From Escherichia coli (GTDB taxonomy: Bacteria; Pseudomonadota; Gammaproteobacteria; Enterobacterales; Enterobacteriaceae), in the NCBI RefSeq assembly GCF_003334785.1, contig NZ_QOWV01000002.1: DNA of 64,000 bases; one strand, 5' to 3'. The notes beneath the pieces are model-generated. The model was not told the DNA's origin. It worked only from the letters and a program-made list of their open reading frames with translations, and did not search any database. Below are positions 1 to 64,000 of this stretch, piece by piece. Each line of letters begins with the position of its first letter. The first letter of the stretch is position 1. The position numbers and the translations under genes are program-made.

Positions 1-461
1 CTGACGCAGGCGAGGTTCTCTGGCAAGGGCAGCCCTTGCATCAGGTACGCGACAGCTACCATCAAAACCTGTTATGGATAGGCCATCAGCCGGGGATCAA
101 AACCCGGCTGACGGCGTTAGAAAATCTGCACTTTTATCATCGCGATGGCGATACCGCACAATGTCTGGAAGCCCTGGCGCAGGCCGGGCTTGCCGGATTC
201 GAAGATATTCCTGTAAATCAGCTCTCGGCCGGGCAACAACGCCGCGTCGCTTTAGCGCGTCTGTGGCTGACCCGTGCCACGTTATGGATCCTCGACGAGC
301 CTTTTACCGCGATTGACGTTAACGGTGTCGATCGTCTGACCCAGCGTATGGCGCAGCATACGGAGCAGGGGGGGATTGTGATTCTGACTACCCACCAGCC
401 GCTCAACGTTGCTGAAAGTAAAATTCGCCGCATTTCACTGACGCAAACGAGGGCCGCATGA
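1..461 (+). CDS. ccmA: Cytochrome c biogenesis heme exporter ATP-binding subunit CcmA, 3' partial (5' end lies outside the window; first full codon at 3)
   Basis: In-frame translation from position 3 gives ...[31 protein letters not shown]...[15 protein letters not shown]...[10 protein letters not shown], an ABC signature and Walker B; stop overlaps the ccmB start. Confidence 0.93.
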
Positions 462-1120
462 TGTTCTGGCGCATTTTCCGTCTTGAGCTGCGTGTAGCGT
501 TTCGCCATAGCGCCGAAATCGCCAACCCGCTGTGGTTCTTCCTGATTGTAATTACCCTTTTTCCGCTCAGTATCGGTCCGGAGCCGCAACTGCTGGCGCG
601 TATTGCACCGGGCATTATCTGGGTTGCTGCGCTGCTTTCATCCTTGCTGGCGCTGGAACGACTGTTCCGTGACGATTTGCAGGACGGCAGTCTTGAACAA
701 TTGATGTTGTTGCCGTTACCCTTGCCCGCCGTTGTGCTGGCGAAGGTGATGGCGCACTGGATGGTAACCGGTCTGCCGTTACTCATCCTTTCGCCACTGG
801 TAGCAATGCTACTGGGAATGGATGTTTATGGCTGGCAAGTGATGGCGCTGACGCTGCTGCTGGGAACGCCTACGCTTGGCTTTCTCGGTGCACCGGGCGT
901 GGCGCTGACAGTGGGACTTAAGCGCGGTGGTGTGCTGCTCAGCATACTGGTGTTACCGCTGACTATCCCATTACTCATCTTTGCCACCGCCGCGATGGAC
1001 GCGGCTTCTATGCATTTGCCCGTTGACGGGTATCTGGCAATTTTAGGCGCGTTGCTGGCAGGCACCGCGACATTAAGTCCTTTTGCGACGGCGGCAGCGT
1101 TACGAATCAGCATTCAATAA
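458..1120 (+). CDS. ccmB: Heme exporter permease CcmB
   Basis: 220-aa hydrophobic ORF starting [15 protein letters not shown]; ATGA overlap with ccmA. Confidence 0.95.
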
Positions 1121-1161
1121 CGCTGGATTACTGATTTTTGTTCGAGTCTGGTATCGAAACT

Positions 1162-1899
1162 ATGTGGAAAACACTGCATCAACTGGCGATCCCACCACGG
1201 CTGTATCAAATCTGTGGCTGGTTTATACCGTGGCTGGCAATTGCCAGTGTGGTCGTGCTTACCGTCGGCTGGATCTGGGGATTCGGCTTTGCTCCGGCTG
1301 ATTATCAGCAGGGAAATAGCTACCGCATTATCTACCTGCATGTGCCTGCGGCGATCTGGTCGATGGGCATTTATGCATCAATGGCAGTGGCAGCGTTTAT
1401 TGGCCTTGTCTGGCAGATGAAAATGGCCAACCTGGCGGTGGCGGCGATGGCCCCCATTGGTGCCGTGTTTACCTTTATTGCCCTGGTTACCGGCTCTGCA
1501 TGGGGAAAACCGATGTGGGGCACCTGGTGGGTATGGGATGCACGTCTGACTTCTGAACTGGTGCTGCTGTTTTTGTATGTGGGTGTGATTGCCCTGTGGC
1601 ACGCCTTCGACGACCGCCGTCTGGCGGGCCGTGCGGCAGGTATCCTGGTGCTGATTGGCGTGGTGAATCTGCCGATTATTCATTACTCCGTGGAGTGGTG
1701 GAACACCCTGCATCAGGGATCAACGCGGATGCAGCAAAGTATCGATCCGGCGATGCGTTCGCCGCTGCGCTGGTCGATTTTTGGCTTCCTGCTCCTGTCT
1801 GCCACGCTGACGCTGATGCGGATGCGTAATTTGATTTTGCTGATGGAAAAACGCCGTCCGTGGGTGAGTGAACTGATACTGAAAAGAGGCCGTAAATGA
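1162..1899 (+). CDS. ccmC: Heme exporter protein CcmC
   Basis: 245 aa from the ATG at 1162 (MWKTLHQLAIPP...); the track ORF begins earlier at an in-frame TTG. WWD-type motif WGTWWVWDARL present. Confidence 0.93.
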   Translation: MWKTLHQLAIPPRLYQICGWFIPWLAIASVVVLTVGWIWGFGFAPADYQQGNSYRIIYLHVPAAIWSMGIYASMAVAAFIGLVWQMKMANLAVAAMAPIGAVFTFIALVTGSAWGKPMWGTWWVWDARLTSELVLLFLYVGVIALWHAFDDRRLAGRAAGILVLIGVVNLPIIHYSVEWWNTLHQGSTRMQQSIDPAMRSPLRWSIFGFLLLSATLTLMRMRNLILLMEKRRPWVSELILKRGRK

Positions 1900-2105
1900 C
1901 CCCTGCATTTGCTTCCTGGAATGAATTTTTCGCAATGGGCGGTTACGCCTTTTTTGTCTGGCTGGCGGTGGTGATGACCGTTATTCCGCTGGTGGTTTTG
2001 GTCGTGCACTCGGTGATGCAACATCGCGCAATTCTGCGTGGCGTGGCGCAACAGCGGGCGCGTGAGGCGCGTTTACGTGCTGCGCAACAGCAGGAGGCTG
2101 CATGA
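1896..2105 (+). CDS. ccmD: Heme exporter small subunit CcmD
   Basis: 69-aa single-TM ORF ([26 protein letters not shown]...); ATGA overlap with ccmC. Confidence 0.93.
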
Positions 2106-2581
2106 ATATTCGCCGTAAAAACCGCTTGTGGATTGCCTGTGCCGTGTTGGCAGGGCTGGCGCTGACTATCGGTCTGGTGCTATATGCGCTGCGCTCGAAT
2201 ATCGATCTCTTTTATACGCCGGGGGAAATTCTCTACGGCAAGCGTGAAACTCAGCAAATGCCGGAAGTCGGTCAGCGTCTGCGCGTTGGCGGGATGGTGA
2301 TGCCGGGTAGTGTGCAGCGCGATCCCAATTCGCTGAAAGTGACCTTCACCATTTACGATGCTGAAGGCTCAGTGGATGTCTCTTACGAAGGCATTTTGCC
2401 GGATCTGTTCCGTGAAGGGCAGGGCGTTGTGGTGCAGGGCGAACTGGAAAAAGGCAATCATATCCTCGCGAAAGAAGTGCTGGCGAAACACGATGAAAAC
2501 TATACGCCGCCAGAAGTTGAGAAAGCGATGGAAGCTAACCACCGTCGCCCGGCGAGTGTTTATAAGGACCCAGCATCATGA
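2102..2581 (+). CDS. ccmE: Periplasmic heme chaperone CcmE
   Basis: 159 aa, [44 protein letters not shown]...; ATGA overlap with ccmD. Confidence 0.95.
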
Positions 2582-4521
2582 TGCCAGAAATTGGTAACGG
2601 ACTGCTGTGCCTGGCGCTGGGAATTGCGCTGCTGCTGTCCGTGTATCCGCTATGGGGCGTGGCGCGCGGAGATGCGCGCATGATGGCGTCTTCCCGCTTG
2701 TTTGCCTGGCTGCTGTTTATGTCTGTGGCTGGCGCATTTCTGGTGCTGGTCAATGCTTTCGTGGTCAACGACTTCACCGTCACCTATGTTGCCAGCAACT
2801 CCAATACCCAGCTTCCGGTGTGGTATCGCGTGGCGGCTACCTGGGGCGCGCATGAAGGCTCGCTACTGCTGTGGGTGCTGCTGATGAGCGGCTGGACCTT
2901 TGCGGTGGCGATTTTTAGTCAGCGTATTCCGCTGGATATTGTGGCCCGTGTACTGGCGATAATGGGGATGGTCAGTGTCGGCTTTTTGCTGTTCATTCTC
3001 TTTACCTCTAACCCGTTCTCTCGCACGTTGCCGAACTTCCCGATTGAAGGTCGCGATCTTAACCCGCTATTGCAGGATCCGGGGCTGATCTTCCATCCGC
3101 CTCTGCTTTATATGGGGTACGTGGGTTTCTCGGTGGCGTTTGCTTTTGCCATTGCTTCTTTGCTGAGCGGGCGTCTGGACAGCACTTATGCGCGTTTTAC
3201 TCGTCCGTGGACGCTGGCAGCGTGGATCTTCCTGACGCTCGGCATCGTGCTCGGTTCCGCATGGGCCTATTACGAACTCGGCTGGGGTGGCTGGTGGTTC
3301 TGGGATCCGGTAGAAAACGCCTCGTTTATGCCGTGGCTGGTGGGGACTGCGCTGATGCACTCACTGGCGGTCACTGAACAACGCGCCAGCTTCAAAGCGT
3401 GGACATTACTGCTGGCAATCAGTGCCTTCTCGTTGTGTCTGTTGGGGACTTTCCTCGTGCGTTCCGGCGTGCTGGTATCGGTACACGCGTTTGCGTCTGA
3501 TCCGGCGCGCGGTATGTTTATCCTCGCCTTTATGGTGCTGGTGATTGGCGGTTCGCTGCTGCTGTTTGCCGCGCGTGGACACAAAGTTCGCTCACGCGTA
3601 AACAATGCGCTGTGGTCGCGGGAATCTTTGCTGTTAGCGAACAATGTTTTGCTGGTCGCTGCGATGCTGGTGGTGTTGCTGGGGACGCTGCTGCCGTTGG
3701 TGCATAAGCAACTGGGACTGGGCAGTATTTCGATTGGCGAACCGTTCTTCAACACCATGTTTACCTGGCTGATGGTGCCGTTTGCGCTACTGCTTGGTGT
3801 CGGTCCTCTGGTGCGCTGGGGGCGGGATCGCCCGCGTAAGATCCGCAATTTATTGATTATCGCCTTCATCTCTACGCTGGTGCTGTCGCTGCTGTTGCCG
3901 TGGCTGTTCGAAAGCAAAGTTGTGGCGATGACGGTGCTCGGCCTGGCAATGGCCTGCTGGATTGCGGTGCTGGCAATTGCGGAAGCTGCGCTACGTATTT
4001 CACGCGGCACGAAAACCACCTTCAGTTATTGGGGGATGGTGGCGGCTCACCTTGGGCTGGCAGTGACAATTGTTGGCATTGCCTTTAGCCAGAACTATAG
4101 CGTTGAGCGTGATGTGCGCATGAAGTCCGGCGATAGCGTCGATATTCATGAATATCGCTTCACCTTCCGTGATGTCAAAGAGGTGACTGGCCCGAACTGG
4201 CGTGGCGGTGTGGCGACTATCGGCGTAACGCGCGATGGCAAGCCGGAAACGGTGCTGTATGCGGAAAAACGTTATTACAACACTGCCGGGTCGATGATGA
4301 CCGAAGCGGCAATTGACGGCGGCATCACGCGTGACCTGTACGCGGCCCTCGGTGAAGAGCTGGAAAACGGCGCGTGGGCCGTGCGTCTTTACTACAAACC
4401 ATTTGTTCGCTGGATTTGGGCGGGCGGGCTGATGATGGCGTTGGGCGGACTGCTGTGTCTGTTTGATCCTCGCTATCGTAAGCGCGTGAGTCCGCAAAAA
4501 ACTGCGCCGGAGGCCGTATGA
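2578..4521 (+). CDS. ccmF: Cytochrome c-type biogenesis protein CcmF (heme lyase component)
   Basis: 647-aa polytopic membrane [23 protein letters not shown]...; ATGA overlap with ccmE. Confidence 0.95.
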
Positions 4522-5075
4522 AGCGCAAAGTATTGTTAATTCCGTTGATTATCTTCCTGGCGATTGCCGCGGCGCTGCTGTGGCAGCTGGCGCGTAATGC
4601 CGAAGGGGATGATCCGACCAATCTGGAATCGGCGCTCATTGGCAAGCCTGTGCCGAAGTTTCGTCTCGAATCACTGGACAATCCGGGGCAGTTTTATCAG
4701 GCGGATGTGCTGACTCAGGGCAAACCAGTACTGCTTAACGTCTGGGCGACCTGGTGTCCGACCTGCCGTGCGGAACATCAATATCTGAATCAGCTTTCTG
4801 CGCAGGGCATCCGCGTGGTCGGCATGAACTATAAAGACGATCGCCAGAAGGCAATCAGCTGGCTGAAAGAGCTGGGCAATCCTTACGCGCTAAGCCTGTT
4901 TGATGGCGATGGCATGTTAGGGCTGGATCTCGGTGTCTATGGCGCGCCAGAAACGTTTCTTATTGACGGCAACGGCATCATTCGCTATCGCCATGCGGGC
5001 GATCTGAATCCTCGCGTCTGGGAAGAAGAGATCAAGCCGCTGTGGGAGAAATACAGTAAGGAGGCCGCACAATGA
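4518..5075 (+). CDS. ccmG: Thiol:disulfide interchange protein CcmG/DsbE
   Basis: 185 aa with thioredoxin motif WATWCPTC; ATGA overlap with ccmF. Confidence 0.95.
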   Translation: MKRKVLLIPLIIFLAIAAALLWQLARNAEGDDPTNLESALIGKPVPKFRLESLDNPGQFYQADVLTQGKPVLLNVWATWCPTCRAEHQYLNQLSAQGIRVVGMNYKDDRQKAISWLKELGNPYALSLFDGDGMLGLDLGVYGAPETFLIDGNGIIRYRHAGDLNPRVWEEEIKPLWEKYSKEAAQ

Positions 5076-6124
5076 GGTTTTTATTGGGCGTGCTGATGCT
5101 GATGATCTCCGGCTCAGCGCTGGCGACCATCGATGTGTTGCAGTTTAAAGATGAAGCACAGGAACAACAGTTCCGTCAGCTCACTGAAGAACTGCGCTGC
5201 CCGAAATGCCAGAACAACAGCATTGCCGATTCCAACTCGATGATTGCCACCGACCTGCGTCAGAAAGTGTATGAACTGATGCAGGAAGGTAAAAGTAAAA
5301 AAGAGATTGTCGATTATATGGTGGCGCGTTACGGCAACTTCGTCACTTACGATCCGCCGTTAACGCCGCTGACCGTGCTGCTGTGGGTGCTGCCAGTAGT
5401 GGCTATTGGCATTGGCGGTTGGGTCATATACGCCCGCTCGCGGCGTCGGGTACGCGTGGTGCCGGAAGCGTTTCCTGAACAAAGCGTGCCGGAAGGTAAG
5501 CGTGCCGGATATGTTGTTTATCTGCCGGGTATTGTGGTGGCGTTAATTGTGGCTGGCGTCAGCTACTACCAGACTGGCAATTATCAGCAGGTGAAAATCT
5601 GGCAGCAGGCCACGGCACAGGCTCCGGCGTTGCTGGACAGGGCGCTGGATCCGAAAGCCGATCCGCTCAACGAAGAAGAGATGTCGCGTCTTGCGCTGGG
5701 GATGCGTACTCAACTGCAAAAAAATCCGGGAGATATAGAAGGCTGGATTATGTTGGGCCGCGTTGGCATGGCGCTGGGTAACGCCAGTATCGCCACCGAT
5801 GCATACGCCACTGCGTATCGCCTCGATCCGAAAAACAGTGATGCTGCACTGGGATACGCTGAAGCGTTGACTCGTTCATCTGATCCCAACGACAACCGCC
5901 TCGGCGGTGAACTGCTACGTCAGCTGGTGAGAACGGACCATAGCAATATCCGTGTGCTAAGCATGTATGCGTTTAATGCCTTTGAGCAGCAGCGATTTGG
6001 CGAAGCCGTTGCCGCGTGGGAGATGATGTTGAAACTCTTACCTGCCAACGATACTCGCCGTGCGGTGATTGAACGTAGTATCGCGCAGGCGATGCAACAT
6101 TTGTCGCCGCAGGAGAGTAAATAA
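5072..6124 (+). CDS. ccmH: Cytochrome c-type biogenesis protein CcmH
   Basis: 350 aa with LRCPKCQNNSIADS motif and a TPR-like C-terminal half; ATGA overlap with ccmG. Confidence 0.95.
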   Translation: MRFLLGVLMLMISGSALATIDVLQFKDEAQEQQFRQLTEELRCPKCQNNSIADSNSMIATDLRQKVYELMQEGKSKKEIVDYMVARYGNFVTYDPPLTPLTVLLWVLPVVAIGIGGWVIYARSRRRVRVVPEAFPEQSVPEGKRAGYVVYLPGIVVALIVAGVSYYQTGNYQQVKIWQQATAQAPALLDRALDPKADPLNEEEMSRLALGMRTQLQKNPGDIEGWIMLGRVGMALGNASIATDAYATAYRLDPKNSDAALGYAEALTRSSDPNDNRLGGELLRQLVRTDHSNIRVLSMYAFNAFEQQRFGEAVAAWEMMLKLLPANDTRRAVIERSIAQAMQHLSPQESK

Positions 6125-6183
6125 AAAGAGGCCCGATGGTGATGCCATCGGGCTAGACTGTTGACAAAGTGCGCTTAGTTTAT

Positions 6184-6283
6184 GCCGGATGCGGCGTGAA
6201 CGCCTTATCCGGCCTACAAAATTGTGTAAATTCAATAAATTGATCGATCCACGTAGGCCTGATAAGCGTAGCGCATCAGGCAG
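6184..6283. repeat. BIME: two REP elements in inverted orientation between ccmH and narP
   Basis: gccggatgcggcgtgaacgccttatccggcctaca (6184-6218) and gtaggcctgataagcgtagcgcatcaggcag (6253-6283), typical REP palindromes. Confidence 0.8.
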
Positions 6284-6305
6284 TTTTGCGTTTGTCATAA
6301 ATCTC

Positions 6306-6339
6306 AGCCCGATGATAAATCCATCGGGCTATTTTTATT
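6306..6339 (+). terminator. Hairpin plus T-tract at the narP 3' end; candidate intrinsic terminator for nap-ccm read-through
   Basis: agcccgatg / catcgggct 9-bp stem, 7-nt loop, followed by atttttatt; the T-tract overlaps the narP stop codon on the opposite strand. Confidence 0.5.
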
Positions 6340-6982
6340 GTGCCCCGCGTTGTTGCAGGAACAGAATGGTGGCCGCCACGCGTGAGCGGACATTGAGTTT
6401 ACGCAGCAGATTGCGAATATGTACTTTTACTGTCTGCTCGGAAATATTCAACACCGAGGCAATCTGTTTATTTGACAGCCCCTGTGCCAGCTCGTGCAGA
6501 ACATCCAGCTCGCGCTCCGTCAGCACGCTGAAGGGATCTTCTTCCGCGCCAAACATTTCACGTTCACGTAAGTACTGATTGACGCGTTCGCTAAAGACTT
6601 TGCTGCCTTTCGCTCCGGCACGAATCGCTTCCAGCAATACTTCCGGGTCGCTGTCTTTCAACAGATAACCGTCTGCGCCTGCGTCTATCAGCGCAAAGAC
6701 ATCGCTGGAGGCATCGGATACGGTCAGGATAATAATTTGCGCGGTAACGCCATCCCTGCGCAAGGCATTGAGAGTATCCAGGCCACTCATACCTTTCATA
6801 TTGAGATCCAGCAAGATCACGTCGATATCCAGTCTATTCGCCAGATCGATAGCGCTCGCGCCGTCGCCCGCTTCGGCGACCACTTCAAAGCCAGGATCAA
6901 GCTCCAGTAACTGACGAACACCGCGTCGCATAAGTGGATGATCATCCACAATCATCACCTGAAAAGGCGTTGCTTCAGGCAT
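6335..6982 (-). CDS. narP: Nitrate/nitrite response regulator NarP
   Basis: 215 aa from the ATG at 6982 (MPEATPFQVMIVDDHPLMRRG...), receiver domain plus LuxR-type HTH; track ORF starts at an upstream alternative codon. Confidence 0.93.
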   Translation of the reverse strand: MPEATPFQVMIVDDHPLMRRGVRQLLELDPGFEVVAEAGDGASAIDLANRLDIDVILLDLNMKGMSGLDTLNALRRDGVTAQIIILTVSDASSDVFALIDAGADGYLLKDSDPEVLLEAIRAGAKGSKVFSERVNQYLREREMFGAEEDPFSVLTERELDVLHELAQGLSNKQIASVLNISEQTVKVHIRNLLRKLNVRSRVAATILFLQQRGAQ

Positions 6983-7301
6983 AGTAGTCTCCTGAGGTTT
7001 TATTAGAATCATTATGTTTGAGCGTAGCGTTGGTAACGCTACCAGGCGCGTGAATGTTACCCCATTTTATGTATGGACATGTAGTGAAAACTACAACCTT
7101 GTCGTTCGCTTTGGCATCATTTTCATTATAAAGACGGAATTTTGCATCAGCTTCTCATCAAGAAAAACAACTAAAAAATCAATCACAATACTTGTGCATT
7201 TCTTTAAACAGTTTTTAAAAACTGACTCCGGGTATGGAGCTATGGGTATTTTCTGTACCCAATGCTTTTAACAGCAATTAATTTCATAGGATGAAAGCTC
7301 A

Positions 7302-9893
7302 ATGCATCAATCTGGTTCTGTTTCTCTTTGTCGTTCCGCAATATCTGTTCTGGTGGCTACAGCGTTATATTCACCCATAGCATTGGCATCAACTGTTGAG
7401 TATGGTGAGACAGTTGATGGTGTTGTCCTGGAAAAAGATATCCAGCTGGTTTATGGGACCGCCAATAATACGAAAATCAATCCTGGCGGAGAACAGCATA
7501 TAAAAGAATTTGGTGTAAGTAATAATACTGAAATTAACGGAGGGTATCAGTACATTGAAATGAATGGCGCCGCAGAATACTCAGTATTAAATGACGGTTA
7601 TCAAATTGTTCAAATGGGTGGCGCGGCAAACCAGACTACGCTCAATAATGGTGTGCTACAGGTTTATGGCGCAGCGAATGATACCACGATTAAAGGCGGG
7701 CGCTTAATCGTTGAAAAAGATGGGGGGGCCGTCTTTGTCGCTATCGAAAAGGGAGGACTACTGGAGGTTAAAGAGGGGGGATTTGCATTTGCGGTAGATC
7801 AGAAAGCAGGCGGTGCTATTAAAACAACCACGCGGGCCATGGAGGTATTCGGAACAAACCGTCTCGGTCAGTTCGATATCAAGAATGGTATTGCTAATAA
7901 TATGTTGTTGGAAAACGGCGGAAGTTTGCGAGTTGAAGAAAATGACTTCGCTTATAATACCACTGTAGATAGTGGCGGCTTACTGGAGGTTATGGATGGC
8001 GGGACTGTAACTGGCGTTGATAAAAAAGCAGGCGGAAAATTAATTGTCTCAACGAATGCGCTGGAAGTGAGTGGTCCAAACAGTAAAGGCCAATTTAGTA
8101 TAAAAGATGGTGTGTCAAAAAATTATGAACTGGATGATGGTTCCGGGCTCATTGTTATGGAGGACACGCAGGCCATTGATACTATCCTTGATAAGCATGC
8201 CACTATGCAATCGCTGGGAAAGGATACTGGTACGAAAGTGCAGGCAAATGCGGTATATGATCTCGGTCGATCATATCAGAATGGAAGTATCACGTATTCC
8301 TCAAAAGCCATCTCTGAAAATATGGTTATCAACAATGGCCGCGCTAACGTCTGGGCTGGCACAATGGTTAACGTTTCAGTCAGAGGGAATGATGGCATTC
8401 TTGAGGTCATGAAGCCGCAAATAAATTATGCACCCGCAATGTTGGTGGGTAAGGTAGTGGTTTCTGAGGGCGCTTCTTTTAGAACGCATGGTGCCGTGGA
8501 TACCAGCAAAGCGGACGTTTCGCTCGAAAATAGCGTATGGACCATCATTGCCGATATCACTACGACGAACCAAAACACCCTCCTCAACTTAGCCAACCTT
8601 GCGATGTCTGACGCAAATGTGATTATGATGGATGAGCCAGTGACTCGTTCATCAGTGACGGCAAGTGCGGAAAATTTCATTACGTTGACCACCAATACCC
8701 TGTCGGGAAACGGCAATTTTTATATGCGTACCGATATGGCTAATCATCAGAGCGATCAGCTCAACGTCACCGGTCAGGCAACAGGTGATTTCAAAATATT
8801 CGTGACGGACACCGGTGCCAGCCCGGCAGCAGGAGATAGCCTTACACTGGTAACAACGGGCGGCGGTGATGCTGCATTTACGTTGGGCAATGCCGGAGGC
8901 GTTGTTGATATCGGTACGTATGAATATACCTTGCTGGATAATGGCAACCATAGCTGGAGTCTGGCAGAGAATCGCGCGCAAATTACCCCTTCAACCACTG
9001 ATGTGCTGAATATGGCGGCCGCACAACCGCTGGTATTTGATGCAGAACTGGACACCGTGCGTGAGCGTCTTGGTAGCGTAAAAGGCGTTAGTTACGATAC
9101 GGCGATGTGGAGTTCGGCAATTAACACCCGCAACAACGTGACCACTGATGCGGGAGCTGGTTTTGAGCAAACATTGACGGGCCTGACGCTCGGTATCGAT
9201 AGCCGTTTCTCCCGTGAAGAAAGCAGTACAATTCGCGGCTTGATCTTTGGTTACTCTCATTCTGATATTGGTTTTGATCGCGGCGGCAAAGGTAATATCG
9301 ATAGCTATACCCTGGGGGCTTATGCCGGTTGGGAGCATCAGAACGGTGCCTATGTTGATGGGGTGGTGAAAGTTGACCGTTTTGCCAACACCATCCATGG
9401 CAAGATGAGTAATGGGGCAACAGCGTTTGGCGATTACAATAGTAACGGCGCGGGTGCTCATGTTGAGAGCGGGTTCCGTTGGGTTGACGGATTGTGGAGT
9501 GTTAGACCCTATCTGGCCTTTACCGGCTTTACCACAGATGGTCAGGACTACACGTTATCAAACGGCATGCGCGCGGATGTGGGAAATACCCGGATATTAC
9601 GCGCTGAAGCGGGAACGGCGGTAAGCTATCACATGGACCTGCAAAACGGTACGACGCTGGAACCCTGGCTGAAAGCGGCCGTGCGTCAGGAATACGCCGA
9701 TTCTAACCAGGTGAAAGTTAATGACGATGGCAAATTTAATAATGATGTGGCTGGAACCAGTGGCGTTTATCAGGCTGGTATAAGGTCATCGTTTACCCCG
9801 ACGTTAAGCGGTCATTTGTCAGTCAGCTATGGCAATAGCGCAGGGGTAGAATCGCCGTGGAATACTCAGGCGGGTGTGGTCTGGACGTTCTGA
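7302..9893 (+). CDS. yejO: Autotransporter (type Va) outer membrane protein YejO, apparently intact
   Basis: 863 aa; N-terminal signal-like segment (SAISVLVATALYSPIALA), repetitive Gly/Asn-rich beta-helix-like passenger, C-terminal beta-barrel ending ...AGVVWTF (aromatic terminal residue). Confidence 0.9.
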   Translation: MHQSGSVSLCRSAISVLVATALYSPIALASTVEYGETVDGVVLEKDIQLVYGTANNTKINPGGEQHIKEFGVSNNTEINGGYQYIEMNGAAEYSVLNDGYQIVQMGGAANQTTLNNGVLQVYGAANDTTIKGGRLIVEKDGGAVFVAIEKGGLLEVKEGGFAFAVDQKAGGAIKTTTRAMEVFGTNRLGQFDIKNGIANNMLLENGGSLRVEENDFAYNTTVDSGGLLEVMDGGTVTGVDKKAGGKLIVSTNALEVSGPNSKGQFSIKDGVSKNYELDDGSGLIVMEDTQAIDTILDKHATMQSLGKDTGTKVQANAVYDLGRSYQNGSITYSSKAISENMVINNGRANVWAGTMVNVSVRGNDGILEVMKPQINYAPAMLVGKVVVSEGASFRTHGAVDTSKADVSLENSVWTIIADITTTNQNTLLNLANLAMSDANVIMMDEPVTRSSVTASAENFITLTTNTLSGNGNFYMRTDMANHQSDQLNVTGQATGDFKIFVTDTGASPAAGDSLTLVTTGGGDAAFTLGNAGGVVDIGTYEYTLLDNGNHSWSLAENRAQITPSTTDVLNMAAAQPLVFDAELDTVRERLGSVKGVSYDTAMWSSAINTRNNVTTDAGAGFEQTLTGLTLGIDSRFSREESSTIRGLIFGYSHSDIGFDRGGKGNIDSYTLGAYAGWEHQNGAYVDGVVKVDRFANTIHGKMSNGATAFGDYNSNGAGAHVESGFRWVDGLWSVRPYLAFTGFTTDGQDYTLSNGMRADVGNTRILRAEAGTAVSYHMDLQNGTTLEPWLKAAVRQEYADSNQVKVNDDGKFNNDVAGTSGVYQAGIRSSFTPTLSGHLSVSYGNSAGVESPWNTQAGVVWTF

Positions 9894-9952
9894 TAACAGA
9901 AAATAAACAGGCTGTGATGTGTCACGGTCTGTTTATCGAATTAATTGCAGAT

Positions 9953-9985
9953 ATAAAAAAACCAACCGTAAGGGTTGGTTTTTTC
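9953..9985. terminator. Bidirectional intrinsic terminator between yejO (+) and proL (-)
   Basis: aaccaacc / ggttggtt 8-bp stem with gtaag loop, flanked by an A-tract upstream and a T-tract downstream. Confidence 0.65.
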
Positions 9986-9995
9986 TTGGGATTTT

Positions 9996-10072
9996 TGGTC
10001 GGCACGAGAGGATTTGAACCTCCGACCCCCGACACCCCATGACGGTGCGCTACCAGGCTGCGCTACGTGCCG
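9996..10072 (-). tRNA. proL: tRNA-Pro (anticodon GGG)
   Basis: Reverse complement reads CGGCACGTAGCGCAGCCTGGTAGCGCACCGTCATGGGGTGTCGGGGGTCGGAGGTTCAAATCCTCTCGTGCCGACCA: cloverleaf with U33-GGG anticodon, T-loop GGTTCAAATCC and encoded CCA. Confidence 0.93.
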
Positions 10073-10146
10073 ACTCGTGGCTGCTAATACTACCGTTTTC
10101 CACACCGATTGCAAGTAAGATATTTCGCTAACTGATTTATAATTAA

Positions 10147-22104: not shown

Positions 22105-23919
22105 CTACTCTCCCTGTTTGCTGGCGGACGGCAGTTTGGCCGCTTTATTGACGTCATACCACCAGGTATCGATACCGAGGCTATAGATGGGGCGCACGGC
22201 CGGCTGGGAGAATTTATCCCACCAGGCGAGACGGTCTTCCGCCATGTACCACATTGGCAGCATGTAATAATTCCACGTTAATACGCGATCCAGTGCTCGC
22301 CCCAACGGCAGTAATTTTTCTTTATTTCCCTGCGCGGCAATAATTTGGTTGATCAGCGAGTCGATAACCGGGCTTTGCACGCCGGGGGCATTATAAGTGG
22401 AATTGATATATTCCGATGACCAGGAAATCTGTAAATCGGAACTGGGCCACGGCATCGCCCGCCATACGCGCGGCATCATGTCATAGTCGCGACTGCGCAT
22501 GCGGTTAGTGATTTGCGAGTTATCCACCTTGCGAATGTCCATGTTGATACCCAGCCGTTGCAGGCTGTGCTGGAACGGCAATACCCACTGACTATTGCTG
22601 CTTGCGGGAAGCAATAATTCAAAGCTGAGTGGCTGACCCGTTGTGGCATTAACGCGTTGCTGACCCTTCAGCACCCAGCCCGCTTCGTTGAGAAGTTTGT
22701 CGGCTTTTAACAGGTTGTCACGATCGTAGCCATCGCCTTTGGATACCGGCGGCTGGTAGATTTGTGTGAAGACTTCTGACGGTAGATCTTTTTTCATTGG
22801 TGCCAGAAGCACCAGCTCCGCGGCGTCGGGGTAATTTCTGGCCGCGTATTCGGTATTCTGAAAATAACTGTTCGTGCGACTCCAGGCATTGTAAAACAAC
22901 GCCTTGTTCATCCATTCAAAGTCAAAGGCGAGAGTGATAGCTTCCCGGACCCGGCGATCGCTGAATACCGGACGTTGGATATTAAACGCCAGCCAACGCG
23001 TATCCTGGGCTGATTCGTTCTTTTGCTCATCTTTGATGATGTATTTTTTATCGAAATTTTTACCGGTATAACGCGTGGCCCAGTTTTTGGCGTCGTTTTC
23101 CATACGCAAATCAAAGGCACCTGCTTTAAACGCTTCAAAGGCGACATTATCATCGAGGTAATAATCGTAGCGAATGGTGTCGAAATTCCAGCGTCCACGG
23201 TTTACCGGTAAGTTTGCTGCCCAGTAATCTTTCACACGGGAATAGACAATATTTTGCCCCATTTTCCAGGACGTAACGCGGTACGGACCACTGGCAAGCG
23301 GAGGCGTGGCGAGCGGGTCGCTAAGTTTGTGATCCTTCCAGTACTTTTCTGGAAATACCGGCAGCGAAAACAGACTCAGCATATCTTCTTTGCCGGGTTT
23401 AGCTAACTCAATGCGCACGGTTAACGGTGCAATGGCTTTGACGGTGGTGCCTTTGTAGACCAGACGAAATTGCGGCACGCCTTCGGTCATAAATTTTTGA
23501 AAAGTAAACTCTACATCGCGGGCAGTAATGGGCGAACCATCATGAAAACGGGCGCGCGGATTAATAGCGACCTCCACCCAGGAATAATCGTCAGCATAGC
23601 GTGCGCTTTCAGCAATCAGCGGGTAATAACTGCCTGGTTCGTCATCGGAAGTCGTAAATAGCGTGTCGTACAGCTGCTCGGTGCGTGCGCCCGGGTTGCC
23701 GCGCAGTGCATAGCGGTTGAAATTATCGAAGGTGCCGAGGGCTGACAACGTTATCTGCCCACCTTTTGGCGCGGCGGGGTTCACATAATCAAAATGGTTG
23801 AAATTAAACGCGTACCGGGGTTCGCCCAGCACGGCAAAGGCATAGCTTTCCTTGATAGCCTGCGCCTGCACACCAAAGGTGAACAGAGCGATAAACAGCA
23901 GCAGTATGCGCACAATCAT
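22105..23919 (-). CDS. yejA: Periplasmic substrate-binding protein YejA (oligopeptide/microcin C uptake)
   Basis: 604 aa from the ATG at 23919 ([28 protein letters not shown]...); track ORF starts 2 codons earlier at a TTG; family 5 SBP. Confidence 0.92.
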
Positions 23920-24000
23920 CTGCAACGGATTTCCTTTTACTCATCATTAGCCGCAATCCGGCATGCTTTCACTATGAATAATAAGGGACGTAAGCACACC

Positions 24001-25557
24001 TTACCACTGCGGCGTATACGGTTTCTTTAGCCAGCGAACAAAATCGTCCAGCGGTAACGGGCGGCTAATCCAGTAGCCTTGCATGAAATTAACGCCGCGT
24101 TCGCTTAGCCATCGCGCCTGTTCCGGCGTTTCGACCCCTTCAGCAACCGTCAGCATATTGAGGCGTTTCGCCAGCGTCAGCACCGCGTCAAGTACGGGGG
24201 AAGTGATCGTTTCCGTACCGATGGCGTTGATAAATCCACGGTCAATTTTCAGATAATCGAGCGTAAAACGCTCAAGATAGATAAGCGCGCTGTGCCCGGT
24301 GCCGAAGTCATCAATAGCAATTTCTACGCCGACCGAGTGCAGCCAGGCGAAGAGTTGTGTGGCTTCTTGCTCTTTCAACATATCGCGCTCGGTAATTTCC
24401 AGCACAATCTGGAAATGGTGTGCGGGCAGGGAAGTGAGCAGTTTCTGGATATCTGCTTTAAAGCTTTCGCTGTGCAGATGGTCCGGCGCAATGTTAATAC
24501 CAAATTTGACGCCTACCGGCAGCACTTTTTCTAATTCTGCGGCATCGCGGGCAATTAACTCAAACAGGTGCTGAGTCAGCGGCACAATCATCTTTTGCGA
24601 TTCGGCAAAGTTAATGAAGGCATCCGGGGGAATTTCTCCCGCGACAGGATGCCGCCAGCGTAGCAGTACTTCCAGGCCCGTTACTCGCAAAGCTTGTGTA
24701 TCCACCACCGGTTGATACGCCACGTAAAATTGTTCGCGCTTGATGGCGGTCATGATTTCTCTGCCGGGGCGCATACGTACGCTCATCAGGTAATAGCAGA
24801 GCAGGCCAACGACAGTTCCACTCATGCCGCCCAGTAAAAATGCGTACCACACATCGTTCCATGTCCAGTCATCTGCATAAAGCCGAACGGTCAGAGGAAT
24901 GCCCGCAATTTTAGTTTCACGGACTGGCATGTCGGTTAATTCGTTAACGTTCATCAAACGTGAAGAAAAGGTAGATAGCGCAGTATTGCCAATAATGAGG
25001 GCGACGCCATCGTAATCTTCCTGCCGTGAACTATAAAAGAGTGAAGGCGTCAGGTTGAGATTCAGAGCGGCAAAGACGCCGCTATTTTTCAGCAAAGGGT
25101 TGCGATACCAGATGACGATTGCGGGTTTGTTCGGCACCATCGGCGTGCCGGGTAAGATCGCCATATCGACGTTTTTATTAATGTCGAGCGCCGGAATCAA
25201 TTCATTGAGTGGAATGTCCATCTCACCGGTCGCAGATGAACAGAATGTTTTTTTATCTTTCACCAGCACAAACGTTCGGACATTCATGCTAAACGCTGCG
25301 CGGGCGGTCAGTTCGGGGTTAGCTTGCTGGCAGGTATCTAAGGTCAGCGGCTGGAGCCGGTCAGTAGTGGATTTCAGGTCGGCAAAATAGGTATCGAGAT
25401 ACTTTTGTACGTCGGTAATCAGTGTGTCGTATTTGACTTCGTGCTTATGCCAGGCCACTAAAAACTGAAGGCAACTCACCAGTATCGCAATCATTACGCC
25501 TGCAACAATGCAGGTAAGCAGGAGCTTACGTCCAAAATTGGGAGCGCGTATGAACAT
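24001..25557 (-). CDS. pdeN: c-di-GMP phosphodiesterase PdeN (Rtn), membrane-anchored EAL-domain protein
   Basis: 518 aa; N-terminal TM plus periplasmic CSS-like region, C-terminal EAL domain (QPVVD...EVLLRW...IAIDDFGTG). Confidence 0.92.
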   Translation of the reverse strand: MFIRAPNFGRKLLLTCIVAGVMIAILVSCLQFLVAWHKHEVKYDTLITDVQKYLDTYFADLKSTTDRLQPLTLDTCQQANPELTARAAFSMNVRTFVLVKDKKTFCSSATGEMDIPLNELIPALDINKNVDMAILPGTPMVPNKPAIVIWYRNPLLKNSGVFAALNLNLTPSLFYSSRQEDYDGVALIIGNTALSTFSSRLMNVNELTDMPVRETKIAGIPLTVRLYADDWTWNDVWYAFLLGGMSGTVVGLLCYYLMSVRMRPGREIMTAIKREQFYVAYQPVVDTQALRVTGLEVLLRWRHPVAGEIPPDAFINFAESQKMIVPLTQHLFELIARDAAELEKVLPVGVKFGINIAPDHLHSESFKADIQKLLTSLPAHHFQIVLEITERDMLKEQEATQLFAWLHSVGVEIAIDDFGTGHSALIYLERFTLDYLKIDRGFINAIGTETITSPVLDAVLTLAKRLNMLTVAEGVETPEQARWLSERGVNFMQGYWISRPLPLDDFVRWLKKPYTPQW

Positions 25558-25659
25558 GATTCCGTTAATTTCCTGAAATTACGACAACATTTAAAAGATA
25601 ACAATGACCGGACTATAGCCTGGATCAAGACGCGGAAACATCATTTTCTCTGATGAATG

Positions 25660-25690
25660 AAAACAAAAAAGCACTGCCTAAGCAGTGCTT
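25660..25690 (-). terminator. Intrinsic terminator downstream of mepS
   Basis: On the minus strand: gcactgc-ttag-gcagtgc followed by ttttttgtttt. Confidence 0.65.
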
Positions 25691-25737
25691 TCAGTTAACT
25701 CGTCAGGATAGCCAAGGGATTGCATCCAAACGGTTTA

Positions 25738-26304
25738 TTAGCTGCGGCTGAGAACCCGGCGTGCTTCGTTGTAACGCTTCTTCCAGTACGGTTCATTCAT
25801 GCTGGAAATAATAACACCACTGCTGGTGGAAGCATGGACAAACTGATTGTTGCCGATATAAATACCGACATGGCGTCCCGTTGAACCGGCACGGAACAGA
25901 ACTAAATCACCCGTACGCAAATTACTGCGGGAAACAGATTTACCCATTTCCTGCTGTTCGTAAGTCGAACGCGGAAGTTCTAAGCCAAATTGCTCACGGA
26001 ATGTACGCTGTACGAAACCAGAACAATCGATACCTTTTTTAGTGCTGCCGCCCAGACGATAACGTACGCCTTTCCAGTCAGCATACTGATCCATAATTCG
26101 CGATTTTACGTCGACATTACGAACCAGGTTTTCAAATTCATCCTGAGAAGCTTGCAGTGATGATGTTTCACTACCCACTGCACGTGTCTCAGGATGCATA
26201 TTCTTTGCGGTGTTATTTGCACTACATGCAGAAAGCAGAACCGCTACTGCAATCGCGGGAATCCCGCGCAAGATATATCTCAAAATCGGTTGAGATTTGA
26301 CCAT
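25738..26304 (-). CDS. mepS: Murein DD-endopeptidase / lipoprotein MepS (Spr), NlpC/P60 family
   Basis: 188 aa, lipobox LLSAC, NlpC/P60 catalytic region [12 protein letters not shown]...HVGIYIG. Confidence 0.95.
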
Positions 26305-26715
26305 GTTGTTTGTTTTCCCTTGAAGTCCTTAACGACAAATATCGTTATAAAAAAATGCCAAGCGACACGAGACTAATTACCTGGGCATGTTGAAACAATT
26401 CCTTAAGGCCAAATCTGTGGACTAACGCACAAAATTATATGCTGTGAGGATAATCTACCGCCGAGGCAAAACGAGTTCGAGATTACCCGATTGGTGCGGT
26501 CTTGGCGAGCGGTTTTACATGATTTTTTATAAGAAAAAGTGATACAGAAAGTTAATAAGCGGGGTTGGTCAATTAAAGTACAATTGAGTGAAACGCATGC
26601 AATCCATTCATTTACTTAGAGAATGATTTTTGCGTTCGATAGATGAAAGCACGGTGCGCATCATCAGGATTATCCTCACTATAAAAATAACCCTGATGAT
26701 GTTAATTACTGTGAG

Positions 26716-27429
26716 TTATTTGTTTTGGAAATGTTTGTTTTTTCCTGGTAGTGATTTGTCAAAAAAGGTGATTAATCGATCACTTAATGGCGTCAGCAAC
26801 ACCCAGGGCAAACCGATCAATATCACGGTCATCGAACCGACAATGATGTCAGTAAACCAGTGTGCGCCAATCATTACTCTGGGAAATGCAAAAACCACAA
26901 AAATAATAAGGGCGATAAGGCCTGCAACTTTGCCGAAATAACGCCACATGAATGCCGAAAAAATAAGCAGCATCATGCCGTGATCGCCGGGAAAGCTATC
27001 TCGTGAGGCATCTTTCGTGGGAACAGAGAGCAGTTCGCTGACGCGGTTAATATCGGTAAAAGTCAATGTTGGGCTGGCCCGTTTTACAGGAATTAATGCC
27101 TGACCCAGCTGGTTTAATACCACTGCAGTTAATAGCATGACCAGACCAATAATCACGATACGTCGTCTGCCAGGGGCGTTTTCTTTCAGCCAGAAACTCA
27201 GCATCAACATACCCATCGCCAGCAGTGAACAACCGTCGAAGGCGCGATTGTTGGTCAATGCAACCAGCCACAAAAAGGCCTTACTTTCGACCAGTTTCTG
27301 ATTAAAGAAATAAAAAATATCCGCATCAATCGGCAACCAGAATCCATGATTAACGGGGATATACCAGGAAAGAAACAGCGCGAGGCCGACAATATTCAAC
27401 AACACTATTTGCGGCAAATTTTTAATCAT
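26716..27429 (-). CDS. lpxT: Lipid A 1-diphosphate synthase LpxT (YeiU), PAP2 family
   Basis: 237 aa from the ATG at 27429 (MIKNLPQIVLLNIVGLALF...); PAP2 motifs (PSGH-like, SRDSFPGDH). Track ORF starts 12 codons earlier. Confidence 0.92.
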   Translation of the reverse strand: MIKNLPQIVLLNIVGLALFLSWYIPVNHGFWLPIDADIFYFFNQKLVESKAFLWLVALTNNRAFDGCSLLAMGMLMLSFWLKENAPGRRRIVIIGLVMLLTAVVLNQLGQALIPVKRASPTLTFTDINRVSELLSVPTKDASRDSFPGDHGMMLLIFSAFMWRYFGKVAGLIALIIFVVFAFPRVMIGAHWFTDIIVGSMTVILIGLPWVLLTPLSDRLITFFDKSLPGKNKHFQNK

Positions 27430-27467
27430 ATTTTCTCTAATTATCTTACTGAAAAACGCAGGCAACC

Positions 27468-28454
27468 TTACGCGGTAGTCGCTAAACGAAGCTTCAACAG
27501 CGCGCTCTGCAAGGCATTCCAGTCAGCTTCGCTGCTGGAAATCAGCTCAATACGGCTGTCCGGTGGCGCAACGTTTTGCGTTTCAATGTGCAGGTCATCG
27601 CCCTGACGGTTGATTCGCACCAGCCCTTCGGGAATACGCAGCACGCCTTTGACGCGTTCCACCGGTGCAAGTCGCGCCCATTCCAGAATGCCAATGGTGT
27701 CGAATACCGTATCAGCGTCGAATATCCAGCCGCAGGCCTGATATCCTTGCCCGCTGTTCAGACTGCGACGCCAGCGTTGATGCTCTGGCAGGCTTAACGC
27801 TGCTAACCCTTTTTTCACGACATGCTGATGAGAATGCGCGGCGCTGGCGGGCAACTCGGCTAAATTGCGACGCGGCAAATCCAGAAGATGACCGTCAACT
27901 TTCCCATGCTCACTGTGAATTAATTGTCGATCGCCACCATTTTGCTGCCACCAACGCTGTAGCGCTTGCTCACTTTCGGGCGTCGTACGGTCGGATTTAT
28001 TGGCGACAATGATGTCTGCGGCAGCCAGCTGGTCACGGAAGTTTTCATTGCTGGCGCTTTTTTCGTCCAGCAGCAAGCGCGGATCGAGAATGCACAAGGT
28101 GGCGCGCAGATCTATCCACGGTTCATAGACTGGTGCGGTTAACAGATCGAGGATCTGTTTCGGATGGCCCAGCCCGGTCGGCTCTATCAACAAGCGGTCT
28201 GGTTTTCCCTGACGCAGTAAGGTATTCAACCCTACCTGCATGGGTAAACCATTAACGCAGCACATGCAGCCGCCGGGGATCTCTTTCAGCAATGCGCCGC
28301 TATCGGCGAGCAAAGCACCATCAATTCCGACTTCCCCAAATTCATTAACCAGTACCGCCCATTTTTCGTTGGGATCTTTATGGGCTAACAGATGAAGAAT
28401 CGACGTGGTTTTCCCGCTGCCGAGAAAACCGGTGATGAGGTTGGTCCTGGTCAC
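27468..28454 (-). CDS. yeiR: COG0523-family zinc-associated GTPase YeiR
   Basis: 328 aa, GTG start; Walker A GFLGSGKTT and CxCC metal motif (GGCMCC). Confidence 0.92.
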   Translation of the reverse strand: MTRTNLITGFLGSGKTTSILHLLAHKDPNEKWAVLVNEFGEVGIDGALLADSGALLKEIPGGCMCCVNGLPMQVGLNTLLRQGKPDRLLIEPTGLGHPKQILDLLTAPVYEPWIDLRATLCILDPRLLLDEKSASNENFRDQLAAADIIVANKSDRTTPESEQALQRWWQQNGGDRQLIHSEHGKVDGHLLDLPRRNLAELPASAAHSHQHVVKKGLAALSLPEHQRWRRSLNSGQGYQACGWIFDADTVFDTIGILEWARLAPVERVKGVLRIPEGLVRINRQGDDLHIETQNVAPPDSRIELISSSEADWNALQSALLKLRLATTA

Positions 28455-28571
28455 AACGGCTCCGCAATACTCTGGTAAGTTAACTGAGCGTTAATCCTGG
28501 CTAAAAAAGGCAGAAAAGAGAAGGGGAGAGCGGACGAAGGTGAGCTTCATCCGCTTTAACCGCAGAAATCG

Positions 28572-30038
28572 TTAAATTTTGAGGGTGTTTAATAGCGCCT
28601 GATGTGCGCCGAATTGTACGATTTGTTGCCAGGCTTGTTCGATGGCCTGCACAAAATGCGGGTTATCTGGCAGATCATCACCGAAAACTTCACGCAGGGA
28701 AAGCAGGGCGGTTACGCGTTGTTCACTGCTGCTGCCCGCAACAAGTTCGCGAATTTTATCGCTAAGCGGATCGCGAACATCAATGGCATTTCCGGCATCA
28801 TCAACGCCGCTGACGTAACGCATCCAGCCTGCAACGCCTAATGCCAGCAACGACCAGTCCGTTTCGCGCCCCTGATGTATGCGAATACCTGCCAGCATGC
28901 GTTGCGGTAATTTCTGGCTGCCATCCATCGCGATTTGCCAGGTCTTATGTTTCAGCGCCGGATTAGCAAAACGTGCAATTAACTTATCCGCATATTGTGT
29001 TAAATCGACATCTTTAATTTGCAGTGTCGGCGCTTGCTCATCCAGCATTAATGTTCTGGCGGCATGGCGAAATGCGCGATCCTGCATGCAATCACTGATA
29101 TGGGCGAATCCTGAGAGGTAACCCAGATAAGCGAGAAAAGAGTGGCTGCCATTAAGCATCCGCAGTTTCATCTCTTCCCATGGCAGGACATCATTCACCA
29201 TTTGTACACCTGCGACTTCCCAGGCAGGACGCCCAGCGACGAAGTTATCTTCCACCACCCACTGGATAAACGGTTCGCAGCTAATCGCGCAGGGATCATT
29301 CACCCCCAGATGCTGGCTGATTTCCACCAGTGATTCGTCGGTTGCAGCCGGAACAATGCGGTCGACCATGGTTCCCGGAAAACTGACGTGCTCTTTTATC
29401 CACCCGGCGAGTTCTGGCGAACGTTTTTCTGCCATTCCCAGCACCGCGTTTTTCACCACATGACCATTGTCGGGAATATTGTCGCAGGAGAGCACGGTAA
29501 ACGGTGTAAGGCCGCGCTCACGGCGGCGTTTCAGTGCTTCGACGAGAATACCCGGTGCGGAGTGAGGTTCTTCAGGGGTTTGTAGATCGTGAATAATCCG
29601 CGGATTACTGGTGTCGAGTGCACCGGTGGCCGGGTCAATACAATAGCCTTTTTCGGTAATCGTCAGGGAAACAATTGCCACCTGTGGCTCGCAAAATTTC
29701 TCAATAATTGCCGCTAAGGAATCCAGTTTTGCATTAAGGCATTCGTGAACGGCACCGACAATTATCACCTGATTGCCGTCCGCACCTTTCTCCAGCACGG
29801 TATATAAATGGTTCTGTGCGCGGAGCTGGCTCATCAGTTGATCACCGCTGAACAAGCTGATTTCACAGATCCCCCAGTCGCCGCCCTGGGCATTCAGCAC
29901 ACGATCGGTCAGTAACGCCTGATGAGCGCGGTGAAAGGCTCCAAAGCCAAAATGAACGATACGTGATTGCAACTGCTGGCGATCATAGCGTGGAGCGTGT
30001 ACATGATGCGGGAGCGTAACGGAGGCGATTGTATTCAT
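28572..30038 (-). CDS. yeiQ: Mannitol-dehydrogenase-family oxidoreductase YeiQ
   Basis: 488 aa from the ATG at 30038 (MNTIASVTLPHH...); Rossmann HFGFGAFHRAHQA. Track ORF begins 3 codons upstream at a GTG. Confidence 0.9.
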   Translation of the reverse strand: MNTIASVTLPHHVHAPRYDRQQLQSRIVHFGFGAFHRAHQALLTDRVLNAQGGDWGICEISLFSGDQLMSQLRAQNHLYTVLEKGADGNQVIIVGAVHECLNAKLDSLAAIIEKFCEPQVAIVSLTITEKGYCIDPATGALDTSNPRIIHDLQTPEEPHSAPGILVEALKRRRERGLTPFTVLSCDNIPDNGHVVKNAVLGMAEKRSPELAGWIKEHVSFPGTMVDRIVPAATDESLVEISQHLGVNDPCAISCEPFIQWVVEDNFVAGRPAWEVAGVQMVNDVLPWEEMKLRMLNGSHSFLAYLGYLSGFAHISDCMQDRAFRHAARTLMLDEQAPTLQIKDVDLTQYADKLIARFANPALKHKTWQIAMDGSQKLPQRMLAGIRIHQGRETDWSLLALGVAGWMRYVSGVDDAGNAIDVRDPLSDKIRELVAGSSSEQRVTALLSLREVFGDDLPDNPHFVQAIEQAWQQIVQFGAHQALLNTLKI

Positions 30039-30214
30039 AGGAGTCACGTCTTAGTAACGATTAATTAACAACGACAGTGTAAAGTTATATGACAGCAATT
30101 GAAATTGGTCTGGATTGTTAATGCGATGAAGTGTGAGGGCGATCAATCAACGAGTGAAAATTGAGGGCGTAAGGTGTTCAGGAAGCGCAAAATAGAAGAT
30201 TGGTATAATAAATT

Positions 30215-30246
30215 AAAAAAGGGACAGCCTGAGCTATCCCTTTTCT
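30215..30246 (-). terminator. Intrinsic terminator downstream of yeiP
   Basis: On the minus strand: gggatagc-tcag-gctgtccc (one G-U pair) followed by tttttt. Confidence 0.6.
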
Positions 30247-30260
30247 GCATGCGGCTGAAG

Positions 30261-30833
30261 TTAGTCAGCACGCCCCATATAACGGCGTTCTTCGATATGG
30301 ATACGAATTTTTTCGCCCGGGCTTAAGTATTCTGGTACCTGAATCACCAGACCAGTGCTCAATGTCGCCGGTTTGTTACGGGCGCTGGCAGATGCCCCTT
30401 TGATGCCTGGTGCGGTTTCAACGATTTCCAGATCAACGGTCTGCGGCAGCTCAAGCGCCAGCAGTTGACCGTCCCAGGTCAGCACCTGCATGTCCGGCAT
30501 GCCGCCCTCTGGCATAAACAGCAACTCTTCTTCAATCTGATCTTTGGTGAAGGTATACGGGGTATAGTCTTCTTTATCCATAAAGACATATTCGTTGCCA
30601 TCGACATAGGAGAAGTCAACGTAACGGCGGGTCAGCGTCACGGTGTCAACGATATCATCACCTTTGAAACGCTCTTCTACTTTCAGCCCGGTACGGACAT
30701 CAGAAAAACGCATTTTGTACAGCGTAGCGGCACCGCGGGCAGTGGGCGACTGAATATCAATATCCTTAACCAGCAGCAGTTTGCCGTTGTAATTCAGTAC
30801 CATACCTTTTTTAATTTCGTTCGCTCTTGGCAT
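30261..30833 (-). CDS. yeiP: Elongation factor P-like protein YeiP (EfpL)
   Basis: 190 aa from the ATG at 30833 ([30 protein letters not shown]...); the track ORF is extended 5' through an alternative start. Confidence 0.93.
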
Positions 30834-30987
30834 CGAAAAATTCCTGTAGTCGAAAATGTCAAAAATATCGCGACAAAGTACTCGCGACGGGCCTTTCGGG
30901 CAAGTGGTATTCGCACTTTTGCTGGTGCAAAAAAGGTGGTACTGTGCGCGCTCATCAATCCGGTGGTTAACCTTAAGAGAACAACGT

Positions 30988-31242
30988 ATGGAATGCCGTC
31001 CGGGTTGCGGGGCGTGTTGCACTGCCCCTTCAATTTCCAGCCCTATTCCCGGTATGCCAGATGGCAAGCCCGCCAATACGCCCTGCATTCAGCTTGATGA
31101 ACAGCAACGCTGTAAAATTTTCACCTCGCCACTGCGACCGAAAGTCTGTGCAGGCTTACAAGCCAGCGCTGAAATGTGCGGTAACTCGCGTCAGCAGGCC
31201 ATGACCTGGCTTATCGATCTGGAAATGCTGACCGCGCCTTAA
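30988..31242 (+). CDS. yeiW: Small cysteine-cluster protein YeiW (UPF0153)
   Basis: 84 aa from the ATG at 30988 ([19 protein letters not shown]...), eight Cys; the track ORF begins 44 codons upstream. Confidence 0.85.
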
Positions 31243-32420
31243 ACATCTTTAATCCGCAGTAAGCAAAACAGAGTGGCGATAATCATCACCATCGCAAACC
31301 AGAACACAGCGTGATAATTCCAGATCTCGGCGACGATGCCCGCCACTGATCCTGCGATGATCCAGCCCACGCGCGAAGTGTTGGTATAGAGCGTGGTGGC
31401 TGAACCCGCCTGACCGGGCATCAGATCCTGAAAATAGAGCATCCCGATGCCGCCCAGAATGCCAATAAAAATAGCATTTAGCAGCTGCAAGCCCAACAGA
31501 ATGACAGGTGAATGCGCCATCAGCATTCCTGCGTAAAAACAGACGCCACCCACGGCAGCAACGCGCATTAAGAAACGCTTACCCAGACGTTTGGCGAAAT
31601 ATCCGGCAATCAACATCGTCGGGATTTCCAGCCCGGCGGCGGTCCCCATCATCACACCGGCCAGTTTCTCGGGAAGATGCAGTTCGTTGATAATAAATAG
31701 CGGCATGTTGATGATGTACAGGCTGTTCGAGCCCCACATCAATGTACAAATGACAAACAGCAGCAGCGTATCGCGACGGTTACGGCGCGGCGCTTCGATC
31801 GTGCCGGTCGCCAGCGGAAGCTCTTTTTGCATCGACGGTAAAAACAGCCACACCATCACACCGCAAACAATAAACGCTACCGCTGCGCTCAGATACATTA
31901 CCGTAAAGCTGAAACCCATCGCTAAGGCATAAGCCAGCGGTGGGCCAATGACCCATGCCAGTGAAACCTGAGCGCGTAAAAAAGAGCTGAACATCACCGC
32001 CTCACGTCCGGTTTTGTCGGCATGTTCACGGGCAAGGGCAAACATTTGCGGGTTAGCGGTCGAGCCAAAGCTGCTAAGAAAGACGCCAACGAATAGCAAA
32101 ACAAAGTAGTTGCGATTCCAGGCAAAAAGGGTGCAGGCCAGCACGCCTAACAGGCAGCAAAAGACAATCAGCGATTTGCGATCGCCGCGCTTATCAGAGC
32201 GCCCGGCGAGAAACTGACTTACCAGAATCCCAATGACAGCGCTGCCGGTAAAGAAGAATCCCACCATCGCCGGACGGGCATGTACTTCATCGGTAAGAAA
32301 AATACTGAGTGTCGGGGTTTGCAGAGCGCCCGCAATACCGGTGAGAAAGGCAACGATTAAAAACGCCGTCGAGGTCAGGTCAAACGATTTCGCGCTGGAG
32401 ACTGCGGGGGAGTTATGCAT
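31239..32420 (-). CDS. setB: Sugar efflux transporter SetB (MFS)
   Basis: 393 aa, 12-TM MFS; [42 protein letters not shown]... Confidence 0.93.
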
Positions 32421-32687
32421 GCTGGTCGATCACTGGAAGAGGAAGACGCGGAGTTTACGCTGCTTGTCAGAAAATAAACAGACAGCGAAATCAAAAGCGC
32501 CACGAATAGTCAAAATGCCATTTCACTGTTGCTGATTGGCTGCTGACGCTGCTGAAATGAAATTGCTGATAACGGATTTTCCCATCAGCAATTAGGAAAA
32601 ATGGCAAAAAATTGTGCAGCACATCAAACTTTTGCTCATAACTTTACGGCTTTCCTTGCGTGCTGAAACAGAAGTATTATGCTTTCT

Positions 32688-32699
32688 TGAAACGTTTCA
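32688..32699. promoter_or_regulatory. Cra (FruR) operator, perfect palindrome, in the fruB promoter
   Basis: TGAAAC|GTTTCA at 32688-32699; an upstream GCTGAAAC half-site lies at 32662-32669. Confidence 0.75.
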
Positions 32700-32752
32700 G
32701 CGCGATCTTGTCTTTAACCCTAAGCCAGGTTGGCGCTTTTTTTCTCATAGAG

Positions 32753-32766
32753 GCTGAATCGTTTCA
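32753..32766. promoter_or_regulatory. Second Cra (FruR) operator upstream of fruB
   Basis: GCTGAATCGTTTCA, about 20 nt upstream of the fruB ATG. Confidence 0.7.
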
Positions 32767-32787
32767 ATTCAGCAAGAGAGGAGAACT

Positions 32788-33918
32788 ATGTTCCAGTTAT
32801 CCGTACAGGACATCCATCCGGGCGAAAAGGCCGGAGACAAAGAAGAGGCGATTCGCCAGGTCGCTGCGGCGCTGGTGCAGGCCGGTAATGTAGCAGAAGG
32901 CTACGTCAATGGCATGCTGGCGCGCGAACAGCAAACCTCAACGTTCCTCGGCAATGGTATTGCTATTCCACACGGCACTACCGACACCCGCGATCAGGTG
33001 CTGAAAACCGGCGTTCAGGTATTTCAGTTCCCGGAAGGCGTCACCTGGGGTGACGGTCAGGTAGCGTACGTGGCAATCGGTATTGCTGCCAGCTCGGATG
33101 AACATCTGGGCCTGCTACGCCAGCTGACCCACGTACTGAGCGATGATTCCGTTGCTGAACAACTGAAGTCAGCAACAACAGCAGAAGAACTTCGCGCATT
33201 ACTGATGGGCGAAAAGCAGAGTGAGCAGCTGAAGCTCGACAACGAAATGCTGACACTGGATATCGTCGCCAGCGATCTGCTGACTCTTCAGGCGCTGAAC
33301 GCTGCGCGTCTGAAAGAGGCGGGGGCAGTTGACGCCACTTTCGTCACCAAAGCCATCAATGAACAACCGCTGAATCTCGGACAGGGTATCTGGCTGAGCG
33401 ATAGCGCCGAAGGCAATCTGCGTAGCGCGATTGCGGTAAGCCGTGCGGCAAATGCTTTTGATGTGGACGGCGAAACGGCAGCCATGCTGGTGAGTGTGGC
33501 GATGAATGACGATCAGCCCATCGCGGTTCTTAAGCGTCTCGCTGATTTATTGCTCGACAATAAAGCTGACCGCTTGCTGAAAGCGGATGCGGCAACGTTG
33601 CTGGCGCTGCTGACCAGCGATGATGCGCCGACCGACGACGTGTTAAGCGCGGAGTTTGTGGTGCGCAATGAACACGGCCTGCATGCTCGTCCAGGTACCA
33701 TGCTGGTCAATACCATTAAACAATTTAACAGTGATATTACCGTGACAAACCTTGATGGTACCGGCAAACCGGCAAACGGACGTAGTCTGATGAAAGTTGT
33801 GGCACTTGGCGTTAAGAAAGGTCATCGCCTACGCTTTACCGCCCAGGGTGCAGATGCTGAACAGGCGCTGAAAGCAATCGGCGACGCTATCGCTGCTGGT
33901 CTTGGGGAGGGCGCATAA
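32788..33918 (+). CDS. fruB: Fructose PTS multiphosphoryl transfer protein FruB (EIIA-Fru / FPr)
   Basis: 376 aa; N-terminal IIA domain and C-terminal HPr-like domain ([11 protein letters not shown]). Confidence 0.95.
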
Positions 33919-34856
33919 TGAGCAGACGTGTTGCTACTATCACCCTTAATCCGGCTTATGACCTTGTTGGTTTCTGCCCGGAAATTGAACGCGGCGAAGT
34001 GAACCTGGTGAAAACCACCGGTCTGCATGCGGCGGGTAAAGGCATCAACGTGGCCAAAGTATTAAAAGACCTGGGAATTGATGTCACCGTTGGCGGCTTC
34101 CTGGGTAAAGACAATCAGGATGGTTTTCAGCAACTGTTCAGCGAGCTGGGCATTGCCAACCGTTTCCAGGTTGTACAGGGGCGCACCCGAATTAACGTTA
34201 AGCTGACGGAAAAAGACGGCGAAGTGACCGACTTCAACTTCTCGGGTTTTGAAGTCACCCCCGCCGACTGGGAACGCTTTGTGACTGATTCTCTGAGCTG
34301 GCTCGGTCAGTTCGATATGGTCTGTGTCAGCGGAAGCTTACCGTCAGGCGTCAGCCCGGAAGCGTTCACCGACTGGATGACTCGCCTGCGTAGTCAGTGT
34401 CCTTGCATTATCTTTGATAGTAGCCGTGAAGCGTTAGTAGCAGGTTTGAAAGCGGCACCGTGGCTGGTGAAACCTAACCGCCGCGAGCTGGAAATCTGGG
34501 CAGGCCGTAAACTGCCTGAAATGAAAGATGTGATTGAAGCTGCACATGCGCTACGTGAACAAGGCATCGCGCATGTTGTTATTTCACTGGGTGCCGAAGG
34601 CGCGCTTTGGGTTAATGCCTCCGGCGAATGGATCGCCAAACCACCGTCAGTCGATGTCGTAAGCACCGTTGGCGCAGGGGATTCTATGGTTGGTGGCCTG
34701 ATTTATGGCTTGCTGATGCGTGAATCCAGTGAACACACACTGCGTCTGGCGACAGCTGTTGCAGCCCTGGCGGTAAGTCAAAGCAATGTGGGTATTACCG
34801 ATCGTCCGCAGTTGGCCGCAATGATGGCGCGCGTCGACTTACAACCTTTTAACTGA
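33918..34856 (+). CDS. fruK: 1-phosphofructokinase FruK
   Basis: 312 aa, PfkB family; ATG overlaps the fruB stop. Confidence 0.95.
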   Translation: MSRRVATITLNPAYDLVGFCPEIERGEVNLVKTTGLHAAGKGINVAKVLKDLGIDVTVGGFLGKDNQDGFQQLFSELGIANRFQVVQGRTRINVKLTEKDGEVTDFNFSGFEVTPADWERFVTDSLSWLGQFDMVCVSGSLPSGVSPEAFTDWMTRLRSQCPCIIFDSSREALVAGLKAAPWLVKPNRRELEIWAGRKLPEMKDVIEAAHALREQGIAHVVISLGAEGALWVNASGEWIAKPPSVDVVSTVGAGDSMVGGLIYGLLMRESSEHTLRLATAVAALAVSQSNVGITDRPQLAAMMARVDLQPFN

Positions 34857-34872
34857 CAGCAGGAGAGGCATA

Positions 34873-36564
34873 ATGAAAACGCTGCTGATTATTGACGCTA
34901 ATCTCGGTCAGGCACGCGCCTATATGGCGAAGACCCTGCTGGGCGCGGCGGCGCGAAAAGCAAAACTGGAAATCATCGACAATCCGAACGACGCTGAAAT
35001 GGCGATTGTTCTCGGTGATTCCATCCCGAACGACAGCGCGCTGAACGGTAAAAATGTCTGGCTGGGCGATATTTCCCGGGCAGTTGCGCACCCTGAGCTG
35101 TTCCTGAGTGAAGCCAAAGGCCATGCGAAACCTTACACTGCGCCGGTCGCTGCGACAGCACCAGTTGCCGCCAGCGGTCCGAAACGCGTAGTTGCGGTGA
35201 CTGCTTGCCCGACTGGCGTAGCACACACCTTTATGGCGGCTGAAGCCATTGAAACCGAAGCGAAAAAACGTGGCTGGTGGGTGAAAGTTGAAACCCGTGG
35301 TTCTGTTGGCGCGGGTAATGCAATCACTCCCGAAGAAGTCGCAGCAGCGGATCTGGTGATTGTGGCGGCAGATATCGAAGTGGATCTGGCGAAATTTGCT
35401 GGTAAACCGATGTATCGTACCTCTACCGGTCTGGCGCTGAAGAAAACCGCGCAGGAACTGGATAAAGCGGTTGCTGAAGCAACGCCGTATGAACCGGCGG
35501 GCAAAGCTCAAACGGCGACCACTGAAAGTAAGAAAGAGAGTGCAGGCGCATACCGTCACTTGCTGACGGGCGTTTCTTACATGCTGCCGATGGTCGTTGC
35601 AGGTGGTCTGTGTATCGCGCTTTCTTTTGCTTTTGGTATCGAAGCGTTTAAAGAGCCGGGTACGTTGGCTGCGGCGCTGATGCAGATTGGTGGTGGTTCA
35701 GCCTTTGCGCTGATGGTGCCGGTACTGGCAGGTTATATTGCCTTTTCCATTGCCGATCGTCCGGGCCTCACTCCGGGTCTGATTGGCGGTATGCTGGCGG
35801 TCAGCACCGGTTCTGGCTTCATTGGTGGTATTATTGCGGGCTTCCTGGCTGGTTACATTGCGAAGTTAATCAGTACGCAATTGAAACTGCCACAGAGTAT
35901 GGAGGCGCTGAAACCGATCCTGATCATTCCGCTAATTTCCAGTCTGGTGGTCGGTCTGGCGATGATCTACCTGATCGGTAAACCAGTTGCTGGCATTCTC
36001 GAAGGGCTGACTCACTGGCTGCAGACCATGGGGACTGCGAATGCGGTTCTGCTGGGGGCGATCCTCGGTGGCATGATGTGTACTGACATGGGCGGTCCGG
36101 TAAACAAAGCAGCGTACGCATTCGGTGTGGGTCTGCTGAGTACTCAAACCTATGGCCCGATGGCGGCGATTATGGCGGCAGGTATGGTGCCACCGCTGGC
36201 AATGGGTCTGGCAACAATGGTGGCGCGTCGCAAATTCGACAAAGCGCAGCAGGAAGGTGGCAAAGCCGCTCTGGTATTGGGACTGTGCTTCATTTCGGAA
36301 GGTGCAATTCCGTTTGCTGCTCGTGATCCGATGCGTGTGCTGCCGTGCTGTATCGTGGGTGGGGCGCTGACTGGCGCAATCTCAATGGCGATTGGTGCGA
36401 AACTGATGGCACCGCACGGTGGTCTGTTTGTTCTGCTGATCCCTGGCGCTATTACGCCGGTATTGGGTTACCTGGTAGCAATTATTGCCGGTACGCTGGT
36501 GGCGGGTTTGGCCTATGCCTTCCTGAAACGTCCGGAAGTGGACGCAGTAGCGAAAGCAGCGTAA
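34873..36564 (+). CDS. fruA: Fructose PTS EIIB'BC component FruA
   Basis: 563 aa; IIB domain with CPTGVAHT motif plus polytopic IIC domain. Confidence 0.95.
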   Translation: MKTLLIIDANLGQARAYMAKTLLGAAARKAKLEIIDNPNDAEMAIVLGDSIPNDSALNGKNVWLGDISRAVAHPELFLSEAKGHAKPYTAPVAATAPVAASGPKRVVAVTACPTGVAHTFMAAEAIETEAKKRGWWVKVETRGSVGAGNAITPEEVAAADLVIVAADIEVDLAKFAGKPMYRTSTGLALKKTAQELDKAVAEATPYEPAGKAQTATTESKKESAGAYRHLLTGVSYMLPMVVAGGLCIALSFAFGIEAFKEPGTLAAALMQIGGGSAFALMVPVLAGYIAFSIADRPGLTPGLIGGMLAVSTGSGFIGGIIAGFLAGYIAKLISTQLKLPQSMEALKPILIIPLISSLVVGLAMIYLIGKPVAGILEGLTHWLQTMGTANAVLLGAILGGMMCTDMGGPVNKAAYAFGVGLLSTQTYGPMAAIMAAGMVPPLAMGLATMVARRKFDKAQQEGGKAALVLGLCFISEGAIPFAARDPMRVLPCCIVGGALTGAISMAIGAKLMAPHGGLFVLLIPGAITPVLGYLVAIIAGTLVAGLAYAFLKRPEVDAVAKAA

Positions 36565-36574
36565 TAAAAGGTGT

Positions 36575-36605
36575 GTTACAGGGCAGAAATTTCCTGTCCT
36601 GTAAC
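36575..36605 (+). terminator. Hairpin downstream of fruA (weak T-tract)
   Basis: gttacagggcag...ctgtcctgtaac, roughly 11-bp imperfect stem; followed by attt only. Confidence 0.35.
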
Positions 36606-36986
36606 ATTTGATGAGCGCAAAGAGAATGACCGGTTTGTGAATGTAATTTTATGAATTTAAATGGTTTTATCTTTCAGTAGAAACTTCAAACGTTCATCAA
36701 ACACTCAGGTTATTTCCTCAAGGGCAGATTATTTTCTGCCCTTTTTTATTGTTCTGTTCTGTGCATCCCGTCACAAATTCCTCGCTTTTGTAATTCAGGC
36801 ATTTAATCGCATTTTGTGAGCCTGCTCAAATCTGCCCATTTTGCCTCTCTGGCGGTAATTTACTTTACGTAAAACATGCATACTATGAGCACATGTTTAA
36901 ATATGAACACATGTTTAAACCGTCTTTGCAGTATCTATATTCTTGTGGATTGACAGGGTTGGTAATTTTTTACCAGAGGACGTGCT

Positions 36987-37928
36987 ATGCGCGAAAAGGA
37001 TTATGTCGTAATTATAGGTTCGGCGAATATTGATGTCGCCGGATATTCACATGAATCATTAAATTATGCGGATTCAAATCCAGGTAAAATAAAATTTACG
37101 CCTGGTGGAGTAGGGCGCAATATTGCACAAAACCTGGCGTTGCTGGGTAACAAAGCCTGGCTACTGAGCGCCGTAGGCAGTGATTTTTATGGTCAATCGC
37201 TGCTAACGCAAACCAATCAATCTGGCGTTTATGTCGATAAATGCCTGATTGTGCCGGGAGAAAATACGTCGAGTTATTTATCATTACTCGATAATACCGG
37301 TGAAATGCTGGTTGCTATAAATGACATGAATATTAGCAACGCTATTACAGCTGAATATCTCGCACAGCACGGTGAATTTATTCAGAGGGCAAAGGTCATT
37401 GTCGCGGACTGTAATATCAGTGAAGAGGCACTGGCATGGATTCTGGATAATGCCGCCAACGTACCCGTATTTGTCGATCCGGTTTCGGCATGGAAATGTG
37501 TCAAAGTGCGCGACCGTCTAAATCAGATCCACACTCTCAAGCCAAACCGCCTTGAAGCGGAAACCCTGAGTGGGATTGCGCTGTCAGGGCGTGAAGATGT
37601 GGCAAAAGTTGCTGCCTGGTTCCATCAACATGGCCTGAACCGACTGGTATTGAGCATGGGCGGCGACGGCGTTTATTACAGCGATATCAGCGGTGAAAGT
37701 GGCTGGTCTGCGCCGATCAAAACCAATGTTATTAATGTTACCGGAGCGGGCGATGCCATGATGGCGGGACTTGCTTCGTGTTGGGTAGACGGAATGCCGT
37801 TTGCCGAATCTGTTCGTTTCGCACAGGGATGTTCGTCAATGGCGCTCTCCTGTGAATACACCAATAACCCCGATTTATCGATTGCCAACGTTATATCGTT
37901 AGTGGAGAACGCAGAATGTCTGAATTAA
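36987..37928 (+). CDS. psuK: Pseudouridine kinase PsuK (YeiC), PfkB family
   Basis: 313 aa, MREKDYVVIIGSANIDVAG...GGVGRNIAQNLALLG... Confidence 0.93.
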   Translation: MREKDYVVIIGSANIDVAGYSHESLNYADSNPGKIKFTPGGVGRNIAQNLALLGNKAWLLSAVGSDFYGQSLLTQTNQSGVYVDKCLIVPGENTSSYLSLLDNTGEMLVAINDMNISNAITAEYLAQHGEFIQRAKVIVADCNISEEALAWILDNAANVPVFVDPVSAWKCVKVRDRLNQIHTLKPNRLEAETLSGIALSGREDVAKVAAWFHQHGLNRLVLSMGGDGVYYSDISGESGWSAPIKTNVINVTGAGDAMMAGLASCWVDGMPFAESVRFAQGCSSMALSCEYTNNPDLSIANVISLVENAECLN

Positions 37929-38854
37929 AAATTTCCCCTGAATTATTACAAATTTCCCCGGAAGTGCAGGACGCTTTAAAAAACAAAAAACCGGTTGTGG
38001 CGCTGGAATCGACCATTATTTCTCACGGGATGCCGTTCCCACAAAATGCCCAGACCGCAATTGAAGTTGAAGAAACTATTCGTAAACAGGGCGCTGTACC
38101 TGCCACGATCGCCATTATTGGCGGCGTGATGAAAGTGGGGTTAAGCAAAGAAGAAATTGAATTACTGGGTCGTGAAGGGCATAACGTGACCAAAGTTAGT
38201 CGTCGCGATTTACCTTTTGTTGTTGCCGCCGGAAAAAATGGCGCAACCACTGTGGCTTCAACGATGATTATTGCGGCGCTTGCCGGAATTAAAGTATTTG
38301 CCACCGGGGGAATTGGTGGTGTGCATCGCGGGGCGGAACATACCTTCGATATTTCTGCCGATTTGCAAGAACTGGCAAATACTAATGTCACCGTTGTTTG
38401 TGCCGGGGCGAAATCTATTCTCGATTTAGGATTAACCACTGAGTATTTAGAAACCTTCGGTGTGCCGTTAATTGGCTATCAGACTAAAGCGCTGCCTGCG
38501 TTTTTCTGCCGCACCAGCCCGTTTGACGTCAGCATTCGTCTCGACAGCGCCAGCGAAATTGCCCGTGCAATGGCGGTGAAATGGCAAAGCGGTCTGAACG
38601 GTGGCCTCGTGGTAGCGAACCCGATCCCGGAACAGTTTGCTATGCCGGAACACACTATCAATGCGGCGATCGATCAGGCGGTAGCTGAAGCTGAAGCTCA
38701 GGGAGTCATTGGTAAAGAAAGTACGCCATTCCTGCTGGCGCGCGTTGCTGAACTGACCGGCGGTGACAGCCTGAAATCCAACATCCAGCTGGTGTTCAAC
38801 AACGCCATTCTGGCGAGCGAAATTGCCAAAGAATATCAGCGTCTCGCGGGTTAA
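37916..38854 (+). CDS. psuG: Pseudouridine-5'-phosphate glycosidase PsuG (YeiN)
   Basis: 312 aa, MSELKISPELLQISPEVQDALKNKKPVVALESTIISHGMP...; 13-nt overlap with psuK. Confidence 0.93.
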   Translation: MSELKISPELLQISPEVQDALKNKKPVVALESTIISHGMPFPQNAQTAIEVEETIRKQGAVPATIAIIGGVMKVGLSKEEIELLGREGHNVTKVSRRDLPFVVAAGKNGATTVASTMIIAALAGIKVFATGGIGGVHRGAEHTFDISADLQELANTNVTVVCAGAKSILDLGLTTEYLETFGVPLIGYQTKALPAFFCRTSPFDVSIRLDSASEIARAMAVKWQSGLNGGLVVANPIPEQFAMPEHTINAAIDQAVAEAEAQGVIGKESTPFLLARVAELTGGDSLKSNIQLVFNNAILASEIAKEYQRLAG

Positions 38855-38947
38855 TTTCTGACGGGCAGAAAGCCGTCGCCCGTACTCATCAAGCATACCA
38901 AAACCTGGCGCTGACGCCGGGTTTACCGGCATGAAGGGAAAATCATT

Positions 38948-40198
38948 ATGGATATAATGAGAAGTGTTGTGGGGATGGTGGTGTTACTGGCAATAGCATT
39001 TCTGTTGTCAGTGAATAAAAAGAGCATCAGTTTGCGCACGGTTGGAGCCGCACTGCTGCTGCAAATCGCTATTGGTGGCATCATGCTCTACTTCCCACCG
39101 GGAAAATGGGCAGTAGAACAGGCGGCATTAGGCGTTCATAAAGTGATGTCTTACAGTGATGCCGGTAGCGCCTTCATTTTTGGTTCGCTGGTTGGGCCGA
39201 AAATGGATGTCCTGTTTGACGGTGCGGGTTTTATCTTCGCCTTTCGCGTACTTCCGGCGATTATTTTCGTTACTGCGCTCATCAGTCTGCTGTACTACAT
39301 TGGCGTGATGGGGCTGCTGATTCGCATCCTTGGCAGCATTTTCCAGAAAGCCCTCAACATCAGCAAAATCGAATCTTTTGTTGCGGTTACTACTATTTTC
39401 CTCGGGCAAAATGAGATCCCGGCGATCGTTAAACCGTTTATCGATCGCATGAATCGCAACGAGTTGTTTACCGCAATTTGTAGCGGGATGGCGTCCATTG
39501 CTGGTTCGATGATGATTGGTTATGCCGGAATGGGCGTACCAATTGACTACCTGTTAGCGGCATCGCTGATGGCGATCCCTGGCGGGATTTTGTTTGCACG
39601 TATTCTTAGCCCGGCAACCGAGCCTTCGCAGGTCACATTTGAAAATCTGTCGTTCAGCGAAACGCCGCCAAAAAGCTTTATCGAAGCGGCGGCGAGCGGT
39701 GCGATGACCGGGCTAAAAATCGCCGCTGGTGTGGCGACGGTGGTAATGGCGTTTGTCGCAATTATTGCGCTGATCAACGGCATTATCGGCGGAATTGGCG
39801 GCTGGTTTGGTTTCGCCAATGCCTCTCTGGAAAGTATTTTTGGCTATGTGCTGGCACCGCTGGCGTGGATCATGGGTGTGGACTGGAGTGATGCCAATCT
39901 TGCGGGTAGCCTGATTGGGCAGAAACTGGCGATTAACGAATTCGTCGCTTACCTGAGTTTCTCCCCATACCTGCAAACGGGCGGCACGCTGGAAGTGAAA
40001 ACCATTGCGATTATCTCCTTTGCGCTTTGTGGTTTTGCTAACTTTGGTTCTATCGGTGTTGTCGTTGGCGCATTTTCGGCTATTTCGCCAAAACGCGCGC
40101 CGGAAATCGCCCAGCTTGGTTTACGGGCGCTGGCAGCAGCAACGCTTTCCAACCTGATGAGTGCGACTATTGCCGGGTTCTTTATTGGTCTGGCGTAA
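38948..40198 (+). CDS. psuT: NupC-family nucleoside transporter PsuT (YeiM)
   Basis: 416 aa, close paralog of the nupX product at 42138-43388. Confidence 0.92.
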   Translation: MDIMRSVVGMVVLLAIAFLLSVNKKSISLRTVGAALLLQIAIGGIMLYFPPGKWAVEQAALGVHKVMSYSDAGSAFIFGSLVGPKMDVLFDGAGFIFAFRVLPAIIFVTALISLLYYIGVMGLLIRILGSIFQKALNISKIESFVAVTTIFLGQNEIPAIVKPFIDRMNRNELFTAICSGMASIAGSMMIGYAGMGVPIDYLLAASLMAIPGGILFARILSPATEPSQVTFENLSFSETPPKSFIEAAASGAMTGLKIAAGVATVVMAFVAIIALINGIIGGIGGWFGFANASLESIFGYVLAPLAWIMGVDWSDANLAGSLIGQKLAINEFVAYLSFSPYLQTGGTLEVKTIAIISFALCGFANFGSIGVVVGAFSAISPKRAPEIAQLGLRALAAATLSNLMSATIAGFFIGLA

Positions 40199-40207
40199 TG
40201 CTCGATT

Positions 40208-40246
40208 TGTAGACCGGATAAAACGTATTAAGCGTTGCATCCGGCA
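40208..40246. repeat. REP element between psuT and yeiL
   Basis: gtagaccggataaaacgtattaagcgttgcatccggcaa. Confidence 0.7.
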
Positions 40247-40268
40247 ATCGCGCTATTGAAAATAATTT

Positions 40269-40928
40269 TTACTGCATCATCCCGGAGAATTTATTCTCCG
40301 GGTCCATCTCCAGCGCCAGTCCTGACAACTGCTTTCTGTTTTTAATGAGATATCCTTTCTTGCTTTTAATTAATAAACCGTCGTGAATGAACTGCGCGAG
40401 AACATATAAAAGATGTCGATAAGAAACGCCTAAATACTCTGCCGCTTGCGTATGCTTTTCGTGATAAAGATCACCTTCCTGCGAGAGTAATATAAATGCT
40501 GCCAGGCGATTCACTAACGGAAATGATTGATTCTGAGTTAAAGAAACAATATTACGATAATTTTTATGACTTAAGGTGACGCAGAGTTTTCGTAAAAATA
40601 GCGTGTCGTTTAATAACAGCGGACGGTAATGTTTCATAGGGAGCGCAAGGCACCAACACTCTTCAATAGCCTGCACCGCACGCGGTTCATGGTCTTTATC
40701 GATTAACTCAATCTCGCCAATAAAACAGGGGGCGGCAAAGAAATCGATCAGCGACACGCGACCATTAGCTAGCGTGGCGTAAAGCCTGGCGCGGCCTCGC
40801 GTCAGGTAAAACAGCCAGGACGGCTGTTGCCCTTCCTGCACAATGTAGTCACGCGCTAAAAAATGAAACAGCCGCGTATCGGCTGAAACATCCGTTAAAA
40901 AGCAATCCTTAAACGCGGATTCACTCAT
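40269..40928 (-). CDS. yeiL: Crp/Fnr-family transcriptional regulator YeiL
   Basis: 219 aa from the ATG at 40928 ([11 protein letters not shown]...); cNMP-binding-like domain plus C-terminal HTH; track ORF starts 13 codons upstream. Confidence 0.88.
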
Positions 40929-41096
40929 CAATTGCTGCTTAAGATCATTATTGTGGATTTCTTTCACGATGTTTATCCGCTATGAGATTTCTCATATTTA
41001 GCATACGTACGCTGTTGTTAAGATTCAATCATCGGCCCGGTCGAATTTTCTTTGCTGTAGAAAAAATAACGCAACTGGAAACAGAGGAAATAAACA

Positions 41097-42038
41097 ATGG
41101 AAAAGAGAAAAATTATTCTGGATTGTGATCCGGGTCATGATGATGCTATTGCTATAATGATGGCGGCGAAACATCCGGCAATAGATTTATTAGGCATCAC
41201 TATTGTAGCGGGTAATCAGACGCTTGATAAAACATTAATTAATGGCCTGAATGTTTGCCAGAAACTGGAGATTAATGTTCCGGTTTATGCGGGGATGCCG
41301 CAGCCCATTATGCGTCAACAAATCGTTGCCGATAATATTCACGGTGAAACCGGACTGGATGGCCCGGTATTCGAGCCGCTGACCCGCCAGGCAGAAAGCA
41401 CTCATGCGGTGAAATATATCATTGATACCCTGATGGCAAGCGATGGCGATATCACTCTGGTGCCGGTTGGTCCGCTTTCAAATATCGCGGTGGCAATGCG
41501 TATGCAACCCGCGATCCTGCCCAAAATCCGTGAAATTGTGCTAATGGGCGGCGCTTACGGTACAGGCAACTTCACGCCATCTGCCGAGTTCAACATCTTT
41601 GCCGACCCGGAAGCCGCACGCGTAGTGTTCACCTCCGGCGTTCCATTAGTGATGATGGGCCTCGATCTCACCAACCAGACCGTTTGCACCCCGGACGTGA
41701 TTGCTCGGATGGAAAGGGCAGGCGGCCCCGCCGGAGAGCTGTTCAGCGACATCATGAACTTCACTCTCAAAACGCAGTTCGAAAACTACGGCCTTGCTGG
41801 CGGCCCGGTGCACGACGCCACCTGCATCGGTTATCTGATTAACCCTGATGGCATTAAAACCCAGGAGATGTACGTCGAAGTGGACGTCAACAGTGGCCCT
41901 TGCTATGGGCGTACCGTCTGCGACGAGCTGGGCGTTCTTGGCAAGCCCGCCAATACCAAAGTCGGCATCACTATTGATACAGACTGGTTCTGGGGATTAG
42001 TCGAAGAGTGCGTGCGCGGCTACATCAAAACCCATTAA
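41097..42038 (+). CDS. rihB: Pyrimidine-specific ribonucleoside hydrolase RihB (YeiK)
   Basis: 313 aa with IU-NH family N-terminal motif [11 protein letters not shown]. Confidence 0.95.
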
Positions 42039-42137
42039 GTGTTGATAACAAGCCGGGCCGGTATCGCAAGATGCAGGCCTGGCTATTTCTGATGGGCAGA
42101 AAGCCGTCGCCCAATATGACATGAAGAGATAATCACT

Positions 42138-43388
42138 ATGGATGTCATGAGAAGTGTTCTGGGAATGGTGGTATTGCTGACGATTGCGTTTTTACTGTCA
42201 GTAAACAAGAAGAAGATCAGCCTGCGTACCGTTGGCGCGGCGTTAGTGTTACAGGTCGTGATTGGCGGCATTATGCTTTGGTTACCGCCAGGGCGTTGGG
42301 TCGCTGAAAAAGTCGCTTTTGGCGTGCATAAAGTGATGGCGTACAGCGACGCGGGTAGCGCATTTATCTTCGGTTCTCTGGTCGGACCGAAAATGGATAC
42401 CTTATTTGATGGTGCAGGATTTATCTTTGGTTTCAGGGTGTTACCGGCAATTATCTTCGTCACCGCGCTGGTGAGTATTCTCTACTACATCGGTGTGATG
42501 GGGATTTTAATTCGAATTCTCGGCGGTATCTTCCAGAAAGCATTAAATATCAGCAAGATCGAGTCATTCGTCGCGGTCACCACCATTTTCCTCGGGCAAA
42601 ACGAAATTCCGGCAATCGTCAAACCCTTTATCGATCGTCTGAATCGCAATGAATTATTTACAGCGATTTGTAGTGGCATGGCCTCGATTGCTGGTTCGAC
42701 AATGATTGGTTACGCCGCACTGGGCGTGCCTGTGGAATATCTGCTGGCGGCATCATTAATGGCGATCCCTGGCGGGATCTTGTTTGCCCGCCTGTTAAGC
42801 CCGGCAACGGAATCTTCGCAGGTTTCCTTTAATAACCTCTCTTTCACCGAAACACCGCCAAAAAGCATTATTGAAGCCGCTGCGACAGGGGCAATGACCG
42901 GGCTGAAAATCGCCGCAGGTGTGGCAACAGTGGTGATGGCATTTGTTGCAATAATTGCGTTGATTAACGGTATTATCGGCGGCGTTGGTGGCTGGTTTGG
43001 TTTTGAACATGCCTCGCTGGAGTCCATTTTAGGTTACCTGCTGGCTCCACTGGCGTGGGTGATGGGTGTGGACTGGAGTGATGCGAATCTTGCCGGGAGT
43101 TTGATTGGACAGAAACTGGCAATAAATGAATTTGTCGCTTATCTCAATTTCTCACCCTATCTGCAAACGGCTGGCACTCTCGATGCTAAAACTGTGGCGA
43201 TTATTTCCTTCGCGTTGTGCGGTTTCGCTAACTTTGGTTCTATCGGGGTGGTGGTGGGGGCGTTTTCTGCGGTTGCGCCACACCGTGCGCCGGAAATCGC
43301 CCAGCTTGGTTTACGGGCGCTGGCGGCGGCGACGCTTTCCAACTTGATGAGTGCGACCATTGCCGGGTTCTTTATTGGTTTAGCTTGA
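42138..43388 (+). CDS. nupX: NupC-family nucleoside permease NupX (YeiJ)
   Basis: 416 aa, paralog of PsuT. Confidence 0.92.
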   Translation: MDVMRSVLGMVVLLTIAFLLSVNKKKISLRTVGAALVLQVVIGGIMLWLPPGRWVAEKVAFGVHKVMAYSDAGSAFIFGSLVGPKMDTLFDGAGFIFGFRVLPAIIFVTALVSILYYIGVMGILIRILGGIFQKALNISKIESFVAVTTIFLGQNEIPAIVKPFIDRLNRNELFTAICSGMASIAGSTMIGYAALGVPVEYLLAASLMAIPGGILFARLLSPATESSQVSFNNLSFTETPPKSIIEAAATGAMTGLKIAAGVATVVMAFVAIIALINGIIGGVGGWFGFEHASLESILGYLLAPLAWVMGVDWSDANLAGSLIGQKLAINEFVAYLNFSPYLQTAGTLDAKTVAIISFALCGFANFGSIGVVVGAFSAVAPHRAPEIAQLGLRALAAATLSNLMSATIAGFFIGLA

Positions 43389-43395
43389 GTGTCAT

Positions 43396-43488
43396 TGCCT
43401 GATGCGCAAGCTTATCAGGCCTACATTTACTTGCTGAAATTGCCTGATTTGTAGGCCGGATAAGACGCGTTAAGCGTCGCATCCGGCA
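43396..43488. repeat. BIME: two inverted REP elements downstream of nupX and yeiI
   Basis: gcctgatgcgcaagcttatcaggcctac and gtaggccggataagacgcgttaagcgtcgcatccggca. Confidence 0.8.
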
Positions 43489-43494
43489 ACATTG

Positions 43495-44583
43495 TTACAC
43501 CATTGGCACTAATGAAAGCGCGTTATCGGCAGACAGGGTAGGGTTGTTTAAGCTGCCGCTGGCGCGCGAAATTGCCGCGCAGGCTACCGCAAAACGGGCG
43601 CTGTCGCGGAAACTGTATCCTTCAAGAAAGCTATATACCAGGCCCGCCATAAAACCATCGTCAGCACCAAAACTGTCTACTGTCGTATGCGCTGGCGCGG
43701 TCAGCAAAAATTGTTCTCCATCCTTTTCGCTGCAATAAACTGACTCATCGGGCAAATAAACAAACAGTTGCTGAACACCTTGCTGATGCAATGCATTCAC
43801 TGCGGTATTACGGTCAGCATCGCTGGTGATCGCCTGTCCCCATAAAATTTCCAGCTCCGGTAAAGTGGGTTTCAGGGTGTGAATATGCACCAGCCAGTGT
43901 TTGATTTTGCCCGCTTTGAATTCTGAAACGGTATCGACAAACACCGGGATTTCATCAGCGAGGGTAAAGACCCATTCCAGCGCCTCGGCTGTCAGGTTGC
44001 AATCAGCCAGTACCACGCCCGCATGACGAAGTAAATCGCGCGACCCGTTCAGTAGTTGCGGTGTCAACTGTTCCAGCAGATGGGTATCGTTAATCGCCAG
44101 CACGGTTTGATCGTCTCGATTGGCAATTGCCAGATACGTCGATGTGCTTTGACCATGCAAACGAACGCAGCCGGAGACATTCACGCCGGCACGGCGCGTT
44201 TCTTCCAGGAGCATTTCGCCATAAAAGTCATCGCCAATCACTGAAAGCAAATGGACGTCACGGCCTAACAGCGCCAGATTGTGGGCGATGTTGCGTCCCA
44301 CGCCGCCCGCTGAGCAATGAATTGTACCGGGATGAGAAGCCGATTGCGGGTAACGGATATCCGCCATCCCGCGAATATCCATATTGATTGTCCCCACCAC
44401 TACGCAGTATTCCTGCTCGGTGAGAATGTAACCTTTGCCTTTAATCCGGCCTTTGCGCATTAAATCCATAATATGCGCCGCAACGCGCGAACGGCTGATT
44501 TGCAGCATGTCCGCAATTTCGTTCTGCTGAATCAGCGGGTTACGCCGTAAAATTGCAAGGATCTCCTTTTCCCGGTTATTCAT
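43495..44583 (-). CDS. yeiI: HTH-domain-fused PfkB-family kinase YeiI (substrate unknown)
   Basis: 362 aa; N-terminal winged-helix-like segment (MNNREKEILAILRRNPLIQQNEIADMLQISRSRVAAHIMDL), then a PfkB kinase domain with GGVGRNIAHNLALLG, paralogous to PsuK. Confidence 0.9.
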   Translation of the reverse strand: MNNREKEILAILRRNPLIQQNEIADMLQISRSRVAAHIMDLMRKGRIKGKGYILTEQEYCVVVGTINMDIRGMADIRYPQSASHPGTIHCSAGGVGRNIAHNLALLGRDVHLLSVIGDDFYGEMLLEETRRAGVNVSGCVRLHGQSTSTYLAIANRDDQTVLAINDTHLLEQLTPQLLNGSRDLLRHAGVVLADCNLTAEALEWVFTLADEIPVFVDTVSEFKAGKIKHWLVHIHTLKPTLPELEILWGQAITSDADRNTAVNALHQQGVQQLFVYLPDESVYCSEKDGEQFLLTAPAHTTVDSFGADDGFMAGLVYSFLEGYSFRDSARFAVACAAISRASGSLNNPTLSADNALSLVPMV

Positions 44584-44585
44584 CT

Positions 44586-45443
44586 TCAGGCTACCGCTTT
44601 TTCAGTTTGTTGCGCTTTCAGCCAGGCGATCTCTTCTGCCCAGATATCCGGGTTGATGGTTTCGAGGATCAGCGGAATGCCGTCGAAACGGTCGTCCTGC
44701 ATGATCCAGCGGAACGCATCATGACCGATATTGCCTTCACCGAGGCTATGATGGCGGTCAACGCGGCTGCCAAAGGTGCTTTTCGCATCGTTAAGGTGCA
44801 TCCCGCGCAGATACTTAAAGCCGACAGTACGGGCAAAATCCGCGAATGTTTTCTCGCATTCGGCTGGAGTACGCAAATCATACCCGGCAGCGAAAGCATG
44901 GCAGGTATCAATGCAGACGCCGACGCGGGATTTATCTTCCACGCCGTCGATAATCGCCGCGAGATGTTCGAATTTAAACCCTAAGTTACTGCCCTGACCG
45001 GCGGTGTTTTCTATCACCGCTGTCACACCTTGAGTTTTATCCAGCGCAATGTTGATGGATTCGGCAATACGCGCAAGGCAATCCTCTTCTGAAATCTGCA
45101 TCAGATGGCTGCCAGGGTGGAAGTTGAGCAAAGAAAGCCCCAGCTGTTCGCAACGCTGCATTTCATCTATAAAGGCATCGCGCGATTTTTCCAGAGCTTC
45201 AGTGACCGGATGTCCGAGGTTAATCAGATAACTGTCGTGGGGAAGAATTTGCGCCGATGTGTAGTGATATTTTTCACAGGCGGCTTTGAATTCATCGATG
45301 GTTTGCGTCGTGAGCGGTGCGGCACGCCACTGACGTTGGTTTTTGGTGAACAAGGCAAACGCGGTTGCGTCGATTTCGGCGGCGCGAATTGCGGCATTTG
45401 CCAGACCGCCAGCAGCACTAACGTGCGCTCCAATGTATTTCAT
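44586..45443 (-). CDS. nfo: Endonuclease IV (AP endonuclease)
   Basis: 285 aa, [39 protein letters not shown]... Confidence 0.95.
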
Positions 45444-45516
45444 GCGAGGACTCCTGTTAAACCCGCTGGAGGAAAACGGTAATGATAGCGGGTTAACAGG
45501 AGCAAGATGTAGTGGT

Positions 45517-46566
45517 TTATGCGATGACGCTTTGAATCACATAGTTAATCGCACCACCACCAACAATCAGCCAGGCAAACAGTACCAGTGCCATCAGCAG
45601 AGGTTTCGCCCCAGCTTTTTTCAGCGCGCTGACGTGAGTGGTCAGACCCAGCGCCGCCATCGCCATTGCCAGCAGGAAGGTATCCAGCGTTACCAGCATG
45701 TTCACCACGCTCTGCGGTAACAGGTGGAACGAGTTAAAGATGGCAACTACGATGAACAAGATGGCAAACCACGGAATAGTGATTTTGCTTTTCTCGCCGC
45801 TGTTCGCCCCAGACAGCTGTTTAACACGCGCCGCCAGCAGGATGAGGAACGGAGCCAGCATCATCACGCGCAGCATTTTGGAAATAACTGCTGCGTTTTC
45901 CGCATCCGGGCTGATGGCATGACCTGCCGCCACCACCTGCGCCACTTCGTGCACAGTAGAACCAATGTAGATACCGAAAGTTTCCGGACTAAACCATTGA
46001 GACATCAGCGGATATATCGCCGGGTAGAGGAAAATCGCGACGGTCCCGAAGATAACAACGGTTGCAACAGCCACGGTTACTTTACTGGCTTCCGCTTTCA
46101 CTACCGGCTCAGTCGCCAGTACCGCGGCAGCACCACAGATACTGCTACCGGCACCGATCAACCAGCTGGTGTGCTTATCCAGACCAAACACTTTCTGCCC
46201 CAGGAAGCAAGCCAGCAGGAAGGTACTGGACAGCGTCAACACGTCAATGATGATCCCACTGATACCGACATCGGCAATTTGCGAGAACGTCAGACGGAAG
46301 CCATAAAGAATGATACCCAGACGTAATAAATATTGCTTGGCAAACAGCACACCACCGTCACAGCTTTTCCAGATGTGCGGATAGATGGTGTTGCCTAAAA
46401 CCATCCCCAACAAGATTGCGAGGGTGAGGGCACTAAACCCGGCACCCGCAACCGCGGGAATGGAACCACCCCACAGGGCGACCCCGGTGATAACTGCACT
46501 CAGGGCTAACCCCGGAATAAAATGCCACAGTGTACGATGTTGTTTCTGTAAGGTGATATTCGTCAT
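45517..46566 (-). CDS. yeiH: UPF0324 inner membrane protein YeiH
   Basis: 349-aa polytopic membrane protein; divergent from the LysR-type regulator gene yeiE. Confidence 0.9.
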
Positions 46567-46622
46567 AACCCTCTCCTTTAACCGGGCATAAGGTTACGAC
46601 TAACTGGTTTAAAAATAAAATT

Positions 46623-46644
46623 GATTATATATTTATAATTAATC
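46623..46644. promoter_or_regulatory. Candidate LysR-type (T-N11-A-like) box in the yeiH-yeiE divergent region
   Basis: GATTA-N12-TAATC inverted repeat about 20 nt upstream of the yeiE ATG; assignment to YeiE is an inference from position only. Confidence 0.3.
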
Positions 46645-46664
46645 TTTATAAGTGGTAAGCGACT

Positions 46665-47546
46665 ATGCACATCACCCTCCGGCAGTTGGAAGTTTTTGCA
46701 GAAGTATTGAAAAGTGGATCAACCACCCAGGCGTCGGTGATGCTGGCGTTGTCGCAATCAGCAGTGAGCGCAGCCTTGACCGACCTGGAAGGGCAGCTTG
46801 GCGTGCAACTGTTTGATCGCGTGGGGAAAAGACTGGTTGTTAATGAACACGGGCGGCTGCTCTATCCGCGTGCGTTGGCATTGCTTGAACAGGCGGTTGA
46901 AATCGAACAACTGTTTCGCGAAGACAACGGCGCGATTCGTATCTATGCCAGTAGTACCATCGGTAACTACATTCTGCCTGCAGTTATCGCCCGTTATCGC
47001 CATGATTATCCGCAGTTGCCGATTGAACTTAGCGTTGGGAATAGCCAGGACGTGATGCAAGCGGTGCTGGATTTCCGCGTTGATATTGGCTTTATTGAAG
47101 GACCGTGCCACAGCACTGAAATCATTTCTGAACCGTGGCTGGAAGACGAGCTGGTGGTTTTCGCCGCGCCGACTTCGCCGTTGGCCCGTGGTCCGGTCAC
47201 CTTAGAACAGCTGGCCGCTGCGCCGTGGATCCTGCGTGAACGCGGTTCCGGCACGCGGGAGATTGTCGATTATCTGTTGCTGTCACATTTACCGAAGTTT
47301 GAGATGGCGATGGAATTAGGTAACTCCGAGGCAATCAAACATGCGGTGCGTCATGGGTTGGGAATTAGTTGCCTGTCGCGACGTGTGATTGAAGATCAAT
47401 TGCAGGCAGGCACATTAAGTGAAGTTGCGGTCCCTCTGCCGCGCCTGATGCGTACGTTGTGGCGTATACATCATCGGCAAAAACACCTTTCCAACGCGCT
47501 ACGGCGCTTTCTGGACTATTGCGATCCCGCAAATGTGCCGCGTTAA
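46665..47546 (+). CDS. yeiE: LysR-family transcriptional regulator YeiE
   Basis: 293 aa, N-terminal [45 protein letters not shown]. Confidence 0.92.
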
Positions 47547-47750
47547 GTTGCTGTACAAGAACATGCTGGTGCTGTGTCGATTTCGTGACGCAGCGCCTTC
47601 AGCATGCATTCGCCAGAAAAGAGATTGGCTGCTTTACTTATAATCCCTGGGCGATCATGAAGGTGTCTTATAACCGTGAATTTCTGCCGGAAGGATTGCC
47701 AATCGTCTGCTACAATCGCGCCTCATTTTTAAGATGGATAGCATTTTTGT

Positions 47751-49220
47751 ATGGTTTCCGAAACTAAAACCACAGAAGCGCCGGGCTTACGCCGTGAATT
47801 AAAGGCGCGTCACCTGACGATGATTGCCATTGGCGGTTCCATCGGTACAGGTCTTTTTGTTGCCTCTGGCGCAACGATTTCTCAGGCAGGTCCGGGCGGG
47901 GCATTGCTCTCGTATATGCTGATTGGCCTGATGGTTTACTTCCTGATGACCAGTCTCGGTGAACTGGCTGCATATATGCCGGTTTCCGGTTCGTTTGCCA
48001 CTTACGGTCAGAACTATGTTGAAGAAGGCTTTGGCTTCGCGCTGGGCTGGAACTACTGGTACAACTGGGCGGTGACTATCGCCGTTGACCTGGTTGCAGC
48101 TCAGCTGGTCATGAGCTGGTGGTTCCCGGATACACCGGGCTGGATCTGGAGTGCGTTGTTCCTCGGCGTTATCTTCCTGCTGAACTACATCTCAGTTCGT
48201 GGCTTTGGTGAAGCGGAATACTGGTTCTCACTGATCAAAGTCACGACAGTTATTGTCTTTATCATCGTTGGCGTGCTGATGATTATCGGTATCTTCAAAG
48301 GCGCGCAGCCTGCGGGCTGGAGCAACTGGACAATCGGCGAAGCGCCGTTTGCTGGTGGTTTTGCGGCGATGATCGGCGTAGCTATGATTGTCGGCTTCTC
48401 TTTCCAGGGAACCGAGCTGATCGGTATTGCTGCAGGCGAGTCCGAAGATCCGGCGAAAAACATTCCACGCGCGGTACGTCAGGTGTTCTGGCGAATCCTG
48501 TTGTTCTATGTGTTCGCGATCCTGATTATCAGCCTGATTATTCCGTACACCGATCCGAGCCTGCTGCGTAACGATGTTAAAGACATCAGCGTTAGTCCGT
48601 TCACCCTGGTGTTCCAGCACGCGGGTCTGCTCTCTGCGGCGGCGGTGATGAACGCAGTTATTCTGACGGCGGTGCTGTCAGCGGGTAACTCCGGTATGTA
48701 TGCGTCTACTCGTATGCTGTACACCCTGGCGTGTGACGGTAAAGCGCCGCGCATTTTCGCTAAACTGTCGCGTGGTGGCGTGCCGCGTAATGCGCTGTAT
48801 GCGACGACGGTGATTGCCGGTCTGTGCTTCCTGACCTCCATGTTTGGCAACCAGACGGTATACCTGTGGCTGCTGAACACCTCCGGGATGACGGGTTTTA
48901 TCGCCTGGCTGGGGATTGCCATTAGCCACTATCGCTTCCGTCGCGGTTACGTATTGCAGGGACACGACATTAACGATCTGCCGTACCGTTCAGGTTTCTT
49001 CCCACTGGGGCCGATCTTCGCATTCATTCTGTGTCTGATTATCACTTTGGGCCAGAACTACGAAGCGTTCCTGAAAGATACTATTGACTGGGGCGGCGTA
49101 GCGGCAACGTATATTGGTATCCCGCTGTTCCTGATTATTTGGTTCGGCTACAAGCTGATTAAAGGAACTCACTTCGTACGCTACAGCGAAATGAAGTTCC
49201 CGCAGAACGATAAGAAATAA
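47751..49220 (+). CDS. lysP: Lysine-specific permease LysP (APC family)
   Basis: 489 aa, MVSETKTTEAPGLRRELKARHLTMIAIGGSIGTGLFVASG... Confidence 0.95.
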   Translation: MVSETKTTEAPGLRRELKARHLTMIAIGGSIGTGLFVASGATISQAGPGGALLSYMLIGLMVYFLMTSLGELAAYMPVSGSFATYGQNYVEEGFGFALGWNYWYNWAVTIAVDLVAAQLVMSWWFPDTPGWIWSALFLGVIFLLNYISVRGFGEAEYWFSLIKVTTVIVFIIVGVLMIIGIFKGAQPAGWSNWTIGEAPFAGGFAAMIGVAMIVGFSFQGTELIGIAAGESEDPAKNIPRAVRQVFWRILLFYVFAILIISLIIPYTDPSLLRNDVKDISVSPFTLVFQHAGLLSAAAVMNAVILTAVLSAGNSGMYASTRMLYTLACDGKAPRIFAKLSRGGVPRNALYATTVIAGLCFLTSMFGNQTVYLWLLNTSGMTGFIAWLGIAISHYRFRRGYVLQGHDINDLPYRSGFFPLGPIFAFILCLIITLGQNYEAFLKDTIDWGGVAATYIGIPLFLIIWFGYKLIKGTHFVRYSEMKFPQNDKK

Positions 49221-49240
49221 GTTTCCTCCCTTCCTTGCTA

Positions 49241-49266
49241 AGCCCTCTCAACCGAGAGGGCTTTTT
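49241..49266 (+). terminator. Intrinsic terminator downstream of lysP
   Basis: agccctctc-aacc-gagagggct followed by ttttt. Confidence 0.8.
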
Positions 49267-49317
49267 CAATTCCATTTCCCTGACAAATCATGCGGATATA
49301 AAATTTAACATTTGGAT

Positions 49318-49345
49318 TGATAATTGTTATCGTTTGCATTATCGT
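49318..49345. promoter_or_regulatory. Fur box(es) in the cirA promoter
   Basis: tgataattgttatcgtttgcattatcg, overlapping GATAAT-type hexamer repeats, about 170 nt upstream of the cirA ATG. Confidence 0.7.
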
Positions 49346-49513
49346 TACGCCGCAATCAAAAAAGGCTGACAAATCAGAGGCTGTTCCGGCTTTCTGGGAT
49401 GATCACCTGCATAAAAAATAAGTCCACCGCGATGCTGCCGTACGCAAGGGGACGTGAAGAAGATGTGAGCGATAACCCATTTTATTTTCGTAGTTACCTC
49501 ATGGAGATATGGA

Positions 49514-51505
49514 ATGTTTAGGTTGAACCCTTTCGTACGGGTCGGGCTGTGTTTGTCCGCTATTTCTTGTGCATGGCCTGTGTTAGCGGTCGATGATGAT
49601 GGCGAAACGATGGTTGTCACTGCATCTTCCGTGGAACAAAATCTTAAAGATGCACCTGCCAGTATCAGCGTCATTACCCAGGAAGACCTGCAGCGAAAAC
49701 CGGTACAGAATCTGAAGGATGTCCTCAAAGAAGTGCCTGGCGTACAACTGACGAACGAAGGGGATAACCGTAAGGGCGTTAGTATTCGTGGTCTGGACAG
49801 CAGCTATACCCTGATTCTCGTCGACGGTAAACGCGTGAACTCCCGCAATGCCGTCTTCCGCCACAATGATTTCGATCTGAACTGGATCCCGGTCGATTCC
49901 ATCGAACGTATTGAAGTGGTCCGTGGCCCGATGTCGTCGCTGTACGGTTCCGATGCGCTCGGCGGTGTAGTGAATATCATCACCAAAAAAATCGGTCAGA
50001 AATGGTCGGGTACCGTTACCGTCGATACCACCATTCAGGAACATCGCGATCGCGGTGACACCTATAACGGTCAGTTCTTTACCAGTGGACCATTAATTGA
50101 TGGTGTGCTGGGAATGAAAGCTTACGGCAGCCTGGCAAAACGTGAAAAGGATGACCCGCAAAACTCAACGACCACCGATACCGGAGAAACGCCGCGTATT
50201 GAAGGATTCTCCAGCCGCGACGGCAATGTCGAATTTGCCTGGACACCGAATCAAAATCACGATTTTACTGCCGGATACGGTTTCGACCGTCAGGATCGTG
50301 ATTCCGACTCGCTGGACAAAAACCGCCTGGAACGCCAGAACTACTCCGTCAGCCATAATGGGCGTTGGGATTACGGCACCAGCGAACTGAAATACTACGG
50401 TGAGAAAGTCGAGAACAAAAACCCTGGCAACAGCAGCCCGATAACTTCCGAAAGCAATACGGTCGACGGCAAATACACGTTGCCGCTGACGGCGATTAAT
50501 CAGTTTCTCACGGTTGGCGGTGAATGGCGTCACGACAAACTTAGCGATGCGGTGAACCTGACCGGGGGAACCAGCTCCAAAACGTCTGCCAGCCAGTACG
50601 CGCTGTTTGTGGAAGATGAATGGCGGATCTTCGAGCCGCTGGCGCTGACGACCGGCGTGCGTATGGACGATCACGAAACCTACGGTGAACACTGGAGTCC
50701 GCGTGCCTACCTGGTTTATAACGCCACCGACACCGTAACGGTGAAAGGGGGCTGGGCGACGGCATTTAAAGCACCTTCTCTGTTGCAACTTAGCCCTGAC
50801 TGGACGAGCAATTCCTGCCGTGGCGCATGTAAGATTGTGGGTAGCCCGGATCTGAAACCAGAAACCAGCGAAAGTTGGGAGCTGGGGCTTTACTACATGG
50901 GTGAAGAAGGCTGGCTGGAAGGGGTTGAATCCAGCGTTACCGTTTTCCGTAACGATGTGAAAGATCGTATCAGCATCAGCCGTACGTCTGACGTCAACGC
51001 TGCACCGGGCTACCAAAACTTTGTTGGTTTTGAGACGGGCGCTAACGGACGGCGCATACCGGTATTTAGCTACTACAACGTTAACAAAGCTCGTATTCAG
51101 GGCGTGGAAACCGAACTGAAAATTCCGTTCAACGATGAATGGAAACTGTCGATCAACTACACCTACAACGATGGTCGTGATGTCAGCAACGGCGAAAACA
51201 AACCGCTATCCGATCTGCCGTTCCATACTGCTAACGGTACGCTGGACTGGAAACCGCTGGCGCTGGAAGACTGGTCATTCTATGTTTCTGGGCACTATAC
51301 CGGGCAGAAACGCGCCGACAGCGCGACGGCTAAAACACCGGGCGGTTATACCATCTGGAATACCGGCGCGGCCTGGCAGGTGACTAAAGACGTCAAACTG
51401 CGCGCAGGCGTGCTGAACCTTGGCGACAAGGATCTCAGTCGTGACGACTACAGCTATAACGAAGACGGACGTCGTTACTTTATGGCAGTGGATTATCGCT
51501 TCTGA
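49514..51505 (+). CDS. cirA: TonB-dependent catecholate siderophore / colicin I receptor CirA
   Basis: 663 aa; signal peptide, TonB-box-like ETMVVTA, C-terminal ...YFMAVDYRF. Confidence 0.95.
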
Positions 51506-51536
51506 TGAGAAGATGCCCGGCGAACCGGGCGGACTT

Positions 51537-52406
<870 letters not shown>

Positions 52407-52630
52407 TCATCATACCGTTTATTCAATGTGCTGTGAGTAACTTTCACTTCCGTATTTGCATAACGATGTTTTAACATCTGCTGATGAAAGGCAGCGGCAA
52501 TTACAATAATTATCGCTGTGAATACTGGATTATGTGCGCCGCCTCACGCACAATAATCAGGCTGTAAATCAGCTTAATAACTTTGCCCCCACGCAGGGCG
52601 GAGGCGTCACACCTGCAGGAGAAATCATAA

Positions 52631-53299
52631 ATGCCATCACTCAGTAAAGAAGCGGCCCTGGTTCATGAAGCGTTAGTTGCGCGAGGACTGGAAACACCGC
52701 TGCGCCCGCCCGTGCATGAAATGGATAACGAAACGCGCAAAAGCCTTATTGCTGGTCATATGACCGAAATCATGCAGCTGCTGAATCTCGACCTGGCTGA
52801 TGACAGTTTGATGGAAACGCCGCATCGCATCGCTAAAATGTATGTCGATGAAATTTTCTCCGGTCTGGATTACGCCAATTTCCCGAAAATCACCCTCATT
52901 GAAAACAAAATGAAGGTCGATGAAATGGTCACCGTGCGCGATATCACTCTGACCAGCACCTGTGAACACCATTTTGTTACCATCGATGGCAAAGCGACGG
53001 TGGCCTATATCCCGAAAGATTCGGTGATCGGTCTGTCAAAAATTAACCGCATTGTGCAGTTCTTTGCCCAGCGTCCGCAGGTGCAGGAACGTCTGACGCA
53101 GCAAATTCTTATTGCGCTACAAACGCTGCTGGGCACCAATAACGTGGCTGTCTCGATCGACGCGGTGCATTACTGCGTGAAGGCGCGTGGCATCCGCGAT
53201 GCAACCAGTGCCACGACAACGACCTCTCTTGGTGGATTGTTCAAATCCAGTCAGAATACGCGCCACGAGTTTCTGCGCGCTGTGCGTCATCACAACTGA
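52631..53299 (+). CDS. folE: GTP cyclohydrolase I FolE
   Basis: 222 aa, [24 protein letters not shown]...CEHHFV... Confidence 0.95.
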
Positions 53300-53315
53300 T
53301 TAAAAGGCAGGAACC

Positions 53316-54473
53316 ATGGAGCGCAACGTCACGCTCGATTTTGTTCGCGGCGTCGCCATTCTGGGGATCCTGCTATTAAACATCAGCGCCTTTGGGCTAC
53401 CAAAGGCGGCTTATCTCAATCCCGCCTGGTACGGTGCTATTACGCCGCGGGATGCATGGACTTGGGCATTTCTTGATCTCATCGGCCAGGTGAAATTCCT
53501 CACGCTTTTTGCGCTACTGTTTGGTGCGGGCCTGCAAATGTTGCTGCCCCGTGGCAGACGCTGGATCCAGTCGCGGTTAACGCTGTTAGTCTTGTTGGGC
53601 TTTATTCACGGTTTATTGTTCTGGGACGGCGATATTTTGCTGGCTTACGGGCTGGTGGGCTTAATCTGCTGGCGGCTGGTGCGCGATGCGCCATCGGTAA
53701 AAAGCCTGTTTAATACAGGCGTCATGCTTTATCTGGTGGGGCTTGGCGTTTTGCTGTTATTGGGGCTGATTTCCGACAGCCAGACCAGCCGCGCCTGGAC
53801 GCCGGATGCATCGGCTATTTTGTATGAAAAATACTGGAAGCTTCACGGCGGCGTTGAAGCGATCAGTTATCGTGCCGATGGTGTTGGCAACAGTTTACTG
53901 GCACTGGGCGCACAGTATGGCTGGCAACTGGCAGGGATGATGCTCATTGGTGCGGCGCTGATGCGCAGCGGCTGGCTGAAAGGGCAGTTCAGCTTACGTC
54001 ACTATCGTCGTACTGGTTTTGTGCTGGTGGCGATTGGGGTGACCATTAACCTTCCTGCCATCGCCCTGCAATGGCAGCTGGACTGGGCGTATCGCTGGTG
54101 TGCCTTCTTACTTCAAATGCCGCGGGAACTGAGTGCGCCGTTTCAGGCGATTGGCTATGCGTCGCTGTTTTATGGCTTCTGGCCGCAATTGAGCCGCTTT
54201 AAGCTGGTGCTTGCGATCGCCTGCGTCGGACGGATGGCGCTGACCAACTATCTATTGCAAACGCTGATTTGTACCACGCTTTTTTACCACCTCGGTTTGT
54301 TTATGCATTTTGACCGCCTGGAGCTGCTGGCGTTTGTTATTCCGGTATGGCTGGCGAATATCCTCTTCTCTGTTATCTGGCTGCGTTACTTCCGCCAGGG
54401 GCCGGTGGAATGGCTCTGGCGTCAGTTAACTTTGCGTGCTGCCGGACCGGCAATATCTAAAACATCAAGATAA
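53316..54473 (+). CDS. yeiB: Uncharacterized inner membrane protein YeiB (DUF418)
   Basis: 385 aa, polytopic; 16 nt downstream of folE. Confidence 0.9.
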   Translation: MERNVTLDFVRGVAILGILLLNISAFGLPKAAYLNPAWYGAITPRDAWTWAFLDLIGQVKFLTLFALLFGAGLQMLLPRGRRWIQSRLTLLVLLGFIHGLLFWDGDILLAYGLVGLICWRLVRDAPSVKSLFNTGVMLYLVGLGVLLLLGLISDSQTSRAWTPDASAILYEKYWKLHGGVEAISYRADGVGNSLLALGAQYGWQLAGMMLIGAALMRSGWLKGQFSLRHYRRTGFVLVAIGVTINLPAIALQWQLDWAYRWCAFLLQMPRELSAPFQAIGYASLFYGFWPQLSRFKLVLAIACVGRMALTNYLLQTLICTTLFYHLGLFMHFDRLELLAFVIPVWLANILFSVIWLRYFRQGPVEWLWRQLTLRAAGPAISKTSR

Positions 54474-54503
54474 CGATCTGGATCACATTCGTTAACAAAA
54501 CGG

Positions 54504-54519
54504 CTGTAACCGTTTCCAT
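54504..54519. promoter_or_regulatory. GalR/GalS-type operator in the galS promoter
   Basis: cTGTAACCGTTTCCAt, matching the GTGNAANCGNTTNCAC class at every core position. Confidence 0.6.
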
Positions 54520-54522
54520 TGC

Positions 54523-54538
54523 TGTGACTCGATTCACG
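54523..54538. promoter_or_regulatory. CRP binding site in the galS promoter
   Basis: TGTGActcgatTCACg, i.e. TGTGA-N6-TCACg. Confidence 0.65.
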
Positions 54539-54614
54539 AAGTCCTGTATTCAGTGCTGACAAAATAGCCGCCAGCAAGCAGTCATTTACTGCAATCTCAT
54601 AACAGGTAGTGAAT

Positions 54615-55655
54615 ATGATCACCATTCGTGATGTAGCGCGTCAGGCTGGCGTCTCTGTGGCAACGGTTTCCCGGGTGCTCAATAACAGCACGCTGGTCAG
54701 TGCCGACACGCGTGAAGCAGTAATGAAAGCCGTGAGTGAGCTGGATTATCGGCCAAACGCCAATGCCCAGGCGCTGGCAACTCAGGTTAGCGACACCATT
54801 GGCGTGGTGGTGATGGACGTTTCTGATGCGTTTTTCGGCGCGCTGGTAAAAGCGGTGGATCTGGTCGCTCAGCAGCATCAGAAATACGTGCTAATCGGCA
54901 ATAGCTATCATGAAGCGGAAAAAGAGCGTCACGCCATTGAGGTGTTAATTCGCCAGCGTTGTAATGCGTTGATTGTTCACTCAAAAGCATTGAGTGACGA
55001 TGAACTGGCGCAATTTATGGATAACATTCCCGGTATGGTGTTAATCAACCGCGTTGTGCCGGGGTACGCCCATCGTTGCGTTTGCCTGGATAATCTCAGC
55101 GGTGCCCGAATGGCGACGCGCATGTTGCTGAATAACGGTCATCAACGTATTGGTTATCTTTCTTCCAGCCACGGCATTGAAGATGACGCCATGCGTAAAG
55201 CAGGCTGGATGAGTGCGTTGAAAGAGCAGGATATTATTCCGCCGGAAAGCTGGATTGGCGCTGGTACGCCGGACATGCCGGGCGGTGAGGCGGCGATGGT
55301 TGAACTGCTGGGGCGCAATCTACAACTTACCGCTGTATTTGCTTATAACGACAATATGGCCGCTGGCGCACTGACAGCATTAAAAGATAATGGCATTGCG
55401 ATTCCGTTACATCTCTCAATCATCGGTTTCGATGATATTCCCATCGCCCGTTACACCGACCCGCAATTAACGACCGTGCGTTATCCCATTGCTTCAATGG
55501 CGAAATTAGCCACCGAACTGGCCTTGCAGGGGGCAGCAGGCAATATTGATCCTCGTGCCAGCCACTGTTTTATGCCGACGTTAGTGCGTCGCCATTCTGT
55601 CGCAACACGCCAGAATGCGGCGGCGATCACTAACTCAACAAATCAGGCGATGTAA
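54615..55655 (+). CDS. galS: LacI-family repressor GalS (mgl/gal isorepressor)
   Basis: 346 aa from the ATG at 54615 ([25 protein letters not shown]...); the track ORF starts 2 codons upstream at a GTG. Confidence 0.93.
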
Positions 55656-55665
55656 CCGCTTTCAA
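55650..55665. promoter_or_regulatory. GalR/GalS-type operator upstream of mglB, overlapping the galS stop codon
   Basis: aTGTAACCGCTTTCAa, same class as the galS operator. Confidence 0.6.
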
Positions 55666-55667
55666 TC

Positions 55668-55683
55668 TGTGAGTGATTTCACA
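55668..55683. promoter_or_regulatory. CRP binding site upstream of mglB
   Basis: TGTGAgtgattTCACA, a perfect TGTGA-N6-TCACA. Confidence 0.7.
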
Positions 55684-55934
55684 GTATCTTAACAATGTGA
55701 TAGCTATGATTGCACCGTTTTAACGTTGTAACCCGTATGTAACAGTGAATAATCACTTTTGCCGAGGTAACAGCGTCATAACAACAATTAAAGCCGTTTT
55801 CTGGAGCGTTACCGGGCATGGAAGAACGAATTTTAAAAAGTGAGCTTCGGCGTTCAGTAACACTTCATTAACTCTACTGCCCCGCCGAGCATTTATCTCA
55901 AGCACTACCCTGCATAAGAAAAACCGGAGATACC

Positions 55935-56933
55935 ATGAATAAGAAGGTGTTAACCCTGTCTGCTGTGATGGCCAGCATGTTATTCGGTGCCGCTGCACAC
56001 GCTGCTGATACTCGCATTGGTGTAACAATCTATAAGTACGACGATAACTTTATGTCTGTAGTGCGCAAGGCTATTGAGCAAGATGCGAAAGCCGCGCCAG
56101 ATGTTCAGCTGCTGATGAATGATTCTCAGAATGACCAGTCCAAGCAGAACGATCAGATCGACGTATTGCTGGCGAAAGGGGTGAAGGCACTGGCAATCAA
56201 CCTGGTTGACCCGGCAGCTGCGGGTACGGTGATTGAGAAAGCGCGTGGGCAAAACGTGCCGGTGGTTTTCTTCAACAAAGAACCGTCTCGTAAGGCGCTG
56301 GATAGCTACGACAAAGCCTACTACGTTGGCACTGACTCCAAAGAGTCCGGCATTATTCAAGGCGATTTGATTGCTAAACACTGGGCGGCGAATCAGGGTT
56401 GGGATCTGAACAAAGACGGTCAGATTCAGTTCGTACTGCTGAAAGGTGAACCGGGCCATCCGGATGCAGAAGCACGTACCACTTACGTGATTAAAGAATT
56501 GAACGATAAAGGCATCAAAACTGAACAGTTACAGTTAGATACCGCAATGTGGGACACCGCTCAGGCGAAAGATAAGATGGACGCCTGGCTGTCTGGCCCG
56601 AACGCCAACAAAATCGAAGTGGTTATCGCCAACAACGATGCGATGGCAATGGGCGCGGTTGAAGCGCTGAAAGCACACAACAAGTCCAGCATTCCGGTGT
56701 TTGGCGTCGATGCGCTGCCAGAAGCGCTGGCGCTGGTGAAATCCGGTGCACTGGCGGGCACCGTACTGAACGATGCTAACAACCAGGCGAAAGCGACCTT
56801 TGATCTGGCGAAAAACCTGGCCGATGGTAAAGGTGCGGCTGATGGCACCAACTGGAAAATCGACAACAAAGTGGTCCGCGTACCTTATGTTGGCGTAGAT
56901 AAAGACAACCTGGCTGAATTCAGCAAGAAATAA
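55935..56933 (+). CDS. mglB: Periplasmic D-galactose/methyl-galactoside binding protein MglB
   Basis: 332 aa with signal peptide [23 protein letters not shown]. Confidence 0.95.
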
Positions 56934-56942
56934 GACTGATTG

Positions 56943-56968
56943 GGCGCAGTCTATTACTGCGCCCTTAT
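56943..56968 (+). terminator. Intercistronic hairpin between mglB and mglA (candidate partial terminator or stabilising element)
   Basis: ggcgcagt-ctatt-actgcgcc followed by cttattg. Confidence 0.4.
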
Positions 56969-56993
56969 TGTATGGCCAACAAGGTAAAATTAT

Positions 56994-58514
56994 ATGGTCA
57001 GCTCAACGACTCCGTCCTCCGGGGAATACTTGTTGGAAATGAGCGGTATCAACAAGTCCTTTCCTGGTGTTAAGGCACTTGATAACGTTAATTTAAAAGT
57101 CCGGCCACATTCTATCCATGCATTAATGGGGGAAAACGGTGCAGGAAAATCGACATTATTAAAATGCCTGTTTGGTATTTATCAAAAAGACTCCGGCACC
57201 ATTTTATTCCAGGGTAAAGAGATCGATTTCCATTCTGCAAAAGAAGCCCTGGAAAATGGTATTTCGATGGTACACCAGGAGTTAAACCTGGTATTACAAC
57301 GTTCGGTGATGGATAACATGTGGCTGGGGCGATATCCCACCAAAGGCATGTTTGTCGATCAGGACAAAATGTACCGCGAAACCAAAGCGATTTTTGACGA
57401 ACTGGATATTGATATCGATCCGCGTGCGCGCGTCGGCACATTATCCGTTTCGCAAATGCAGATGATCGAAATCGCCAAAGCGTTTTCCTATAACGCGAAA
57501 ATTGTGATTATGGATGAACCGACTTCTTCGTTAACCGAAAAAGAGGTCAATCATCTGTTCACTATTATTCGTAAATTAAAAGAGCGCGGCTGCGGTATTG
57601 TTTATATCTCGCATAAAATGGAAGAAATCTTCCAGTTATGTGATGAAGTTACCGTATTGCGCGACGGTCAGTGGATCGCCACCGAACCGCTGGCAGGACT
57701 GACGATGGACAAGATCATCGCCATGATGGTTGGGCGTTCTCTTAACCAGCGTTTCCCTGACAAAGAAAACAAACCGGGCGAAGTCATCCTCGAGGTACGT
57801 AACCTGACGTCACTGCGCCAGCCGTCGATTCGCGATGTCTCGTTTGATCTGCATAAAGGGGAGATCCTCGGTATTGCCGGTCTGGTGGGGGCGAAACGTA
57901 CCGATATTGTTGAGACGTTATTTGGTATTCGCGAGAAATCGGCTGGCACCATAACGTTGCACGGCAAACAGATCAATAACCATAATGCCAACGAAGCCAT
58001 AAACCATGGATTTGCACTGGTAACTGAGGAGCGCCGCTCAACGGGAATTTATGCCTATCTGGATATTGGTTTTAACTCGTTAATTTCCAATATTCGCAAC
58101 TACAAAAATAAAGTTGGTTTACTGGATAACTCGCGGATGAAAAGCGATACCCAGTGGGTGATTGATTCGATGCGGGTAAAAACGCCGGGTCATCGGACGC
58201 AAATTGGTTCGCTCTCCGGTGGTAATCAGCAAAAGGTGATTATTGGTCGCTGGCTACTAACGCAACCAGAAATATTAATGCTCGATGAACCGACGCGCGG
58301 TATTGATGTCGGGGCGAAGTTTGAAATTTATCAGTTAATTGCCGAACTGGCGAAGAAAGGCAAGGGGATTATTATTATCTCCTCTGAAATGCCTGAGTTG
58401 TTAGGGATAACAGACCGTATTCTGGTCATGAGCAATGGTCTCGTTTCCGGAATTGTCGATACAAAAACAACAACGCAAAACGAAATTCTGCGTCTTGCGT
58501 CTTTGCACCTTTAA
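56994..58514 (+). CDS. mglA: Galactose/methyl-galactoside ABC transporter ATP-binding protein MglA
   Basis: 506 aa, tandem ABC domains (GENGAGKST ... LSGGNQQKV). Confidence 0.95.
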
Positions 58515-58529
58515 GATTAGGGGCTTCCC

Positions 58530-59540
58530 ATGAGTGCGTTAAATAAGAAAAGTTTTCTTACTTACCTGAAAGAGGGCGGTATTTACGTCGTTCTTTTAGT
58601 TTTGCTGGCGATTATTATTTTCCAGGACCCAACATTTTTAAGTCTGTTGAACTTAAGTAATATTCTCACCCAGTCATCGGTGCGTATTATTATCGCGCTC
58701 GGTGTGGCAGGGTTAATTGTCACCCAGGGGACCGATCTTTCTGCTGGTCGTCAGGTAGGGCTGGCGGCAGTGGTGGCTGCGACATTATTGCAGTCCATGG
58801 ATAACGCCAACAAAGTGTTCCCGGAAATGGCGACGATGCCGATTGCGCTGGTTATTCTGATTGTCTGTGCCATTGGTGCGGTGATCGGTTTGATCAACGG
58901 TCTGATTATCGCTTATCTCAACGTGACGCCGTTCATTACCACGCTCGGCACGATGATCATCGTCTATGGCATCAACTCGCTCTATTACGACTTTGTCGGG
59001 GCGTCGCCAATTTCTGGTTTTGACAGTGGCTTCTCTACCTTTGCTCAGGGCTTTGTCGCGCTGGGGAGTTTCCGTCTCTCTTACATCACCTTCTACGCGT
59101 TGATTGCGGTGGCGTTCGTCTGGGTGTTGTGGAACAAAACCCGCTTCGGTAAGAACATTTTTGCCATTGGCGGTAACCCGGAAGCGGCAAAAGTATCTGG
59201 TGTCAACGTCGGCCTGAACCTGCTGATGATCTACGCGTTGTCTGGCGTGTTCTATGCCTTTGGCGGGATGTTAGAAGCCGGACGTATCGGCTCTGCCACC
59301 AACAACCTCGGCTTTATGTATGAGCTGGATGCTATCGCGGCGTGCGTGGTAGGCGGTGTATCGTTCAGCGGCGGTGTGGGGACGGTGATTGGCGTGGTGA
59401 CCGGGGTAATTATTTTTACCGTCATCAACTATGGCCTGACGTATATCGGCGTAAACCCATACTGGCAGTACATCATCAAAGGGGCGATTATTATCTTCGC
59501 CGTAGCGCTGGATTCACTGAAATACGCGCGTAAGAAATGA
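58530..59540 (+). CDS. mglC: Galactose/methyl-galactoside ABC transporter permease MglC
   Basis: 336-aa polytopic permease. Confidence 0.95.
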   Translation: MSALNKKSFLTYLKEGGIYVVLLVLLAIIIFQDPTFLSLLNLSNILTQSSVRIIIALGVAGLIVTQGTDLSAGRQVGLAAVVAATLLQSMDNANKVFPEMATMPIALVILIVCAIGAVIGLINGLIIAYLNVTPFITTLGTMIIVYGINSLYYDFVGASPISGFDSGFSTFAQGFVALGSFRLSYITFYALIAVAFVWVLWNKTRFGKNIFAIGGNPEAAKVSGVNVGLNLLMIYALSGVFYAFGGMLEAGRIGSATNNLGFMYELDAIAACVVGGVSFSGGVGTVIGVVTGVIIFTVINYGLTYIGVNPYWQYIIKGAIIIFAVALDSLKYARKK

Positions 59541-59598
59541 TGTGAATGTGGTCCGCATTCGGTCATAAACGCACATAACATCATGATCTGTGTGGTTT

Positions 59599-59777
59599 TG
59601 TAGGCCGGATAAGGCGTTCACGCCGCATCCGGCAACAGGAGCCAAATGCCGGATGCAACGCTGGCGCGTTTTATCCGGCCTACAATAAGCTCAACATACT
59701 GATTTGTATGGTTTTGTAGGCCGGATAAGGCGTTCAAGCCGCATCCGGCGACAGGAACCAAATGCCGGATGCGTCTC
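59599..59777. repeat. BIME cluster: three to four REP elements in two tandem units of about 115 bp, between mglC and preA
   Basis: gtaggccggataaggcgttcaCgccgcatccggcaac and gccggatgcaacgctggcgcgttttatccggcctaca, then a second copy gtaggccggataaggcgttcaAgccgcatccggcgac plus a partial gccggatgcgtctctgg. Confidence 0.8.
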
Positions 59778-59782
59778 TGGTT

Positions 59783-61018
59783 TTACAACGTTACCGGGTG
59801 TTCTTTCTCGCCTTTCTTAAACTTCACTTCCCCGAGCTCAATACAACCCACCGGGCAGACGTGACCACAAAGCAGACAACCCACACATTTCTCGGTATTA
59901 CAATGCGGTGTGCGGGTTTTCTCGCTCCATTCCATCGCCTGGTGACCGCCGTCGTAACAGGAAATATAACAGCGTCCACAGCCAACACATTTATCAAGAT
60001 TGATACGGGGATAGACAATATAACTGCGGTCTAAATCTTCCGCCGGGACAATATTGTTATTCGCCAGACCTACCATCTCCTGCAGCGAATCAAATCCCTG
60101 ATCGGCGAGATAATGCGACAACCCGCTTGCCATATCTTCCACTATCCGATACCCGTACTGCATGATGCCGGTGGTCACCTGTAACGTTGCTGCGCCGAGC
60201 AATAAAAACTCAGCCGCATCCTCCCAGGTTTCAATGCCGCCGATACCGCTGATTGGGAAATCGCGCAGTTCTGGATGGGTGCGCATTTGCTGAATGAAGC
60301 GCAGGGCGATCGGTTTTACCGCTTTACCGGAATATCCGGAAATACTCGATTTTCCGTTAACGATCGGCATACCGATTTTCTGATTAAGATCGATATTGGT
60401 GATGGATTTAACGGTGTTAATCGCCGCAATGCCATCTGCGCCGCCGCGCTTCGCCGCCAGCGCCACTTCGCACATATCACCGATATTCGGCGTCATCTTC
60501 GCCAGCATTGGCAGCGTGGAACCCCGTTTCACTGCCCGACAATATTTTTCTACCAGCTCCGGGCTTTGCCCGACATCGCTACCCATCGCATGAGAAGTCA
60601 TTTGCGGACAGGAGAAGTTACACTCGATCATATCCGCGCCAGCTTCTTGCACCAGGCGCGCCAGCTCCTCCCATTGCTGCTCATTTTCCCCCATGATCGA
60701 AGCGATCAATACTTTGTCCGGGTAATCTTCCTTCAGCCGACGCAGGGCGGCCAGATTCTCTTCCAACGGATGTTCAGCAATCTGCTCCATATTTTTGAAG
60801 CCGATAAAACCGGTATCTTCTTTCACCAGATGATCAAAACGCGGCGAGACTTCGTTGGCGATAAAAAAGCCGATCGTTTTAAACACCACACCGCCCCAAC
60901 CTGTGTCGTAGGCTTTGGCACACATCTCATAGCAGTTGCCTACCGGCGAAGAAGAGAGGCAGAACGGGTTGGGAAACTTCACGCCGCAAAAAGTAATCGA
61001 AAGATCTTTCGTTAACAT
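59783..61018 (-). CDS. preA: NAD-dependent dihydropyrimidine dehydrogenase subunit PreA (YeiA)
   Basis: 411 aa from the ATG at 61018 ([19 protein letters not shown]...); C-terminal 4Fe-4S ferredoxin motifs CVGCGRC and [12 protein letters not shown]. Confidence 0.92.
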
Positions 61019-62250
61019 GAGCAAGCTCCCTCTAAATAGTGATGAATCGCCTCGGCGGCTTCTTTCCCGGTTTTCACGGCATAGACCACGGTTTTGTCAC
61101 CCTCAACAATCTCGCCAGCAGCAAAGACTTGCGGGTCGCGGGTCTGGTAATTTTGTGTTTTGATGGTGTTACGCTGCGGCTCTAACTCCGCAAAGGCATC
61201 TAGTCTGGCATGCTGACCGACGGCGAGAATAATTTTATCTGCCGCCATCGTCAGTTCGCCCGATAACCGTACATGCTTAAACGTGACTTTATTGCCTTCC
61301 ACGGCTACTGGCGTGAATCCATCGATGATCGAAACGCCCAGCTCCCGGGCGCTGGTAAACTCTTTTTCGCTTGCCGGAAACTCATCTAACTCTTCACGCG
61401 CTACGCAAGTTACCGCCTGACAGCCGAGAACTTTCAGCGTGCTGGCTACGTCCATCGCGACATCACCGCCGCCGATAATTAATGCGCTTTGTGGAATGCT
61501 GATATCGCCTTGCGCCTGTCGTGCACGTTGCAAGAAGTCGACGGCAATCTCAACGTCACTATGCTCAAACAGCGGTAGCCCGGAACCGCTTGATAACCCC
61601 ACGGTGACCAGTACCGCGCGGTTTTCTGCTTTCAGCTGCTCAAGGGTGAGTGTGTTACCGACTTCGTTGTTGCACTTAATGGTCACGCCCATTTTTTCAA
61701 TACGGGCGATCTCTGCATCCAGCACTGATTGCGGTAACCGGAATTGCGGAATACCGTTACGCAACCAGCCACCGGGGTGCGCTTCTTTCTCATAAATCGT
61801 GACGTCATAACCCTGGTTTGTCAGTGTCACACTGGCCTGCAATCCGGCAGGACCTGCGCCAATAATCGCGACTTTGCCGAGCGTTTTAGTACCGGGCTGA
61901 TAAATTTCCATTCCGGTTTGTTGTTCAAAATCAGTAACAAAACGCTGTAAGCGGCCGATATCAATGGGAGCATCAACACCGGCACGGGTACAACCGCTTT
62001 GGCATAATTTCTCCGTCGGGCACACTCTGGCACAAACGGCACCGAGGGCATTATTTTCGCGAATTGTCTCGGCAGCGCCTTTAAAATTACGAAAGTAGAT
62101 TGAGCGAATAAATTTCCCCGGATCGGTCTGTGCCGGGCAAGCCTGACTACAGGGAGCGTCGTGACATAATAAACAGCGAGAGGCTTCTTTAATCGCCAGT
62201 AAAGACGTAAAAGCCGGAGTGAGTTCATCCAGATAATTTTGTTGCGGCAT
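61012..62250 (-). CDS. preT: NAD-dependent dihydropyrimidine dehydrogenase subunit PreT (YeiT)
   Basis: 412 aa; FAD/NAD-binding GAGPAG motif and an N-terminal Cys cluster; 7-nt overlap with preA. Confidence 0.92.
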
Positions 62251-62443
62251 GTGATCTTCCTTAATGCTATAGGTAATTAAGGCGAGCGTTTAGTAAATAA
62301 TAATGTACTGATATTAAGGCTAAGCGTGCGGGGGAATTTAAACTGTGAAAAGATTCACAAATAGCTGCGGTTAGGAATGTGATATCCGCAGCTTATCAGG
62401 TGAAGTAATAATTATTCTCAATAATTAACTGGAGAGGGGAATA

Positions 62444-64000
<1,557 letters not shown>

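Follow-up and report, generated by a model that had tools for sequence, protein, structure and literature searches.

What has come to occupy the gap between the convergent genes mglC and preA of Escherichia coli, and what does it do to the RNAs that reach it from the two sides? The window, i.e., the whole stretch of 64,000 nucleotides analysed, is around this gap exactly the reverse strand of E. coli K-12 MG1655 (NC_000913.3). The last gene of mglBAC, mglC, ends at 59540 and preA, on the other strand, ends at 59783, so that the gap comprises 242 bp, 59541-59782, just as given in the first-pass annotation, an earlier reading of this DNA from its letters. Beyond preA lies PreT, which is named by the position of its reading frame matching that of MG1655 b2146, a search of it against NCBIfam having yielded no match above cutoff. 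It is textbook knowledge for E. coli that REP and BIME arrays exist, vary in copy number among strains and play a part at the 3' ends of mRNAs, and it is against that background that the content of the gap is to be seen. Taken as a whole, the following account of it appears to us probable: the gap is a BIME-2 array in which complete REPs alternate as Y, Z2 and Y, with the stump of a fourth, a Z2, behind them, in ~1.8 units that are specific to the locus; RNA from the mglBAC side has its 3' end at the second Y, for which polymerase would have read through the array, been stopped by Rho and left an RNA to be trimmed back; and the number of units would change by unequal recombination.

That the gap is repetitive is readily seen. 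The stretches 59577-59664 and 59693-59780 are direct repeats of 88 nt with 78 of the 88 positions identical (89%) and 116 bp from start to start; among 200 shuffled versions of the gap no 88-nt self-match exceeded 40/88. Tandem Repeats Finder, at its thresholds, reported nothing for the gap. Y-type REP matches number five in the 64-kb window and none in shuffles of it. The first-pass annotation had two tandem units of ~115 bp filling the whole gap; the repeat is real and its period is 116 bp, but the first 36 nt are unrepeated and there are ~1.8 copies, unit 1 having 116 nt and unit 2 just 90 of the 116. It had also placed a pair of inverted REPs in each unit, which is so for unit 1, with its Y and its Z2, but not for unit 2, which has a Y and a Z2 stump only. 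The 61-nt consensus that it quoted, with three variable positions, is exact. The unrepeated leader can be aligned with the complete Z2 REP found at the same position in two other Escherichia lineages, and part of it, 59552-59576, is possibly what is left of a decayed Z2 REP, though the alignment has too many gaps to be more than suggestive. The features are collected in Table 1.

Table 1. Features of the mglC-preA gap and its surroundings, in window coordinates
Feature	Position	Strand	Basis or remark
MglA open reading frame	56994-58514	+	NCBIfam equivalog-level match
mglC coding sequence, last gene of mglBAC	58530-59540	+	NCBIfam NF007014 equivalog, 641 bits; identical to MG1655 b2148
mglC stop codon	59538-59540	+	
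Non-repeated leader (36 nt)	59541-59576	+	Single-copy within the gap
Tandem unit 1 (116 bp): tail-to-tail linker, Y REP, S linker, Z2 REP, start of next linker	59577-59692	+	Direct repeat; register confirmed against three-unit allele of strain S30
Linker before Y REP no. 1, partial copy of tail-to-tail linker	59577-59599	+	
Y REP no. 1, GTAG at 59600-59603	59600-59633	+	Exact match to Y pattern; inverted-repeat hairpin arms
Short head-to-head linker no. 1 (14 nt), AACAGGAGCCAAAT	59634-59647	+	Sequence; S-linker definition of BIME-2
Z2 REP, inverted orientation, GCCGGATGCAACGCTGGCGCGTTTTATCCGGCCTAC, CTAC at 59680-59683	59648-59683	+	Pattern match; hairpin arms; within Rfam naRNA4 match 59603-59680
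Tail-to-tail linker no. 2 (32 nt), locus-specific	59684-59715	+	
Tandem unit 2, truncated (90 bp)	59693-59782	+	Direct repeat; S30 comparison
Y REP no. 2, GTAG at 59716-59719	59716-59749	+	One mismatch to Y pattern
Short head-to-head linker no. 2 (14 nt), GACAGGAACCAAAT	59750-59763	+	Sequence
Z2 REP remnant, GCCGGATGC + GTCTCTGGTT, abutting preA stop codon	59764-59782	+	Complete Z2 REP at same position in L095
preA stop codon	59783-59785	-	
preA coding sequence, convergent with mglC	59783-61018	-	NCBIfam NF006183 equivalog, 688 bits; RefSeq b2147, 2235265-2236500
mgl-strand read-through zone, antisense to preA	59923-60255	+	PMC7815308, supp. files 1 and 2
PreT open reading frame	61012-62250	-	Position matching MG1655 b2146

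At its preA end the array is cut short. The Z2 stump there consists of the first (5') arm only, GCCGGATGC at 59764-59772, a matter of 9-13 nt, and the 10 nt 59773-59782 then lead to the preA stop. The stump takes part in an inverted repeat with the stem GCAUCCGGC.../...GCCGGAUGC, 59737-59749 pairing with 59764-59776, i.e., a hybrid of a Y arm and the Z2 remnant, and on the minus strand 6-9 nt separate the preA stop from the start of the resulting hairpin. Its equivalent of 59737-59776 is kept in all the E. coli alleles described below. Could a hairpin so placed stall terminating ribosomes and thereby lower the output of PreA? A REP near a stop codon is said, from work by Liang, Rudd and Deutscher in 2015, to affect translation via ribosome stalling, and by analogy with it the distance of the stem from the stop, the conservation of the stop-proximal segment in every E. 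coli allele, and the actual overlap of stop codon and complete Z2 REP in the divergent lineage L095, would all suit such an effect. The stem is, however, a Y arm/Z2 remnant hybrid and not a canonical REP, and we regard stalling here as decidedly unlikely.

To what class does the array belong? BIME-2 elements combine y and z2 REPs with a short S linker, in tandem units which are conserved within a locus and whose number varies among strains (Ton-Hoang et al. 2012, PMC3333891; Gilson/Bachellier nomenclature). In the gap, y- and z2-type REPs alternate in inverse orientation (Y at 59600-59633 and 59716-59749; Z2 at 59648-59683), GTAG stands 5' of the palindrome foot with CTAC on the inverted copy, the two linkers between REP and iREP are short, and the conserved tandem units are of strain-variable number (~1.8 here; 1, 2 or 3 elsewhere); like other BIME-2 it is extragenic, here between convergent genes. 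The array is a member of this long-established class, so that the BIME proposed in the first-pass annotation is borne out and can be named more closely. The inverted REP we take to be Z2 in part from a general Z2 consensus, in addition to the Rfam Y-S-Z2 model. There are differences from BIME-2 too, in that of the last Z2 just 9-13 nt are left here, joined directly to the region of the preA stop, and that the tail-to-tail linker is unique to the locus. BIME-2 are further described as being flanked or connected by s, l or r motifs; in such a place the array has the 32-nt linker 59684-59715, with its partial copy at 59577-59599, which may or may not be one of them.

The Rfam model in question, RF02564 (naRNA4), describes a Y-S-Z2 unit and gives 88.3 bits for 59603-59680(+), its gathering score being 59.5; on unit 2 it gives only 38 bits because the Z2 of that unit is truncated. 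The Y-S-Z2 unit is thus common to this array and to the REP325/naRNA4 array of the yjdM-yjdN operon (RF02564, 88 bits), likewise a 3'UTR element and described as an mRNA stabiliser and partial Rho-dependent attenuator. REP325 differs from it in having 12 hairpins between tandem genes, as against 3.3 hairpins between convergent genes here, and in a Rho dependence that required the full-length array. Given the match above the gathering score, one might suppose that processing of the unit gives a nucleoid-associated RNA of ~80 nt, akin to naRNA4, which acts with HU on chromosome structure, the nucleoid role of the REP325 naRNA4 having been proposed originally in PMC4550694. However, the Rfam model merely describes a BIME-2 unit, REP325/naRNA4 is without measurable nucleoid compaction or REP-REP contacts (bioRxiv 10.64898/2026.03.23.713779), and no processed species maps here by Term-seq beyond a single 3' end. 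Such an RNA is extremely improbable for this locus.

The other main BIME type, BIME-1 or RIP, has y and z1 REPs, is single-copy, and carries in a long L linker an IHF site, WATCAANNNNTTR (PMC3333891). Both that type and the mglC-preA array have an inverted REP pair, but the array is without z1, without the long head-to-head L linker and without an exact IHF consensus in the gap, and an identity with BIME-1/RIP was rejected. This bears on the suggestion in the first-pass annotation that the array is a binding platform for IHF and for DNA gyrase. For IHF, whose sites belong to the BIME-1 L linker, a scan of the gap gave no exact consensus, and there is one match with a single mismatch in the linker, 59704-59692(-), with 0.14 expected in shuffles; the suggestion is not supported. 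Nor does it fare better for gyrase. It is attractive to think of the array as a strong DNA-level gyrase site absorbing the positive supercoils between converging mglBAC and preTA, as it is of the BIME-2 class, lies fittingly between convergent genes, and gyrase cleavage is enriched in BIME-2, if in only a subset of them and mostly at y REPs (Sutormin et al. 2019, PMC6379681). Yet Topo-seq table DS3 has 0 gyrase cleavage sites at W3110 MuSGS 2240991-2241140 (window 59600-59749) in four conditions (ciprofloxacin, rifampicin + ciprofloxacin, microcin B17 and oxolinic acid), the locus having been identified by its coordinates with an offset of 4,457 derived from two flanking REPs, both of which fit. 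Other BIME-2 in that table have up to 35 sites (PMC6379681), so in this respect the array differs from those that gyrase cleaves. As 47% of strains, moreover, are without REPs at the locus, a dedicated gyrase site there is very improbable.

How did the 116-bp periodicity arise? Within the window the tail-to-tail linker occurs only at this locus, and a 36-nt probe of it, with a cutoff as loose as E<=10, has a single match in each of 2,825 genomes, all of them carriers of the long allele, and none in other genomes. Its being unique to the locus argues that the periodicity derives from local tandem duplication and not from a genome-wide composite unit. The REPs themselves would originally have been seeded by a REP-associated transposase system, and unit number would then change where the 116-bp repeats undergo unequal homologous recombination or where replication slips from one to the other.

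The 5,426 complete E. coli genomes surveyed show the locus to be far from invariant, invariance having been named in the first-pass annotation as what would speak against its surmise of a strain-variable copy number and a likely recombination or polymorphism hotspot. The copy number does vary among strains. The long allele, L, with two units and a gap of 242 bp, is present in ~2,820-2,824 genomes (~52%); the short one, S, with no complete REP and a gap of 70 bp, is present in 2,399 of one subtype and ~147 of a second (~47%). One unit, in a gap of 126 bp, characterises allele M, found in 55 genomes, all of the O157:H7 lineage. Three units, in a gap of 358 bp, are carried by at least one genome, strain S30, a lower bound as S30 was recognised by a single-piece match and there are up to ~6 extra junction copies over all genomes. 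The unit period is exactly 116 bp in both M and S30. The M unit is the left of unit 1 joined to the right of unit 2, and the middle unit of S30 is the left of unit 2 joined to the right of unit 1; they are therefore exact reciprocal hybrids, the pair of products to be expected when 116-bp repeats recombine unequally or slip. The M allele shares its O157 SNPs with the long allele of O157.

The dimorphism between S and L, amounting to 172 bp, is not a change of unit number. S reads TTGCCGGATGC-GC-TGCATCCGGCAA followed by linker and Z2 stump. Comparison with the divergent lineages described below shows that in it the 5' arm of a first Z2 has been joined to the 3' arm of the Y next to it, a Z2/Y palindrome having lost its interior by deletion. 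The L-allele junction matches at 100% in K-12, 98% in O157 and ~93% in UTI89, and to judge by sequence the L allele is old.

For a wider comparison a degenerate DNA pattern for the MglC C-terminus was run against one genome per species, and gave 120 loci. E. albertii is without a second Y; its gap holds the leader, unit 1 and linker no. 2. Two divergent representatives classed as 'E. coli' species have a complete Z2 directly after mglC; one of them reads Z2-l-Y-S-stump and the other, L095, reads Z2-l-Y-S-Z2-l-Y-S-Z2, with the CTAC tail of its last complete Z2 supplying the preA stop codon. That there is in L095 a complete Z2 at the same position identifies the K-12 stump as the remnant of a Z2 REP. 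In five Citrobacter genomes mglC and preA are also convergent, ~65-75 nt apart, and the gap has no REP and no repeats; what it contains is one bidirectional intrinsic terminator of canonical form, with an A-run, a GC hairpin and a T-run. The genes and the position are the same as in E. coli, and in each case GC-rich hairpin structure serves both strands, but where Citrobacter has one hairpin flanked by A and T runs E. coli has a REP array with repeats. In other genera preA is not adjacent to mglC, which is followed by an ordinary terminator. One candidate homology was considered and discarded: the hairpin of the 70-bp allele is not the Citrobacter terminator, its left junction matching the first Z2 REP of L095 and L118 and its right half being the 3' arm of a Y.

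Might the array then be a neutral or selfish repeat, seeded by a REP-associated transposase, expanded by local duplication and free of selected function, with any RNA end there incidental to the presence of a stable hairpin? S in ~47% of E. coli and the intrinsic terminator in Citrobacter together imply that most of the array is dispensable, and the absence of complete REPs from about half of E. coli counts against a strong functional claim. The one-unit allele of 55 genomes, the different array architectures among Escherichia lineages, the presence in Citrobacter of a terminator only, and a locus-specific linker such as local duplication would yield all sit well with neutrality. On the other hand, a strong hairpin stands next to the preA stop in every E. 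coli allele, so that some 3' structure is always kept, and the array does have an RNA 3' end mapped to it. Neutrality of this sort overlaps with the account of a BIME-2 array with a protected RNA end rather than competing with it, and as an explanation in its own right it is possible, if on balance doubtful.

The RNA end itself is known from Term-seq (Adams et al. 2021, PMC7815308, supp. files 1 and 2). On the mglBAC strand a 3' end is at 59753, i.e., MG1655 2236530 on the minus strand, in LB at OD 0.4 with an average read count of 51,513, and the mapping was checked by the printed 61-nt context, which is -50/+10 around 2236530. It lies 4 nt beyond 59749, the last position of the Y REP no. 2 stem, and also at the base of a long Z2/linker/Y composite hairpin that is predicted as the MFE structure. 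It is the sole Term-seq 3' end within the gap and is listed in one of three growth conditions, and neither Y REP no. 1 nor Z2 has one in the Term-seq list. Nor does the list have a 3' end in the gap on the preTA strand, presumably owing to poor expression of preTA in the Term-seq media. The plus strand from 59596 to 59753 has a predicted fold of -85.9 kcal/mol (MFE; z = -10), and the minus-strand fold is predicted to be equally strong, at -90 kcal/mol (z = -7.5).

Beyond the array, a minor mgl-strand end is at 59923 (MG1655 2236360(-)), 170 nt downstream of 59753, and a Rho termination region peaks at window position 60255 (MG1655 2236028(-)), with a Rho score of 7.46 and p 3e-13 (PMC7815308), the downstream reads there rising from 12 without bicyclomycin to 72 with it. 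From the end at 59923 and a bicyclomycin-sensitive region ~0.5 kb downstream it follows that polymerase reads through the array and that Rho stops it inside antisense preA. A terminator pattern search of the gap found no hairpin with U tract after the REP stems and no T runs; its sole match to an intrinsic-terminator consensus is a weak one inside the Z2 REP. With no U tract, and with read-through and a Rho dependence downstream, an intrinsic (Rho-independent) terminator was rejected.

Is the array nevertheless a direct bidirectional terminator of both convergent operons, one that replaced the intrinsic terminator of the Citrobacter type? It has the same position as that terminator, the 3' end is at a hairpin base, and ~40% of the REPs between convergent genes are in predicted bidirectional terminators, with REP325 being a partial Rho-dependent terminator (bioRxiv 10.64898/2026.03.23.713779). 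The REP stems here are, however, without a U tract, the Term-seq end 170 nt on and the bicyclomycin-sensitive region ~0.5 kb on mean substantial read-through, and in the REP325 study units of 2-4 hairpins were insufficient for Rho dependence (bioRxiv 10.64898/2026.03.23.713779). Direct termination for both operons is unlikely. Of the stabiliser or terminator envisaged in the first-pass annotation, what stands is the RNA 3' end 4 nt past a REP hairpin, and with it the expected coincidence of transcript end and REP hairpin on the mglBAC strand; a real terminator it is not, with read-through and with Rho acting ~0.5 kb on.

The account that we prefer, that of a BIME-2 array at which the RNA end is protected, would run as follows. 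RNA polymerase would read through the array and Rho would terminate it downstream; 3'-to-5' exonucleases (PNPase, RNase II) would trim the RNA back to the REP structure, and there be blocked by it, which would set the steady-state 3' end of mglBAC mRNA. The array being palindromic, it would act likewise for preTA mRNA on the other strand. The end at 59753 may arise by trimming, or by pausing or termination at the hairpin. The REP of malE-malF is reportedly, from Newbury in 1987, such a REP-stabilised mRNA 3' end. The trimming of Rho-terminated transcripts to a protective stem-loop or REP is an established model (Dar & Sorek 2018, PMC6061677), and the ends to which it applies resemble the present one in being precise, a few nt past a stable stem that has no U tract, and in having a Rho region downstream, with the difference that at mglC-preA the exonuclease trimming is putative. 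REPs have more recently been described as context-dependent dual elements of 3'UTRs, both partial terminator and stabiliser and bidirectional between convergent genes (Harris et al. 2026, bioRxiv 10.64898/2026.03.23.713779), and REP-terminated mRNAs as having no genome-wide gain in half-life (bioRxiv 10.64898/2026.03.23.713779).

A bolder thought is that S, with its 70 bp and one hybrid hairpin, and L, with 242 bp and a full BIME-2, constitute a functional regulatory polymorphism, the REP array having replaced in Escherichia an ancestral bidirectional intrinsic terminator, of which Citrobacter would still have the like, and so switched mglBAC and preTA to Rho-dependent termination with hairpin-protected ends. 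Both families are deeply diverged, and about half of E. coli belongs to each. If it were true, they would set different levels of mRNA stability, read-through or antisense by phylogroup, and so touch on galactose transport and pyrimidine catabolism; we consider it quite unlikely.

How much of this is new? A search of the literature that was accessible found no paper linking mglC with REPs. The array shows nothing that departs from known BIME-2 biology and is in that sense already known; the allele spectrum at the locus and the contrast with the Citrobacter terminator are small, unsurprising additions. The wider importance of the array is little beyond bookkeeping. It is a tidy worked example, with natural alleles of 0, 1, 2 and 3 units, a mapped 3' end, a Rho region downstream and an intrinsic terminator in a sister genus, and the natural allelic series could serve to gauge how far the stability of mRNAs from convergent operons depends on a BIME between them.

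A minor observation concerns one deposited genome. The allele of O157:H7 strain TR01 was considered as an insertion intermediate with a 51-bp target duplication and rejected as such, being a singleton of long-allele length with its flanks replaced base for base. The pattern fits a reference-guided or polishing artefact, the deposited genome appearing to be chimeric at mglC-preA, and the locus is thereby a caution for assemblers.

How far can the array of REP hairpins between mglC and preA be recombined or lost? In E. coli S30 (NZ_CP010231.1; locus L130, 201-558) the mglC/preA gap is 358 bp, a three-unit allele whose middle unit is a hybrid, with the left part of unit 2 and the right part of unit 1, and the one-unit allele of O157:H7 is the reciprocal of that hybrid. 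Another gap, of 243 bp, in E. coli O157:H7 TR01 (NZ_CP033605.1; locus L005, 2392-2634), has the central part of the O157 long allele and, substituted base for base on both flanks, sequence of the 70-bp allele, including a duplicate of the final 10 nt of mglC. That configuration was found only once among 5,426 genomes, and it looks like an artefact of reference-guided assembly or polishing rather than a true allele. As a separate matter of labelling, the 4.83-Mb genome NZ_CP026085.1 (locus L003) is designated 'DH5alpha', probably in error: its allele is the 70-bp one, and genuine K-12 strains have that of 242 bp.

The convergent arrangement of mglC and preA is shared with Citrobacter spp. In the five loci concerned (L012, L021, L047, L057, L069) the gap has no REP, and the site taken by the REP array in Escherichia is instead that of one bidirectional intrinsic terminator of canonical form (A-run, GGCCGGTGCAG...CTGCACCGGCC, T-run) within the first ~75 nt past the mglC stop. 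A Leclercia adecarboxylata MAG (locus L065) has an ordinary terminator after mglC followed by a tandem array of REP pairs (GCCCGGCGGCGCTGCGCTTGCACGGGCCTAC / GTAGGCCGGGTAAGGCGAAGCCGCCACCCGGC), ~45-330 nt past the stop with a period of ~100 bp, these REPs being of a different, species-specific kind.

Within the operon, the strongest mgl-strand Term-seq 3′ end (MG1655 2239314, count 147,960) is at the hairpin between mglB and mglA, which is an internal attenuator or terminator downstream of mglB. The 3′ end inside mglC may reflect an ORF-internal RNA; it is flagged 'sRNA', and Adams et al. 2021 (PMC7815308) probed it under the name 'mglC int'.

Four further REP sites are present in the window. 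None has a gyrase cleavage site in the Topo-seq table (PMC6379681), which lists the Z-type element within a 90-bp BIME-1. Besides the naRNA4 hit in the mglC/preA array, only a tRNA gene and the rplY leader exceed the Rfam gathering score anywhere in the 64-kb window.

Transcript ends, REPs and Rfam matches by window position
Feature	Position	Strand	Details
Hairpin GGGCGCAGT...ACTGCGCCC, then TTATT	~56940-56969	+	mglB-mglA intergenic
3′ end within mglC	59023 (MG1655 2237260)	+	Term-seq
Further REP elements	6184-6217, 13363-13396, 43397-43487, 63514-63547		Y-type at three sites, one Z-type
tRNA gene	9999-10072	-	Rfam, above gathering score
L25 (rplY) ribosomal-protein leader	13788-13813	-	Rfam, above gathering score
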